DNA of 64,000 nucleotides from Bradymonadia bacterium (lineage in GTDB: Bacteria; Myxococcota_A; Bradymonadia; UBA7976; UBA1532). Shown here in pieces: positions 1-64,000 of this stretch. The DNA lies in assembly GCA_046290225.1 (NCBI GenBank), contig JBKAGE010000034.1, positions 128,001 to 192,000 on the forward strand, given 5' to 3'. Below the pieces are notes generated by a model. That model was not told the origin of the DNA. It did not search any database and worked only from the letters and a program-made list of their open reading frames with translations. Both the position numbers and the translations under genes were made by a program. The stretch's first letter is position 1; each line of letters begins with the position of its first letter.

Positions 1-1
1 C

Positions 2-547
2 GTCGAGAACCTCGATCGCATCCAGTCGGAGCTTCAGCTGCTCCGCAGACGGCGGGACCAGAACCCGGCGCTGACCCAAGATGCCATCGCCAAGCGCATC
101 AACGCCTCAGAGGACGAGCGCACCGAGGCGAGCCGAGTGCTCTTCACCATGCGCTACCTGCAGGAGCATCCTCGGGGCAAGACCGCCCCCACGACCCCTG
201 ACAGGCCCGTGCCCCGCTCCATCGCGGATCCCGTAGGCGGCTCGAAGGTACAGAAGTCCTGGCGACGCGAGTGGCTCACCGAGCTGAAGTCGGAGCCTCT
301 CGAGAGCCCACCCCCCTCGGCGCGACGTCCGGATCGGCCCGCAGATCCGTTCCAGGTGGAAGCATCTCCCACTGTGGGGGCGAGAGAGCGAGGCAAGCAA
401 AGCCTCTTCGGCGCCCTGGAGGCCTGGCTGATGGATGCGTGGGAGAAAAAGGACCTGGGGCGCCTCGCAATCCCCCTCTCCATCATCTGTGCCCTCATCG
501 CTGGCACCTTCCTCTTCGTGCAACGACGCAAGCGGAGGCGCGCATGA
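2..547 (+). CDS. 5'-truncated hypothetical protein with C-terminal TM anchor and basic tail
   Basis: Frame is open from the window edge; ends LAIPLSIICALIAGTFLFV-QRRKRRRA; stop overlaps the next ATG (ATGA at 544-547). Confidence 0.7.
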   Translation, partial: VENLDRIQSELQLLRRRRDQNPALTQDAIAKRINASEDERTEASRVLFTMRYLQEHPRGKTAPTTPDRPVPRSIADPVGGSKVQKSWRREWLTELKSEPLESPPPSARRPDRPADPFQVEASPTVGARERGKQSLFGALEAWLMDAWEKKDLGRLAIPLSIICALIAGTFLFVQRRKRRRA

Positions 548-1956
548 AGCCTGCTCTACTGGCCTGTGTGGTCGCGCTGTCGATGCTCGGTGGCTGTGGC
601 GAAAAAGTCATCTCCCCCGAGGAGAGTGTGGGCTTCCGCCAACTGGTGGCAGCCCGTTCGGCGATGGACGCCCACAATTACGCCCTCGCCTACTCGCACT
701 ATGTACAAGCCCGGCGTATGGGCGCCGGTGTTCGCGAGTGTCGCCTCGGCATGATCCGGGCCCTCGTGGCCATGGGCGATCTCGCCGAAGCCGAGCGCCA
801 GAGCCAGTCTCTGGTGAAGGCATACAACGACGAAGCCGAAGCGATGGCCCTGGCGATTCAGGTCGAGCTTCTGGTGAACGATCTGGACACAGCGCATCAG
901 TTGCTGCTGAAGCTGGAGAAGCTGCGGCCCAAGGGCCAGATGACCATCCTGCTCAAGGCCGAGACCTACCTCACCGCGGGGTTCCTCTCCCGGGCCGAGC
1001 AGGCCATCGTCGAGGGCGAGAACCTGCACGGAGAGCTGGCAGACTGGGCGTTCCTCCGGGCGCGCCTCGACTTGCTTCGGCAGTACATCGACGCCGGCGA
1101 GGCGGGCTATGTACAGGCCACGGAGACATTCCGCTCACCCAAGAGCCTGGTGAAGCTGGCCTACTATCAGCACCTGATGGAGCGCACCCACAACGCCGAA
1201 GAAACCCTGCTCAAGGCCCAGGAGATCGCCGGTACGGATCCCACGGCCTATGCCGTACTCGCCGACTTCTACACCGCTCAAGGTCGCTACGACGAGTCGA
1301 TGGCCGAGCTGGGCGCCCTCCGTCAGACCCTGGGCATGCCCACCCCCGATCTCGCTCGCCGGGCAGCGTCGGTGCTCTTGCGCAAGGGCCAGCAAGCCGA
1401 AGCGCAGAGCATCCTGCGACCGGTGCTCAACGCTCAGCCCAATGACGGCCTCGTGGCCCGTGAGCTGGCCATGAGCTACCTGCTCGACGGCCGGGCCAAG
1501 GAGGCGGGCAAGGTGCTCCTCGACGTGGTGGTGGAGAAACTCGATGGGGCCAACGCCCAGTTTCTGCTGGGCCTCGTAGAGCTTCAATCCGAGAACCCGC
1601 TCGCCGCGAAGAAGTCCTTCAGTGCCTTGCTGGTCTCTCAACCTGGCAGCCTAGTGGCCCGCTACGGCCTCGGGTTGGTGGGGCTTCACAGCCGCCGCTG
1701 GTACGATGCCTCATTCGAAGCGAGGAAGGTCCTCGACATCAGCCCCAACGACTACATCGCCGGACTCATCCTCGGCGCCGCTCGCCGCGGTGAGAACAAG
1801 ATGGAGGCGGTGTGGGTGATCAAGCGTTGGTTGCTCAAGCGCCACCCCGACCGCAAAGCCGAGATCGAACACCTGTTTCAGCTGCCACCCGAGCTGAAGG
1901 CCGATCCGGAGAACCCCCCTCGCCTGCCGAAGCACATCCTCAACGACGGCTTGTGA
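544..1956 (+). CDS. TPR-repeat lipoprotein
   Basis: Signal MKPALLACVVALSMLGG-C; multiple TPR-like helical repeats (AQFLLGLVELQ, ARYGLGLVGL); ATGA coupling with the upstream gene. Confidence 0.8.
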   Translation: MKPALLACVVALSMLGGCGEKVISPEESVGFRQLVAARSAMDAHNYALAYSHYVQARRMGAGVRECRLGMIRALVAMGDLAEAERQSQSLVKAYNDEAEAMALAIQVELLVNDLDTAHQLLLKLEKLRPKGQMTILLKAETYLTAGFLSRAEQAIVEGENLHGELADWAFLRARLDLLRQYIDAGEAGYVQATETFRSPKSLVKLAYYQHLMERTHNAEETLLKAQEIAGTDPTAYAVLADFYTAQGRYDESMAELGALRQTLGMPTPDLARRAASVLLRKGQQAEAQSILRPVLNAQPNDGLVARELAMSYLLDGRAKEAGKVLLDVVVEKLDGANAQFLLGLVELQSENPLAAKKSFSALLVSQPGSLVARYGLGLVGLHSRRWYDASFEARKVLDISPNDYIAGLILGAARRGENKMEAVWVIKRWLLKRHPDRKAEIEHLFQLPPELKADPENPPRLPKHILNDGL

Positions 1957-4243
1957 TCTCGCCCAGAAGGGCACCCTCCAAAACCAGCCACTGCTCGATG
2001 AGCCGCCCTGCCCTGGGGAACACTGGTCCGACAGAGATGCCCTCGATGTCTGGCGTGAGATCCTGGAGTTCACCCACATCGATGGCGCTCGTGCCCACGG
2101 GCAGGGCGAGACCTCCGGCGAGGGCATCAGCCACCGCAGGCCAGATCGCCGTGGCCACGAGCTCCGCCACCACATCTTCGGGGTACGCCGCGAGCGGTTG
2201 CGGACCGCCGAGGTACTGCGCCACCACGTCCGGACGATCCGCGAGCGCCAGGGTGAGCCCCTCACCCTCAGGGCGAAGATCCAGGCCTGCGCGGATGCTC
2301 AGCGTATAGCGATCCGGCTCTGGAGCACCGGGCCGCACCACGTTGATGTCGAGGGCACCAATCTGGGCTTCAAGGGCGGTCTCAGCCCAGGGATCAGCAG
2401 GGACCACCAGCGGCGGCAGGCGCCCGTCGAGAGTGACCTCGTCAACCAGGCCCTGAGCAGCCTCGGGCAACGCCGGCTCGAGGGTGAGCAGGCCCCCCCG
2501 CCACACCTCGTGCAAAATGGCGTTCACCAAATCGAGGTGTACGCCGAGGGTGAGCGGACCTCCAGCAGCCTCGGGGATGCCTCGGGCAGGACCGTCTGGT
2601 GCAGTCAGAGTAGGTAGACCCGGGCTTTGATGCGGAGGCACGGGGGCGCCATTCTCGTGGGTAATCTCACCGCTGAACGTCAGGCCCATGGTGGCCTGCC
2701 TGCGCAGTGTCAATGTGTCAGGATCGAGCGCCAGACGCATACGCACCGGCGGCACCCCTTCCACCCCGGTATCGAGGTTCAGAGGGAGATCCCCAAGAGC
2801 GTCGGTGAGGCTGAGCAGGGCGACTTCCACCAGGGCAGGCAGCTGCTCCACGAGGACCCCACGGAGCACATCGTCCACAGCGCCCTCCACGACACCGCGG
2901 AATTGACTGCCGAAGGTGTCGAGCACTGCCTGGGCTCTCGGATCGCCCAAATCGCCATCGAGGCTCTCCAGGGCCACTGAGGCCTCGTCTACTTCGACAA
3001 CCAGGTTGCCTTCCACCTCGTTGATCTCCACCGTAGCGAAGCCCGCCAGCGCTGCCGTTAGAGTGCCGTCGAGGACGATTGGGGTGCCCTCGAGGGCCAG
3101 CTCGCCTTCGATCTCAAGACTCAGTCGGGGCAACCGCAGGAAGATCTCGAGGCCCGAGGTGGACCACGCCATCGACAGCTCCACGGGGCCGATGTCAGCC
3201 TCCGAGAGCTCGATGGCCAGCCCTTCGTCCAAGCCCAGGGGGCCCAACAGCTCGCCGGGATCGATGGCTTCGACGATCAGCTCGATGAGACTGGTCAGAT
3301 CTTCGGTGGGCTGCACCCCGTCGACCTCAGGGGGCCTCGGGGCGCCACTGGACAAGATGCCCTGTTCGAGGTTGAGCCACATCACCGTGTCCAACGCCAG
3401 CGGCGCCTCGCCGATCTCGAGGTAATGAGGCGCCCACAGCGCCTCGCGCACCACCTGGACCGGGGGCTGTCGAACACCATCATCTGCGGTGACCACCACC
3501 CGGTTGAGGCCAAACTGTGCCGGCAAGTCGATCCCGAAGGATCCATCCTCTGCCACTTCGACCCTGAGGCCGTTCACCAGCACCGAGACCGAGCCCCCAG
3601 CGTCCAGGGCCACCCCACGTACGGGGATCGTCTCCGTGAGATCACCGCCGAGCACCACCCCGTCTGCAGGGCTCTCCACCGTGAGCGTGGGGGCACCGGC
3701 GTCCACATAGAACGCCGCTTGCTCACACACCGGTGTCTCTGCGGGGCCAGAGGGCACACATCCAAGGAGGGCACCCGGGCCTTCCTGAGAAAAGGTCACG
3801 CGGCCGTCGGCGTCTACCGTGGCCATCTCCGGGGGCACCACCTCCCAGCTCACTGGGAGACCCTCCACGGGCTCTCCGATGCGATCGAAGGCTTCGAGAC
3901 GGCCCTCTATCTCCTGGCCAGGCCGGTAGAGCAGCTGCCGAGGGCTCAGCTCCACTTGAACCCAGGCCACCACAGGCGCCTCGGGCTCCGCATCGGGTGC
4001 AGGCGGCTCAGCGTCGGGCATGCGCAGCTCGGCGTCCGGGCTGAGGTCCATGTCCGGCGCCTCAGCGTCGACCCCGGCATCGGGGGGCGGGAGAAGCGTG
4101 CGCATATCGGGCAGGTCTGCATCCGACGCGGAATGCGTCCCCGAGGCAGTGTTGTCGTCGCAGGCGCTCAGGCCCGCCAACCCATACAGGGCAAGGGTGA
4201 TGGCAAAGGGCGACATCATGGACATCTTCACAGCGTGCTTCAT
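1940..4243 (-). CDS. Lipoprotein with Ig-like domains and C-terminal BPI/LBP (TULIP)-like region
   Basis: Lipobox LSAC-DD, acidic PDA linker, Big-like segment (VSWEVVPPEMATVDADGRVTF), LVNAILHEVWRGGLL motif; paralog of 4240-7110; ATGA coupling at 4240-4243. Confidence 0.65.
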   Translation of the reverse strand: MKHAVKMSMMSPFAITLALYGLAGLSACDDNTASGTHSASDADLPDMRTLLPPPDAGVDAEAPDMDLSPDAELRMPDAEPPAPDAEPEAPVVAWVQVELSPRQLLYRPGQEIEGRLEAFDRIGEPVEGLPVSWEVVPPEMATVDADGRVTFSQEGPGALLGCVPSGPAETPVCEQAAFYVDAGAPTLTVESPADGVVLGGDLTETIPVRGVALDAGGSVSVLVNGLRVEVAEDGSFGIDLPAQFGLNRVVVTADDGVRQPPVQVVREALWAPHYLEIGEAPLALDTVMWLNLEQGILSSGAPRPPEVDGVQPTEDLTSLIELIVEAIDPGELLGPLGLDEGLAIELSEADIGPVELSMAWSTSGLEIFLRLPRLSLEIEGELALEGTPIVLDGTLTAALAGFATVEINEVEGNLVVEVDEASVALESLDGDLGDPRAQAVLDTFGSQFRGVVEGAVDDVLRGVLVEQLPALVEVALLSLTDALGDLPLNLDTGVEGVPPVRMRLALDPDTLTLRRQATMGLTFSGEITHENGAPVPPHQSPGLPTLTAPDGPARGIPEAAGGPLTLGVHLDLVNAILHEVWRGGLLTLEPALPEAAQGLVDEVTLDGRLPPLVVPADPWAETALEAQIGALDINVVRPGAPEPDRYTLSIRAGLDLRPEGEGLTLALADRPDVVAQYLGGPQPLAAYPEDVVAELVATAIWPAVADALAGGLALPVGTSAIDVGELQDLTPDIEGISVGPVFPRAGRLIEQWLVLEGALLGEITSRR

Positions 4244-7110
4244 CGCGCCAGACCCCCTTCCAGCAGCCAGCAACCCTCGTGATGACGCAAGCGCAAGTCA
4301 TCGAGCCCGAGGCGGGTGCCCGGTGGGATGCCAAAGTCCGCGAGATCGTCTGGCAGCGCGAAGTCGGGGATCGGCAGGCTCGGCAGCGCCTCAGCAAGGC
4401 CCTGGAGCACCAGAGACTCCACCAGCTCGAGCAGCACCGACTCCAATGCCGGTCGGGCCTGAGCGGTCACCACCACGCCAGGGAAGTCCAGGGCGAAGTC
4501 GGAGATCGTCACCCCATCGCCCGCGCCGAGGGTGAGCGTCGCCACGCCATCCTCATCTGCGAGGGCCACGGGCACGTCGAGGATGGCCGACACCGAGAAT
4601 CGGATCGGTTCATCGAAGAGCCCTGCATACCCCAACTCGCCCTCCAGAGGGCCGAGATGGACCCGCAGATCGGGCCTCAGGCTCACAGGCAGCTCCGCAG
4701 CAGGGGGCACCCGCAGTCGGAACGAGGCGGAGACCCCCTCCCCGAGGGCGCCAGCATCTTCGAGGCGGAACAGACCTGCCCGCCAGACGCGGTGCAGCAT
4801 CTGGTTCAGGAAGGCCACCCGGATCAGTGCCGAGGCTGTCCTCGGCTGCGCTGGGGGCGACGAGTCGACAGGCAGGCAGTTCGCGGACTCAGGCGGCATG
4901 GGCACGCCGAGAGAGCGCCCGCCTTCGCCAATCCGCCCTGCAGTCTGTGTGAGCACGCCCAGGGCGAGGCCGTCGGGATCGGCGGTTACAGAGGACAGCT
5001 GAACCGAGACGGTGATGGGCACAGGGGCCCCGCCGTTCGGATCCGGAATGGGGAAGGCCGCAGACAAGGCCGCGATGTCGAAGCCCGCGAGCACATCGGT
5101 GAGCAGGGCGTCGAGCTCGAGCTCCAAGAAGTCTCGCAGCGCCGAGGTGAGCTCGTTGCGCACCAGAGACTCGAAGGCGTCGAAGATGAGATTGAGGAGG
5201 GTGCCGGTGATGACGCCCTCGAAATCGGCGTCGAGGTTGCCGATGCGCAACCGCTCCACGTCTCGCAGCGTGATCTGTGGCTGGCCACGCACCACATCCA
5301 CATCGAAGGTGAGGAACACCTCGATGAAGCTGGCGGAGATGGTGCCCCGGTTGCCGAGCGTGCCCAACAGCCTCGCGTCGAGGACGACGTCATCGAGCCT
5401 CAGGGTGGCCCTCAGCCCACCGTCGATGGGTGAGAGAGACGTCGTGCGGGCACCATTGATATCGAGCCCCCGATATTCGGCGCCGATGCTGAAGATGCAC
5501 CGACCGAGGATCCGCGTCTGACAGGTGTTGGGCACGATGGGGTTTTGAGCGCGCAGACTCTCGTCGAGGGTTTGAATCAACCCTTCCGACTCCACCAGTG
5601 CCCGGAGCAGATCGCCGATGCTCCCGAGGGGGTTTGCCGGCGGGCCGTCGTCGATGGCCTCTCGCGCCAGCGTCAGGCGAATGCTGTCTTGGACGGGATC
5701 GCGCTCGAACTGATAGGTCGGCGACGCAAAGTACGTGCACCAGATCGAGTTGTCCTGACCGCCAGCATCCTCGGCCACCACCTGGTGAAGGTTCAGGCCC
5801 CAGGCAGGGACGCCCACGTCGACGGAGAAGCGGCCATCGGCGGCGACAGGCACAACAGCGCCGTCCACGGTCAGGCGCTCCACCCCCACCACATCATCCA
5901 CTCGGCCCTCGAGTCGCACCGTCTCCCCAGGACGTACGGCGATCTGCCCACCGGGCTCCGGACCATCACAGGAGATCGCCGGGCCGCCAGCGTCCACCAC
6001 CAGATCGAGCCACGCCTCGAGCATCCGGTTCCCGTCGGTGGGGCCTTGAACAGTCACGCCGACGCGGTACAAGCCTTCAGCCTGAGGGCGGAACCTGCCC
6101 TCTCCAAAACCAGCGATAGGCGGCTCGGCGCCCCAGGTCAGGGGCGCATCCGGCACGATGTTGCCGTAGCGATCAGTGATGAGGGTGACCAGCTCCACCA
6201 CCTGCCCAATGGCGTAGACCGCTCTCTCAGGGGCCAGGGAGGCCAGCAACTGCGCCGGCGGCCCCGGCAGCACCTCAATCTCGGCCACCACATCTGCAGA
6301 GGCGTCCTTGTACGCGCAGGCCACGGTGTATCGACCCGCCACAGTGAGGTTCAACTCGATGGGGCCACCGTTCTCGGGATCGGGATACACAATCTCGTTC
6401 CCCGGATCATCCGGGCTCACCACCAGCACCGCCTCCGGCACCGGCACCGGGTTCCCCGCGGCGTCGAGGGCCTCGCAGGTCACCGTCACTGTCTCACCTG
6501 CCGTGGTGACCTCCGAGTCGGCGACGGCCCGCAGCCGCGCAGGTGCGCCGGGCAACACATCCCACCGCGCCGGGGTCTGGTCCCGCAGGCCGAGCTGCGG
6601 CGCCAGACAGGTCACCTGATACACCCCAGCCTGTGCCCCGATGAGCTCGTTGGGCACCACGCCATCTTCACCGGCAGGGGGCCTGGACCACCCCTCTGGC
6701 GGTCGGACCTCGAAGCGGGTGATGACGTCGCCGATGGGGAAACCCTCCTCGTCGAGGGCCTCACAGGTGACGCGGTTGCCGCGGCCAGCGGCCGTACTCG
6801 GCGTGCCCAGCCGGGTCTGAATCGACCGAACCACAGGCGGAGGCACAGCAGCATCGATGAGGGGTGCCATGTCCAGCACCTCGCCGTCGGGCTCCCCTGG
6901 CTCGGCGTCGGGCACCACGGCATCGGGGAACTCGATCACCTCGCCGTCGGGCAGATCGACGTCGGGCAGCGTGCGGGCATCTCGGGTGTCGAGGGCGGCG
7001 TCGCCCTCGGTCTCGATGGGGTCGATGTCCGTGTTGTCGAGATCGTTGCAGGCCACCCCGCCGCCGGCGAGGGAGAGGGCCAGGACCAGCAAGTAGATGG
7101 GTTGTTTCAC
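4240..7110 (-). CDS. Lipoprotein with Ig-like repeats and C-terminal BPI/LBP (TULIP)-like region
   Basis: Lipobox GVAC-ND, PDA linker, repeated VTCEALD..GNP Ig-like units, FLNQMLHRVWRAGLF motif. Confidence 0.65.
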   Translation of the reverse strand: MKQPIYLLVLALSLAGGGVACNDLDNTDIDPIETEGDAALDTRDARTLPDVDLPDGEVIEFPDAVVPDAEPGEPDGEVLDMAPLIDAAVPPPVVRSIQTRLGTPSTAAGRGNRVTCEALDEEGFPIGDVITRFEVRPPEGWSRPPAGEDGVVPNELIGAQAGVYQVTCLAPQLGLRDQTPARWDVLPGAPARLRAVADSEVTTAGETVTVTCEALDAAGNPVPVPEAVLVVSPDDPGNEIVYPDPENGGPIELNLTVAGRYTVACAYKDASADVVAEIEVLPGPPAQLLASLAPERAVYAIGQVVELVTLITDRYGNIVPDAPLTWGAEPPIAGFGEGRFRPQAEGLYRVGVTVQGPTDGNRMLEAWLDLVVDAGGPAISCDGPEPGGQIAVRPGETVRLEGRVDDVVGVERLTVDGAVVPVAADGRFSVDVGVPAWGLNLHQVVAEDAGGQDNSIWCTYFASPTYQFERDPVQDSIRLTLAREAIDDGPPANPLGSIGDLLRALVESEGLIQTLDESLRAQNPIVPNTCQTRILGRCIFSIGAEYRGLDINGARTTSLSPIDGGLRATLRLDDVVLDARLLGTLGNRGTISASFIEVFLTFDVDVVRGQPQITLRDVERLRIGNLDADFEGVITGTLLNLIFDAFESLVRNELTSALRDFLELELDALLTDVLAGFDIAALSAAFPIPDPNGGAPVPITVSVQLSSVTADPDGLALGVLTQTAGRIGEGGRSLGVPMPPESANCLPVDSSPPAQPRTASALIRVAFLNQMLHRVWRAGLFRLEDAGALGEGVSASFRLRVPPAAELPVSLRPDLRVHLGPLEGELGYAGLFDEPIRFSVSAILDVPVALADEDGVATLTLGAGDGVTISDFALDFPGVVVTAQARPALESVLLELVESLVLQGLAEALPSLPIPDFALPDDLADFGIPPGTRLGLDDLRLRHHEGCWLLEGGLAR

Positions 7111-7224
7111 AGGTGCTCACTCGGATTCGTCAAATCAGCAGGATGATAACGCGAGGTCCCAGTCTGGATCTGCTACAGTGCGCCGACTTCATTGGGGCCT
7201 GTCCCCTTACGCGGAGAAAACGCC

Positions 7225-7836
7225 ATGTCCGATCAGAACTCCAACACCGAGACCCAAATCGAAGACGTGCTCCAGGAGGAGCGCATTCTCAAGCTCGTCG
7301 ACGCCGACGTCGGGCTCGACCTCGACACGCAGGTCGTCGTCGAGGTGGAGTTCGAGGATCGCACTTTTGCCATCCTCACCCCAGCCACGCCCGAGGTCAT
7401 TCTCTTCAAGGAGATCTCCGAGGGCGCCCTCGAAGAGCTCGACCGCGAGGCGGTCCTCGCCATGCGCAAGGACATCGACTACGCCCTGGGCAACTTCAAC
7501 CTGAAGATCAGCCCCCAGGGTGAATTCTTCTACCTGAGCGGAGAGCCCGGTGAAGAGGCCTTCTCCGAAGCCGAGGTCATCGAGATCCCTGGCGACGATG
7601 AGGACGAGGCTGAGCACCTGATCGTGCTGGTGGAGCTCGACACCGGGAAGGACAAGTTCCTGCTCACCACCTCGATGAACCCCGACATGTACATCGCCGA
7701 GATCGCCGACGACGCCGCTCGACTGGTCAAGGACGAGGCTGAGCTGGAGCGTCTCGAGAAGCTGCTCGAGCCCATCATCGAGCAGCTCGACGCGGGCATC
7801 GCCGAGCTTGAGGCCGAGATCGAAGGCGAGGTCTGA
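7225..7836 (+). CDS. Very acidic cytoplasmic protein (DUF1292/DUF3727-like)
   Basis: GGAG RBS before ATG 7225; Glu/Asp-rich with two similar halves (VEFEDRTFAILTP / VELDTGKDKFLLT); 3 nt upstream of the thiolase; family call tentative. Confidence 0.55.
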   Translation: MSDQNSNTETQIEDVLQEERILKLVDADVGLDLDTQVVVEVEFEDRTFAILTPATPEVILFKEISEGALEELDREAVLAMRKDIDYALGNFNLKISPQGEFFYLSGEPGEEAFSEAEVIEIPGDDEDEAEHLIVLVELDTGKDKFLLTTSMNPDMYIAEIADDAARLVKDEAELERLEKLLEPIIEQLDAGIAELEAEIEGEV

Positions 7837-7839
7837 GCC

Positions 7840-9042
7840 ATGCAAGAGGTGGTGATCATCTCTGCGGTGCGCACCCCCATCGGGCGCATCCGTGGGGCCC
7901 TCTCTCCGATCCGCCCGGACGACATGGCCGGTCTGGTCATCGCCGAAGCGGTGAAGCGCGCCGGTGTCGACACCGCTGAGATCGACGAGGTCTACTTCGG
8001 CTGCGCCAATCAGGCCGGTGAAGACAACCGGAACGTGGCCCGCATGGGCTTGCTGCTCGGCGGGTTGCCCCAGTCGGTGCCCGGGGTCACGGTGAACCGC
8101 CTGTGCGCCAGCGGGCTCACCGCGGTGAACCTCGCCGCCCGCATGATCCAATGTGGTGATGCCGACGTCGTCGTCGCGGGCGGGGTGGAGTCCATGAGCC
8201 GTGCGCCGTGGTCCATGCCCAAGCCTGGGGGGCCCTTCCCCAGCGGCAACGTCACGGTCTTCGACACCGCTTTGGGCTGGCGCTACCCCAACCCTGCCCT
8301 CGAAGCCCTGTTCCCACTGGAGGGCATGGGCCAGACGGCAGAGAACCTCGTCGAGCAGTACAGCATCAGCCGCGAGGCTCAGGATGCCTTCGCCCTGGCC
8401 AGCCACCAGAAAGCTGCGGCGGCATGGGACAAGGGCGCCTTCGATGACGAGATCCTGCCGGTGAGCGTACCCCGCCGAAAGCAGGATCCCCTGCTCGTCT
8501 CTCGGGATGAAGGGCCGCGGCCCGACACTTCCCTCGAGAAGCTCGCCAAACTTCGGGCGGTGTTCCGAAAGGGCGGCAGCGTCACCGCAGGGAACTCGAG
8601 CACCCTCAATGATGGTGCATGTGCCCTGGTGCTCACCACGCGCGCCAGGGCCGAAGCGCTCGGGGCCGAGGTGCTCGCCGTCTACCACGGCAGCGCCAGC
8701 GCCGGGGTCAACCCCCGCATCATGGGCATCGGCCCTGTGCCAGCCTCTCAAAAGGCCCTTGCCCGCGTGGGCTGGACCGCAGATCAGATCGATCTGGCCG
8801 AGCTGAACGAGGCCTTCGCTGCCCAGTCACTCGCCGTGCTGAACGAGCTGCCCATCCCTCAAGATCGCGTGAACGTGAACGGGGGCGCCATCGCCCTGGG
8901 CCACCCCCTCGGGTGCAGCGGCGCACGCATCCTCACCACCCTCATCTACGCCCTCCGGGCCCGTGGTGGTGGTCGTGGCCTCGCCACTCTGTGTGTCGGC
9001 GTCGGTCAGGGCGTCGCCACATTGGTGGAAGTGCCCGGCTGA
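7840..9042 (+). CDS. Acetyl-CoA C-acyltransferase (thiolase, PcaF/PaaJ-like)
   Basis: TVNRLCASGL (catalytic Cys), [24 protein letters not shown] motifs. Confidence 0.95.
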   Translation: MQEVVIISAVRTPIGRIRGALSPIRPDDMAGLVIAEAVKRAGVDTAEIDEVYFGCANQAGEDNRNVARMGLLLGGLPQSVPGVTVNRLCASGLTAVNLAARMIQCGDADVVVAGGVESMSRAPWSMPKPGGPFPSGNVTVFDTALGWRYPNPALEALFPLEGMGQTAENLVEQYSISREAQDAFALASHQKAAAAWDKGAFDDEILPVSVPRRKQDPLLVSRDEGPRPDTSLEKLAKLRAVFRKGGSVTAGNSSTLNDGACALVLTTRARAEALGAEVLAVYHGSASAGVNPRIMGIGPVPASQKALARVGWTADQIDLAELNEAFAAQSLAVLNELPIPQDRVNVNGGAIALGHPLGCSGARILTTLIYALRARGGGRGLATLCVGVGQGVATLVEVPG

Positions 9043-10964
9043 GTAAACTGCCGAGGATCTGCCCCCCCAGGGTAGTGCGTGGGCGCCGAAGGCTGCTGCA
9101 CCTCGGTGGCCTTTTGCCTCAACTCTTCGAGCTTCTGCAGGTCGGTGAGACGCCGCCCTGCCTCACAGGCCTGCTCCAGGCCCAGCTCGCAGCCCTTTTG
9201 ATACTGTGAGGCGGCCTGGGTCAGATCTCTGGGTACCCCATCGCCCTTGCTGAGCATGAGCCCGTGATTGGCACAGCCGGCGCCCATCCCCAACACACAC
9301 GCCTTGCCCATGTAGCGGGCCACCGCGGCGCGATCCCCTGACTGCTCGACCCGCAACCCCTGGCGAAAGCAGCCCAGGGCGCTCCCTCCACCACAGGTCA
9401 CGTCATGGTCGATGCTCACCTGCATCGAAGGGCCCACCTGCTCCAGATTCTCACAGGACTCGGCGCCTCCCTCGGTGCCACAGGCCAGCTGCCAGAGTTT
9501 AATCGCCAGGGGGCGATCGAGGGGGATGCCCTCCCCCTGCCACGCCATGGTGGCGAGGTTGCCACAGCCCACAGCATCACCCGCATCACAAGCGCGCTGA
9601 TAGAGCCTCGCCGCCACGGCTTGATCTCGGGCAACACGCTGCCCGGTGTCGTACATCACCGCGAGGTTGTGACACGCGGTCACATCACCCTGCACACATC
9701 GACCCTCGTGCACCTGCGTCATCGACGCACACGCCCGATGACGGCCGCGATCACATGCTTCCACCCAATACTCGGTGCTGGCACCCTCGTGACTTGCCAG
9801 CCCAGGACGCATCAAGATGAAGACGCCACACCACAGCGCCACGTGAATGACGTTGCGTTGTGCGGGCTGAAGGGCCTTGAGAGGAGACCATCTGGGTGAC
9901 GCCGTGAGACGCTCAATCCACCGCACGGAGAGGTTGAGCAGAGGCACCGCGAGGATCTTGTCATAGTAGGTTGGCTGGCCCCAGAGGGTGAGCACCACGA
10001 AGAGCCCTGCCGTCGAAGCCCCATAGAGCCCACCATACACCACCTTGCCCAGAGCAGTTCGAGGGGCGGTGACCGGATCGGTGATCAGCAACAACATGCC
10101 CAGGAACACCGCCCCTGGGATGTCGGTGGTCACGAAGAGGGGCACCTCGTAGATGGCTGTATAGACCGCCCCTGCGGCGAGGGCACCGAGGGCCGCGGCG
10201 AAGGTCATCAGCACGACGGGGAACACCGTCTGCACGATGAGACCGGCGCCGAAGATGGCCAGATAAATGTAGGGGGTCTCGTCCTGAGATGCGGCGATGG
10301 CTTCACCGACCGCGTAGCCCTCGTGGCCCAGCCCCACCAGCACCAGGCACATGATTGTCAGCCCCACAGCGGAGGGGTTGAACACGTGTACCCGCGTACT
10401 CTCCTCATCGTGCCCTCGCTGCCACTTCACCCCTTCTCTGAAGATCCAGATGAGGGCGATGAGGGCGATTTGAAGGGCGAACCACTCAGGCGTGAACCAC
10501 AGAAAGAAGTTCACGCTCCCGAGGATGGGGAACACCCCAAGGCTCATGCGCCACGAACCATACCGGCTCCAGCCCACGAGGATCTCGAGCAGGTATGCAA
10601 AGATCACCTGAACCGCCAGCAGCGGCAGGTGGTCCACCACTGGGGACCAGTGAGCGGCCCAGAGGCAGTACACGACGCCCTGAGCCAGCATTTGCAAGTA
10701 ATGAGAAGGTTTGAGGTAGGGCACCACCGACAAAGCCGAGCGGCGTCGCCAGAGCAGCGACAACCACATGCCTCCCAAGGCGGCCACAGACCAGAGCGTG
10801 CAGCGTGAGGCGGTGTGCTCGCGCAGCGAGGGCAGTAGAGGGCTGAGGGCCAGCAGCGCCACACAGAGGGCGCCCGCAACGAAGCCCCAACGGGGATGGA
10901 TCTTCGAGTCTGCCCTGCCCTCTACGCTCGACGAGGCAGGGAGCGTGAGCAGAGGGCCACTCAC
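9006..10964 (-). CDS. RnfD/NqrB(UnbU)-like polytopic membrane protein fused to Cys-rich Sel1-like repeats
   Basis: About 11 hydrophobic segments with HVFNPSA and [19 protein letters not shown] motifs; C-terminal [25 protein letters not shown] repeats; GTG start overlaps the bfr stop (GTGA). Confidence 0.7.
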
Positions 10965-11437
10965 CCGTGGATTTGCTGCGCCAGGTAGGTCTCGAGGCCC
11001 ACCTGCCCGATCAGCTCGAGCTGAGACTCGAGCCAGTCGATGTGCTCTTCCTCGCTCACGAGGATCTCGTCGAGGAGCACGCGGCTGCCTTCGTCGCTGT
11101 GCTCGCGGCACAGGGCGATGGCCTTTTGAAGACGGGGCACCGCCTCGTACTCGAACTGCAGGTCGAGTTCGAACTGCTCTTTCACCGTCTCGCCGATGTT
11201 CACCTTGCCCAGGCGCTGCACGTTGGGCACCCCGTTGAGGTAGAGGATGCGCTCGATGAGCCGCTCGGCGTGCTTCATCTCGTCGATGGACTCGTTGCGC
11301 ACGTAGGTGTGCAGCTTGGTGTAGCCCCAGTCTTCACACATCTTGGCGTGGATGAAGTACTGGTTGATGGCCGTGAGCTCGGCGGTGAGGATCTCGTTCA
11401 AGGCGTTGATGATCGCCTGATTGGCTGGGCGGGGCAT
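10961..11437 (-). CDS. bfr: Bacterioferritin
   Basis: [33 protein letters not shown] (heme Met and ferroxidase ligands), [13 protein letters not shown] upstream. Confidence 0.96.
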
Positions 11438-11515
11438 TTTCATCTCCAGATGGGGACTCAGGTTACGGCGAACACCATGCCAGAGTTGAGCACATTTGGC
11501 CACTAACCACGGGTT

Positions 11516-11555
11516 TTGAAAGCGCTTTTCGCTTGAAACCGACAATGGTTTTCAA
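11516..11555. promoter_or_regulatory. Two Fur-box-like sites upstream of bfr
   Basis: TTGAAAGCGCTTTTCGC (11516-11532) and, on the minus strand, TTGAAAACCATTGTCGG (11539-11555); resemble the deltaproteobacterial TGAAAATnATTTTCA-type motif. Confidence 0.55.
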
Positions 11556-11646
11556 GTGGGGTCCTACAGCAACTTGTCGGGCGGGATGTTCGAGGGGTCG
11601 TGGGGCGTGAGCAGACGGTCCGATCAAGGGCCGCTTCAGGGGCGGC

Positions 11647-11832
11647 TCAGGCTTCGCGCTCGGCCTCTGTGGAGCGGTGGTTACGGAGCATCTTGCGCAG
11701 CGCGGCTCGGCAGCGACCGCAGTCACCCCCAGCCCGGCAGTCCTGCTTGAGCCCTTCGAGATCGCTGATGCCCCGCTGTGCGGCTTCGCGGACCTTGCGA
11801 TCAGACACCCCTTCACAGACACAGATGATCAT
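11647..11832 (-). CDS. bfd: Bacterioferritin-associated [2Fe-2S] ferredoxin
   Basis: MIICVCEGVSD...CRAGGDCGRC (CxC...CxxC) directly upstream of bfr. Confidence 0.93.
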   Translation of the reverse strand: MIICVCEGVSDRKVREAAQRGISDLEGLKQDCRAGGDCGRCRAALRKMLRNHRSTEAEREA

Positions 11833-11902
11833 GCGCGCTCCCTGAAATCGACTGAGCCGTCATCACCAACATCGGCTCATCCACATCGACACCGTAGCCA
11901 AG

Positions 11903-11953
11903 TTGAAATCGCTTTTCAAACTCAATGAAAGCGATTTTGAAATTTCATTTCAT
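11903..11953. promoter_or_regulatory. Array of three Fur-box-like 17-mers upstream of bfd
   Basis: TTGAAATCGCTTTTCAA (11903-11919), ATGAAAGCGATTTTGAA (11925-11941), TTGAAATTTCATTTCAT (11937-11953) in an AT-rich patch. Confidence 0.7.
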
Positions 11954-12052
11954 CAAGGGGGGTTACCGAGGGGTGACTGCGATGCCCCCCTGGGTCGGCG
12001 GTGACCCACCAAGCCTGCTCTGAGTCAGTGGACCCAGTCAGTAGCTGTGGGT

Positions 12053-14305
12053 TCAGCGGGAAAGATCTGCCCCATCAGCGGGCAGCGTGCGCACGAGACG
12101 AAAGCCCAGATCGATCTGTGACTGAGTGGGTGGTACCCCGAACCGGTGCCCTGCCCGGACCGAGCGCCAGTCGGTGGAGATGGACCCGCCGCGGATGACG
12201 CGGAAATGATCACCGACGTTCTCCGGGCCCACAGGGTTCACCAAGGGTACGCTGGGATCATCGAACTGGTAGTCACCTGATCCCCAGTCGTAGGTCCACT
12301 CCCAGACGTTGCCTGACATGTCACAGACGCCCTGGTCGGTGAGGCCTTCGGCGAAGCTGCACACTTCGAAGTTTCGCTGCCGCCCACACCCGCCGAGACC
12401 CTCGGCGTTCATGGCGGCATAGATGCAGGTGGCCTCTTCGTTGCCCCAGGGGTACGAGATGTTCTTGCCGCCGCTCTTGGCCACATATTCCCACTCGGCT
12501 TCAGTGGGCACCCGGTAGCCCTCGCAGGCATACCCGTCGATCCATGCCGGTGCGGTCTGGGCGGCGGCGTCGTCGAAGTCGTAGGGCCGCGCCGGGTTGC
12601 CCTGAGGGGCGTAGCAATGGGGCAACCCCTCGTCGAGGGAGACCGCGTTGGCGAGGGCAAGCGTGTGATACCAGTCGACCCCTTCGATGGGGTAGCTGTC
12701 GAGATCACAGTCGGGATCGCTCGGGGGGCAGTCGATGTTCCCCGAAGGGTTGAACCCGGCGTACTGCACCCAGGCACGCTGCGTGAGCTCGGTCTTGAGC
12801 ATCATGAAAGGCTGCTCGAGAGAGACCAGGTGAGGGCTCTCCTGATCTGTGGACCCGGGCAGGCCGAGCGGGCTGCCACGGCGATAGGTGTCGGGGCCAA
12901 AGCACGCGTAGCTCCGGTGCAGACACTCACCACACTGCCCCTGACCGTCGACACCAGCGGCGCTGGCGTGGGCGCACAGGGTGGCTTTGTCGCCTTCGTC
13001 GAGGGTCACCGCAGCGCGGATGGCGTGATGGATACGGCACGGCACGTTGGGGCCATGCCTCAGGCCCGCAGGGGCTTCGGCTGCCATGAGCCTGCACGCT
13101 TGCTGACACCTGGACTCGTCGGCGTAGGTGTCGGGGCAGTGGGCTGCCGTGAGATCACAATACACATCGCACAAGGCGCCACAGACGCCGCCGCCGGCAG
13201 TGCCCGCAGCCTCACAGTGCCCCGCAGGATCACGGGCGGCGGCGAGGCCGTGGTACATGCGGCACTGGAGTGTGTGGCCCACCCTCAAGGCTGGAGCCTC
13301 TTCCAGGGTGCCGTCGAAGGGGAAGGTGTCGCAGGCAGACAGGCATGTCTCGAGGTTGCTGTGGGCGTTGGGGCAGTGTTGCAGCACTTCTTCGCAGTAT
13401 TCGGCGCAACTCACAGCGTTGAGCGGGCGACAGAAGCTCCCGCCCTCGGGGCCTGCGGCCTCACAATGGGTGGCGACGTCTGCCGCTGGGGCGGCGCCTG
13501 CGGTGGCTTCGATGGCCGCCTGCAGATGGTCGAGGCGACACTGCACCGTGTCCCCTGCCCCTTCTCCACTGCGCCCATTGTCGGCGAAGCCTGCACAGGT
13601 GGTCTCGCACTCGGCGCGATCTGTGTAGGTCCCACCACAGGCAGCGCCCTCGGCCATCATCAAATCGCAGTACACATCACATGCGCTGCCGCAGATGCCG
13701 CCGCCGTCGATACGGGCAGCGAGACAGTGCTGCTCTCTCGCTCCACGTGGGGCCAGACGCAGGTGCGTGTTCCGACACTGGACGGAGTGCCCCAGAGTGT
13801 CGCCTCTGGCGCCATCGGTGGGCAGAGCCGCGCAGGCGGTGAGGCAAGCAGCTTCGTCCAGGTCCCGACCACACACCTCTCGCTGACCAGCACACCACTC
13901 CGGGCATGCGTCGATCGGCTCGACACCCGCGTCAGCACAGGCGCACTGGCCGAAGGTGCCGTCTTCACCGCACGTCTGCATGGCATTGGTGCCATCAGGA
14001 CACGGGCAGGGCTGCATGATGCCCGAGGTACACCGAGGGCCATCAGGGCCCATGTCGGGCGGCGGCGCCATGTCGGGATCACCCGGGCCGGCGTCGGCTT
14101 CGGAGCAGACGCACTCACCGAGGCGGCCACCCTCGCACGTGGCTGTACCCGGCGGGCTCCCCTCACCGCAGCTGCACGGTTCAACCGCACCACTCTCGCA
14201 CTGTGACTCACCCCCCTGAACCGACACATCGCCGGTGCATGCCGCGAGCAGGCCCATCATCAAGACGGTGTGCGTGATGATGTTCGTGACGATGGCAGAC
14301 TTCAT
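12053..14305 (-). CDS. Lipoprotein with four Cys/His-rich repeats and C-terminal FGE-sulfatase (SUMF1)-fold domain
   Basis: LLAAC lipobox; RVPTEAEWEY, DMSGNVWEW, RVIRGGS, LGFRLVR; ATGA coupling with the upstream gene. Confidence 0.85.
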   Translation of the reverse strand: MKSAIVTNIITHTVLMMGLLAACTGDVSVQGGESQCESGAVEPCSCGEGSPPGTATCEGGRLGECVCSEADAGPGDPDMAPPPDMGPDGPRCTSGIMQPCPCPDGTNAMQTCGEDGTFGQCACADAGVEPIDACPEWCAGQREVCGRDLDEAACLTACAALPTDGARGDTLGHSVQCRNTHLRLAPRGAREQHCLAARIDGGGICGSACDVYCDLMMAEGAACGGTYTDRAECETTCAGFADNGRSGEGAGDTVQCRLDHLQAAIEATAGAAPAADVATHCEAAGPEGGSFCRPLNAVSCAEYCEEVLQHCPNAHSNLETCLSACDTFPFDGTLEEAPALRVGHTLQCRMYHGLAAARDPAGHCEAAGTAGGGVCGALCDVYCDLTAAHCPDTYADESRCQQACRLMAAEAPAGLRHGPNVPCRIHHAIRAAVTLDEGDKATLCAHASAAGVDGQGQCGECLHRSYACFGPDTYRRGSPLGLPGSTDQESPHLVSLEQPFMMLKTELTQRAWVQYAGFNPSGNIDCPPSDPDCDLDSYPIEGVDWYHTLALANAVSLDEGLPHCYAPQGNPARPYDFDDAAAQTAPAWIDGYACEGYRVPTEAEWEYVAKSGGKNISYPWGNEEATCIYAAMNAEGLGGCGRQRNFEVCSFAEGLTDQGVCDMSGNVWEWTYDWGSGDYQFDDPSVPLVNPVGPENVGDHFRVIRGGSISTDWRSVRAGHRFGVPPTQSQIDLGFRLVRTLPADGADLSR

Positions 14306-17300
14306 GGACATCCCATCGGACCCCGGAGGAAGTTGAGTTGGGTCTCGTTGACGCTGGGATCCGCGACCCACAGCAAGTTGAACCGCCGCTGACTCAAAAC
14401 CCCCACCGGTGTTGCGTTGTCATCCCCTGAAGAGGGGCCAAGATCGATCTGCTCCCCGAGCAGCTGCCCCTGGGCCATCCTGGAGAACATCATGCGACGA
14501 TCGCCCTCGCCGTTGACCGCGATCCACATCAGGGCGGTCTCTTGCGCGCCGTTGCTCCTGATGAGCGTTGGCTGCTCTGCCTGCTGAATGGTCTGGGTGA
14601 GGTTCTCGAGCTCGCCGACGAGGTTGCCCTCGAAGTCGAGGCGCCGACTGATCAGGATGGGGTTGCCCTGGCCGTTGTCCTGCCACACGACGGTGTAGCC
14701 GGTTTCGTCCACAGCCAGCGTAGAGGCCACAGCCTCGCTCTGAGAGTTGGACAGCTGAACCTGCTCGCCCACCTGCTGACCATCGGCGTCGAGCCGCTTG
14801 AAGAAGATCTGCGGTGTCAGAAGACCCTGACCCTCGGTCCAGGTCAGCGCATAACCGCCGTCAGGCGTCCGCACCACGTCGACATCCTGGGAGACGAGAT
14901 CGGTGTCCGTGACCAGCGTCTCGGGGCTTCTGGGGGTGCCATCGGCGTCGAGTCGCAGCATGTACAGGTTGATCTCGTTGTTGCGAGAGTCGTCCCAGAA
15001 AACGACATAGCCGTCACCGTCTTCGAGCAGTCGCGGCCGTACGGAACGGCCCTGAGCCACGGTGAGGCGCCGCTCCACGAGGAACACCTCCCCCTCGGCG
15101 GTGATGGTGTTGAAGTAGATCTCCCAGTTGTTCTCCCGGAAGTCGGCCCACACCACCGCGAACCCGCCGTGGGCGGCGATGATGTGCATGTCTTCCGGCG
15201 TCTGCGCACCGAGTGACATCCGCAAGTCGGCGGCGAGGGCCTGACCGTCGGTGCCGCGGAGACTGAAGTAGGGCTTGGGGCCGAAGGAGCGGTTGTCTAC
15301 CCACAGCATCCCCAGTCGCTCCACGTCACCGTCCTTCAGGTAGGCGATGGAGGGCGACTCGGCGCGGATGCTGCCGGGGCTCACAGCGAGGGGACCGACC
15401 TCGTTCACCGGCACCTCGTCCGTGGTGCCATCACAGTCATCGTCGAGGGCGTTGCACAGCTCCTCGCTCGCAGGCTGAACCACCTCACACCCCACGACAC
15501 CATCGACGCATATGGTACTGCCCGTGGCGCACACCCCGAGCTGCTCGGTGTCACAGAGGTTCCCCGTCTCTGGCTCCCCTTCGTCGAAGCGACCGTCACA
15601 GTCGTCGTCGAGGGTGTTGCACAGCTCGGGGATCGGCGCACTGGGCTGCTGGTCGCAGATCTCGACGACACCACTCTGATCGCAGGTGTAGCTGCCCACG
15701 ACCGCACACTCTCCGCGGCCGACGGCGCAGACGCGGCCGAGCAGGTCGAAGCCCTCGTCGATGGTGCCGTCGCAGTCATTGTCGGTGAAGTCACAGGTCT
15801 CTGCCGACGCCTCCACCTCCGGGGTGCACGCAACGACCCCCTGCACGCACCGCTCGATCCCGACGCTGCATGGCCCCACGAGATCGGTGATGCACACTTC
15901 GCCGCCGCCGGGGTTGCCCTCGTCGGCTGTGCCGTCGCAGTCATTGTCGGTGCCGTCGCACACCTCAGGGGTCTCCGAACGCTCGGGCACACACAGAATG
16001 ACCCCGCTCACACACTCACGGGTGCCGGTGCTGCACACGCCAGGCTGGCCAGTGATGCAGGCCTCGCCGCCAAAGTCTCCTTCATCGATGTTGCCATCGC
16101 AGTCGTTGTCGGCGCCGTCGCAACGCTCGACGTCACTCTCCACGGCCTGCTCGCACACAATGGCGGCGCCATTGCACACGCGACGCCCGGCACCGCACAC
16201 GCCGGGCAGGCCCGTTGAGCACACCTCACCGATGCCGGGCAGCCCCTCGTCTACAGCGCCATCGCAGTCATCATCGAGGGTGTTGCACAGCTCCTCGGCA
16301 CCATTGCGCTCGGAGACGCACATCTCCACCCCGCCGACGCAGCTCCGGATGCCAGGGCCACAGATGCCCATCTCGCCGGTCTCGCACGCTTCACCGATGC
16401 CAGGGAGATCATCATCGACCTCACCATCACAGTCGTTGTCCACCCCGTCACAGACCTCTGGAGAGGCCTGCTGCAGGGCTTCGCAGGTGAGAGCACCGCC
16501 TCCGCACCGCAAGCGGCCTTCGGCGCACACGCCGAGGGCCCCCGTGAAACACGCAGCACCACCTTGGGGATCCCCCTCGTCGGTCGAGCCGTCACAGTCA
16601 TCGTCCAGGCCGTTACAGGCTTCTGGCGCCGGACCATTGGTCCGCACACACACCAGGCCCCCTTCTGCACATGTCAGCGTGCCCGGCCGGCAGCGGCCGA
16701 GGCCCTCGGTCTCACACCCACCACCTGCATCGGGATTCCCATCGTCGATGAGGCCGTCACAGTCGTTGTCGATGGCGTCGCAAACCTCGGGCTCGGGCAG
16801 CCGCTGGCCCTCACAGGTGCCCCAACTGCCCCGCTGGCAGATCTGGCGACCCGGCAGACAAGGCCCCAGGCTCTCGGATCCCGACGGCCCCTCATAGCAA
16901 GCCCGGGACAGCTGACCGCCGGCCTGACCTTCGTCGATGCTGCCGTCGCAGTCGTCATCCTCGCCATTACACAACTCGGCGATGGGCCCTTCGAGGGATC
17001 GACACAAGGGAGCACCATCGACGCACTCACGAGCAAGGCCCTGTGCACACCGACCGGGCAAGCCCGTATCGCAGAGCGGGTCGAGAATGGAGGCGTTCTC
17101 GTCAGTGGTGCCGTCGCAGTCGTCGTCGAGGCCATTGCAGGTCTCGAAGGCATCTGGTCCACGGCGCCCGTCACACGGCCCCCAGCGGCCGTCTTCAGCA
17201 CACGTCCGGATGCCCGGCAGGCAGATGCCCACACGTTCACCAGGGCACCGCTCGGCCTGACCGGGGATACACCTGATCTCGGCATCGCCCATGTCGGGCA

Positions 17301-17484
17301 GATCGGCGTCGGCGGGATCCGCATCAGGGATCTCGACGTCGACGATCTCGGCATCTACTGGCTCCACGGCAGCATCCTCTGCCGGGGCAGTGTCTTCCGT
17401 GGTGCACGCGGAGATGAGGGTGAGGAGCATCACCAGCGCCAGAGCGCGTGGACGATGGGGGGCTGAAAGTTCCGGCATAGACAT
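14302..17484 (-). CDS. Large lipoprotein with 11 MopE-like CxxxD[DN]DCDG repeats and C-terminal beta-propeller-like domain
   Basis: LISAC lipobox; 11 repeats counted; C-terminus has repeated (F/Y)xVxWxDxR....IY blade-like units; start uncertain (17484/17478). Confidence 0.8.
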   Translation of the reverse strand: MSMPELSAPHRPRALALVMLLTLISACTTEDTAPAEDAAVEPVDAEIVDVEIPDADPADADLPDMGDAEIRCIPGQAERCPGERVGICLPGIRTCAEDGRWGPCDGRRGPDAFETCNGLDDDCDGTTDENASILDPLCDTGLPGRCAQGLARECVDGAPLCRSLEGPIAELCNGEDDDCDGSIDEGQAGGQLSRACYEGPSGSESLGPCLPGRQICQRGSWGTCEGQRLPEPEVCDAIDNDCDGLIDDGNPDAGGGCETEGLGRCRPGTLTCAEGGLVCVRTNGPAPEACNGLDDDCDGSTDEGDPQGGAACFTGALGVCAEGRLRCGGGALTCEALQQASPEVCDGVDNDCDGEVDDDLPGIGEACETGEMGICGPGIRSCVGGVEMCVSERNGAEELCNTLDDDCDGAVDEGLPGIGEVCSTGLPGVCGAGRRVCNGAAIVCEQAVESDVERCDGADNDCDGNIDEGDFGGEACITGQPGVCSTGTRECVSGVILCVPERSETPEVCDGTDNDCDGTADEGNPGGGEVCITDLVGPCSVGIERCVQGVVACTPEVEASAETCDFTDNDCDGTIDEGFDLLGRVCAVGRGECAVVGSYTCDQSGVVEICDQQPSAPIPELCNTLDDDCDGRFDEGEPETGNLCDTEQLGVCATGSTICVDGVVGCEVVQPASEELCNALDDDCDGTTDEVPVNEVGPLAVSPGSIRAESPSIAYLKDGDVERLGMLWVDNRSFGPKPYFSLRGTDGQALAADLRMSLGAQTPEDMHIIAAHGGFAVVWADFRENNWEIYFNTITAEGEVFLVERRLTVAQGRSVRPRLLEDGDGYVVFWDDSRNNEINLYMLRLDADGTPRSPETLVTDTDLVSQDVDVVRTPDGGYALTWTEGQGLLTPQIFFKRLDADGQQVGEQVQLSNSQSEAVASTLAVDETGYTVVWQDNGQGNPILISRRLDFEGNLVGELENLTQTIQQAEQPTLIRSNGAQETALMWIAVNGEGDRRMMFSRMAQGQLLGEQIDLGPSSGDDNATPVGVLSQRRFNLLWVADPSVNETQLNFLRGPMGCP

Positions 17485-17573
17485 GGGCTCAGGATAGAGG
17501 GAAGGCCGGGTGTTTTGCACGACGTCGCTGTACTCCCTGGCCCGAAGCCAGTTTGATGGCCGCCCGAGCACGC

Positions 17574-18740
17574 TCAGGCTGTCTCCTCATCGGCAACAAC
17601 CATCCGCACCTCCACCTCTGTCTGAATGGAGTCTCGGGGCAGCCGACGCACGCGATCGATGATCGAGCGATTCAGTTTGATGCCTCTGGGCAGAAGGGTC
17701 CGGCCGTCCTTGAGCCGCAGGTCGCTGGCCAGTGACATCCCAGGGGTGAGCTGGTCGAGCGTGAGGCGTTGTCGCCCTGCCTGCTCAGCCTCCACATGCT
17801 CAACGAAGGCCGAGAGCAGCTCGGTGGTGTACCGCCCCACCTTGCGTCTGAGGGTCTCGATGATGGCCTCTGGGGCCATACCCTGCTGCTGGAAGGCATC
17901 ATAATCGGCCACCAGCCTCAGACCCCGGCCCGCGGTCTCACACCTCGCGCTGATGGGCGCGGGGCTCTGCCCTTGCTGCTCGGGGGCCATGGCGCGGATG
18001 ATGTCAGCCACCTCCGAGAGTCGTGGAATGTCAGCGATGAGCATGCACGAGACCTCGGGAATGCGATCAATGGCACTCTGCTCAGGCATCGTGAGTTGTT
18101 CACCGGCGAGAAACTTTGCCAACACGGCCGGCGGACATGTGATGGCGCCCAGCTGAGAGAGCATGGCCGCGCTCTCAAGATCCACCCACTTGAGCTCGCC
18201 GAGTTCAGTTCTCACCCCCGACAAGAGACCCTTGATGCGGTTGCCACGACCAAAAGCCCCCGGCCGGGTGAGCGCGAGAATCCGTAAGAATGCTTTGATG
18301 CTGCCGTTGATCGAGGCACCGAACTCCTCCCGCATCGCCGCAGCAGAGCGATGATGCGTCACCGCATCTTCCAAGGTGCGGATCAGCACCTCGGGCTCAC
18401 AGGGCTTGTACAGAATGCGAAAGACGTCGACGTCGTTCACCGCCCGAGCCGTGGATTCGAGATCAGCCTGGCCCGTGAGCAGGATGCGGGTGGCCTCAGG
18501 CAAGATGTTCCGGGTGCGGGCGAGGTAATCCACCCCGCTCATGCCCGGCATGCGCAGATCGGATACAAGCACCTCGAAGCTGGCGTCTGCCTTGAGCACC
18601 TTGAGGCCAGCCATACCGCCTTGAGCCACGTGCACCTCGAAGTGTTTTCGAAGCATGTTCTTGAGCCCCTCGAGGACCCCCATCTCGTCGTCGACGCAGA
18701 GCACTTTGGCCTTGGGCCCACGAGATCGCTTACCTGCCAC
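17574..18740 (-). CDS. Response regulator with degenerate HD-GYP-like output domain
   Basis: Receiver motifs VDDE, SDLRMPG, LTG, YKP; LSQLG where HD-GYP has LHDIG; no GYP motif. Confidence 0.8.
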   Translation of the reverse strand: MAGKRSRGPKAKVLCVDDEMGVLEGLKNMLRKHFEVHVAQGGMAGLKVLKADASFEVLVSDLRMPGMSGVDYLARTRNILPEATRILLTGQADLESTARAVNDVDVFRILYKPCEPEVLIRTLEDAVTHHRSAAAMREEFGASINGSIKAFLRILALTRPGAFGRGNRIKGLLSGVRTELGELKWVDLESAAMLSQLGAITCPPAVLAKFLAGEQLTMPEQSAIDRIPEVSCMLIADIPRLSEVADIIRAMAPEQQGQSPAPISARCETAGRGLRLVADYDAFQQQGMAPEAIIETLRRKVGRYTTELLSAFVEHVEAEQAGRQRLTLDQLTPGMSLASDLRLKDGRTLLPRGIKLNRSIIDRVRRLPRDSIQTEVEVRMVVADEETA

Positions 18741-18765
18741 TCTGACGTGCCTCCCTGGCGGGGTC

Positions 18766-20769
18766 TCAACGGGGCTGGAGCGTCCTCACAAGGCGCACAG
18801 AGATGTCGGGCCCCACACTACCCGGATCAGTACCAAAGCGGTGCGCACACCGCAGGCTGTTGGCGTTGGTGTACCCCGACCCGCCTCGGAGCACCCGCAC
18901 ATGCTCATCGTAGGGGCCTTCCACCGCGGGGTCGAGAATCGCAACCTCAGGATCTGCGATCCCGCCAAAGTCCTCACGGCCCCAGTCGTAGGTCCACTCC
19001 CAGCCGTTGCCGCCCATGTCGCAGATGCCCTGGGGGGTGTTGCCCGAGGGCCTGCTGCACACCGGCCAGAGGCTGCGTCGCTCACAAGAGAGGTCATCGG
19101 GGTCCTCACCGAAGACCACACGCTCACACGAGGGCGCCTCGTTGCCCCAGGGATAGCGCACCCCCCTGCCCTGACCTCGAGCGGCATATTCCCACTCGGC
19201 CTCGGTGGGCAGCCGCCAGCCAGCGCAGTCGTACCCCTCTACCCACGCAGGGATCAGCTCGCGCTCAGCGTCGTTGAAGACGTAGGGCATCTCCATGTCC
19301 TCGGGAGACATGTAACAGGGCTGCAACCCCTCGCTCATGGAGAGCACATTGGCGAAGGCCAGGGCCCGGTACCAGGTCACCTGCTCCACGGGCAGCGCAG
19401 GGTCTTCGCAGTCCACCACCCCGTCAGCGCAGAGCAGTGCCGACGGGTTCAGCTCACCCAACGCATTCCACTCTGCCTGGGTCACCTCGGTGCGACGCAT
19501 CACGAAGGCACGGCTCAACTCGACTGCATGCAGGGGCTCCTGCTCCGACCGGCCGGGCTCGTCGATGGGGCTGCCCATATCGAAGGTACCAGGAGGCAGA
19601 CACACGTGATCTGCGGCGGGGCAGTCTCCGCAGCGCCCCTCGCCGTCGAGGCCTCCAGGCCGCGCGTGATCACACAAATTAATGTCGAGGTAGGCTCCGG
19701 CGGAGGCCCCATGGAACAGCCTGCACTCGGCGGTGTCACCATGGGCCATGCCCAGCACAGAGTCGGGTGTAAAGGCGCTGCAGGCCATGAGGCAGCTGGC
19801 TTCGTCAGGGTAGACGTCACCGCAATGGGCCGACATCAAGTCACAGTAGTTCTGGCACAGATCGCCGCAGATGCCGCCACCATCGAGGGCGGCGGCTCCA
19901 CAGGCATCTTCACCCATTTGAAGGGCGGCATTGAGCCGGCACTGCACCGAATTCCCCGTCGTCGCTTCTGCTTCTCCGTCGAGGGGTAACTGACTGCACA
20001 AACGCCGACACTGGATTTCATCAGCAAACTCACCGGGGCACCGCTCGGTCACAGTGGCGCAGTACGTTGCGCAGACATCTGCCCCGTCGAAACAGAAAGC
20101 GCCACCGTTGGGCCCCAGAGCACCACACGCACCAGCCTGCCCCGCAGCCTCGAGCCAGCTGCGCCGGCATGCCTGTGAGTTGCCGATCTCGTCGCCTTCG
20201 CTGCCCTCGGGCCAGCCCTCGCAGGCCGTGGCGCAGGCCTCGACGTCAGCCCAGCTCTCCGGACAGGCCTCGAGGATACCGGCGCACAACATGTCACAGG
20301 GGCCGGGCGGTCCAGCATCGGCGAGATCAGCGTCAGGGGCATCGGCATCCGGGCCCATGTCACCCGTGGCCCCACCTGCGCCACCTCCAGCGCCACCATC
20401 AGGCACTGGGCATTCACATGCATCAAAGGCCCCAGCCTCGTTGCACACCTGCTCCCCCATGGCATCGCCGGGGCACATGCACATCATCACCGCCCCCGGG
20501 GTGCAGTCGAGCACCTCGGCGTCGGGCTCGAGACCACCGTCGGTGTCGCCCCCGCACATGCACGCGCCATAAGCAGACATCTCGTTGCACGACTGCAGCC
20601 CCTCCGTGCCATCAGGGCATTCACAGGCAGCGGTGGTGCCTGGCATGCAGGCTGCGCCGCCCACCGTCGCAGTCTTCTCGTCGCAACCTCCGGCGGCCAT
20701 CAGGAGGATGGCCAGAGACATCAGGGTCCAACCCCCGTGGACTCTCGATCGTGGCTCACGTGCGCTCAT
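18766..20769 (-). CDS. Lipoprotein with three Cys-rich repeats and FGE-sulfatase-fold domain (paralog of 12053-14305)
   Basis: AGGC-DE lipobox; FDMGSP, TEVTQ, RLPTEAEWEYAARG, DMGGNGWEW, RVLRGGS. Confidence 0.85.
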   Translation of the reverse strand: MSAREPRSRVHGGWTLMSLAILLMAAGGCDEKTATVGGAACMPGTTAACECPDGTEGLQSCNEMSAYGACMCGGDTDGGLEPDAEVLDCTPGAVMMCMCPGDAMGEQVCNEAGAFDACECPVPDGGAGGGAGGATGDMGPDADAPDADLADAGPPGPCDMLCAGILEACPESWADVEACATACEGWPEGSEGDEIGNSQACRRSWLEAAGQAGACGALGPNGGAFCFDGADVCATYCATVTERCPGEFADEIQCRRLCSQLPLDGEAEATTGNSVQCRLNAALQMGEDACGAAALDGGGICGDLCQNYCDLMSAHCGDVYPDEASCLMACSAFTPDSVLGMAHGDTAECRLFHGASAGAYLDINLCDHARPGGLDGEGRCGDCPAADHVCLPPGTFDMGSPIDEPGRSEQEPLHAVELSRAFVMRRTEVTQAEWNALGELNPSALLCADGVVDCEDPALPVEQVTWYRALAFANVLSMSEGLQPCYMSPEDMEMPYVFNDAERELIPAWVEGYDCAGWRLPTEAEWEYAARGQGRGVRYPWGNEAPSCERVVFGEDPDDLSCERRSLWPVCSRPSGNTPQGICDMGGNGWEWTYDWGREDFGGIADPEVAILDPAVEGPYDEHVRVLRGGSGYTNANSLRCAHRFGTDPGSVGPDISVRLVRTLQPR

Positions 20770-21008
20770 CTGGGGACCTGCTCACTTCGAATGTTCGAAC
20801 GATGCGACCCACACAGGGTCTGCCGAATCGCTGCGGACAGTACAGAGATCCGGCGGTTGAGAGCCAGGATAGTTGAAAGGTCACCCAAAATGACACACCA
20901 AAGGTGTCCACACGTGGTGAATGGTGCGACATCGAGCACACAATTCTTTTCCCTCCCCTGCCCTTGCGCTACCGTGCTGTGCACCTCGACGACCCCCGGA
21001 GCGGTCCA

Positions 21009-22313
21009 GTGAATCAGCAAAACGAGCCCATGGGCGTTCAGCCAACCACCGCCCCTGCTCAAACCGGCAGCGCCTTTCGGGCTGTGCCGAAGACAGGGGT
21101 CATCTATGTGATGACCGAGGCGGCCAAGCACGGCTATGTCGGTGGTGATCCGGCATGGTGCAACCTCGGCCAGGGGCAACCTGAAGCGGGGCCACTCCCC
21201 GGGGCGCCCGACCGCGTAGGCGCAGTCACCGTGTCCCTGGACGATCAGGAGTACGCGCCGGTCCCGGGCATCATGGAGCTCCGAGCGGCGGTGGCCGACC
21301 ACTACAACCAGCTGTACCGGCGGGGCATGCCCTCTCAGTACTCCGCGGAGAATGTCTGCATCTCCTCCGGTGGCCGAGCCGCCCTCACCCGTGCTGCGGC
21401 CTCTTTGGGCAGTGTGAACCTCGGGCACTTCCTGCCCGACTACACCGCCTACGAGGAACTTCTGGGGGTCTTCCGCCTGTTCTCCCCCATCCCCATCCTG
21501 CTCGATCCCTTCCGCGGGTATGATTTCTCGCTCCGAGAGCTCGAGCGTGAGGTCACCGGCCGTGGCCTCTCTGCGCTGCTGTTGTCGAACCCGTGCAACC
21601 CCACGGGGAAGCTCGTCGCCGGTGACGAGCTCGCCGGCTGGGTCTCCATCGCCCGTCGCCTCGACTGCACCCTGCTCCTCGACGAGTTCTACAGCCACTA
21701 CATCTGGAACGACGCCGCCTTTGGCGACGGGCCCCCGATGGTGAGCGCAGCGCAGTACGTCGAAGATGTAGATGTCGACCCGGTCTGTATCTTCGACGGG
21801 CTCACCAAGAACTGGCGCTACCCCGGCTGGCGCACTGCCTGGACCCTTGGGCCCAAGCGGGTCATCGAAGCCCTCGGCAGCGCCGGCAGCTTCCTCGATG
21901 GCGGCGGTCCCCGGCCCCTCCAGCGGGCGGCCATTCCTCTGCTCGATGTGGACCACACCCTCTCGGAGACCCGGGCCATTCGTCGTGTGTTTCGGCGCAA
22001 GCGCGACATGATGCTGCGCCGGCTCACCGCCATGGGCGTACACATCGACCGCGAGCCTGAGGGCACGTTCTACATCTGGGGCGATCTGCGTGATCTCCCC
22101 GAGCCTGTGAACACGGGCATGAAACTGTTCCGGCGTGCTCTGGAAGAGCAGGTGATTTGTGTGCCTGGGGAATTCTTCGACGTGAACCCTGGGGGCCGCC
22201 GAGCCAACCGGGGCAGCCGCTTCACCCACCACATTCGATTCAGCTTCGGCCCTGAGGCTACGGGCCTCGAAGCAGGCCTCGATCGACTCGAGGCCCTGAT
22301 CAACAGCCTCTGA
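21009..22313 (+). CDS. PLP-dependent aminotransferase class I/II
   Basis: NLGQGQPE, SNPCNPTG, DEFYS, GLTKNWRYPGWR (PLP Lys), IRFSF; GGAG before GTG 21009. Confidence 0.9.
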   Translation: MNQQNEPMGVQPTTAPAQTGSAFRAVPKTGVIYVMTEAAKHGYVGGDPAWCNLGQGQPEAGPLPGAPDRVGAVTVSLDDQEYAPVPGIMELRAAVADHYNQLYRRGMPSQYSAENVCISSGGRAALTRAAASLGSVNLGHFLPDYTAYEELLGVFRLFSPIPILLDPFRGYDFSLRELEREVTGRGLSALLLSNPCNPTGKLVAGDELAGWVSIARRLDCTLLLDEFYSHYIWNDAAFGDGPPMVSAAQYVEDVDVDPVCIFDGLTKNWRYPGWRTAWTLGPKRVIEALGSAGSFLDGGGPRPLQRAAIPLLDVDHTLSETRAIRRVFRRKRDMMLRRLTAMGVHIDREPEGTFYIWGDLRDLPEPVNTGMKLFRRALEEQVICVPGEFFDVNPGGRRANRGSRFTHHIRFSFGPEATGLEAGLDRLEALINSL

Positions 22314-22355
22314 AGCTGCGCCCACAGCCCGCCAGGCTCATCCTGCCGCGACAGA

Positions 22356-23321
22356 TCAGAAGACGATGCCTACACCCGCGCTGACGCTGGGGACCCAGGC
22401 GTCCACCACTTCATTGTCTTCATCGGTGGCGGTGAAGGCCGGGAGGGCGGCCTCGGCGAAGAGATCGAGGCGGGCCCCGGTGATTCTGAACAACTCTGCG
22501 CCGACCCGCAGGCCACCAGAGAGCCCAACGGCGCTGTAGTCGGTGTTCTCTCCGGGGCCCACGAGGGGGGCCGGCCCCTCGAATCGCATGTATTCGAGGC
22601 CGATGATGGGCGCGAAGTAAAAGCTCGCGTCTCCCTTTGGGTTCGAGTGCCACCTGACCTCGGCGTGCACGCCGAGGCGACCGCGAACCTCCAAGCGCTC
22701 TCTCGGCGCGTTGGGGCTCCACGCCACGGCGAGCCGACCTCCCAGGGACCACCCGGCCACCTCTCTCCGGGCGGTGATCGCCAGGCCAGGCAGGCTCTCC
22801 GCCTCGCCCTCGAGCAGGCCGGTCCACTGGTACATCTCCAAGCCGTAGTAGGTGAGCCCCTCGTTGCGCAACGTGCGCAGGGATCGTCGGAGGAAGTTGC
22901 CCTGAGCGGGACCTCGCAGGCGCACTGGGTCGTTGTGCAAAATGATGCGGAGGGTGCGCTCGATGGCCACCTCCATGTCGGCCTTCACGGGCTCGCGATG
23001 GGGCACGCCACCATTGATGCGCCCAGTGAGGAAACGCCCGCCGCCCATGCCCTCCGGGAGCTCGATCAGCTCCACGAGCAGGGTGGAGATGCACCCCTCC
23101 CCGGGCCCGGCCACCGTATGAGAGCGATGACGCTCGAGCTCCATCTCCACGAGGCGTTTGAGTGCCGGAGTCTCCATGGGCTCGGCGGCCTCAGTGGTGA
23201 TCTTGACGTCGACACAGGTCAGGATCCCCAGCTGGCTCCAGGCGAGGGTGGGCAGCAGCGTGCACAACGCCGCCACCAGGGCGCCGAAGATCCACCGGCG
23301 TTCGCGGGATCGATTGACCAT
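22356..23321 (-). CDS. Exported protein, probable outer-membrane beta-barrel
   Basis: Signal peptide (..LAWS-Q); alternating beta-strand pattern in the C-terminal half; terminal Phe (GVGIVF); paralog of the upstream gene. Confidence 0.55.
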   Translation of the reverse strand: MVNRSRERRWIFGALVAALCTLLPTLAWSQLGILTCVDVKITTEAAEPMETPALKRLVEMELERHRSHTVAGPGEGCISTLLVELIELPEGMGGGRFLTGRINGGVPHREPVKADMEVAIERTLRIILHNDPVRLRGPAQGNFLRRSLRTLRNEGLTYYGLEMYQWTGLLEGEAESLPGLAITARREVAGWSLGGRLAVAWSPNAPRERLEVRGRLGVHAEVRWHSNPKGDASFYFAPIIGLEYMRFEGPAPLVGPGENTDYSAVGLSGGLRVGAELFRITGARLDLFAEAALPAFTATDEDNEVVDAWVPSVSAGVGIVF

Positions 23322-23324
23322 GAC

Positions 23325-24464
23325 TTAGAAGATGAACCCGAGCTGGAGCAGGCCACCAGGCAGATAGGTCTCCACCGCGCCGGCATCGTTCTCGGTGTCG
23401 ATCATGTACAGCGGCAGGTGAATCTCACCCTGCACGAAGAAGTGCACCGAGTTGGTGCGCATGAACTCGTAACCGATCAAGAGGTCGAGGTTGAGGCCGC
23501 CGGAGAACAGCATCTCCCGGTCGCTGGTGTCGCGCTCCTCCCGGGCCTTGATGATGTCGAAGGCGGTGAGTTCGAAGGCGGCGCCGCTGCCGAAGTAGAA
23601 CGAGTTCATGCCCTGAGGGTCGAGGTAGCGCAGAAAATGAAGCCCCACGGCGGCGCTGCCCAGCAGATCGGTGTGCCCGCCCTGCTCGTTGTTCCGCTCC
23701 GCCACTTCGTTGGTGCCCAGGGTGCCCCGGATGAAGGTGTCCAGGGCCCAGGCCTGGTACTTCCCACGGTAGCCGAGCTGAATGTTGAGGGGGGTCAGGA
23801 TGCGCTGCTCGTTGGTAACCTGGCCATTGTCACCCACCGTGGGCAACTCACCGACCCGGACGGCGCCGCCGAGGGCGAAGGTGGTGTGTCCCTTGCCGTC
23901 GATGGTGCGCAGGCGGCCTTCGCTGTCGGCCCTGAGCACGTTCTCGCGGTTGATGGTGGTGCTCACTGGCTGATCCCGAAGCAGAGCCCAGGTCAGACGC
24001 TGGGCCAGGGCGACGAACTCGTCCAGTCGCACGCGATCCACTTTCTCTTCCCGGTTGTGGCCGCTGTATCGAGCGAAGATCGTCCACCCGACCCTGAGAG
24101 GATACAGCTCGATGGTGATGCGCTCACCACACTCGCCCTTCACCGCTTCGAAGCCCACCTCGTGGGTGACTTCGTACTCCACCATGCGCCTCAGGTAGAG
24201 TGCAGGGTCGATGTCCATCGGATCTCTGCTGGGCCCAGCGGGCAAATTCTCAGCGGCAGGATCGAGCTCGAGGGGGCTCGGCTCCGGCGCGGGGGTGTTG
24301 CTTCCGTCTGTGGAAGGATCGCCCTCTTCGGCTTCGGGAGACCAGGATCGCTGCGTCACCTCGACACACACCTTGGTGGTGCCCTCGGCACTGGCGGTGG
24401 ACACTGCAACCAGGGAGGCCAGCACGGCCCACAGCAGCGCCGATTGCGCCTGAACTCTGCTCAT
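23325..24464 (-). CDS. Exported protein, probable outer-membrane beta-barrel
   Basis: GAGGAG RBS, signal peptide (..STASA-E), amphipathic strands, terminal Phe (LQLGFIF). Confidence 0.6.
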   Translation of the reverse strand: MSRVQAQSALLWAVLASLVAVSTASAEGTTKVCVEVTQRSWSPEAEEGDPSTDGSNTPAPEPSPLELDPAAENLPAGPSRDPMDIDPALYLRRMVEYEVTHEVGFEAVKGECGERITIELYPLRVGWTIFARYSGHNREEKVDRVRLDEFVALAQRLTWALLRDQPVSTTINRENVLRADSEGRLRTIDGKGHTTFALGGAVRVGELPTVGDNGQVTNEQRILTPLNIQLGYRGKYQAWALDTFIRGTLGTNEVAERNNEQGGHTDLLGSAAVGLHFLRYLDPQGMNSFYFGSGAAFELTAFDIIKAREERDTSDREMLFSGGLNLDLLIGYEFMRTNSVHFFVQGEIHLPLYMIDTENDAGAVETYLPGGLLQLGFIF

Positions 24465-24513
24465 GGATTCTCTCCTCTCGTACATCACCGGTTTCCGGCT
24501 GGGAGGGGCCATG

Positions 24514-24529
24514 AGCAGGACCTGTGCCA
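24514..24529 (-). promoter_or_regulatory. Sigma54 (-24/-12) promoter candidate
   Basis: Minus strand TGGCACAGGTCCTGCT has GG and GC at the TGGCAC-N5-TTGC spacing, about 50 nt upstream of ATG 24464. Confidence 0.6.
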
Positions 24530-24660
24530 CCCCCTCAGATCACCAGGGTTGGCCATGACAGCGGTGTCATGGCGTGACAACAGGGCAACAGTGTGAACAG
24601 GAGTCTCAGGGGGTGTGATGGGCAGTCACGAGAGATGTACGCCCGATGCTCAAGCCTTGT

Positions 24661-25347
24661 TCATTTACCGAACAAGATTCTCCGGCAGTACACCCACCGC
24701 TTGATGGAGTGAATTCGGTCGAGGTGTTTGTGCAAGGCCTCGGCGAAGGCGCGCTTGAGGGGCTCGGGCAGGTCGGCCACAGCACGTGCGGCGGCCTCGC
24801 AATGATCGGTGTGTACCAGGGCATACTGCGTGGCGATGGGCCCCGCGAGCTCAGGGGATCCCAAGATCAGATCGGCCAGGTAGGGCAGCGGCCCCTCGGG
24901 ATCATCAGCGCAGATGGCCCGCCAGGCCTCTACCCGAAGCTCGGGCACCGCCAGAGAAGCCCGCAACACCTCTGCGGAGGCGCGATGATTGCGTGGGCGC
25001 ACCTGAATCAAGAAGTCGAGGGCCGTCTGGGCCAGCGTGCGCCCTGGGGCCAGGGCGTCTTCCACCCCGACGAACCGGCCATCCTGGGCCGAGAGGCCCT
25101 GCACCACAGGCGCGATCAGCATGCGAGCCATGAGGGCGCGGCCCGTATGAATCGCCACGGCCCGTTCCAGAGTCGTCCCCCCGGCGAGCCAGTCTGCAGC
25201 GACGTCCTCCATGGCCTCTGCGAGGGCCGGTGATTCGACAGCGGCGCGGATCAGCCAGCTCCTGCTGGCCTCCGAGTGTAGGAGGGCTGCGGACAACTCA
25301 ACCTGTGTCGGAAGCCTCTGTCCCTCGAACTCAAAAGGTGTATACAT
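24661..25347 (-). CDS. Hypothetical alpha-helical protein
   Basis: Ala/Leu-rich ORF filling the gap between neighbours; no motif recognised. Confidence 0.6.
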   Translation of the reverse strand: MYTPFEFEGQRLPTQVELSAALLHSEASRSWLIRAAVESPALAEAMEDVAADWLAGGTTLERAVAIHTGRALMARMLIAPVVQGLSAQDGRFVGVEDALAPGRTLAQTALDFLIQVRPRNHRASAEVLRASLAVPELRVEAWRAICADDPEGPLPYLADLILGSPELAGPIATQYALVHTDHCEAAARAVADLPEPLKRAFAEALHKHLDRIHSIKRWVYCRRILFGK

Positions 25348-25376
25348 GCCCACTCGCGTGTGATTGGGAGCCTGAG

Positions 25377-25685
25377 ATGTCCGTGCAATCCGCCCCCCAT
25401 CAGGGGCTTTTCGCCTTTTACAATGGTGAGTTTCACCATCACTTCCAGGACGAGCCCGAGCTCGATCACGTCATGTGGTTCGAACGGATCGGGTTGCCCA
25501 GCAGCGGCCCTGGCTTCGACACCATCCTCAGAGGCAAGGTGACCGAAGATCTCGATACCGAAGAGTTCATCATCGGTTTCTACGGCACGGCCACGCTCTC
25601 CAACGCCCGGTACAACAAGATCGTGGAGGTCTTTGGCCTCGGTGACAGCCGCATCGTCGAGAAGATGCTCATGGAGCCGTACTGA
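25377..25685 (+). CDS. Small hypothetical protein (102 aa)
   Basis: GGGAG RBS, high-GC3 codons, globular composition (MSVQSAPHQGLFAFYNGEF...). Confidence 0.65.
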   Translation: MSVQSAPHQGLFAFYNGEFHHHFQDEPELDHVMWFERIGLPSSGPGFDTILRGKVTEDLDTEEFIIGFYGTATLSNARYNKIVEVFGLGDSRIVEKMLMEPY

Positions 25686-25732
25686 GAAGATGCCCGAGGC
25701 CCCCTCTTCGGTGGCACGGGCTGATCAGAGGC

Positions 25733-26659
25733 TCAGTAGAACCGCTCCAGCTTCTCCGCGGCGGCGAGCAACTCAGGATCCGTACCTTCGGGCACCCTGA
25801 TCTGCACCCTCACCATCAGATCGCCTCGACGACCCCCCTTTTGAGTCATGCCTTTGCCCCGCAGTCTCAAACGACGGCCACTCTGCGTACCGGCGGGGAT
25901 CTTGATCTGCACTGTGGACCCTTCCGGGGTGGGCACAGTGATGGTCTGACCCTTGATGGCTTGAAGCACCGTGAGAGGTACGTCGATGGAGAGGTTGTCA
26001 CCCTCCTGGGCAAAACCTGAGGGCGGCGCCACGCGAATGATGAGGAACAGGTGGCCAGGGCCACCGATGCCCCGCCTGCCCTTCCCGGCCACGCGGATCT
26101 TCTGGCCGCTGGCCACACCGGCAGGCACCTTGACCTTGATGCCCTTGTTCCGCAGTTCGAACTCGGCCCCCTCCACCGCCTGCCTCAGGCTGATGGTGAG
26201 CTCTTCTTCCATGTCGGCCCCGCGTCGGCTCGAGGCCCTCGAAGGCTGACTGCGGCCACCGCCGAAGAGGCCCGAGAGCAAATCGTCCAGATCGCCGAAG
26301 CCACCGAAGCCACCCCCAGGCATGCCCCCGCCGGCACCGAAAGGCACGTCGAAGCGGCTGCCTGGAGCCCCAGAGCCACCGCGCTGACTCGCCCAGCGCT
26401 GATAGTTCCGGGCGGCCTCGGCATCGAAGCCATCGCGCAGGCCATCGACGCCGAACTCGTCGTAGAGGGCCCGCTTCTGCGGATCGCTGAGCACGGCGAA
26501 GGCGCCGGAGATCTCCTTGAAGCGCTCCTCGGCCACGGGATCGTCGGGATTTCGATCGGGGTGAAACTGCTTCGCCAGGGCCCGATAGGCCTTCTTGATC
26601 TCATCTGCGCTGGCGCTGCGGCCAACCCCGAGAATGGAGTAGAGGTCTTTGCTTGCCAT
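25733..26659 (-). CDS. DnaJ class B / CbpA-like co-chaperone
   Basis: J domain (DLYSILGV...QFHPDRNP), G/F-rich linker, C-terminal DnaJ domain, no CxxCxGxG zinc finger. Confidence 0.92.
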
Positions 26660-26804
26660 GGGCCCACTGTATACACATCGGAACAAGTCGCAATGGGCGC
26701 CGTCACCGGGCAATCGTCCTGGCTCATGTGTCGGAGATGAGGTACACCCCAAAGCCTCGCCCCGCCCCGGCAGGGGCCCAGCACCACCTGTGGAGTGTGT
26801 CGAG

Positions 26805-27893
26805 GTGAAGCGTTACCCCGCCTACGAGTTTCCCGAGTATGTTCAGTGGTCTCCTGATCCAGAGGTGCAGGCCGCCTTCGATCAGGCCACGACGACGGAT
26901 CCCGACCGCAAGGCCCTCATCGCTGGCCTCGCGGAGAGCAGGCTGCTCGATCTCTACCGGGGCCTTGTCTCTGCTCGCCTGCACGACATCCAGCTCAAGC
27001 GCTGGGTGAAGCAAGGGGTCATCACCAAGGCCTGGCTCGGCAGCGGCGAAGAGGCGGTCACCGTGGGTGCCTGCGCAGCCCTGGGCGCCGAGGATGTCGT
27101 CGGGCCCATGATCCGCAACGCCTCGGCCCTCATCGAGCGCGGCGTCGATCTGCGCGCCTGCTTCGCGGCGTATCTGGGCACCGAAGATTCCATCACGGGT
27201 GGCCGCGACCTGCACATCGGGGATCCTGCTCGGGGGGTGATCCCACCCATCAGCCACGTGGCTGATCTGGTCCCGGTGATGGCGGGCTGTGCCCTGGCGT
27301 TCAAGCTCAAGAAACAGGCCTCGGTGGCGCTCACCTGGACCGGCGACGGCTCCACGGCTACGGGAGCGTTCCACGAGGGTATGCGCATGGCCGCAGCCAC
27401 CTCGGCGCCACTGATCTGCGTGGTGCAGGACAACCGGGTGGCCCTGGGCACCAAGGGCGACGCCCACTTCAAGGGTGACCTCGCCGCGATGGGCCCCGGT
27501 TACGGGATCACCACCCTCGAAATGGACGGCAATCACATCCTGGACTGCTACGCCACCACGGCACTGGCGGTGGCTCGATGTCGCGCCGGAGAAGGGCCCG
27601 TGATGATCGTAGCCCGTACGTTCCGCATGGGTGGCCACGCCACCCACGACGAGCGTGAGGCCCGGGCGCTGTTCCCCGACGAGACCTACGCATATTGGGG
27701 AAAACGGGATCCCGTGGGCATGTACGAGCACTGGCTCATAACCGCTCGGGGCATCTCCGAGGACCGCCTGAGCACCATCGAGCGCGACGCCGCCGACCGC
27801 ATCGAGGCCGCTGCTGCGGATGCGGTCTCTCGTCGCGAGATCGCCGCCCCTGATCCCACGACGGTGACCGACGGCGTCTACGGAGAGGTCTGA
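26805..27893 (+). CDS. TPP-dependent 2-oxoacid dehydrogenase E1 alpha subunit
   Basis: [19 protein letters not shown]...QDN TPP motif, [13 protein letters not shown] loop. Confidence 0.88.
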
Positions 27894-28990
27894 TGAGTTC
27901 GACCCGAGGCCACCTCTGGCGCATCACCACCTTCGGCGAGTCTCATGGTCCCGCCCTCGGGGTGATCATCGACGGCTGCCCGCCGGGGCTCACCCTCGAT
28001 CTCGAGGCGATCCAGGCGGATCTGGACCGCCGCCGCCCTGGGCAGAGCAAGCTGACGACACCGCGGAAGGAGCCTGATCGCGCGGAGATCCTCTCTGGGG
28101 TCTTCGAGGGGGTGACCATGGGCACACCCATCGCGATGCTCATCCGCACTCAGGATGCTGACAGCCGGAAGTACATCCCCCTCAAAGATCTCTTCCGCCC
28201 TGGCCATGCCGACTTCACCTACCACGCCAAGTACGGTCGCCGAGACTGGCGTGGCGGCGGCCGTTCGAGCGCCCGCGAGACCGCAGCCCGAGTCGCCGCG
28301 GCGGCGGTGGCCCGCCAGTGGCTGAGCGCTCGCTTTGGGGTAGAGGTCGTGGCGTGGGTGGACCGCGTGGGTGAGGTCACCTCATCGGTGGACCCGGCCT
28401 CGGTGACCCGTGAGGCCGTCGAGGCCCACCCGGTGCGTTGCCCGGATCCTGAGGCCGCGGAGGCCATGGCAGATCGCATCAAAGAGATTCGAAAGGCCAG
28501 AGACACCATCGGCGGCACGGTGAGCGCCGTGGCCCGAGGGGTGCCTGCCGGCTGGGGGGCGCCCATCTTCGACCGACTCGAAGCCGATCTGGGCAAGGCG
28601 TGCCTCTCGCTGCCCGCGTGCAAGGGCTTCGAGGTGGGCTCGGGTTTCGCCGGCACCTACATGCTCGGTAGCGCCCACAATGATCCGTTCGTCCCCGGCG
28701 ATGAGGGTCAGGTGCAGACCACGAGCAACCACGCTGGTGGCGTACTCGGGGGCATCAGCACAGGCATGCCCATCACCCTGAAGTGCGCGTTCAAGCCTGT
28801 GGCGACGCACTTTCAGCCCCAGAAGACCGTCAACGTGGAAGGTGAAGCGGTGGATTTCGCTGCCACGGGCCGTCACGACCCCTGTGTACTGCCCCGGGCG
28901 GTGCCCCTGGTGGAGGCGGCGATGTTGTTGACCCTCGCGGATCACGCCCTGCGACAGCTGGCCTTGGAAGGCGGACGACTAGAGGGCTGA
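27893..28990 (+). CDS. aroC: Chorismate synthase
   Basis: TTFGESHG, RRRPGQS, RPGHAD, GGGRSSARETA, GGIS, GRHDPCV motifs. Confidence 0.97.
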   Translation: MSSTRGHLWRITTFGESHGPALGVIIDGCPPGLTLDLEAIQADLDRRRPGQSKLTTPRKEPDRAEILSGVFEGVTMGTPIAMLIRTQDADSRKYIPLKDLFRPGHADFTYHAKYGRRDWRGGGRSSARETAARVAAAAVARQWLSARFGVEVVAWVDRVGEVTSSVDPASVTREAVEAHPVRCPDPEAAEAMADRIKEIRKARDTIGGTVSAVARGVPAGWGAPIFDRLEADLGKACLSLPACKGFEVGSGFAGTYMLGSAHNDPFVPGDEGQVQTTSNHAGGVLGGISTGMPITLKCAFKPVATHFQPQKTVNVEGEAVDFAATGRHDPCVLPRAVPLVEAAMLLTLADHALRQLALEGGRLEG

Positions 28991-29050
28991 GAGGTCCTCA
29001 CACAACAGCGCCCGTCGCCAGAACGGTGAGGCGCAAGTGAGGACCTCTGA

Positions 29051-30577
29051 CTACTCGCCGTCCTGAGGGAAGCAGGCGAAGACATCGGGGCACATCGGCG
29101 CCTCTCCCAGCGCCTCGACACATCCGAAGGCACCCATCAACTCCGGCACACTGTTGGTGGCGCAGAGGTAGGTGCAGGCCTCAGGATCGGCGAAGGGCGT
29201 CTCCTCGTTGACCCCAACCAAACAGTCAGCCACCACCGTGCAAGCTGGCGCGCACGTCTCCACAGGAATGGGCAACCCGTCCCTACAGATCGGTACAAAC
29301 GAGCCGTCCCCTTCAGTCATGGGGTCATCTTCAGTGAGGAAGGTCACGTAGAACTGCAGCAGGGGGTCGTCGCAGGTTTCCGAAGCTGCTGCGGCGTTGA
29401 CCGCCTCTGCAGTGAAGCTGCCGTCGGCCACCGCCTCGTTGCAACCATCGATGAGCACGTTGGCAAAGCCACCCTGAATGCCTTCGATGACCGGGCAGGC
29501 ATCAGCGACGCACGCCGCAGCGCGCTCAGCCATCCCTGGGCAGCCCTCGAATGCAGGGGCCTCGAAGCAGGGGCCGAGGGCCTCACAGACTGGCGCTTCT
29601 GCTGAGCAAGCCCAGGCGCCCTCGGCGACGAAGGTCGTGGCCTGGCAGAAAAAGTCGCAGCGCTGAGGATCAGCGAGGGGGCTGTCATCTGTATCGATGC
29701 AGGCCTCGAGCTGCCCGCAGGCCGCGTCGCAGGTTTCCTGGTCTACCAGCGGGCCTGCGTTGGCGCAGAAGCCCGTGAGCACCCCGTCCTGGTCATTGGC
29801 GGGATCATCCACCAATTGTGACTGAACGTAGGGCGCCAGGAACATGCCCTGGCACATCGGATCCACCATGATGAGGTTGGAGAGATCGTCCGGGCCGACG
29901 TCGCCGCCGTTGATGGCGTCGTTACAGAACAGCGTGTAGGCCGACTCGATCAGCTCGCGGCTCTCGCCCACTGCAGCACACTCAGTCTGCAGACAATTGG
30001 CGATGCCCTCCCCGAAGATCTCACACTGAGGGTAGACGGGCTGCGCTCGGCCATCACACGCCTGTAGATAGTCATCGTTGTCGATGCTCTGCAGGCCGAA
30101 GGCCACAACATCACTGCAGGCCGCCGAGCCTTCGATGATCACGCTGAAAGAAGGCTGCTCGGCGCACGCCATCTGGCAAATGGCGTCGACCTCAGCCTCA
30201 TCCTCTGCCGCAAAGCCTGGGCACTCAGTCACAGAGCACTCGACGAATCGGGCGCAGGCAGCCTCGCACGGCTCGGGCTCTCCGCCGCCGGCGCCGCCCA
30301 TCATGCCACCCTCACCGGCCATACCGCCTTCACCGCCAGCGCCGCCTCCTGCTTCGCCGCCCATACCCGCTTCGCCGCCTGCGCCCCCACCGGCCTCGCC
30401 GTCATCGCCGGCCATTCCACCGGCGCCACCAGCACCAGCGCCGCCATCGATGGAGGCTCCACCTGCGCCACCCTCACCCTCCTGAGCGGGCGTGTCGCTG
30501 TCGTCATCGCACCCAGTGAGGGTCACAGCGACGCACAGGGCCGCCAGAGTGAAGGTCTTCAAGGGGATCCGCATCAT
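29051..30577 (-). CDS. Cys-rich repeat lipoprotein with Gly-rich tether
   Basis: LTGC-DDD lipobox, GGAGG linker, repeated CxxxC/ETCxxAC modules; AAGGA RBS. Confidence 0.75.
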   Translation of the reverse strand: MMRIPLKTFTLAALCVAVTLTGCDDDSDTPAQEGEGGAGGASIDGGAGAGGAGGMAGDDGEAGGGAGGEAGMGGEAGGGAGGEGGMAGEGGMMGGAGGGEPEPCEAACARFVECSVTECPGFAAEDEAEVDAICQMACAEQPSFSVIIEGSAACSDVVAFGLQSIDNDDYLQACDGRAQPVYPQCEIFGEGIANCLQTECAAVGESRELIESAYTLFCNDAINGGDVGPDDLSNLIMVDPMCQGMFLAPYVQSQLVDDPANDQDGVLTGFCANAGPLVDQETCDAACGQLEACIDTDDSPLADPQRCDFFCQATTFVAEGAWACSAEAPVCEALGPCFEAPAFEGCPGMAERAAACVADACPVIEGIQGGFANVLIDGCNEAVADGSFTAEAVNAAAASETCDDPLLQFYVTFLTEDDPMTEGDGSFVPICRDGLPIPVETCAPACTVVADCLVGVNEETPFADPEACTYLCATNSVPELMGAFGCVEALGEAPMCPDVFACFPQDGE

Positions 30578-30623
30578 CACGTTCCTTTCAAGAGTCGCTC
30601 GTAAGAGTGTGTAAATCGGCTGT

Positions 30624-31631
30624 TCATGGGTCGTCCACGAGGCAGGCATCGAGCTCGGTGCACAAGCCTTGTGGCGAGAGTGCGCCCAAACATGCCCAGG
30701 CGGCGTTGGAGATCTCGGGCGCGTTGTCGCTGGCACACCTGAAAATGCACTCGTCGGCGTCGGCGAGTGCACCACCATTGAATCGCCCCGGGGCGGTGCA
30801 GTCGCTGATGCGCCCACAGGCAGACGTGCACGTCTCCACAGTGAGCGGGACCCCCGCCTGGCACACGGACCGGAGAGAGACATCGGGCGCCAGAGCCCGA
30901 GGCTGCATCAACCCTGAAGAGACCTCGACGATCAACGGCGCGTCACAGGCACCGTGAGCCACGGCAGTCTGGAGCTCTCGAACAGTGAGCTGACCATTCG
31001 AGACCCAGTCGATGCATTCACTCGACAACCAGGTGAACAGAGGCTCCTGAATCTCACCGAGGACCTGGCAATCCATCTGCATGCAGACAGCGACCCACAG
31101 CGCGAACTCCTCGCACAGAGGTGCCACTGGGATGCTCGGATCGACATCGAGTATCCCTGCATCCGGGTCGCCGGGGGCAGGCACATCGAAGTCGCACTCC
31201 AGGCCAACGAGGTCGGCGAGGTTGGTGATCCACGGATCCTCGCAGTCACTGCGCTGTAGCATCGCCTCGGCTTGCCCCTGATCGAGTTCAGCGCCGATGA
31301 AAGCCCCCGAAGCGCACTCCGCAGCGAAGAGGGACTCCAGCGTCACGAGCTCTTCGATGCCCTCGATCTCACAGGCCGCCTCCAGACACCGTCGAGAGAA
31401 AGCCCCCACCTCGTCGCAGAGCGACCCTGCACCTGCATCGGGATCATCATCACGATCATCGTCGGGAAACTCGAAGCCTGGGAGTGAGCCGTCGCGCAAT
31501 CGGGCGGCGTTGCGCGGCGAATCGTCGCTGTCGTCATCACATGCATTGACGCTCAGAGCGAGGGCGGCCACGCACAACCCCCGCACAGCGAAGGCCAGCG
31601 GCCGAAAACAACGTCGTGTGGGCTCGAGCAT
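30624..31631 (-). CDS. Cys-rich repeat lipoprotein (paralog of 29051-30577)
   Basis: VNAC-DDD lipobox; shares CxxGxP..VETC..AC...DC...LAD...C.F.C pattern with the neighbour. Confidence 0.7.
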   Translation of the reverse strand: MLEPTRRCFRPLAFAVRGLCVAALALSVNACDDDSDDSPRNAARLRDGSLPGFEFPDDDRDDDPDAGAGSLCDEVGAFSRRCLEAACEIEGIEELVTLESLFAAECASGAFIGAELDQGQAEAMLQRSDCEDPWITNLADLVGLECDFDVPAPGDPDAGILDVDPSIPVAPLCEEFALWVAVCMQMDCQVLGEIQEPLFTWLSSECIDWVSNGQLTVRELQTAVAHGACDAPLIVEVSSGLMQPRALAPDVSLRSVCQAGVPLTVETCTSACGRISDCTAPGRFNGGALADADECIFRCASDNAPEISNAAWACLGALSPQGLCTELDACLVDDP

Positions 31632-31852
31632 GGGCCCCTCCGAATCACAGAGGAGCAACGATAGGACATGTGGGGAGATTCTGGGAATCTTCAGAGGCCC
31701 TGACAAAACAGCTCCCGTCGTCAGCGCCGCGATGCACTTCGCGAGACGCGAGAAACCGTCCTCGACGATGCTTCGGCATCGCCTGCGGGTTTTTCTCACG
31801 CCTCACTCGCGCCTCACGACCCTGCCTCGGTCCGCCGTTGTGCCAGGACCTC

Positions 31853-32809
31853 TCAGGCGGCGGACAGATCTTTCGCCAGCATCCGAAGGATCGGCTTGAG
31901 CGCTTCTGAGCGGATGGGCTCGGGCACATCGATCTGAGGGGTCAGATCGCGCAGCGACAGGTACAGCTTCTCGAGGGTGTTCCGGCGCATGTAGGGGCAC
32001 TCATTGCAAGCACAGTTGCCCATGGGCGGAGCGGGATAGAAGCGCTTGTTCGGCGCCGCCTTCTCCATCTGGTGCAAAATGCCCGCCTCGGTGACCACGA
32101 TGAACTCGTCGAGTGGAGACTCCACGGCATGCCGCAACAGAGACGTAGTGGAGCCGATGTGATCGGCGTGCTGAAGAATCTGCGGCTCGCACTCCGGGTG
32201 GGCGATGATCTGGGCTTCAGGGTGCCTGATCTTGAGCTGCACCAGCTTGCGCTCGCTGAAGACTTCGTGCACCTGACACGCGCCCTCCCACAGCAACATC
32301 TTCCGGCCCGTCTCTCGCTGCACATAGGCGCCGAGGTTGCGATCGGGTGCGAAGATGAGGGGCTGGTCTTCGGGAAACAGGTTCACGATGTCCACGGCAT
32401 TGCTCGACGTGCAGATGACATCGGAGAGCGCCTTCACCGCTGCAGAGCAGTTGATGTAGCTCACGACCTTGTGATCGGGGTGGGCGTCGACGAAGGCTTT
32501 GAATCTGTCCGCGGGGCAGTTGTCGGCGAGAGAGCAGCCCGCCTCGAGATCGGGCAACACCACGACCTTGTCGGGGTTCACGATCTTCGCCGTCTCTGCC
32601 ATGAAGTGGACCCCGGCAAAGACGATGACGTCAGCGTCGGTGTCGGCGGCCTTTTGACTCAGGCCGAGAGAGTCACCGACATAGTCGGCGACGTCTTGGA
32701 TGTCACCCTCCTGGTAGTAGTGGGCGAGCACCACCGCCTTGCGCTCTTTCTTGAGCTGCTCGATGGCGTCGAAGAGATCGATCCCAGGGTCGATGGATGG
32801 TGCGTTCAT
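31853..32809 (-). CDS. nadA: Quinolinate synthase A
   Basis: [54 protein letters not shown]. Confidence 0.97.
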
Positions 32810-33004
32810 GGCGCCTCCCGTAGTCCGTGATGATTCCCAGATGCCTCTGAGAGTGTCCAAGTCACACGACGGCGGGGATCGGGTCCCAAATTCACTGCCG
32901 GCGGTGATCGGTGGCGGGCAGTCTAACTGCAACGTGAGTGAATACGAGGGGTTTTATCTGCAACACACCATCTCGAAAATCGAAGTGCACTGCATCAGAA
33001 GGCA

Positions 33005-33796
33005 TCAGAAGGCGTAGAGGTCAGCCGCCGCAGCATCTGATCTCTCAAGCACGCACTCCACTGGCTCACCCCTCAAAGCCGCGATGGCCGAGGCGATGGC
33101 GATCAGACACGCAGGCTCGTTGGGCCTTGGACCCTCTGGCAGTGATTGATCCGGGGCGTCGGTCTCGACCAGCAGACGATCTCCGGGGATCTCCCTCGCC
33201 ACGCGGTGCAGCTTCCGTGCGTTTGACCGCACGACACCCCCTGTCAGTCCGATGTGCAGGCCCAAGGCGATCCAGGCCTTTGCCTGCTCGACACTGCCGC
33301 TGAAGCTGTGCACCACCCCTCGAATGTGCTTGCTCTGCGCCGTGCAGAGCGCCAGAGCCGGCCCGTGTACCCCCTTGCCGACGAGATGCAGCACCACGGG
33401 CAGGTCACGGGCGACAGCCCAGCTGAGCTGTGCCTCGAAGGCGATCTGTTGTTGCGTCAGGGTGTCCGGAGGGGCGAAGCGTGAGTCGAGCCCTGTCTCG
33501 CCGACGGCGACAGCTGCGCCTGGCCCTTCGAACGCGTACGGCAAGTCCGCCATACATCGCGCCAGCGCCTCAGGGCCTCCATGTGCCGCCTCCACCGGAT
33601 GTAGACCCGCGGACCAGCGCACAGTGGGCATCCGCTCGGCGAGGGCACGCTGATCCGCCCAGCTCTCGGGGCGCACCCCGGCGATCACGAAACGCTTCAC
33701 GCCGGCCTCGGCGGCTCGGCTCAACATGCCCGCCCGGGACTCGTCCAGGCGGCCGAAGTCGAGATGGCAGTGGGTATCGATGTGGTTCGCGGGCAT
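33005..33796 (-). CDS. tatD: TatD-family hydrolase/DNase
   Basis: IDTHCHLD, GLHP, VGETGLD, VVHSFSGS, VETDAPD. Confidence 0.9.
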   Translation of the reverse strand: MPANHIDTHCHLDFGRLDESRAGMLSRAAEAGVKRFVIAGVRPESWADQRALAERMPTVRWSAGLHPVEAAHGGPEALARCMADLPYAFEGPGAAVAVGETGLDSRFAPPDTLTQQQIAFEAQLSWAVARDLPVVLHLVGKGVHGPALALCTAQSKHIRGVVHSFSGSVEQAKAWIALGLHIGLTGGVVRSNARKLHRVAREIPGDRLLVETDAPDQSLPEGPRPNEPACLIAIASAIAALRGEPVECVLERSDAAAADLYAF

Positions 33797-33942
33797 GACA
33801 ACCTGTCTGTGTAAGCCCCTGACAAAACGGTGGACCTTTAAGTCAGCGCCGTGGCGCCATCGTGGGATCTTGAGCTATGACCGTGGCGATGTCGAAGCAT
33901 AGACTGCCTCGATGGACGGTCCAGGCGAAACAGGGGTTTCTC

Positions 33943-34878
33943 ATGTGGCGACGTAAACCGACGCGCGTGTCGGTCCAAGGCCCGATCACACCACCACTGG
34001 CGTGGCTCATCGGGTGGGCACTGCTGCTCGGCGGGTGCGTCGCCGAATCACTGCCGAGCCCGACGATCACACAGGTCAACCCCTCCCCTGCAGATCCTGG
34101 TGGGGTGCTGCTGGTCGAAGGTCGGGGCTTCGGTGCATCGAGTGGTGTCGCCGCTGTGGGCGGTCGTGGGGTCACTGTTCAACGGTGGAGCGACGCTCGC
34201 GTCCAGCTGTCTTTGCCTCAGGATCTGCCTTCAGGCGCGGCGCTGGTGGTGCTCAAGACCGCTGAGGGGCGCCCGACCGAAGGCTTCCCGGTGATCATCG
34301 GTGGCGATCAAGGCCGCACCAGCGGTCGCCGGGCCTTTGATCCACCTCCAGTGGCCGATGATGGCGGCGTGATGCCTTCGCCCGACGCAAGTGTAGATGG
34401 TGGTATTCTCCCTGGAGATGCTCAGCCTCTGCCTGATGCGATGCGCCCCGACGCCAACCTCGGCCTGAGGGCCAGCTTCACCCCAGATCCCGGCGGAGCC
34501 GATGTGCGTGTGTACATGGAAGAAGCAGCGACTCAGAGCCCGGGCACACTGACCCTGGACGTCATCACGCCAGAGCGTGCAGCAGTCTGGGGCGTGGCCT
34601 TTCACATCGCCTTCGACAACTCTCAGGTTCGACTGCGGGAGTTCTCCCCCAGCAACGGCAACAACATCGTCGCCGGAGCCCTCGGCGAAGACCGCGTCGC
34701 CTTCGGACGCCTCGTGCGCAGCCCGCAGGTGTTCACCCTCACCTTCGATCTGGTGCAGCCCGGCCAGTCGAGGATCAGCTTCCCCACGCACAACCGCACC
34801 CTGCGCACAGCCGACAACCAGCCGATCCCCGATGTGCAGTGGCTCGGAGGCGTAATCACCGTGGAGGAGGCCCCGTGA
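33943..34878 (+). CDS. Lipoprotein with IPT/TIG domain, Pro/Asp linker and C-terminal cohesin-like domain
   Basis: LLGG-C lipobox; PTITQVNPS...VEGRGFG...WSDARVQLSLP (TIG); VWGVAFHIAFDNSQV...TLTFDLVQPGQSRISF...GGVITV (cohesin-like); start uncertain. Confidence 0.7.
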   Translation: MWRRKPTRVSVQGPITPPLAWLIGWALLLGGCVAESLPSPTITQVNPSPADPGGVLLVEGRGFGASSGVAAVGGRGVTVQRWSDARVQLSLPQDLPSGAALVVLKTAEGRPTEGFPVIIGGDQGRTSGRRAFDPPPVADDGGVMPSPDASVDGGILPGDAQPLPDAMRPDANLGLRASFTPDPGGADVRVYMEEAATQSPGTLTLDVITPERAAVWGVAFHIAFDNSQVRLREFSPSNGNNIVAGALGEDRVAFGRLVRSPQVFTLTFDLVQPGQSRISFPTHNRTLRTADNQPIPDVQWLGGVITVEEAP

Positions 34879-36743
34879 TGCACTTGCGTTCACTGATCGT
34901 GCTCGGCCTCGGTGCGGTGCTGACCTCCCCCGGCCCTGTGGTCGCCCAGGGTGCACCTCAGGACACGCCGCTACAGCGGCGAGAGGCCATGCGGCGGGAC
35001 TACTTGCGTCACGGCCCCCCTGATCACTGGCGCCCTCGCGGGCGAGGCAAGCCGGATCCTGTGGGCGTGTACGATCTCATCCAGCTCAACGCCGAGCTCG
35101 ATGTGCCCCAGGGGCTGATGCCTCCCGTGGCCCAGTTCCAGGTCATCCTCGAGGCCGTCGAGCCCCTCGCTCAACTCGACATGTTGGCGCTGGCGTACAT
35201 CCCGCTGCAGGTGACGGTGAACGATCAGCCTGTAGAGTTCGGGTTCTTCCCTGACGCTGCGCTGCTTCAAATGCCCCTCGACGCCGAAGCCCTGCCAGGC
35301 GACCGGCTCGTGGTGGACATCCTGGCTCAGCTCACCCCTCAATGTGGCGACAGCATCTCCTGCAACCTCGACGGCCCATACCGTCACCTGCTCGAGTACG
35401 GCTGGTTCCCTACATCGTACGATCCACCCTACGGCGATCGCATGATCGTGGATCTGACCTTCAATACAGCAGGTGGAGAGGCACCGAACGCCAACGGCGC
35501 CCGAGTGGAGTGGGTGGTCAGGGACGACGGTACGGCGATCCACCGCTACCAGAGTGAGCTGCCTACGGTGCAGCCGATCTTCTCCGTGGGCGACACGGCC
35601 TTCAGGACACGCGCTCTCGGCGAGGTCACGCTCGATCTGTTCGTGCCTGATGGCGCAGCGGCATCGGGTGCCCCCATGGGCGAGGTGGCCGCGGACGTCA
35701 TCAACTTCTTCAGCAGCCAGCTGGGCCCCTACCCGTTCTCCAGACTGGGCATCTCCGTCATCGTGGACGATGCTGGAGTCGCTGTGGGGCCCCAGGCCAT
35801 GGCCCTCATGCCCGAGACGATCTGGGCGATCCCTCAAGGGAGCGAGCTGTTCGAAGTGACCCAGACAGTGCTCGCCCACGAGATCGCCCACCAGTACTTC
35901 TTCAACTCGGTGGTGAACACTGAAGCGGGTGACGCGTGGCTCTCCGAAGGGTGGGCGGAGTACTCCGCGGTGCTGTACTCCAACTTCACGTTCGGCACCG
36001 AGGATCACTTCCGGCGGAACTATTGGGGCTATCAGCACACCGTCCGCGATGGGGGCGATGAGGCGCTGTACAGCGTGTCCTTGCCAGAGAACCCCTTCTA
36101 CTTCGAGATCGCCTACTACAAAGGCAGCGCCACCCTCTTCATGTTGCGCAAGGCCATGGGACCCGAGGCCTTCGACGGCGCCATGCGGGCCTACATCGAG
36201 GCTTTCACCGACGAGGTGGTAAACACCCCGGAGATGCTCGAATTCTGGTCGAGGTTCATCGAAGATCCCCTGGTCTTCGAACGGTTCTCTCAGTGGGCGC
36301 TCAACCCCGGGTTCCCTCGCATCGAGGCTCAGGTGACCCCCGCCCGCAGCGACGAGGATGGCATGCTCCTGCGCATCGTACAGCGAGGGCCCGTCTTCGT
36401 CGGCGATCTGCCAGTTCGACTGGTTCGGGCGGATGGCAGCACTCAGACCGTACTCCTCGAGGTTGAGGGGCCGGAGACGGAGGCCAATTTCGTCTCTCGT
36501 GATCTACAAGGGGTGCAGCTCGATCCCGAGTTGACCCTCTTTCGACAGATCGCCCCCACTCTGCCCGGTGATGGCAACCTCGACGGCATCACCGACGGGA
36601 TGGACTTCCTCGACTGCGTCGCCGCTCAAGGGCGGGCTACGCCTGATCCGCGGTGGCGGGACGAGCTGGACTACAACGGCGATTTGGCGATCGACGGCGC
36701 GGATCTCCAAGTGATCATCAATCGCTTCGGCGACGGTTGGTGA
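34878..36743 (+). CDS. Secreted M1-family zinc aminopeptidase with C-terminal dockerin-like domain
   Basis: Signal peptide; AHEIAHQYF..WLSEGWAEY (HExxH-x18-E), AYYKG; GDGNLDGITDGMD...LDYNGDLAIDGADL paired Ca-binding loops; TGATG coupling. Confidence 0.88.
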   Translation: MHLRSLIVLGLGAVLTSPGPVVAQGAPQDTPLQRREAMRRDYLRHGPPDHWRPRGRGKPDPVGVYDLIQLNAELDVPQGLMPPVAQFQVILEAVEPLAQLDMLALAYIPLQVTVNDQPVEFGFFPDAALLQMPLDAEALPGDRLVVDILAQLTPQCGDSISCNLDGPYRHLLEYGWFPTSYDPPYGDRMIVDLTFNTAGGEAPNANGARVEWVVRDDGTAIHRYQSELPTVQPIFSVGDTAFRTRALGEVTLDLFVPDGAAASGAPMGEVAADVINFFSSQLGPYPFSRLGISVIVDDAGVAVGPQAMALMPETIWAIPQGSELFEVTQTVLAHEIAHQYFFNSVVNTEAGDAWLSEGWAEYSAVLYSNFTFGTEDHFRRNYWGYQHTVRDGGDEALYSVSLPENPFYFEIAYYKGSATLFMLRKAMGPEAFDGAMRAYIEAFTDEVVNTPEMLEFWSRFIEDPLVFERFSQWALNPGFPRIEAQVTPARSDEDGMLLRIVQRGPVFVGDLPVRLVRADGSTQTVLLEVEGPETEANFVSRDLQGVQLDPELTLFRQIAPTLPGDGNLDGITDGMDFLDCVAAQGRATPDPRWRDELDYNGDLAIDGADLQVIINRFGDGW

Positions 36744-36773
36744 TCGACACCCGATGACGATCGAGCTCGGGCC

Positions 36774-38552
36774 TCACTGCGAGATGCCCGAGGCCCACTC
36801 CCCATCTGCCCGCGTCACCGCTTCCACGGTATAGCGCCCCAGCGACAAATCAGCGGGCAGCTGGCCCTGCAACTGGAACCGGCCCTCGGGATCAGGCGTG
36901 AGCGGCGGCCCCACGGGGAGAGGCGGCCCCGACTCGGGCTTCAGATAGATCTGCACAGGCACCTTTGGCCCGGGCATCCCCGCGACATCGGTGATTCGGC
37001 CCTTGAAGGTGAAGGGCAGCGGCTCACCCCGATAGACCACGCCGTCGTGATCAGCATCGACGGTCAATGTCACCCGTACTGGTTGCCCGGGCCCGTCAGC
37101 GGCCACCCTGCTCGGGTAGGGCACCACGGGCGCGGAGGGTGCCGCGGGGGTCGTACCGCCAGGCTCGACGTCTCCAGGCGTCCCTGTCCCTGGACCCGAC
37201 GGCTCGCTGAGGCCCCCTGCGCCGCTCTGGGGCCCTGAGGCACCGGGATCTCCACTGGTGCCTGTCTGCCCAGGCGAAGGCGGCCCTGCGGCCCCTGGCT
37301 TGAGCGGGGGTGGCGTGCCGGCGAGGGTGGCCCCACCTGCTGGCGGCTGATCGGGTTGCCCACTCTGTGGCACATCGCCGGAGGCCATTCGGTTGCTGTA
37401 GCTCTTGAGGTAGCTCTCGGGCTTGGAGAACGGGTCTGCCGGGGGCTGGTGCAGGCGCCGCCCCTCACCCTGTTCCAGGTTGAGCTCCGGGGCGACGCCG
37501 CCCAGATCCACCCGGCGCCAGAAGCCGTCTGGCGTGAGCACCTCGGCGAAGGCGTGGGCCTCGTTGGCCACAAAGCGGGTCGGCACCCCGGCGGCCCGGG
37601 CGGTGATCGTGAAGGCAAAGGTCCGGTGCCGGCACACGCCCACGCCGCCGAGGGCAAGATCGGTATAGATGTCCCCGGAGTTCGGCAGAGTGTCGCTAGC
37701 CTTGAAGGCGCGAAAGTGGCGCACGAGCTTGTCGAGTTCTCGAGAGAATGAGCCCTCGGGTCTCACATTGAGGGTGGACAAAACAGCTCGACCTCGGGCC
37801 CGAATCTCTGGGGGCAGAGCGGTCATCGGGTGCCCGTCCGAGACGTCGAGGGGCACATTCCCCGGCAGGCCTCCAGAGAAGTAGATCGAGCCGGCATCGA
37901 CGAGCATGCGCAGCCGTACGGTGCCCCGTGCATTTGTGGTGATGTAGTAATTCGCCGCCTCGTCCACGAGGACCTTCACCTCTGGCCCTTCGATGGCGAG
38001 GATGCGCATGTCCGGTGACACCGACGGGATCGGGTGCGGGCTGCGATCCGCGACCTGCACGGTGATGTCACCCCAGAACATCTCCCTGCCCGCGGTGGCC
38101 TGGCGCGGCCCCTTCGGCGCAGGTGAGAGGCGGGTCTTGGAGATGATCATCTCGTAGTCACGGCGAACCACGTCGAAGACCGAGTCTCTCCGGAAGGGTG
38201 CCACAGAGGGGTTGAACATGGCGTGATAGGTCAGTGGCTCGTCGACAGTCGTCTTGCGATCGGGTCGGATCGACCCTTTGCGGGTGACATCGTCGGGGCC
38301 TTCACCGAAGGCGGGCCCAGGAGGACTCTCGGGATCAGGCGCCTGAAGGTCGACGCCCTCTCGTCTGACGGCCTCGGGCAGCGCGCCGCCTCCGTCGATG
38401 AGCCCGTCCCCCCGCGAGGCGATGGGATGCGCGGAGAAAAAATCCTCGGGTACAAACTCGTGGCGTAGCCGCTGCTGACCATGGGCCGTGGCGCCAATCG
38501 TCAACACCGCCGCCCCGATGAGGGGGCCGATTGCTCGGTGTCGGTGGGCCAT
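36774..38552 (-). CDS. Secreted transglutaminase-like (Cys-His-Asp) protein with Pro/Gly linker and Ig-like tail
   Basis: GVCRHRTFAF, NEAHAFAEV, WRRVDLGG; signal peptide; GAGGAG RBS. Confidence 0.75.
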   Translation of the reverse strand: MAHRHRAIGPLIGAAVLTIGATAHGQQRLRHEFVPEDFFSAHPIASRGDGLIDGGGALPEAVRREGVDLQAPDPESPPGPAFGEGPDDVTRKGSIRPDRKTTVDEPLTYHAMFNPSVAPFRRDSVFDVVRRDYEMIISKTRLSPAPKGPRQATAGREMFWGDITVQVADRSPHPIPSVSPDMRILAIEGPEVKVLVDEAANYYITTNARGTVRLRMLVDAGSIYFSGGLPGNVPLDVSDGHPMTALPPEIRARGRAVLSTLNVRPEGSFSRELDKLVRHFRAFKASDTLPNSGDIYTDLALGGVGVCRHRTFAFTITARAAGVPTRFVANEAHAFAEVLTPDGFWRRVDLGGVAPELNLEQGEGRRLHQPPADPFSKPESYLKSYSNRMASGDVPQSGQPDQPPAGGATLAGTPPPLKPGAAGPPSPGQTGTSGDPGASGPQSGAGGLSEPSGPGTGTPGDVEPGGTTPAAPSAPVVPYPSRVAADGPGQPVRVTLTVDADHDGVVYRGEPLPFTFKGRITDVAGMPGPKVPVQIYLKPESGPPLPVGPPLTPDPEGRFQLQGQLPADLSLGRYTVEAVTRADGEWASGISQ

Positions 38553-38634
38553 TTCTCCTCCAGTCTCGCCAAGGATCTCGTTGCAAGATTGCCCCGGATC
38601 AACACGGGGCACTATGATTTTGTGCCTGCTGATC

Positions 38635-40761
38635 ATGCCAACTTCTCTGCACCATCTCCCACACCTGATTCGGCCAGCCCTCCGAGTCGCCCTCGTCTCC
38701 GCCTTGGCCTGGGGCTGTGACGCCAGCGAGCCTGCACGCGCTCAACTGGATGCGGGCGTCGATGCTGACATCCAGGTAGATGCCGACGCCGATGTCGATG
38801 GGGGTCTCCCACCCTCTCTCGTGTGCGATCTCGTGGCCTTCGAGGAGAGCGGTGTTCAGCTGATCCGCTGCGATGATGGCGCCCACCACAGCCTCAACGT
38901 CTTCGGTGCCGAGATCTGCAGAGGTCTCACGGCTCATGTGAGCCTGGGTGGAGAGACGCTGGCCCCGGAAGACTATCCGCAAGCGGTCTGGCTGCCCACG
39001 GCGCAGGGCGAGGTCGAGGGCCGCTTCTCGGGGCTGCCGGGGCGCCCGGTCCTCCTCTGGCGCCTGGGCCTCGTGGACGGCCAGCTGCGATCCCGTGTCA
39101 GCCTGCAATTCGACGAGGCCAGCGACACCCAACTCGTGCGCCTGGCCCCACTCTCCTTCTCTCCCTGGGGCGGGTGTCGGCCTGATCCCCGAACCGAGGC
39201 GCCGCGCTGGCGTGCATGGGGCCCGGACGGGGCGGCGCCGATGACATGGTCTTCCGCCCTGAGCCGAAATGACGGCCATTGTATGTGGGGCGCTGAGCAG
39301 GCGCTGTGCGTGCTCGCAGAGCCCCCAGCGTCGAGGGGGCTCGTCGATCGCCACGCCGTCGACGTGCACGCGGCCCCTGAGGATCGAGTGGCCTGGACGC
39401 TTGTCCCCCGCTTTCCGCCTCTGGAGATCTCTCAGCCGGCGCGCCTCGACTCGACACAGTGGTGGCTCGCCGTGGCGCCCTCCACCGCCGACATTGGCCA
39501 GTGGTGGTCCCGTCGGCTCTCGGCCCTCATCGATCCCTCGATCTCCCGGCCCGAAGCCCCGTGGGGCTGGACGAGCTCTGGTGCCTACGGCGCCCTGGTC
39601 AACGCGAGTGTGTTGCGCGCTCATCTCGAGTCTCTCTCTGAACTCGAGGGATTGACGCCGCCGGAGCTCATGATGCACGGCATTTGGTACCCCGCCCTCG
39701 GTGAGTGGCGTCCAGGGGCCGCCTTCGATGAGGTCTGGCCTGCCCTTGACGCCACCTTGGGTGTGCAGTGGCCCCTCCTCCAGGTTTCGGACGAAACACG
39801 CATCCTCGCGGAGCAGCCCCAGATCAGGCTGCTCTCCAGCGAGGGGGCGCCCATCGCCTGTGGGGACGATCCGAGCCGATGTGGCATCCTCGATCCACGG
39901 CAGCCCGCTGTACGGGACCTTCTCGTGCGCTCGATGATGGCGTGGCCCACCTCAGTGCGCACAGCAGACCTCACTGCCCTCGCCGCCGCGCTGGAGGCCG
40001 ATCCTCAAGGCATCGTTGCCCTTGTAGACGCGCTGCAGGCAGCCTCCGATATTCACCTCACGCTCCCGGCAGATGCAGGCTGGCCGGTGATGCGACGACC
40101 CCTGACACTTCGTGTGGCGGGTGGGGTGCAGTCCCCTCTCGGTGCAGATTGCGCTGAAGAAGATCGAGAGTACGCAGGCCCGAGGACCGACAGTTGCGAA
40201 CGCGCCCTCGTCGATCTGCAACCTGACGACGGTGGGGGGCCCTCGCCCGACTGGTCGAGCCGGCCCCGAGCCATCGCCCACGACCTGCAACGCCTCTGGC
40301 CTGCAGGCGCCGCAGGTCATGTGCTCGATCCCGGTCCACTCGTGCTCGGGGCCCCTCTGCCCGACAACATTGCCCGGCAATGGTCTGCCGTGGGCCTGAT
40401 CGCTGGTGGCCCCTGGCGCCTGGGCGATCAGCCAGAGGGCTTGTCGGCACGGCGTTGGCGCCTCTTCGCCGATCCGCTGCTCGAGGGTCTGACCGGTCAG
40501 GGCGCTGCCGCCGCGCTGGCGGACAAAGTCTCCTCTGTGGAAGATGCTCCACCAGGTGTCTGGCGGCGATCGGGCCAGCTCGTGGTGATCTTCAACTGGG
40601 GCGACTCCCGGCTCACGGTGGAGGGCGCTGATCGATGGGTGGACTGGAGCGGCCCCACCGCGCGTCTCTTCGATGAGAGCCAGTGGGAGGATCCAGCGGA
40701 AATCGGGCCGTTGATTCTACCACCCCAAGACGTTGTGGTACTTCGCCCTGTGGTGGAGTAG
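38635..40761 (+). CDS. Lipoprotein resembling a degenerate GH36 (alpha-galactosidase-like) fold
   Basis: AWGC-D lipobox; PWGWTS, GIW...GEW, LDPRQPAVRD, LDPG, LGD, VIFNW align by eye with GH36 motif order, but the catalytic Asp motifs are not evident. Confidence 0.5.
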   Translation: MPTSLHHLPHLIRPALRVALVSALAWGCDASEPARAQLDAGVDADIQVDADADVDGGLPPSLVCDLVAFEESGVQLIRCDDGAHHSLNVFGAEICRGLTAHVSLGGETLAPEDYPQAVWLPTAQGEVEGRFSGLPGRPVLLWRLGLVDGQLRSRVSLQFDEASDTQLVRLAPLSFSPWGGCRPDPRTEAPRWRAWGPDGAAPMTWSSALSRNDGHCMWGAEQALCVLAEPPASRGLVDRHAVDVHAAPEDRVAWTLVPRFPPLEISQPARLDSTQWWLAVAPSTADIGQWWSRRLSALIDPSISRPEAPWGWTSSGAYGALVNASVLRAHLESLSELEGLTPPELMMHGIWYPALGEWRPGAAFDEVWPALDATLGVQWPLLQVSDETRILAEQPQIRLLSSEGAPIACGDDPSRCGILDPRQPAVRDLLVRSMMAWPTSVRTADLTALAAALEADPQGIVALVDALQAASDIHLTLPADAGWPVMRRPLTLRVAGGVQSPLGADCAEEDREYAGPRTDSCERALVDLQPDDGGGPSPDWSSRPRAIAHDLQRLWPAGAAGHVLDPGPLVLGAPLPDNIARQWSAVGLIAGGPWRLGDQPEGLSARRWRLFADPLLEGLTGQGAAAALADKVSSVEDAPPGVWRRSGQLVVIFNWGDSRLTVEGADRWVDWSGPTARLFDESQWEDPAEIGPLILPPQDVVVLRPVVE

Positions 40762-40784
40762 AACGAAACCACCGAGGAGGCCCC

Positions 40785-41858
40785 ATGACGACCATCGCAC
40801 TCGACGCCATGGGCGGAGATCACGGCGTTGCGCCAGCGGTTAAAGCCGCCGCTCATTTGTCCATGCAGTCCGGCACAGGCGTGCTGCTCGTCGGTGACGA
40901 GGGGCAGATCAGCGCCGAGCTGCGCCGCCAGAAATATGATCCGGCGAGCCTGTCGATTCACCACACTTCGCAGTGGGTGACCATGGAAGACTCACCCAAG
41001 ACGGTCTTCGACAAGAAGCCCGACGCCTCGGTGCTCGTGGGCACCGCCCTGGTGGCAGCAGGAGAAGCCGACGCCCTCGTGAGCGCGGGCAACACGGGGG
41101 CAGGCATCATGGCCTGTGTCCGCAACTTCAATCAGCTCAAGGGTGTACCCCGTACGGCTCTGGCGACGGTGTACCCCACCGAGCAACGCCGTGGTGAGCT
41201 CTCCGATCCGTTCAGCTTGATCCTCGACGTGGGGGCCACACTCCACGCCAGCGCCGATGCATTGGTGGGCTTCGCTCACATGGGCTCGGCCTACGCGGCG
41301 TGCATCTCCCGCAACCCCAGGCCCCGTGTGGCCCTGCTCTCCAATGGCTCCGAGGCCCACAAGGGCCCCCCCGAGGTGGTGGAGGCCCACCGGCGCCTGA
41401 GCCAGAGCACCCATATCCACTTCATCGGCAACATCGAAGGTGTGGACGTCCCCCGCGGTGTCGCCGACGTGGTGGTGACCTCGGGCTTCACGGGCAATGT
41501 GGTGCTCAAGATGCTCGAGGGCATCAGCGAGACGGTGATGGACATCGCCCGCTATGCCTACCGCAACAAGCTCACGTGGAAGCTGGGCATGATGATGCTG
41601 CAGGGCGGCATCACCCAGCTCAAGCAGGCCACTGACTGGCGTCAGTACGGTGGGGCGCCGATCCTGGGCTTCGACAAGCTGTTCATCAAGGCCCACGGCC
41701 GCAGCAACTGGCGGGCCATCGCCAATGCCCTCAAGGTGGCTCGCAAGGCCGTCGAAGCAGATCTGTGCAGCACCATCGAAGCTCAGCTGGCAGATCAGCT
41801 CGCCAAAGCAACCCCTGATCCGCTCGACGTGTCTTCCCTCGAAGAGCCCCCTGCCTGA
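40785..41858 (+). CDS. plsX: Phosphate acyltransferase PlsX
   Basis: IALDAMGGDHG, VSAGNTGA, LDVGA, FIGNIEG, GFTGNVVLK, YGGAPILG, KAHGRS; GAGGAGG RBS. Confidence 0.95.
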   Translation: MTTIALDAMGGDHGVAPAVKAAAHLSMQSGTGVLLVGDEGQISAELRRQKYDPASLSIHHTSQWVTMEDSPKTVFDKKPDASVLVGTALVAAGEADALVSAGNTGAGIMACVRNFNQLKGVPRTALATVYPTEQRRGELSDPFSLILDVGATLHASADALVGFAHMGSAYAACISRNPRPRVALLSNGSEAHKGPPEVVEAHRRLSQSTHIHFIGNIEGVDVPRGVADVVVTSGFTGNVVLKMLEGISETVMDIARYAYRNKLTWKLGMMMLQGGITQLKQATDWRQYGGAPILGFDKLFIKAHGRSNWRAIANALKVARKAVEADLCSTIEAQLADQLAKATPDPLDVSSLEEPPA

Positions 41859-41864
41859 GGCCCC

Positions 41865-42926
41865 ATGTCCTCCGAACACGCTCCAGACGAGATCCCGCCC
41901 AATCGAGCGCCCTACATCTATCGCTGGGATATGGACAAGACCTACCTGGCGACGGAGTTCGACACGGTCAAGGATCTGATCCGCACGGCGTTTCAGGGCC
42001 CCGCGGACAAAGCGAACGTGCCGGGCAGTGCGGTCCTGCTCCGAGAGCTCCGGGCCTCTTCCGGCGGCGGGGCGATGATCTATTTCATCAGCGGCAGCCC
42101 CCGGCAAATGCGCGGGGTGCTCTCCGAGAAGTTGCGCCTCGACGGCATCCACTTCGACGGCTTCATTCTGAAGGACAATCTCTCGAACCTGCTCAAGGGC
42201 CGCTTCAAGGCGCTCAAGGAGCAGGTGGGCTACAAGCTGCCCGCATTGCTCCAAGCCCGAGCTCAGGCGCCCTTGGGCAGCCGCGAGACCCTCTTCGGCG
42301 ATGACGCTGAGCGTGACGCCTTCATCTACTCGCTCTACGCTGATCTGCTGGCCCGTCGTGTGGATCACGACACGCTGGAGGCGGTCTTCGATGTCGCCGG
42401 TCTCTACCCCGACAGCCGAGCAGCCATCGTGCAGGGTCTGCAAGCGTTGGAGACGGTGGATCCGGTCGACCGGGTGCTGATCCACCTTGAGCGCCGCTCA
42501 CCGCCGATCCGCTTCGACGCCTATGGGCCCAGAGTGGCGCCGGTCTACAACTACTTCCAAGCCGCTCTGGTGCTGTTCCAGGACGGACGACTGCCTGCGA
42601 GCTCAGTGGGCCGCCTCGCCACCACCCTCATCGAGCAGTACCAGTTCACGGAGCGCATGCTGCTCCGCAGTTTCCAGGATACGCTCCGCCGTAACATCCT
42701 CGACTACAACGCAGCCCAGCGCCTCGGGGCCCAGGCGCTCCAGACTGGGGTGAGCCAGACGGTCATCGATCTCTTCGCTCGGGAAGCCACCGAAGTGAAC
42801 GTGCAGCCCCAGCCGAGCCGCCCGCAAACAGTGCCCGATTATCCCGCGCTGCTGGCCCGGGAGCTGAAACGCCACAAAATCGAGAAGGCCCGCCGCAAGA
42901 AGGTCAGTCGCCGCTGGTGGTCATAG
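41865..42926 (+). CDS. HAD-type phosphatase, App1/DUF2183-like (putative phosphatidate phosphatase)
   Basis: WDMDKTY (DxDxT), FISGSP, YKL, LFGDDAERDAFIY; 6 nt downstream of plsX. Confidence 0.7.
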   Translation: MSSEHAPDEIPPNRAPYIYRWDMDKTYLATEFDTVKDLIRTAFQGPADKANVPGSAVLLRELRASSGGGAMIYFISGSPRQMRGVLSEKLRLDGIHFDGFILKDNLSNLLKGRFKALKEQVGYKLPALLQARAQAPLGSRETLFGDDAERDAFIYSLYADLLARRVDHDTLEAVFDVAGLYPDSRAAIVQGLQALETVDPVDRVLIHLERRSPPIRFDAYGPRVAPVYNYFQAALVLFQDGRLPASSVGRLATTLIEQYQFTERMLLRSFQDTLRRNILDYNAAQRLGAQALQTGVSQTVIDLFAREATEVNVQPQPSRPQTVPDYPALLARELKRHKIEKARRKKVSRRWWS

Positions 42927-43038
42927 CCTCGACTCGCCCTCCTGAGAGAAGCCCGGATGTTTATGCGCGGTTCCACTGGACCTGAACTGGGCTTCTCCGC
43001 ATCGTAATGACCACCCTGAATCGAACTTGGAGTCTCTG

Positions 43039-45057
43039 ATGGTGCTGTCGCTGCGCGCCCCCGCTCTGCTCTTTGCCCTCTCCCTCGCGGCCTGGGGCTG
43101 CGACGACGGCGGCGGTGGAGGTGGTGATGGCCTCGCCGGATCTGGCGGTGGTGGAGGCACGGCCCAGATGGGTGGCTCTGGCGGGGGTATGGTCAGCCCT
43201 GGTCAGACTCAGGTGGCACTCTTCGCGCCCTTGGACGATCTCGGCGCTACCCCGCTCGGCCAGGTGCCATGGCCCAACAATATGTATCGCACCGACGATG
43301 GCCTCGACTTTCGCGGGTTTCCCCGACCGCCACGGATGATCCCGGTCATCGAGGACATCATCGTGGCCACCGGGCAGGAGACTCGGGCCTTCGGCACCAC
43401 CGCCACGATGTACGTGGCCTTCGAGGGGCCCATCGACGAGAGCTTGCTGCCCGAGAACGCACAAGCCAGCCTCGCCGATGACGCAGCCATCATGCTCGTG
43501 GACATCGACCCCGACTCACCGGAGCGGGGCAAGCGCTGGCCCTTCAACTGGAAATACAACCGCGCCGGCTCGAACTACTTGCCGGCGAACACGGTGATGA
43601 TTCGTCTGGTCGAGGGCATGGCCCTGAACCCAGCTACGATCTATGCCCTCGTGGTGACCTCTGCTGTGGGTGAGGCTGACGACGGCTTTGAGCAACTGCT
43701 CGCCGAAGATGCCCCCGGCGGCGCCCCCTGGGCCGACCTGCACGGGGTCTATGCCCCTCTGCGCAGCTGGCTCGCCGACACCTCCCCCAATGGCGGCTCC
43801 ACCCTCGAGGTGGCCTCGGCGAGCGTGTTCACCACTCAGGATCCGGTCTCGGAGATGTTCACGCTCCGCGACTTCATCCATAACCAGCCCTCGCCCGGGC
43901 TCAAGACCATCGATGGCAAGGGCGAGTTCGATCAGTTGTTCGAGGTCTTCGAAGGCACGTACGACGCACCGAAATTCCAGGAAGGCGAGATCCCGTACCG
44001 CTTCGCCGGTGGGGCGATTCGGTTCGGCGAAGATGGCCAGCCCAAGGTGCAGGGCACCGAAGAGCTGCGCTTTGCGCTGACCACTCCCCTCGGCCCCCCG
44101 CCGCCCGGGGGCTGGCCCATCGTGCTCTATGCCCACGGCACCGGCGGCGACTACCGCAGCTTCATCCGGAGCAACGTCTCGAACGTGCTCGCCCGCAACG
44201 GCACTGCGGTCATCTCCATCGACCAGATCCATCATGGTCCACGGAGCAATGGCGGCTGCGCCCTGGGCGACGATGGCTGCGTGTCATTGTTGTTCTTCAA
44301 CTTCCTCAACCCCGTTGCGGGTCGGGACAACGTGCGCCAGTCAGCGCTGGACTACGTGAGCTTGCTGCGCTTCGTACAGGGCCTGCAGATCCCCGGGGAG
44401 GAGACGCTGCACGGGGAGCCCATCACCTTCAACCGCGACAACGTGATGTTCATGGGGCACAGCCAGGGCGGCCTGAACGGTCCGCTCTTCATGGCGGTGG
44501 AGCCCTCGGTGAAGGGCGGCATGCTCTCCGGCGCTGGCGCCAGCATCGCGATCTCCATCGAACAGAAGACCTCCCCGACATCGATCGCGGATCCGGTGTC
44601 GGGCCTTCTGGGCCTGCCAGATGAGGATCCGCTGGACCGTTGGCACCCTGTGCTCATGCTGCTTCAGACGTTCATCGAGCCCGGCGACGGTCTGAACTAC
44701 GCGAAGTTCTGGTTTGCGGAGCCCCCCGCCGGGTATGCGCCGAAGAGCGTGTTCATGACTGTGGGGCTCGACGACACGTTCACGCCTCCCGAGACGACCT
44801 TCGCTCTGGCGACCGCGGGCCGGGTGCCGCTGATCGACCCCGCTGTGGTGCCGATCGAAGGCCTGGAGTTCGTAGGGGCAGGTCGAGTGCTGCGGGCGCC
44901 GTACGCAGGGAACGTGGCAGACCGTCAGGCGAGCGCGGGGCTGGCCCAGTACGAGGGTGAGGGGCACTTCGTGATCTTCGATGTGCCGAGCGCTAGGCAG
45001 AGATACGGGCGGTTCTTGAACAGTCTCGCGATCGAGAATCCGCCCGAGATCTTCTGA
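43039..45057 (+). CDS. Alpha/beta-hydrolase (lipase-like) lipoprotein
   Basis: AWGC-DD lipobox; YAHGTGG, GHSQGG nucleophile elbow, GLDDTFTP, GHF. Confidence 0.82.
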   Translation: MVLSLRAPALLFALSLAAWGCDDGGGGGGDGLAGSGGGGGTAQMGGSGGGMVSPGQTQVALFAPLDDLGATPLGQVPWPNNMYRTDDGLDFRGFPRPPRMIPVIEDIIVATGQETRAFGTTATMYVAFEGPIDESLLPENAQASLADDAAIMLVDIDPDSPERGKRWPFNWKYNRAGSNYLPANTVMIRLVEGMALNPATIYALVVTSAVGEADDGFEQLLAEDAPGGAPWADLHGVYAPLRSWLADTSPNGGSTLEVASASVFTTQDPVSEMFTLRDFIHNQPSPGLKTIDGKGEFDQLFEVFEGTYDAPKFQEGEIPYRFAGGAIRFGEDGQPKVQGTEELRFALTTPLGPPPPGGWPIVLYAHGTGGDYRSFIRSNVSNVLARNGTAVISIDQIHHGPRSNGGCALGDDGCVSLLFFNFLNPVAGRDNVRQSALDYVSLLRFVQGLQIPGEETLHGEPITFNRDNVMFMGHSQGGLNGPLFMAVEPSVKGGMLSGAGASIAISIEQKTSPTSIADPVSGLLGLPDEDPLDRWHPVLMLLQTFIEPGDGLNYAKFWFAEPPAGYAPKSVFMTVGLDDTFTPPETTFALATAGRVPLIDPAVVPIEGLEFVGAGRVLRAPYAGNVADRQASAGLAQYEGEGHFVIFDVPSARQRYGRFLNSLAIENPPEIF

Positions 45058-45073
45058 ACGGAATGGGCCGGCC

Positions 45074-46195
45074 TCACTCCCCGGCGGACATCCCCACCAC
45101 CACGCGCAGGCCAGCCACCCAGGCGGTCTTCCCACTGTTCTGAGGGTTGATCACCACCTGGGCATCGGGCTGGAGCTTCATGAAGTCCAACACGGCATAC
45201 TGCGCCGTGAGCTCCACCACCCCCTCGGCATTGCTCATGGCGTTGCCTTCTGCGGCGGCCGCGGCCTGTGCGGAGTCAGTGAACCGGGTGACCGCGCCCC
45301 CGAGCCCCACATCACCACCGCCTGGGAGAACATCGTCCATGGTGATGCCTCCATCGACGTGCCAGTGGGCCTTGCTGACGGCGGGCGTCATGTTGAGGCC
45401 ACCACGGAGGAAGACGTTCGTGGCGCCGGGCAACGCCTGCTCAAGGATGACGTGTGCGTGGGTGAGGCCATCTTGGCGGTCGCCGGTGTCCATGCGCTCA
45501 AAAGCGTCAGTGCGGTGGGCGAGCCCGAAGGTGACCCGGCTGGTGTGATAGCTCAACAGCTTGTCGGCGACGGCGACCTCCATGTAGGCGGCCTCGGTGT
45601 TGTCGACAGCCGCCCCGGTCTCATCGGGCAACCTGATGTTGTACGCCCCTCCTCGAACGGTGAAGTGCCGAGACAGCCGGCCCTCGGCCATGCCGCCCAT
45701 GGCAGTCACGACCTCTGCCGGGGGTGGCAGGTTGCCGTTGAGCGTGGGGAGTGGCCCATAAAGGCCGTTGATGAAGCGGCCTGCCCCATTCGCATTCATG
45801 AAGGTCTGCTCAGGGGCGATGGCGCCCACCCTGATCTTGAGATCGTCGGTGACTTGTCCCTCCATCCACGCGAACACGAGGGTCAGCTGATTGGGCTTGA
45901 GGTTGCTCACGGCGTTGAACTCACCGACGGGATCACCCTCGATGCCATCGCCATAGGGCGTGATGGCCTGGGCACCCAGGGACCAGCCCTCCAAGGGACC
46001 GTTGGTGGCACCATTGAGTTGCAGCTGGCCGTTGAACAAACCGATCCAGTCGCTTCCCTGCTCTGCACCTCCGTTGACAGTGGAGAGCCCATCGGTGGTG
46101 AACGAGGTGCTCACCTTGGGCGTGATCAGGGTCTCCGCGGAAAGAGTGGCGGGGGCGCCGAGGGTGCAGATGAGTAGAGTGGTCAGGACGCGCAT
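45074..46195 (-). CDS. Carbohydrate-selective porin (OprB family)
   Basis: Signal peptide; VELTAQY..LQPDAQVVINP..AWVAGLR C-terminal signature; GGAG RBS. Confidence 0.75.
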   Translation of the reverse strand: MRVLTTLLICTLGAPATLSAETLITPKVSTSFTTDGLSTVNGGAEQGSDWIGLFNGQLQLNGATNGPLEGWSLGAQAITPYGDGIEGDPVGEFNAVSNLKPNQLTLVFAWMEGQVTDDLKIRVGAIAPEQTFMNANGAGRFINGLYGPLPTLNGNLPPPAEVVTAMGGMAEGRLSRHFTVRGGAYNIRLPDETGAAVDNTEAAYMEVAVADKLLSYHTSRVTFGLAHRTDAFERMDTGDRQDGLTHAHVILEQALPGATNVFLRGGLNMTPAVSKAHWHVDGGITMDDVLPGGGDVGLGGAVTRFTDSAQAAAAAEGNAMSNAEGVVELTAQYAVLDFMKLQPDAQVVINPQNSGKTAWVAGLRVVVGMSAGE

Positions 46196-46293
46196 GGTCA
46201 ATGCTCCGGTCAACTCGCCGAGGTCGCCCTTGTGAATCAATGAGCCATCACCCCAACGCTTTCACCCAAACATTCGACAGTTTTAATTATTAG

Positions 46294-46344
46294 AAAAAAA
46301 GGAGGGTGACCAGTGACTACCCAGCACTGACTCACTCAACCTCC
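46294..46344 (-). terminator. Intrinsic-terminator-like hairpin plus T7 in the porin upstream region
   Basis: Minus strand GGAGG-TTGA-GTGAGTCAGTG-ctgggtagt-CACTGGTCAC-CCTCC-TTTTTTT, about 100 nt before the porin ATG. Confidence 0.5.
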
Positions 46345-46717
46345 CTCGCTTAGCAACGCCCTTTCCCTCGACAACAAAACCAAAACAATTACGAATACTT
46401 AAATCAAAGCAACTTATAGATACAGGCATATCCCTGCCCATATCAGCCTGGCAGACTGAGGTGATACGACAACAATAGAAGCAGTACACCTAATCAAAAC
46501 AGGTCAGGTATTGCGGCCACTTCAATTCGAAAAATTGACCAATGAGTGAAACAGATGGGTAACGACTCAAAACGAAACAGAGAGTCGCCTCGCCATCTTC
46601 GATATACTGATTCGCAGCCAGTCTTTGATGCCTTCAAGATCTGCCTGGCCCTTCAGCAGGCTGGCACGACTGACAGAGGCACACCTGCTGACCAGCAGAC
46701 ACTCGCCGCTCGAACGA

Positions 46718-47596
46718 TCAGGGCTTCTTCTGGCCCGCCAGGGCGGCGCCCTCTTCTACAGAGGCAGCACACCGAAAGCCAAAGTGATGGTAGGGGTTGT
46801 TCGAGGGCACGTGGGCCCGACGATACACCCCGTCGGCGCGCTCAGTGGGCCAGTACCAGGATCCACCGCGGACCACCTTGCGGCGGTAGCCCTTGCACTT
46901 CTCGGCGCCATCACAGGGACCCTTCGGGTTCACCCCGAGGCAGGCCTCGCCACAGCCCTCGTAGCTCGACGAGTACCAGTCCGCCACCCACTCGTAGCTG
47001 TTGCCCACCATATCCTTGAGGCCGTAGCGACCGGCGGGCTTCTTCCCCACCTCCCACACACGACCCTTCTCCGGCTTCTTGCCGCGCTTCTTCACCCCGC
47101 AGCTGCGCCCGCGCTCGTCCTTGATCACCGCCTGCTCACAGGTCACACGATCATTGCCATAGGGCGTCAGCTCGCCCTTCTCTCCACGCACTGCCTTCTC
47201 CCACTCTGCTTCAGTGGGCAGGTGCTTTCCGTGGGCCTTGCAGTATTTCACCGCGTCGTACCAGCTGATGCCGTTGATGGGCTGTTTCGGTCGGGAGAAG
47301 TCGCTGTATTTGGGCCCCGCGCGATCACACTTGCGGGCCTTCACACAGGCCTTGTACTCCGCGACAGTCACCTCGTTGACGTCCATGTAGAAAGTCTGCT
47401 GCCAGACCGTCGCCTCGGGGCGAGCCATCTCCGGACCATCATTGCTCCCACGGATGAAAGAGCCACCCGGCACGCAGGCCATCCCTTCTGGGGCCTCGGC
47501 ACACGGGATCACGGGGACCTCGTCCTCCGCAGCAGCGGTGGTGGTCCAGAGGCAAGCGAGGGCCACAGAGGCCAGCAGCGCGCGATAACGCATCAT
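46718..47596 (-). CDS. Exported FGE-sulfatase (SUMF1)-fold protein
   Basis: Signal peptide; VPGGSFIRGS, NEVTVAEY, LPTEAEWEKA, DMVGNSYEW, RGGSW, FGFRCA. Confidence 0.88.
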   Translation of the reverse strand: MMRYRALLASVALACLWTTTAAAEDEVPVIPCAEAPEGMACVPGGSFIRGSNDGPEMARPEATVWQQTFYMDVNEVTVAEYKACVKARKCDRAGPKYSDFSRPKQPINGISWYDAVKYCKAHGKHLPTEAEWEKAVRGEKGELTPYGNDRVTCEQAVIKDERGRSCGVKKRGKKPEKGRVWEVGKKPAGRYGLKDMVGNSYEWVADWYSSSYEGCGEACLGVNPKGPCDGAEKCKGYRRKVVRGGSWYWPTERADGVYRRAHVPSNNPYHHFGFRCAASVEEGAALAGQKKP

Positions 47597-47617
47597 CTCT
47601 CCAATCGGCTGAGTCAC

Positions 47618-48406
47618 TCAGCTCTCAAGGTGACGGCGGAGCTCGGCGAGATAGGCCGGCGTCCGTCGCATCCGGCTGCCGTACCACGAGAACAGCTCCC
47701 CGTCGACCAGGGCACATCTCACTCCAGGCAATGCCTCTTCGATCTCTCGCATGTGGATCGACTTGAAGGGGTACGGCTCACTGGAGAGCAGGACCCACTG
47801 CGGGCGCAGACTCTTCAACCCTGAGAGGGTGATCTCCGGATATCGGGGCAGATGCCCCACCACATTGCGCATGCCCCCACGCTCGAGCACGTCGTGGATG
47901 AAGTTGCTCGACCCAGCGGCCATGTAGGGCCCCCGCCAGATGAAGTAGGCCACAGGGATCTGCAGCACCTCGGAGAAGCTGAGCGCTTCGAAGCCCTCGA
48001 CGACCTCATCTGCGATGGCGTGTGCCTGCTCGGCCCGCCCAACGAGGGCACCGAGGGCGCGGATCATCTCGATGCCCTCGGCAACATCGCCGACATCGGT
48101 GACGTAAACTGGGACCTCAGCAGCGAGGGCCTCCACCATGGGTCGGGTGTTCTCTTCTTTGTTCGCGATGACCAGATCGGGTCTGAGGCTCAGGATCTCG
48201 TCGACCCGGGCGTTCTTGGTCCCGCCCACTTGCCTCCTACCCTGGCACCACGCCTTCGGGTGAATACAGAAGCGCGTGATGCCCACGACCTCGTCATCGA
48301 GGCCGAGATCGGCGAGCAGCTCAGTTTGACTGGGTACGAGGGAGACGATGCGTCGAGGGGTGCTTGGCACGTCGACGTGACGGCCGAGCGCATCAGTAAA
48401 ACGCAC
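47618..48406 (-). CDS. Helical-backbone metal receptor (BtuF/cobalamin or Fe-siderophore binding family)
   Basis: PRRIVSLVPSQTE, VGITRFCIHP, VGGTKN, NKEEN, LSSEPYPF, DGELFSWYGSR; no evident signal peptide. Confidence 0.85.
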   Translation of the reverse strand: MRFTDALGRHVDVPSTPRRIVSLVPSQTELLADLGLDDEVVGITRFCIHPKAWCQGRRQVGGTKNARVDEILSLRPDLVIANKEENTRPMVEALAAEVPVYVTDVGDVAEGIEMIRALGALVGRAEQAHAIADEVVEGFEALSFSEVLQIPVAYFIWRGPYMAAGSSNFIHDVLERGGMRNVVGHLPRYPEITLSGLKSLRPQWVLLSSEPYPFKSIHMREIEEALPGVRCALVDGELFSWYGSRMRRTPAYLAELRRHLES

Positions 48407-48435
48407 AGGATGCCTCTGTGAGGATGGTCGTGAGA

Positions 48436-49965
48436 TCAGTGCTCGTGGTCTGCGTGATCATGCCCCGTGTGACCATGCTCATGACCCTTGTGCGGGTGCC
48501 CGCCATGGTCGTGAGGGCCGTGACTGTGACCCTTGTGACCCGGGCCACCATGGTCATGGCCCTGGTGGTCGTGGCTGTGACCATGCCCCTTATGGTCGTG
48601 CCCCTTATGGTCATGTCCCTTGTGATCATGACCGTGCCCATGACCACCATGATCATGACCATGCCCATGACCGTGGTTGTGACCGTGGTTGTGGCCATGG
48701 CCGTCGTCTTCGATGCCAATGGCCTTCCCCGAGCCGATGGCCTTGATGCTTTCTCGAAGGGTGTCGAAAGCCCGGGCACGTTGAGGGTTCTCTTCTCCCC
48801 CCCAACCCGCCTTCTCCAGTGCTTTGTAGGTCTCCACTGCCATGGGGGCCGTCTCGGGGAATGGCTTGAGCAGACGAATCTGATCCGCGATGAGCGAGAA
48901 GGCGCCAGGGTTCGCCTCGGCGGCCTTGAGGCTTTGCTTGAACAAAGCAAAGAAAGGCCCTCGATCAGGCACACGATCTACATGCTGCATCAAGTCCTGC
49001 ACGGCAACAGGGAGCGACTTCAACGCCTCAGGCTGGTTGCCGAGTACGCTCTTCAAACGCGCCTCCAGGCGGGTGTAGGCGTCAGGGTGATTCAGGCGCC
49101 GCAGGCCCAGCCGACATGCAGGCTCGAGCTCGGGACCAGGGCACCACCCGAGGACCTCCTCCGCCATGTTCATGCGACCGGCGAGACCCATGAGCGCTAC
49201 CTTCGCGGGGCCCTTCGCGGTCTTGTGCCAGTCCAGCACTTGGGCGGGCTCCACCTTGCAGCCCTCTTTGAAGCAGCGTGAGATGCCCTCGATGGCGCCA
49301 GCGCGGACCGCGTCGGCGCTGTCGCTGCCCGCCACCTCGACGAGCAACGGGCCGAGGTTTGGCGGCACATAGATGTTCAGGAGCCGGAAGAGCACCACCC
49401 GCTCCTGCTCATTTTCTGTGGCTTTGATGCGGTCGAAGATCTTGCGGTGGTACTTCAAGTCGCCGTCGTCGGGCTGGTACCGCAGCCGCTTGAAGGCCGT
49501 CGCCACCAACTCTCGGGCAGCAGCTCGCTCCACACGATGCTCAGCGCCCAGGCGGCTGATGGCCACATCGAGTCGATCGAAGGCAGCGGCATGGGTACCC
49601 GGGTTCTTACGTTCGAAGCGATCGAAGGCCCCACGCATGGCGTTGATGGGCCCCCGCCACTTTCGGCACCGCACGAGGAGGGCCTCTGCAGGTGCAGTCT
49701 CGGGGCCCTTGCAGGACTCAGGGACCAGCTTCAGGGCCGCCAGCGTGAGCCGGGCCACCTCTGAGGCGCCAGAGTCGGCAGCCTTGGGGGCCTCTTTGGA
49801 TGTGCTCTCCTGCCCCTTGGCCTCGGTCTTGCCCTTATCGGATGCGGCGCTCTGCGCGCCGGCCTTGGGCTGCTCGGACTCGCCGGACTTGCCTTTGCAG
49901 CCCGAGAGGGCCCATGGCGCCAGCAGCAACAAGGCGATCGCCGATCGTCCAAAGTACATGTTCAT
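48436..49965 (-). CDS. Helical lipoprotein with a long C-terminal His-rich tail
   Basis: LSGC lipobox; HEAT-like segment (DAVRAGAIEGI); about 37 His in the last ~90 residues; ATGA coupling to the BtpA gene. Confidence 0.75.
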   Translation of the reverse strand: MNMYFGRSAIALLLLAPWALSGCKGKSGESEQPKAGAQSAASDKGKTEAKGQESTSKEAPKAADSGASEVARLTLAALKLVPESCKGPETAPAEALLVRCRKWRGPINAMRGAFDRFERKNPGTHAAAFDRLDVAISRLGAEHRVERAAARELVATAFKRLRYQPDDGDLKYHRKIFDRIKATENEQERVVLFRLLNIYVPPNLGPLLVEVAGSDSADAVRAGAIEGISRCFKEGCKVEPAQVLDWHKTAKGPAKVALMGLAGRMNMAEEVLGWCPGPELEPACRLGLRRLNHPDAYTRLEARLKSVLGNQPEALKSLPVAVQDLMQHVDRVPDRGPFFALFKQSLKAAEANPGAFSLIADQIRLLKPFPETAPMAVETYKALEKAGWGGEENPQRARAFDTLRESIKAIGSGKAIGIEDDGHGHNHGHNHGHGHGHDHGGHGHGHDHKGHDHKGHDHKGHGHSHDHQGHDHGGPGHKGHSHGPHDHGGHPHKGHEHGHTGHDHADHEH

Positions 49966-50771
49966 GACCATCCTTGAATTGCGTCGAGTGTGGCTCTCAG
50001 GCGGGTCACCCGGGCCTGCTCCACCGGCTGCCGCCAGTCCCCGTCGTACTTAAGGGCCGAGCCCACAATGAGCGCATCGGCGTGGCTCGCCAGACGGGCG
50101 GCGCCCTCTGCGGTGACCCCCGAGCCCACGGCCACCGGCAAGCCAGCGGCGCGGATCGCGTCGACATCATGTGGATCTGTGGGGTCGCCTGTTGCACCAC
50201 CTGTGGCGATCAATACGTCGGCGCCGCAAAAAACAGCCCCCTCGGCGAGGGCCTGCAGCTCGAGATCCCCAGTGATGGCGTGGGCGGCATGCTTCTTCTG
50301 CACGTCGGCCCAGATGGCCACATCGGCGTCGAGGGCGGCAACGGCCCGCATCAATGGGCCTGCAGAGGCGTCCATCCAGCCTTCGTCGGCCACATGGCCG
50401 TAGGCGAAGGCCTCGACGCGGAGAAACTTCGCCCCTGCGGCGACGGCGACCCCGAGGGCCTGCCGATTGGCGCCGGCGAGGACCTGCACCCCTGTGGGGA
50501 TGCCCAGCTCCACCACCGCGGCGGTGGCCAGCGCCATCGACGCCACGGTTTCTGGGGGCACGTGGCCTTTGAGATAGGGCAGATCGCCCATGTTCTCGAC
50601 GATGAGGGCGTCACACCCTCCAGCGACGAGTGCTCGAGCATCGGCGAGGGCCAGCTCGACGATCTCGTTCACTGGGCGCCCGCCTCGGGGACTCCCGGGG
50701 AGCGGGGCCAGGTGCACCATGCCCACCAGGGCGCATCGACCTGAATCCGGCCGCCATCCACGTGCTGCCAT
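49962..50771 (-). CDS. BtpA/SgcQ family protein
   Basis: GMVHLAPLPGSP, VENMGDLPY, ADVQKKH, VGSGVT, IVGSALK motifs. Confidence 0.9.
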   Translation of the reverse strand: MAARGWRPDSGRCALVGMVHLAPLPGSPRGGRPVNEIVELALADARALVAGGCDALIVENMGDLPYLKGHVPPETVASMALATAAVVELGIPTGVQVLAGANRQALGVAVAAGAKFLRVEAFAYGHVADEGWMDASAGPLMRAVAALDADVAIWADVQKKHAAHAITGDLELQALAEGAVFCGADVLIATGGATGDPTDPHDVDAIRAAGLPVAVGSGVTAEGAARLASHADALIVGSALKYDGDWRQPVEQARVTRLRATLDAIQGWS

Positions 50772-50835
50772 GTCTCGAAACCTCTCCCCACAAAGGGCAT
50801 TGTGTTCGGTGTGTCCTGGGCCCGTCGATGAGGGC

Positions 50836-50874
50836 TCAGTGCAGATATCTCAGTGCAGATATATCAGTGCAGAT
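50836..50874. repeat. 14-bp tandem repeat x~3 (TCAGTGCAGATAT-)
   Basis: TCAGTGCAGATATC / TCAGTGCAGATATA / TCAGTGCAGAT; the third copy contains the stop codon of 50864-51700. Confidence 0.85.
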
Positions 50875-51700
50875 GTTGCCGACGGGTGGCCACCTCGGCC
50901 CGTCGCTGAGCGGCCTGCTCACCGTGGACCGATCCTGCGAAGCGATCTGCGGCGTCGTTGTACGTCGCCACCGCCTCCGACAGCGCACCCACCTCTTCGG
51001 CGATGCGACCGTGCAACAGCAGAGCATCGGGCTGCTCCGGCCTCAGGGTGGCCAGGAAACGCGTCGTGCGATAGAGCGCCAGGGTGGCCCCTGCGCGGTG
51101 GTGACTGTTCACGAGGTTGCGCAATACCCGCTCCACCCACTCCACCCAGCCTGTCGCTTCGAGGAAGGCGTCGTCCCACTGCACCTTGCCCCCGAGCAGC
51201 TTGCCCACGATGCGCTGGCACTGGCTCGGGCTGAGGGCAGCGCCTCGATTGAAGGGATCGATGAGGGTGCCAGCACCCTCACCCACCCTGAGAATGAAGT
51301 GCCCCGGCATACCCACCCCCTCGGCGTGGATGCCGGCGCCCCGAGCCACGAGGGCCCACAAGGCACTGAGCAGAATCGGCAGGCCCCGTCGCCGGCGACT
51401 GACCACCGTGAGTCTGCTGTTGTCGGGGTGGTGGTAGTCGGCCTCGTCACCGCGAAAGTCGAGCTGATCACCGAGCACATGCCCCAGGGCTCGCGCAGGA
51501 TCACCGAGTGATCCCGTGCGCAGCTCCGCTGCAACCCAGTCGCTCCAGATGGAGAGCTGCTGTCGGCACACGTTGGCCGCCGAAACAGACACCCCCTCGA
51601 TGGCGAGCAGGGCGCCACACAAATCACGGATCTCGATGGCCTCGACGAAGGTCTTCAAGCTCACGTCGTCTTCAGCGGTCCACAGTTCGGTCACTTCCAT
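50864..51700 (-). CDS. SirB1/transglutaminase-like (Transglut_core2) protein with TPR
   Basis: FRGDEADYHHPDNS, RRRGLPILLS, GVGMPGHFILR, IDPFN, RVLRNL. Confidence 0.85.
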   Translation of the reverse strand: MEVTELWTAEDDVSLKTFVEAIEIRDLCGALLAIEGVSVSAANVCRQQLSIWSDWVAAELRTGSLGDPARALGHVLGDQLDFRGDEADYHHPDNSRLTVVSRRRRGLPILLSALWALVARGAGIHAEGVGMPGHFILRVGEGAGTLIDPFNRGAALSPSQCQRIVGKLLGGKVQWDDAFLEATGWVEWVERVLRNLVNSHHRAGATLALYRTTRFLATLRPEQPDALLLHGRIAEEVGALSEAVATYNDAADRFAGSVHGEQAAQRRAEVATRRQHLH

Positions 51701-51766
51701 GGGGGGAGTTCAACGCGAACGCTCAGAGAGGGCAAGGGCAAATTGTCGACCTGAGGCAGGCGAGGC

Positions 51767-52897
51767 TCAGAAGACGCTGACCAGGGCGGCGGGGATGGCG
51801 AAGAAGACCACCCCCACATAGACGGGGCCGGCCCAGCGGTGCTGGGCACACAGGGCGCCGAACTTGCGGGCCAGGGTGATGGGCAGGGCCTTGAGGGGCA
51901 GGAACACCGCCGTGCCCATCAGGTTGAAGAGCAGATGGCAGAAGGCGATGGTGACCGCCTCGGGCACACCGGAAGCGAAGGCGGCGAGCAAGGCGGTGAT
52001 GGTGGTGCCGATGTTGGCGCCGAGCATGAACGGGAAGGCCGCCTCGAGGGTGACCATACCGGTGCCGATCAGCGGCACCACCATGCTGGTGGTCACCGAG
52101 CTCGACTGCACGGCCACGGTGAGCATGACACCCAGGCCGAGACCCTTGAAGGGGTTCCCAAAGAGGAACTTGTCCACCACCCGCTGAAGGGTGGGCGCCA
52201 GCGCCCCCTTCATGATCTTGACCATCTGCGAGAGCGAGATGATCAGCATCACCAGGGCCACGACCAGCAAGACCGAGCCCAGGATGACCTTGCTCTCGAT
52301 GAACTGACCGCCAAAGGTCTGGATCTCTTTGATCACCGGCTTGGTGATGACCGCGATGGGGCTCGTCAGAGTGGCGCCGCTGAAGCCGAACATGGCCCCA
52401 GTGAGGGCCTCGGCCCCCCGCTGGATCGGGTGGAACATGATCTCGAGGGGCAGGAACAACAACACCGCGCACAGATTGAAGAAGTCGTGGACGACGGCGC
52501 CGGAGAACGCCCGGCCGAAGGCCTCACGCTCTCCGATCTGACCCATGGAGACGATGGTGTTCGTGATGGTGGTGCCGATGTTGGCCCCCATCACGATGGG
52601 CACGGCCTGGCCCACTGTGAGCGTGCCGTTGGCCACCATGATGACCGTGAGGGTGGTCGTGGTGGAGGAGCTCTGAACCAGGGAGGTGGCCAGAACCCCG
52701 ATGATGAGGCCAATGATGGGGTTGTGGGCCGAGGCGAGGAGCGCCTGGGCTTCTTCTTTGCCGAAGAGCTTCATCGAGCCGCTCATGAGCCCGATGGACA
52801 AGAAGAATATGTAGAGGACCGCCAGGAAGGCTATGGCGGCGACGAGGTTCTCGTGAGGTCGCCTCGCCACAGGTGCTGGATTGTTGATCGGCACCAT
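51767..52897 (-). CDS. Na+/phosphate symporter (NptA/NaPi-II family)
   Basis: Two repeats of QSSS..T and GANIGTT; VVHDFFN; polytopic. Confidence 0.92.
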   Translation of the reverse strand: MVPINNPAPVARRPHENLVAAIAFLAVLYIFFLSIGLMSGSMKLFGKEEAQALLASAHNPIIGLIIGVLATSLVQSSSTTTTLTVIMVANGTLTVGQAVPIVMGANIGTTITNTIVSMGQIGEREAFGRAFSGAVVHDFFNLCAVLLFLPLEIMFHPIQRGAEALTGAMFGFSGATLTSPIAVITKPVIKEIQTFGGQFIESKVILGSVLLVVALVMLIISLSQMVKIMKGALAPTLQRVVDKFLFGNPFKGLGLGVMLTVAVQSSSVTTSMVVPLIGTGMVTLEAAFPFMLGANIGTTITALLAAFASGVPEAVTIAFCHLLFNLMGTAVFLPLKALPITLARKFGALCAQHRWAGPVYVGVVFFAIPAALVSVF

Positions 52898-53022
52898 TGA
52901 TGCGCTCCAAAAACAGGAGAGTTCGATGCCATAGATGCCTGCTCGTCGCCCTGAATTCCAGGACATCTCTCATGTCTTCAAGAGTTCCCTCGGCCGTCAC
53001 AGAGATGACACATTTTGACCGC

Positions 53023-54708
53023 TCAACCGAGGCGTTGAGAGACCGCTCTGCGGAGGGCGATGCCGAGCTGCAGGTGGCGGTGCTCGATGGCGCGTTCTAC
53101 AGCTCTCAGGCGGCTTTCGAGGGCTTCGACAGCACGCTCTTTTGCCGAGAGCGCCGTGGTGCGCTCCGCCTTGAGGCCCAGCCGGCTCTTGTGGAGTTCG
53201 CAGATCTGAAGTTGCACGTCGGCGAGGCGCTGCCTGCGACCGCTCTCGGAGCTGCGACGCCGCTCCAGGGCCCCCGCCACTTCGGCGCGCTCCCGGAACA
53301 GGTGCTCCATCTGTGACAGCGCGTTGTCGATGTCTTCTTGGAAGAGATCGCCAAATTCGATGATGCTGCCAGGCCTGCGAGAGGCCGTGGCATAGAGCGT
53401 GGCCTGGTGGCTCTCGAGCTGGTGGTAGAGGCGCGCATACTCAGCGTCGAGATCGCCGATCTGGTCTTCGAGGGCGGCGATGTGTCGCCCGTCATCCTCC
53501 GCCTCCTGCTCGATCTGATCGACGTCGCCCTGCAAGATGCTGATGGCATGCTCCAACGGGCGCAGCCGGCCTTCGAGGGTGGTGGCCAGGACGTCGGCCT
53601 CCGCTCGGGCATCTTCGAGGGCGACCTTCATGCGATCCCGATCTTCGGTGAGCACCTCGATGTGATGCTGTAGCTGGGCCAGCGCCTCGGGGCGCTCCTC
53701 CGGTCGCCACAGCTCCTCGATGCTCGCCGCGACGTTCCGGGCATAACGCGCCATGTCGGCCTTGCGGCCCAGGCTGGGCAGCTGCAGGTCCGCCAGGAGA
53801 GGCCCGGTCGCGCGGGCGGTCTTCATGAGCGTCTTGACGCCGGCCCCCGAGGTGTCGTGCACGGCGAGGCCGTCGAGGATCTCACCGAGTTCCGTGCAGC
53901 TGCTGTACCGATCCTCGGGCTTGCGGGCGATGCACCTCATGATGACCTGCTCCAGGTCTTCGGGCACATCGTGTCGGCGATGCCGGACAGGTACTGGGCG
54001 GCCCCTCAAGTGGGCCTGCATCACCTTCACGGGGTTGGCCCCCATGAACGGCGGCTCCCCCACCACCATCTCGTAGAGCAACAAGCCGAGCTGGTAGATG
54101 TCGCTCCGCGCATCGATGTCCCCGGCCATGGCCTGCTCGGGGCTCATGTACTCCGGCGTGCCCAGGGTCATGCCCGTGGCCGTGGCGGCAAGCTTGCTCG
54201 GATCATCGGCGTCGAGCTTGGCGATGCCGAAGTCGAGCAGCTTCACGAAGTCGCGATGGCGCTGGTCTTGAACCAGCATCACATTGCCGGGCTTGATGTC
54301 GCGATGAAACACCCCGCGGGCATGGGCACACGCGAGACCCTGGCACATCTGGGCGCCGATGAAGGCTGCCCGCCCGGGGGCAAACTGGCGATCCTTGGCC
54401 AGGGCCACAGCGAGGGTGTCGCCGTCGAGGCGCTCCATGACGATGTAGGCGAGGTTCTCTTCTGCAGCGCCGTAGTCGTACACACGCACGATGTGCTCGT
54501 TGTGCAGTGAGCAGATGACCCGACCCTCCTGCATCATCCGCGCGAGGGGATCACGCCGCCGGGCGAGGGTGCGCTTGAGCACCTTCACCGCCACACGGGT
54601 GCGATCCGTGTGGTGCTCGGCTTCGAACACCGCTGCCATGCCCCCGGTGCTGATGAGGGACTTGAGGACATAGTCCCCGATGGGGGTCTCCAGGAGAGAT
54701 TCCATCAT
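53023..54708 (-). CDS. Hanks-type Ser/Thr protein kinase with C-terminal coiled coil
   Basis: GGMAAVF, VAVKVL, HRDIKPGN, DFGIAK, GTPEYMSPEQ, SDIY; long heptad-rich tail and no TM segment. Confidence 0.93.
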   Translation of the reverse strand: MMESLLETPIGDYVLKSLISTGGMAAVFEAEHHTDRTRVAVKVLKRTLARRRDPLARMMQEGRVICSLHNEHIVRVYDYGAAEENLAYIVMERLDGDTLAVALAKDRQFAPGRAAFIGAQMCQGLACAHARGVFHRDIKPGNVMLVQDQRHRDFVKLLDFGIAKLDADDPSKLAATATGMTLGTPEYMSPEQAMAGDIDARSDIYQLGLLLYEMVVGEPPFMGANPVKVMQAHLRGRPVPVRHRRHDVPEDLEQVIMRCIARKPEDRYSSCTELGEILDGLAVHDTSGAGVKTLMKTARATGPLLADLQLPSLGRKADMARYARNVAASIEELWRPEERPEALAQLQHHIEVLTEDRDRMKVALEDARAEADVLATTLEGRLRPLEHAISILQGDVDQIEQEAEDDGRHIAALEDQIGDLDAEYARLYHQLESHQATLYATASRRPGSIIEFGDLFQEDIDNALSQMEHLFRERAEVAGALERRRSSESGRRQRLADVQLQICELHKSRLGLKAERTTALSAKERAVEALESRLRAVERAIEHRHLQLGIALRRAVSQRLG

Positions 54709-54801
54709 CTCGATTGCATCCTGTCGCTCTAACCTGGGCCTGATCTTGCCAAGGCTGATGGACCCTACCATGATCACGGCCGAGATGAGGAGGCGCCCTC
54801 G

Positions 54802-56430
54802 ATGGCCTTAATCAACGCACCGCTCCATGAGCTCGACCGCAGCTATGCGGCCCGAGCCGTGGCCCGAATGGCCCACACCAGCGATTTGATGCTCGCCCAC
54901 TTCGAGCACCGTCACCACCTGCCGGTACCGGAGCACTGGCATGCACCGGATCGACTCGATCTGCGTCATGATCCGGCCTCGAGCCCGGGCTGGCAGGGCG
55001 GCGTACTCAAAGAGTCGAAGTACAGCCACTTCCGCCTGGATGGCCCCATCGGCAGCTTCAACCCGGGGCACCGTGCCAAGTGGACCACCCACGAGCTCTG
55101 CCATCGCCTGGTGGGCTTCGGCTGGTCCCCCTCCGGCTCGCTGCTCTTCAACGCCCTTGCAGCCCGGCTCTCCGAGGTGCTCCCCGTGGCGCTCTACTAC
55201 TTCTTCGACGAGGCCGGCCTGAGGCGGTGTCCGGAGCATGCCGGCGGCGGGCCGCTCTTCGGGGACTTCTGCGCCGCGTGTGAACACGCTGCAGAGCAGG
55301 GGCCTCTCGAGGAGGATCCAGATGCCGAGCGCTGGCTTGAGGCCGGTCAGGCATTCGTCCATCGAGAGCTTGAGGCTGTCGCGCGTTCCGTGGAGCTGGG
55401 GCGGCCCCTGCCCCACCGCTACGCCACCCTCGACCTCGCCAGCGACGGCGTCGCCTACGCTCGGGCACACCACGTGCGACTGACCAGCCCCGAGTTCGCC
55501 GAGTTCATGACGTGTTTCTACAGGCCAAATCAGGGCTGGTTCGACCACCTCGACGATCTTTCGGAGCGTGTGCTCCAGGTCATGGGCGCCCTGTGTGGTG
55601 GCCCGGATGCCAGCCCCCTCGATGGCGATCGGTGGTTGTGGGCAGCGCAGGATCTCGGCTGGCGGCTCTATCAAATCAAAGCCGAGACCCGGGGGCCGCT
55701 CCTCGCCGATCTCGACGCCGTGCTCTCGGATCTCGCCTCGACGCCCACAGCCGAGGGCATCGTGGCCTGCGAGGCCCGGTACGCCGAGCTCGCCGATGAA
55801 TGGTATCTACCACCGGCACAGGACGTCTTCGCGGTGGGATACCCGCTTCCGGAGCACCATGGCCGCTCCGCTTCGGCCCTGGCCGAGGGCCTCGGTTCCG
55901 TGTGCCCGAACACCCTCGCCGCCCTCGGAGAGTCGTCAGACGCCCTCGTCGAGGCCTTCACCGAAGCTGACGTAGAAACTCGACGTCCTCTCGCCCATCG
56001 CTTTGCTGACTTCCTCGCCGAGCATCACGACGGCCCTGTGTCTCACCTGGCGCGCTTCGAGGCCACAGTAACGCACCCGCCACAGCTCGACCTGACGGAG
56101 GCCAGCCTGCCTCCCACGAGCGAAGGGACATGGCGCAAAAACCCTTCGGTGGTGGTGCTCCGAGCGCCAGTGAACGTGATCGCCTTTGCAGAGTCACCTG
56201 AGACGTCACCCGAGCCTGATCCCTCAGCGGTGGTCATCGGACGGCGGCCCGACGGCGATCTCACCCTCGCGGAGATCCCCCGGGCCTGGGCTGACGATCT
56301 CGAAGCCCTCACCGACACCGATCTCGTGTTGTCGGACCTCGATCCCGACGCCGCCGAGGCCTTGATCGCCTTGCAGGTGATTCGTCCTCAGCGGTGGGCT
56401 CTGGTTGACGATCCGCTGGGTGTTGATTAG
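54802..56430 (+). CDS. Hypothetical HExxH protein with Cys/His zinc-knuckle-like motif
   Basis: THELCH...LSE; CPEH-x10-CAAC; GAGGAGG RBS. Confidence 0.65.
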   Translation: MALINAPLHELDRSYAARAVARMAHTSDLMLAHFEHRHHLPVPEHWHAPDRLDLRHDPASSPGWQGGVLKESKYSHFRLDGPIGSFNPGHRAKWTTHELCHRLVGFGWSPSGSLLFNALAARLSEVLPVALYYFFDEAGLRRCPEHAGGGPLFGDFCAACEHAAEQGPLEEDPDAERWLEAGQAFVHRELEAVARSVELGRPLPHRYATLDLASDGVAYARAHHVRLTSPEFAEFMTCFYRPNQGWFDHLDDLSERVLQVMGALCGGPDASPLDGDRWLWAAQDLGWRLYQIKAETRGPLLADLDAVLSDLASTPTAEGIVACEARYAELADEWYLPPAQDVFAVGYPLPEHHGRSASALAEGLGSVCPNTLAALGESSDALVEAFTEADVETRRPLAHRFADFLAEHHDGPVSHLARFEATVTHPPQLDLTEASLPPTSEGTWRKNPSVVVLRAPVNVIAFAESPETSPEPDPSAVVIGRRPDGDLTLAEIPRAWADDLEALTDTDLVLSDLDPDAAEALIALQVIRPQRWALVDDPLGVD

Positions 56431-56439
56431 ACCTCACCC

Positions 56440-58827
56440 GTGACTTCTCCCGCCTCCACCTCTCCCGAGCAGTCCCCAGAACAGCGTCTCGCTGTCTCTG
56501 CAGGCTTCGCCGCGGCCATCGCCCTCATCGCCCATCAAGTGGGCGGCAAGGCAGTCCGAGACACGCTCTTCTTGAGCGAATACGCGGTGACCGACCTGCC
56601 CTTGATGCTCATAGTGGCCTCTGTGGCCTCGGTGGGCACGGTGCTGCTCACGAGCAAGGCCATGGCCACCCTCACCCCTGCACGGCTGGTGCCCTGGGCC
56701 TTTCTCACCAGCGCTGCCCTTCAGGTGGGCTGGTGGGGCATCAGCTTCGTCGCCCCGGCGATCTCGGCGGTGGCGATCTACCTGCACATGACCATGTTCG
56801 GCGCGGTGCTCATCTCGGGCTTCTGGTCCATGGTGAACGAGCGCTTCGATCCCCGAACGGCGAAGAGAGTCATCAGCAGGATCGCCGCCGGAGGCACCCT
56901 CGGCGGGCTGCTCGGCGGCCTCATGGTCGAACGCCTCGGGGCCTATATGGCCGCGGAGCACGTACTGCTCATCCTGGCGGGGCTGCACCTCTTCTGCGGC
57001 TGGCGTGTGGGCGCGCTGGCCCCTGAGCAGGCCAACCCCAGCGCCGAGAGCACCGTCGACATGCCCGAGGTGCATCCAAAGACCGAGGACACCTCCCCAT
57101 TTTCGGGCCTGGCGGTGCTGCTCAAGGGCAGCTTCCTCCGGAACATCGGGTTGATGGTGATGTTGGGTACGCTCTCGGCGGCCTGCCTCGACTATGTGTT
57201 CAAGGTGGAGGCCACCGAGGCGTTTCAGGGTGACGAGGCAGGCCTCATGCGGGTCTTCGCGTGGTTCTACACCATCACCGGGGTGCTCACCTTCGCGGTG
57301 CAGACCACCCTCAGCAACAAAGCCCTCGAGAAGCTGGGCATTGCCCGCACGGTCGCCGCCATGCCCACGGCGGTCTCCGGAGGCGCTCTGCTGGCGCTGT
57401 TCTTCCCCGGGCTCTGGGTGGCGGCCATCGCCCGAGGGGCCGAGGCCGTGCTCCGCAGCTCGGTGTTCCGCTCAGCTTACGAGTTGCTCTACACCCCCAT
57501 CCCGCCCCGGGAGAAGCGCCAGGCCAAGACGCTCATCGATGTGGGCTTTGACCGCCTCGGAGACGCCCTCGGTGGTGCCCTCGTCTCCCTCACCCTCTGG
57601 CTCACGGTGAGCAACGACACCGCAGAGGATGTGCTGCTCATCTGCGCCGCCGCCTTCGGCCTGGTGGGGATCATGCTGGCCTTCCGGCTGCACCAGGGCT
57701 ACGTCAAGGCCCTCGAAGCCAGCCTGCTCAGCCGCGCTGTGGAGCTCGATCTCGCCGAGGTGCAGGACGCCACGACCCGGAGCACGGTGATGCTCACCCT
57801 GGCGAGCCAGGGCATCGATCGCGCCGATCTGGAGGCCGCCCTGCGCAGCGCGGCTGAGGGCGCTCAGGTGACCGTCTCTCAGCTCATCGCCAGCCCGGAG
57901 CTGACTGCTCGTCGGCAAGAAGCGGCCCAGGCTCGACAAGATCGGATCCCCTCAGAGCCCACAGGCCCGGTGACCTTGGAGCCAGTGGTTCAGCTGACAT
58001 TGGAGCTACGCTCGGGTGATCTCACCCGGGTCAAGCAGGCGCTCCGTCATCCCCGAGCTGTCGACCGAGCCCTGGTGCCCCACCTGATCCCCCTGCTCGC
58101 CTGGGACGAGGTCTATCCCCTGGCCATCAAGCTGCTCCGGCGCCTCGCCCCTCAGAACACGGGTCAGCTCACGGATGCACTGCACGATGTCGATGAGGCC
58201 TTCGCGGTCCGCCGTCGGATCCCCAGAGCCCTCACAGAGGGGCACCCCGAGCGGGCCCTGAGCGCGCTGCTCGAAGGCCTCACCGATCGGCGCTTCGAGG
58301 TCCGCTATCAATGCGGCGTCGCCCTCAACCGGCTCACGGAAAAGCATCCAGATCTCGAAGTCAGCGCCGACCGCATCTATCCGGTGATCCGCAAGGAAAC
58401 CCGCGTAGGCCGTCGGGTGTGGGCGAGCCAACGACTGCTCGACCAGGGCGAGTCCAACTCCGGGGAGATCCCCTTCTTCGATGATTTCCTCAAAGATCGG
58501 GTGGACCGCAGCCTGCAGCACGTTTTCACCCTGCTGGCGCTGATCCTGCCCAAGCAGCCGCTCACCATCGCGTTTCGGGGCCTGCACACAGACGACCCGA
58601 CTTTGAGAGGGACCGCCCTCGAGTATCTGGAGAGCGTGTTGCCACCCGATATCCGGGCACCACTCTGGCCCTTCATCGAGGGCGAGCAGGGGCCCGCTCC
58701 GGCGAACCGCAACCGCGAGCAGGTGCTCGACGAGCTGGTGCGCTCCAACGAGTCGATTCAACTCAATCTGGCAGCGTTGAGGGCCCGGCTGGGCCAGAGC
58801 GATGGCGGGGGGACGCAGGAGGATTGA
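56440..58827 (+). CDS. Npt/TLC (ATP/ADP translocase-like) MFS transporter fused to HEAT repeats
   Basis: VRDTLFL, FWSMVNERFDPRTAKR, RSAYELLYTPIP..KRQAKTLIDV..DRLGD; C-terminal HEAT-like repeats (FEVRYQCGVAL, LRGTALEYLE). Confidence 0.82.
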   Translation: MTSPASTSPEQSPEQRLAVSAGFAAAIALIAHQVGGKAVRDTLFLSEYAVTDLPLMLIVASVASVGTVLLTSKAMATLTPARLVPWAFLTSAALQVGWWGISFVAPAISAVAIYLHMTMFGAVLISGFWSMVNERFDPRTAKRVISRIAAGGTLGGLLGGLMVERLGAYMAAEHVLLILAGLHLFCGWRVGALAPEQANPSAESTVDMPEVHPKTEDTSPFSGLAVLLKGSFLRNIGLMVMLGTLSAACLDYVFKVEATEAFQGDEAGLMRVFAWFYTITGVLTFAVQTTLSNKALEKLGIARTVAAMPTAVSGGALLALFFPGLWVAAIARGAEAVLRSSVFRSAYELLYTPIPPREKRQAKTLIDVGFDRLGDALGGALVSLTLWLTVSNDTAEDVLLICAAAFGLVGIMLAFRLHQGYVKALEASLLSRAVELDLAEVQDATTRSTVMLTLASQGIDRADLEAALRSAAEGAQVTVSQLIASPELTARRQEAAQARQDRIPSEPTGPVTLEPVVQLTLELRSGDLTRVKQALRHPRAVDRALVPHLIPLLAWDEVYPLAIKLLRRLAPQNTGQLTDALHDVDEAFAVRRRIPRALTEGHPERALSALLEGLTDRRFEVRYQCGVALNRLTEKHPDLEVSADRIYPVIRKETRVGRRVWASQRLLDQGESNSGEIPFFDDFLKDRVDRSLQHVFTLLALILPKQPLTIAFRGLHTDDPTLRGTALEYLESVLPPDIRAPLWPFIEGEQGPAPANRNREQVLDELVRSNESIQLNLAALRARLGQSDGGGTQED

Positions 58828-58831
58828 GCGA

Positions 58832-61800
58832 TCAGGGCTCCGGAGCAGGCGGCTCCGGATCGGGCTCGGGCTCCTCGCAGATCAGCGCCTCGTCGGCGAG
58901 ACCGTCACAATCGTCATCGATTTCGTTGCAGATCTCTTCCACCCCAGCCTCGGGATTGGGCTCAGCGCTGCAGATGGGCAGTGGTGCGCCTCGGCGCTGG
59001 TAGACGATGCGCTCCCAACCCGCGTTGCCGTTGAGGGTGGTCTGACCACAGCGATAGCCACTGCTGATGTTGCCGTTGCTGGTGTGCCAGCACATGCGCT
59101 GCTCAGGGAGTGTGTTCCCCGTGTCGCAGGAGTTCCGGCTCAGCGCCTCCCCCACAGGACCGAAGCCCCACGAGTAGCTGTCGCTGAAGTACCAGTTCAC
59201 CCCGTTGTGCACGTTCACCGGGTTCCGGTCGTTCCCTGAATCCTGCAGGATGAACTCGCGCTCCCCCATGGCCGCCAGTGTCAGGTTTGCCTGGCCCACG
59301 GGGCGGCAAGCCATCATCAGCACATCTTCGTCACACTGCGTCAGAATCTGCTCCACCGAAGGGTTGCCAGCGTTGTAGAGCCCGCTCCAGCATTGTTCGA
59401 ATCCGCCGGCGAGCACCTGGGCCTCGGGGAGGTTCTGCTGGATGCCCTCGAGGGCGAGCCCGGGAGGCGCCCCATCTTCGACGGGTGGGCAGATGATCTG
59501 GCCTTCGACGGCGCAGAGGCCTTCACCAGCGACGCAGAGATCACCCACGCCCTCTACGTTGTCGACGACACCATCACAATCATCATCGCGGCCGTTGCAG
59601 ACCTCGACCTCGGGATCAGCGGGGCCGACAGAGACACAGACCTCGCCGCCGTCTTCACCGCATTGAATCTGGCCCTCTTCGCACGCGGGGATACCGTCGA
59701 TGCACTGGGCCCCGATGTCGAAGTCTTCATCGACGCTCTCGTCACAATCGTCGTCCAGCTCGTTGCAGAGCTCATCGACGGGCTCGCCCGCTTCTGCGTT
59801 GCACACCAGGCCCAGCCCGGCGCGCTGCAAAATCACCCGCTCCCAGCCATTGCCGACGCCCGTGTTGCTGCCACATCGCCAGCCGTTGGTCAGGTTGCCA
59901 CCGCCGGAGTGCCAGCAGATACGGTCGTTGCGGTCCCGGTTCTGGGTGTCACAGCTGTTGCGGCTGAGGGGCTCACCCGCCGGGCCGAAGCCGATGGAGT
60001 ACTGGTCGCTCCAGTACCAGTTGGCGCCGTTGTGCTCGTTCGGGGGCGGGTTCTGCTCACGACCGGCATCGATGATGATGAACTCGCGCTCCGCCGTCGC
60101 CGCCACCTGGAAGTTGGCCTGACCATCTTGGCGGCAGGCCATGACCCAGACATCCTCCTGACAATTCGCCAGGATCTCCGCCACCGGTGAGACCTGCTCG
60201 TAGCCGCCCACATAGCAAGGCTCGAAGCCCTGACCGAGCAGCTCCGCCTCGGGCAAATCGTTCACGATGCCGGCGAAAGGCAGACCGCCCCCGCCCTCTT
60301 CACTGCAGACGAACTGACCGTCGCGCTGGCACGCGCCCACCCCTGCAGAGCAGGGCACACCGACACCTTCGACGTTGTCGACCTGACCATCACAGTCGTT
60401 GTCGATGCCGTCACAGATCTCGAGGTCAGGCTCGACGTCGTAGGGCTCACAGAACAGCTCGCCTTCGTCGGTGCAGGCGATGCGACCGCGCTGACATGCG
60501 CCGACGTTCTCGTCGTTGCAGTCACCGCCCACATCGAAGCCTTCGTCGACGATGCCGTCACAGTCGTCGTCCACGTTGTTGCAGGTCTCCTCGGAGAGGG
60601 CCTCTTCGTCGGCCTCAGCGTCACAGACGGGCAAAGGCGCAGCGGGTCGGTGGAAGACAACGCGCTCCCAGCCAGCGTTGCCGTTGAGGGTTTGCTGACC
60701 ACAGCGATAACCGCTGCTCATGTTGCCGTTGCTGGTGTGCCAGCACATGCGCTGCTCGGGCAGCGTGTTCCCTGTGTCGCAGGAGCTCCGGCTCAGCGCC
60801 TCGCCCACAGGACCGAAGCCCCATGAGTACGTGGCGCTGAAGTACCAGTTCACCCCGTTGTGTACATTCACCGGGTTTCGCTCGTTCCCCGACTCTTGGA
60901 GGATGATCTCGCGCTCCCCCATGGCCGCCAGGGTGAAGTTCTCGTTGCCCACCGGGCGACAGGCCATCATCAGCTGGCCTTCGTCACACTGCTCGAGGAT
61001 CTGGGCCACCGCAGGCTGACCCTCGTTGTAGCGGCCGCTCCAGCACAGCTCGAAGCCATTGGCCACGATGTCGGCCTCGGGCAGATCCTGCTGGATGCCC
61101 TCATAGCTCAGGCCGATGGGGGCGCCGGGCTCGATCTCGGGACACACCAGCTCGCCCTCAGCGGCGCAGACGCCTTCACCAGAGACACAGGGATCACCCA
61201 CACCAGGGGCGTTGTCGACGACACCATCACAGTCATCGTCGCGACCGTTGCAGATCTCGGGCTCGGGATCAGCGGGGCCGACAGAGATGCAGGCGGGCAT
61301 GCCTTCGTCGTTACAGCGCACCTCACCGCGCTCGCAGGCAGGGATACCTTCAGCGCAGGGGCCACCGACGTCGAAGCCCTCGTCCATGATGCCGTCGCAG
61401 TCATTGTCGATGTTGTCGCAGGCCTCAGGCGTGGGCTCGAGGATCTCGGCGTCGCAGACCACCGTGGCCCGGTCGGGCCGCTGGTAGATGATGCGCTCCC
61501 AGCCGGCGTTGCCGTTGAGGGTCTGCTGACCACAGCGGTAACCACCGCTCATGTTGCCGTTGCTGGTGTGCCAGCACATGCGCTGCTCAGGGAGTGTGTT
61601 CCCTGTGTCGCAGGAGTTCCGGCTCAGCGCCTCGCCCACAGGACCGAAGCCCCATGAGTAGCTGTCGCTGAAGTACCAGTTCACTCCGTTGTGCACGTTC
61701 TCGGGATCGCGCTCGTTCCCCGAATCCTGAAGGATGATCTCACGCTCACCCATGGCCGCCAGGGTCAGGTTCTCCTCCCCCACAGGGCGGCAGGCCATCA

Positions 61801-63007
61801 TGAGCAGGCCCTGATCGCACTGCTCGAGGATCTGCTCCACCGAGGGCTGGCTCTCGTTGTAGCGGCCACTCCAGCACTCTTCGAATCCGCCGCCCAGAAC
61901 CTGGGCCTCGGGCAGATCGAGCTGAATGCCTTCAAAGGCCAGGCCCGCAGGGGCGCCATCGGGGGCACAGACGGTGACCCCATCGGTGCCACAGGCACCC
62001 TCGGCGCTACGGCAGGGCTGGTCGAGCAGCTCGGCGAAGTCTTCGTCGGTGGTGCCATCACAGTCATCATCGAGGCCGTTGCACAGCTCCACGACGGGCC
62101 GACCCTCGTCGGCACCGCAGACCACCTCACCGGCGGGGGTACACACCGTGACGCCTTCGCCGCGGCAGGCACCGACGCCACCCTCACAGGCCTCGCCCAC
62201 ACCGGGGAAGCCTTCGTCGGGGGTGCCGTCACAGTCATCGTCGAGACCGTTACAGGCCTCGTCTTCTGGAGGCAGCGGCACCGCGTCACAGACGGCCTCA
62301 CCGGCCTCATTGCACTGGGTGCGGCCTCGCACCGCGCAGATGCCGTCGCCGCTCACACAGGGCTGGCCCACGCCGAGGCCCTCGTCGGCGGTGCCGTCAC
62401 AGTCGTCGTCCTGGCCGTTGCACAGCTCTTCTGAGACCTCGATGGGCTCTGCGCCGCACACCACTCGGCCATCTTCGGCGCACACGTTCACGCCGCGGCT
62501 CACGCAGCGATCGACCACCACGGCGCACTCATCGCCGACGCCGAGGCCTTCATCTGTGCGGCCATCGCAGTCATCGTCGATCTCGTTACACACCTCTTCG
62601 CCGGGCTCGCCACGCTCCCCCTCGCAGGTGAAGTTGCCGTCGGCGTCGCAGGCGATGACACCTTCGCGGCCGCAGGCGCCAGAGGCCGTGGTACAGGGCA
62701 TGCCTACGCCGAGGTTTTCGTCGACCTGACCATCACAGTCGTCGTCCTGGCCGTTGCAGGTCTCGTTCGAGGGCGTACACGAGGGATCGATGTTCCCTGC
62801 CCCGCCCTCACCGGCCTCGCCACCTTCGCCACCGGCCCCCGCGAGGCCGCCGGCGCCCCCCTCACCTGCAGAGCCGTCCACCTGGACCTGCTCGCCGCCT
62901 TCGCCGCCTCCCCCGGAGTCGTCCTCAGGATCTTCGGTACAGGCCGTGAGGGCCAGGCAGGCACCCAACAACCACAGGGTGCCCCAGTTTCGATGTGTTC
63001 TCGCCAT
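58832..63007 (-). CDS. Giant Cys-rich lipoprotein with 12 MopE-like repeats and four copies of an inserted ~150-aa domain
   Basis: LTAC lipobox, Gly-rich tether; 12 CxxxD[DN]DCD motifs; four NGxNWY..YSxGFGP..SCDT..R.CWH..GxRCG domains. Confidence 0.82.
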   Translation of the reverse strand: MARTHRNWGTLWLLGACLALTACTEDPEDDSGGGGEGGEQVQVDGSAGEGGAGGLAGAGGEGGEAGEGGAGNIDPSCTPSNETCNGQDDDCDGQVDENLGVGMPCTTASGACGREGVIACDADGNFTCEGERGEPGEEVCNEIDDDCDGRTDEGLGVGDECAVVVDRCVSRGVNVCAEDGRVVCGAEPIEVSEELCNGQDDDCDGTADEGLGVGQPCVSGDGICAVRGRTQCNEAGEAVCDAVPLPPEDEACNGLDDDCDGTPDEGFPGVGEACEGGVGACRGEGVTVCTPAGEVVCGADEGRPVVELCNGLDDDCDGTTDEDFAELLDQPCRSAEGACGTDGVTVCAPDGAPAGLAFEGIQLDLPEAQVLGGGFEECWSGRYNESQPSVEQILEQCDQGLLMMACRPVGEENLTLAAMGEREIILQDSGNERDPENVHNGVNWYFSDSYSWGFGPVGEALSRNSCDTGNTLPEQRMCWHTSNGNMSGGYRCGQQTLNGNAGWERIIYQRPDRATVVCDAEILEPTPEACDNIDNDCDGIMDEGFDVGGPCAEGIPACERGEVRCNDEGMPACISVGPADPEPEICNGRDDDCDGVVDNAPGVGDPCVSGEGVCAAEGELVCPEIEPGAPIGLSYEGIQQDLPEADIVANGFELCWSGRYNEGQPAVAQILEQCDEGQLMMACRPVGNENFTLAAMGEREIILQESGNERNPVNVHNGVNWYFSATYSWGFGPVGEALSRSSCDTGNTLPEQRMCWHTSNGNMSSGYRCGQQTLNGNAGWERVVFHRPAAPLPVCDAEADEEALSEETCNNVDDDCDGIVDEGFDVGGDCNDENVGACQRGRIACTDEGELFCEPYDVEPDLEICDGIDNDCDGQVDNVEGVGVPCSAGVGACQRDGQFVCSEEGGGGLPFAGIVNDLPEAELLGQGFEPCYVGGYEQVSPVAEILANCQEDVWVMACRQDGQANFQVAATAEREFIIIDAGREQNPPPNEHNGANWYWSDQYSIGFGPAGEPLSRNSCDTQNRDRNDRICWHSGGGNLTNGWRCGSNTGVGNGWERVILQRAGLGLVCNAEAGEPVDELCNELDDDCDESVDEDFDIGAQCIDGIPACEEGQIQCGEDGGEVCVSVGPADPEVEVCNGRDDDCDGVVDNVEGVGDLCVAGEGLCAVEGQIICPPVEDGAPPGLALEGIQQNLPEAQVLAGGFEQCWSGLYNAGNPSVEQILTQCDEDVLMMACRPVGQANLTLAAMGEREFILQDSGNDRNPVNVHNGVNWYFSDSYSWGFGPVGEALSRNSCDTGNTLPEQRMCWHTSNGNISSGYRCGQTTLNGNAGWERIVYQRRGAPLPICSAEPNPEAGVEEICNEIDDDCDGLADEALICEEPEPDPEPPAPEP

Positions 63008-63111
63008 ACTCTCTCTCCACTCCCTCTCAGGGCGATCCCCGAGGCCAGCAGCTCCAGTATTGCCCCAAGTGCCCGATGAATGCATCAAGGCAATCACACC
63101 AGAGCGAGCCA

Positions 63112-63150
63112 GGGGTTCATTCAAGGGGTGCGTTCACGGGATTCGTTCAC
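63112..63150. repeat. Three 13-bp direct repeats upstream of the giant lipoprotein gene
   Basis: GGGGTTCATTCAA / GGGGTGCGTTCAC / GGGATTCGTTCAC. Confidence 0.55.
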
Positions 63151-63172
63151 GGTGGTGCAGCGAAGGGCTGCG

Positions 63173-64000
63173 TCAGAAATCCACGCCGGGGCGTCGCCGG
63201 TCGTGGACCACTGTGGGCAGACCACGCTGTGGCTCCCCGTGACCACCGAGCACTCGATACATGAAGTACAAACGATAGAAACGTTTGATGTAGCCGCGGG
63301 CCTGGCGAAACGGCACTCGATCGACGAACAGATCAATGGGCACACCGGCGTCGCCGTGGATCTCGAAGGCCGTGGTGAGCTGGTCCAGCCATTGATCGAC
63401 AGCCTTGGGGCCGGCGTTGTAGGCCGCCACATAGAGCGGGACTTGCCCCTCGAACCGATCGCGCAGCGCGGCGAGGTACCATGCACCCAGATCGATGTTC
63501 ACTGCGGGATCGAAGAGATCAGGGGCCTCTACCGTGGGGGCGTTGCGATGACGCTGAATCTTCGCCGCCGTGCGGTCGAGCAGCTGCATCAACCCTCGAG
63601 CGTGGGCTCTGCTCACGACGTCGTGGTCGAAGCCGCTCTCCATCCACATGATGCTCCAAATCACCTCACCTTCGAGGCCGGTGGCCCTGGCCGCACGATC
63701 GACCGTCTCCGACCATGGGCGTGGGTGCGCTCGATGAAACGCTTGGGCACCCTCTTCTGTCGCCCCCGTGGTGAGCAGATCCGGGTTTCGGATCAAACTC
63801 AGACGTCGAGCGCGCTGCGCGTCTCCAGCCACCGAGACCAGGCGGTACAGCTGGTCCCACTGCCCATCACGCCTCAGCGCGGGCGCTTCGACATCAAGTC
63901 GCCTGAGAGCGTAGTCATGTAGGCCTGCCTGCACGAGAGCCTGGAGATCCTGCTCCAGCGGGGTGAGGGCGCCCTCCTCTGGGGCCTTCAAAGGCTCCAT
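63173..64000 (-). CDS. Lytic transglycosylase (SLT domain), probably 5'-truncated by the window
   Basis: IMWMESGF (catalytic Glu), ARGLMQL, LFDPAVNIDLGAWYL, AAYNAGP. Confidence 0.9.
   Translation of the reverse strand: MEPLKAPEEGALTPLEQDLQALVQAGLHDYALRRLDVEAPALRRDGQWDQLYRLVSVAGDAQRARRLSLIRNPDLLTTGATEEGAQAFHRAHPRPWSETVDRAARATGLEGEVIWSIMWMESGFDHDVVSRAHARGLMQLLDRTAAKIQRHRNAPTVEAPDLFDPAVNIDLGAWYLAALRDRFEGQVPLYVAAYNAGPKAVDQWLDQLTTAFEIHGDAGVPIDLFVDRVPFRQARGYIKRFYRLYFMYRVLGGHGEPQRGLPTVVHDRRRPGVDF

Follow-up and report, generated by a model that had tools for sequence, protein, structure and literature searches.

A lipoprotein-borne cohesin and its predicted partner, a dockerin-bearing M1-fold peptidase, in a bacterium of the Bradymonadia

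Background

Outside cellulosomes, most cohesins and dockerins have, to our knowledge, no known partner or role. A locus of two overlapping genes in the window analyzed here (a stretch of 64,000 nucleotides from a genome of the Bradymonadia) raises the question of whether such a partnership can be read from the genome itself: which protein the cohesin of a predicted lipoprotein binds, and what kind of enzyme would thereby be held at the cell envelope. The preliminary description of the locus envisaged a cellulosome-style system in which a membrane-anchored mini-scaffoldin tethers an aminopeptidase and possibly other dockerin enzymes of the genome. Our analysis points to a simpler arrangement, in which the lipid-anchored cohesin probably binds the dockerin of an M1-fold peptidase one-to-one, holding this single enzyme on the envelope. 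The two genes and all the motifs quoted at the outset are in place, and the junction between the genes reads GTGATG. The features are as follows.

33943..34878, + strand: gene 1 (P0001), lipoprotein bearing one cohesin, 311 aa (open reading frame and motifs)
34027..34038, + strand: lipobox LGGC of gene 1, residues 29-32, with Cys32 as the predicted lipidation site (sequence)
34060..34302, + strand: IPT/TIG domain of gene 1, a spacer (Pfam TIG, residues 40-104, 20.2 bits, slightly below the cut-off of 20.9 bits)
34303..34458, + strand: Pro/Asp/Gly-rich linker of gene 1 (sequence)
34459..34875, + strand: C-terminal, all-beta cohesin domain of gene 1, residues 173-311 (AlphaFold2, Foldseek, VIA, Atlas, family profile)
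34863..34880, + strand: GGAGG ribosome site and GTGATG stop/start overlap (sequence), suggestive of translational coupling
34878..36743, + strand: gene 2 (P0002), zinc peptidase of the M1 fold, predicted to be secreted, with the dockerin at its C-terminus, 621 aa, alternative GTG start at 34875 (sequence, Pfam, model)
34878..34949, + strand: signal peptide of gene 2, without lipobox, end approximate (hydrophobic N-terminus)
35343..35363, + strand: Cys156-x5-Cys162 pair of gene 2 (both Cys in 49/52 aligned members)
35778..35795, + strand: strand of gene 2 aligned with GAMENW, reading VAVGPQ, Gly304 replacing the amino-anchor Glu (ungapped alignment to PSA)
35877..35948, + strand: zinc site HEIAH-x18-E of gene 2, H334, E335, H338, E357 (invariant, 52/52)
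36114..36116, + strand: catalytic Tyr413 of gene 2, in YYKG (invariant, 52/52)
36306..36563, + strand: beta-sandwich of gene 2 (M1 domain III), joined directly to the dockerin (model strands E427-E506; structural alignment to PSA spanning PSA domain III)
36567..36740, + strand: dockerin of gene 2, two Ca-binding loop-helix motifs with loops at 36570-36605 and 36669-36704 (profile, alignment, model)

A cohesin on a predicted lipoprotein

The assignment of the C-terminal domain of gene 1 as a cohesin is borne out by its predicted structure, although the domain itself has no match to the Pfam Cohesin profile (PF00963). The AlphaFold2 model (pLDDT 91.3) and the structure searches indicate the nine-stranded jelly-roll fold of cohesins: all 38 of the matches listed by Foldseek are cohesin entries (best E 1.7e-5), and the best 15 rows of the VIA search are all cohesins (Z 10.0-12.3), headed by 6kgc_A (Z 12.3, rmsd 3.1, 123 residues). 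Only weak matches to PF00963 were obtained for relatives (4/18, best E 0.0058). The family profile of this domain, in turn, retrieves multi-cohesin proteins with strong Pfam Cohesin matches, so homology to cohesins is demonstrated indirectly. A search of PDB sequences with the cohesin profile gave weak matches only, among them the NagJ cohesin of C. perfringens (E 0.055), with a haemocyanin repeat artefact in the top rank.

Gene 1 appears to begin with a signal peptide that carries the lipobox Cys of bacterial lipoproteins (LGGC). A lipobox-like motif is present in 47 of 50 cohesin partners under a strict pattern and in all 50 under a relaxed one, the lipoprotein call being a pattern match to a signal peptide with a lipobox Cys rather than the output of a dedicated predictor. 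The TIG domain is present in this order and missing from the shorter partners of distant families; the mature lipoproteins comprise 260-285 aa in near relatives and 156-247 aa in distant ones.

A dockerin on a predicted exported peptidase

Gene 2 had been described as a signal peptide, M1 motifs and a dockerin, and this architecture stands, with a Peptidase_M1 score of 67 bits and a Dockerin_1 (PF00404) match across the whole profile that, at 21.3 bits, falls just below the cut-off of 22.9; 15 of 17 family members match Dockerin_1 at E<=0.01 (best 5e-8). The best three PDB matches of the dockerin profile are dockerins, and calmodulins also match, merely 1-2 orders of magnitude below them. Dockerin repeats are defined by Asp or Asn at loop positions 1, 3, 5, 9 and 12; in both Ca loops, the first and twelfth positions are Asp throughout the family (52/52), and the model contains two helices. 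Recognition position 10 is occupied by Gly in repeat 1 of 49 of the 52 members, and the equivalent position of repeat 2 is variable. Because recognition residues 10/11 are not repeated in both halves, the dockerin does not appear to be of the dual-binding-mode type.

Among the 40 peptidases examined, 38 have a hydrophobic N-terminus and none contains a lipobox pattern. The Cys156-x5-Cys162 pair is likely to form a disulphide, which would fit export.

Gene junction and conservation of the pair

Two starts are available to gene 2, ATG at 34878 (1-base overlap) and GTG at 34875 (4-base overlap), and the GTG is favored because 17 of 18 relatives hold an in-frame start codon at the 4-base-overlap position. 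No promoter-like site or fitting terminator was found.

The linkage of the two genes, proposed from a single locus, holds in relatives. Gene 1 orthologues lie directly upstream of the peptidase in all 18 relatives' loci, and both genes co-occur in the same 19 of 61 genomes. Throughout the phylum, the adjacent pair was detected in 64 of 401 genomes, representing 13 families and both gene orders, and because of this conservation the observation exceeds chance. For 66 of 76 cohesin matches, a dockerin match lies on the same strand at a distance of no more than 3.5 kb (50 cohesin-first, 16 cohesin-second). All 34 distant pairs that were fetched combine an M1-dockerin protein with a lipoprotein-cohesin, 27 of them with a 4-base overlap, and pairs across the phylum mostly overlap by 4 bases. 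Protein searches seeded by words recovered almost none of these proteins, the cohesin retrieving only the query and the peptidase alignments 3 and 4 proteins; it was the genome searches that gave the family. The neighboring TatD, nadA, aroC and transglutaminase-like genes were rejected as parts of the system, being a case of family-level synteny.

An M1 fold without the amino-anchor

The zinc-binding HExxH-x18-E motif and the catalytic Tyr that mark M1 peptidases are invariant among the 52 aligned members, and the zinc-ligand spacer ranges from 17 to 21 in the wider family set; in the phylogeny, a quick-mode tree, two rows with a longer spacer dropped out. Domains I and II of the M1 fold are present in the model of gene 2, for which M1dr is the best structural match (Z 30.3, rmsd 2.7, 398 residues). 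A profile search with PF07595 gave no match anywhere, the controls included, so that this result carries no information.

In M1 aminopeptidases, as characterized in PMC6222927, the GxMEN motif supplies the Glu that anchors the amino end of the substrate. At this column, Glu occurs in none of the 52 aligned rows (G30/A12/S9/V1), and GxMEN is absent from 58 family peptidases, the pattern matching in 1 of the 58, outside the motif; control M1 paralogues from the same genomes keep it in 11 of 11 cases. In addition, alignment and model indicate that the lid domain IV is replaced by the dockerin. Because of these two differences, the label "aminopeptidase", taken over from the preliminary description, appears doubtful; a two-domain M1 enzyme without the lid is still named an aminopeptidase in the title of a cited reference. 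True endopeptidase action is not assured either, because the N-terminal domain, which according to bioRxiv 2023.05.30.542994 walls off the M1 active site, is retained.

The position of the dockerin allows for another reading, which we regard as unlikely, namely that the cohesin acts both as a tether and as a detachable lid or switch, docking beside the substrate groove and gating or activating the enzyme once it is on the membrane. The alignment to PSA extends as far as residue 642 and covers about 48 residues of domain IV, so that the dockerin sits where this domain begins, and it does so rigidly: the whole peptidase models as one body (pTM 0.94) with a dockerin pLDDT of about 95, compared to 53-54 for the dockerin modeled by itself. 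The strict one-to-one coupling in both gene orders is also consistent with a lid, as are an ECF sigma factor and a FecR-type gene located divergently beside the pair in 12 of the 13 loci of one family (12/47 loci examined). However, the X-module-dockerin dyad described in PMC5141474 is also rigidly packed, without gating, and the sigma factor and FecR-type genes are confined to that one family and missing from this window, so that descent explains them and they were rejected as parts of the system. A similarly low probability attaches to the broader proposal of a split M1 enzyme, that is, an unstudied M1-fold subfamily without amino-end recognition in which the lid was swapped for a dockerin and the lipid-anchored cohesin, as a Ca-switched detachable lid, both places and gates the enzyme. 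If that were true, the cohesin-dockerin pair would serve to regulate catalysis in the Myxococcota envelope, beyond being a mere clip.

We consider it improbable that the tethered protein is an ordinary aminopeptidase used for feeding, in which another residue took over the amino-anchor role and which trims food or prey peptides at the cell surface. The enzyme is exported and its M1 fold has an intact domain I, and peptidase-bearing cohesin-dockerin systems have been proposed to serve polypeptide feeding (in PMC6461901 and PMC8542988), but the anchor column lacks Glu throughout and, within the N-terminal domain, no acidic residue reaches 60% conservation in the 52-member alignment. Moreover, ordinary GAMEN-type M1 genes are kept in the same genomes, and the neighborhoods of the pair in different families share no recurrent gene for nutrient uptake, transport or predation. 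The surface location and the prey digestion suggested in the preliminary description are not supported.

The predicted complex and the number of partners

The interaction anticipated in the preliminary description is supported by a complex model covering the two domains only, which scored 0.68 compared to 0.09 for the best control, although this pass may reflect memory of solved cohesin-dockerin complexes; the pass mark is reached by 116 of 157 solved pairs and 2 of 215 mismatched pairs. At least 80% of the contacts agree among the runs, with a partner pLDDT of at least 53, and the modeled faces are the canonical ones, the cohesin contacts falling on the strands numbered 3, 5, 6 and 8. Seven cohesin positions show conservation of at least 90%, and four of them lie within the 17-residue predicted interface (post hoc p 0.004); the residues conserved most strongly in the cohesin, which are small or exposed, lie on the canonical binding sheet. 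Taken as a whole, the predicted interface is no more conserved than the remainder (cohesin, 0.56 vs 0.51, p 0.37; dockerin, 0.67 vs 0.60, p 0.17).

The genes could, in principle, be linked by a shared pathway without mutual binding, the "dockerin" acting as a stabilizing EF-hand-like cap that binds Ca, with another ligand for the cohesin fold. The weak Pfam scores, the calmodulin matches and the possible memory effect in the complex model are compatible with this explanation, but the linkage survives both the reversal of gene order and the loss of the TIG domain, the conserved residues are concentrated on the sheet used for binding, and none of 11 M1 paralogues without a dockerin has a cohesin neighbor, so we view it as very unlikely.

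Cellulosomes combine several cohesins with many dockerin enzymes. In contrast, this genome (99% complete) encodes one cohesin, in a protein with no other, and one cognate dockerin, and a multi-enzyme scaffold is therefore unsupported. The proposed membrane-anchored tether is supported in that the cohesin partner carries a predicted lipid anchor and the peptidase none, whereas the docking of other dockerin enzymes in the genome is not supported. The only other Pfam dockerin, in a dockerin-like protein at a 4.4-kb contig end (C29), was rejected as a partner since it differs at the recognition positions; a genome-wide double-Ca-loop pattern retrieved mostly Cys/Asp-rich thrombospondin-3-like repeats, which are not dockerins. 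Strict one-to-one pairing is not universal, because three genomes of one family hold a second M1-dockerin gene without an adjoining cohesin match. Such genes, along with the dockerin matches of the phylum sample that lack an adjoining cohesin match (42 of 108), would suit a mini-cellulosome hub in which the lipoprotein docks several different dockerin enzymes in turn, but this is most improbable given the one cohesin per lipoprotein, the single match at E<=0.001 in 13 of the 14 genomes with a match, and the 24 genomes that have a dockerin match and no cohesin match at all, which suggest that most unpaired dockerins represent other systems or contig breaks.

Proposed mechanism

Under the preferred scenario of one cohesin tethering one peptidase, the observed gene overlap would likely lead to co-translation in equal amounts. 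Judging from the motifs, both proteins would be exported by Sec, with the gene 1 product becoming lipidated and the gene 2 product losing its signal peptide and having no anchor of its own. Ca2+ would fold the dockerin, whose first helix is predicted to dock, in one orientation only, against the 8-3-6-5 sheet of the cohesin. The tethered enzyme, according to alignment and model, would keep the zinc site and the catalytic Glu and Tyr; because it lacks the amino-anchor Glu and lid domain IV, it likely cuts without gripping a free amino end, possibly acting on N-blocked or larger peptides or on envelope proteins. The likeliest home of the pair is the outer membrane, where the periplasmic and outward faces are both possible. 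None of the 50 lipoproteins has Lys at position +2, which, by the sorting rule given for M. xanthus in PMC3222651, argues against the inner membrane, the rule being derived from another class of the phylum.

Relationship to known systems

Minimal and peptidase-bearing cohesin-dockerin systems are already known, and our literature searches found no earlier description of a cohesin-lipoprotein paired with an M1-dockerin protein. Clostridium thermocellum OlpA (3ul4), OlpC (4dh2) and SdbA (2bm3), which are structural matches to the gene 1 cohesin, are SLH-anchored. Each holds a dockerin partner through a single cohesin on a cell-bound protein, but they belong to a cellulosome of many enzymes and many dockerins, whereas here a lipid anchor serves one dedicated partner encoded next door. 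The M1 aminopeptidases PSA, PepN, tricorn factor F3 and the two-domain M1dr of Deinococcus share domains I-III, HExxH-x18-E and the catalytic Tyr with gene 2, which differs in having no GxMEN Glu, a dockerin in place of domain IV, export and a conserved Cys pair.

A close parallel is ClcC/ClcD of Cellulosilyticum lentocellum, reported in PMC13487519 as adjacent genes for the sole cohesin and the sole dockerin of the genome, the dockerin being asymmetric with a single binding mode. That heterodimer was established experimentally, according to the same source, whereas the pair described here is predicted. ClcD belongs to the GH5 cellulases, and ClcC is presented there as a CBM3-X2-cohesin protein without a classical cell anchor in a Gram-positive bacterium; the present pair combines a lipoprotein anchor with an M1-fold peptidase in 13 families of a diderm phylum. 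The "Planctosome" of freshwater Planctomycetes (PMC6461901) and the Ca. Stygibacter complex (PMC8542988) are likewise described as genome-predicted, non-cellulosomal cohesin-dockerin peptidase assemblies of diderms, but those use large anchors, adaptors or cohesins in tandem, and their peptidases belong to M12B, M14, S8 or C25, whereas the present unit consists of two genes, pairs one-to-one and carries an M1-fold enzyme. In Ruminococcus flavefaciens, the putative peptidase RflaF_05439 is placed by PMC12484212 on the cell-anchored cohesin of ScaE via an X-dockerin; unlike the gene 2 product, it is of the cysteine type and shares its cellulosomal anchor with many other clients, in a Gram-positive organism. 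The X-Doc dyads of PMC5141474 resemble gene 2 in having a beta-sandwich directly before the dockerin.

Conclusions

In this system, both the partner and the stoichiometry are readable from the genome, in the form of a two-gene unit that is found in 13 families in both orders and is small enough for direct expression. The pair would extend cohesin-dockerin anchoring to the lipoproteins of a diderm phylum and would represent a natural, compact membrane-display module. Furthermore, a family annotated as "M1 aminopeptidase" lacks the residue that makes M1 enzymes aminopeptidases, so that its chemistry may differ from the annotation.

Organization and conservation of the gene pair

In the arrangement that we consider probable, a single enzyme would be anchored on the envelope of this bacterium (genome of 8.6 Mb, 64% GC, 99% complete) through a cohesin-dockerin contact between the products of two adjacent genes. 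These open reading frames, their coupling at GTGATG and their motifs are as the preliminary description had them. The two genes and their surroundings in the window are as follows:

33943-34878, plus strand: gene 1, 311 aa; in order, lipobox LGGC, IPT/TIG domain (20.2 bits, Pfam cut-off 20.9), Pro/Asp linker and 139-residue C-terminal domain
34878-36743, plus strand: gene 2, 621 aa; signal peptide, Peptidase_M1 (67 bits, Pfam) and, at the end, Dockerin_1
29051-30883, minus strand: Cys-rich predicted lipoprotein with repeated C-x3-C motifs, without Pfam match, syntenic in the family
30624-31799, minus strand: a second lipoprotein of the same description
36774-38636, minus strand: transglutaminase-like exported protein, convergent with gene 2
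38488-40761, plus strand: 757-aa predicted lipoprotein without Pfam match

Gene 2 overlaps gene 1 by one base with an ATG start and by four with a GTG start; an in-frame start codon occupies the four-base position in 17 of 18 relatives, including locus L009, where translation probably begins further downstream. The peptidase clusters in the tree with Myxococcota records, and Myxococcota also make up most of its nearest Atlas cluster.

The linkage in relatives on which a cassette would depend was borne out. Gene 1 lies directly upstream of the gene 2 orthologue in 18 of 18 relatives' loci and beside ordinary M1 paralogues in 0 of 11, and of 61 genomes, the 19 with a cohesin profile match are exactly those that encode a gene 2 orthologue. 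Among 401 genomes of the phylum, broader profiles matched a cohesin 76 times (71 genomes) and a dockerin 108 times (93 genomes); 66 of the 76 cohesin matches (64 genomes, 13 families) lie no more than 3.5 kb from a dockerin match of the same strand, in a sample whose related genomes are not independent. Several of the 10 unlinked matches lie near contig ends. The cohesin gene comes first in 50 linked pairs and second in 16. All 34 distant pairs examined, of 52, combine an M1-fold peptidase bearing a terminal dockerin with a lipoprotein containing one cohesin; these lipoproteins lack the TIG domain (mature length 156-247 aa), and the junctions show a start codon in a 4-base overlap (27), another overlap (3) or a short gap (4). 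The distribution is patchy, with 28 of 29 genomes in one family and 0 of 35 in another. Linkage that is kept despite order reversal and domain loss provides strong evidence that the two genes form a functional pair. The cohesin might also gate the enzyme besides tethering it, which we regard as unlikely.

The M1-fold enzyme

The model of the gene 2 product (residues 55-621, pLDDT 95.4, pTM 0.94) is most similar to M1 peptidases, and its structural alignment to PSA, an M1 aminopeptidase, extends from residue 55 to residue 642 and so takes in domains I-III together with the beginning of domain IV (domain limits after bioRxiv 2023.05.30.542994). The dockerin is predicted to sit where this 320-residue lid begins. 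All 52 aligned members share His334, Glu335, His338, Glu357 and Tyr413. M1 aminopeptidases, as described in PMC6222927 and bioRxiv 2023.05.30.542994, also require the GxMEN motif, in which the Glu binds the substrate at its free amino terminus. In an ungapped alignment, GAMENW of PSA stands opposite VAVGPQ of gene 2, and the anchor column contains Gly (30), Ala (12), Ser (9) or Val (1), and Glu in no member. The only GxMEN-like match in 58 family peptidases (excluding two loci that repeat included sequences; one member is truncated at the end of its contig) falls outside the motif position, and all 11 ordinary M1 paralogues have GAMEN or GGMEN. The designation as an M1 aminopeptidase is therefore retained for the fold, zinc ligands and Tyr413 but not for the amino-end anchor: gene 2 appears to encode a gluzincin-like enzyme with an intact catalytic site that falls outside the aminopeptidases proper. 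That an ordinary aminopeptidase is tethered here is quite unlikely given the anchor column. The enzyme retains domain I, which walls off the active site in PSA (bioRxiv 2023.05.30.542994); action on N-blocked substrates and internal cleavage are therefore equally plausible.

GxMEN is also missing from other bacterial M1-like groups, themselves uncharacterised, so its loss is not peculiar to this family. In Acidobacteriota, Gemmatimonadota, Zixibacteria and Ignavibacteria, many M1-like proteins (loci L050-L112) have GQGWP, GQGFP or GQAFP instead and constitute a large, little-studied group of anchor-less M1 folds; in two Ignavibacteriaceae records, dockerin-like C-termini occur on genes beside an M1-like gene (L056:9036-9641, L056:6605-8683, L072:6140-8212). 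In the tree, the dockerin-bearing proteins group together on a separate branch (SH-aLRT 96, quick mode). Two further features of gene 2 were observed:

34950-35050, plus strand: possible propeptide, a helical segment that follows the signal peptide and has a conserved R/K-x-D stretch at its end
35385-35387, plus strand: His170, invariant in 14 near orthologues, close to an S1-pocket residue position of M1 enzymes

The cohesin, the dockerin and their predicted complex

The C-terminal domain of gene 1, proposed earlier to be a cohesin, is modelled as all-beta (AlphaFold2, alignment with 17 orthologues, pLDDT 91.3). Cohesins account for 38 of 38 Foldseek entries among the rows listed and for the top 15 rows when 48,161 chains were searched (the best with Z 12.3 and rmsd 3.1 over 123 residues), where the first non-cohesin fold appears at Z 9.9; the Atlas comparison likewise points to cohesin. 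Against 1.84 billion proteins, the family profile retrieved orthologues first, followed by short cohesin lipoproteins and multi-cohesin proteins, the latter with strong Pfam Cohesin scores in a scan of 36 of the 150 matches listed. The Pfam profile itself (PF00963), named earlier as a check, misses the gene 1 domain and matches 4 of 18 family members weakly. A wider family of ~180-aa lipoproteins (proteins P0109, P0113, P0142, P0145) consists of a lipobox and one cohesin.

The terminal dockerin proposed for gene 2 is upheld by the family, 15 of 17 members matching Dockerin_1, while gene 2 itself covers the whole profile yet scores 21.3 bits against a cut-off of 22.9. In the PDB, dockerins take the first three places and calmodulins follow closely. 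Each of the two Ca loops has Asp at positions 1 and 12 in 52 of 52 members. Recognition position 10 is Gly in repeat 1 of 49 of these members and variable in repeat 2, an asymmetry that suggests a single binding mode, by way of helix 1, following the reasoning used in PMC13487519. By pattern, dozens of large proteins of the host with Asp/Cys-rich thrombospondin-3-like Ca-binding repeats could be mistaken for dockerins.

An interface is predicted, as the preliminary description anticipated: the complex model scored 0.68 against 0.09 for the best control, a mark that 116 of 157 solved complexes attain but just 2 of 215 mismatched pairs; runs share at least 80% of contacts, with partner pLDDT of at least 53. 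Since cohesin-dockerin complexes have already been solved, the score may reflect the model's familiarity with those structures, and it shows likeness to such pairs rather than binding. Helix 1 is placed against cohesin strands 3, 5, 6 and 8 (numbered from the model), which is the canonical 8-3-6-5 face (PMC5141474). Seven cohesin positions show at least 90% conservation, and four of them, Gly217, Ala219, His221 and Arg288, belong to the 17-residue interface (post hoc p 0.004); mean interface conservation is not higher than in the rest of the domains (p 0.37 and 0.17). That the two domains do not bind at all seems to us very unlikely.

Single client or hub

The earlier suggestion that the lipoprotein docks further dockerin enzymes was not supported: with three cohesin and two dockerin profiles, gene 1/gene 2 is the sole locus in the host genome, and by this count the pair appears to be one-to-one, not a hub. 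One further dockerin-like stretch (Pfam, 31.8 bits) belongs to a gene without a start at the end of a 4.4-kb contig (L001, G000:C29:2564-4366, minus strand) and differs from the gene 2 dockerin at positions 10/11. Its product combines a dockerin-like N-terminal part with Cys/Asp repeats and a long region of hexapeptide-like repeats; the contig has the lowest GC of the assembly (59%) and is possibly foreign. Against strict one-to-one pairing, three genomes of one family, each with a full pair, contain an additional, divergent M1-dockerin gene that has no cohesin match next to it and whose product is possibly a further client of the same cohesin:

L207:485-2395
L208:2241-4175
L209:2120-4057

One of these genes is 485 bases from a contig end. 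A multi-enzyme hub is the least likely reading, highly improbable given the single host locus.

Probable envelope location and biological meaning

Family peptidases have a hydrophobic N-terminus in 38 of 40 cases and a lipobox in none of the 40, and their cohesin partners have a lipobox in 47 of 50 (strict pattern) or 50 of 50 (relaxed). These lipoproteins have Lys at +2 in 0 of 50 and Ala at +7 in 7; under the Myxococcus xanthus sorting rule as given in PMC3222651, the lack of Lys at +2 suggests the outer membrane as the default destination, where the pair might face either the periplasm or the exterior; the surface position of the preliminary description is not supported by these data. Across families, the pair has no recurrent neighbour. 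At 12 loci of one family it lies head-to-head with genes for an ECF sigma factor and a FecR-type anti-sigma protein (L181, L184, L185, L188-L191, L194, L195, L202, L205, L206), and neither in the other families nor in the window. In the favoured single-enzyme anchor, the two genes would be translationally coupled, the gene 1 product lipidated, the dockerin docked on the cohesin in a Ca-dependent manner, and the tethered enzyme would act on substrates that lack a free amino terminus.

It is established that cohesins and dockerins also occur outside cellulosomes (PMC9012536, with reference to Peer et al. 2009), and peptidase assemblies of this kind have been proposed in Planctomycetes (PMC6461901) and Cloacimonadota (PMC8542988); PMC12484212 was also drawn on for comparison. 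In C. lentocellum, the products of a one-cohesin, one-dockerin gene pair were shown to bind (PMC13487519), whereas here binding is predicted. We found no paper on the Myxococcota pair in the open-access listings searched, and the main text of two Myxococcota genome preprints contains neither 'dockerin' nor 'cohesin'; supplements of Myxococcota surveys and of Peer et al. may list the genes, and bioRxiv 2023.11.21.568195 concerns other organisms. The cohesin-dockerin pair first described is thus real and conserved, and the evidence supports it well, but with one cohesin and one cognate dockerin locus in the genome it is narrower in scope than a cellulosome-like assembly, and its enzyme is odder than had been supposed.
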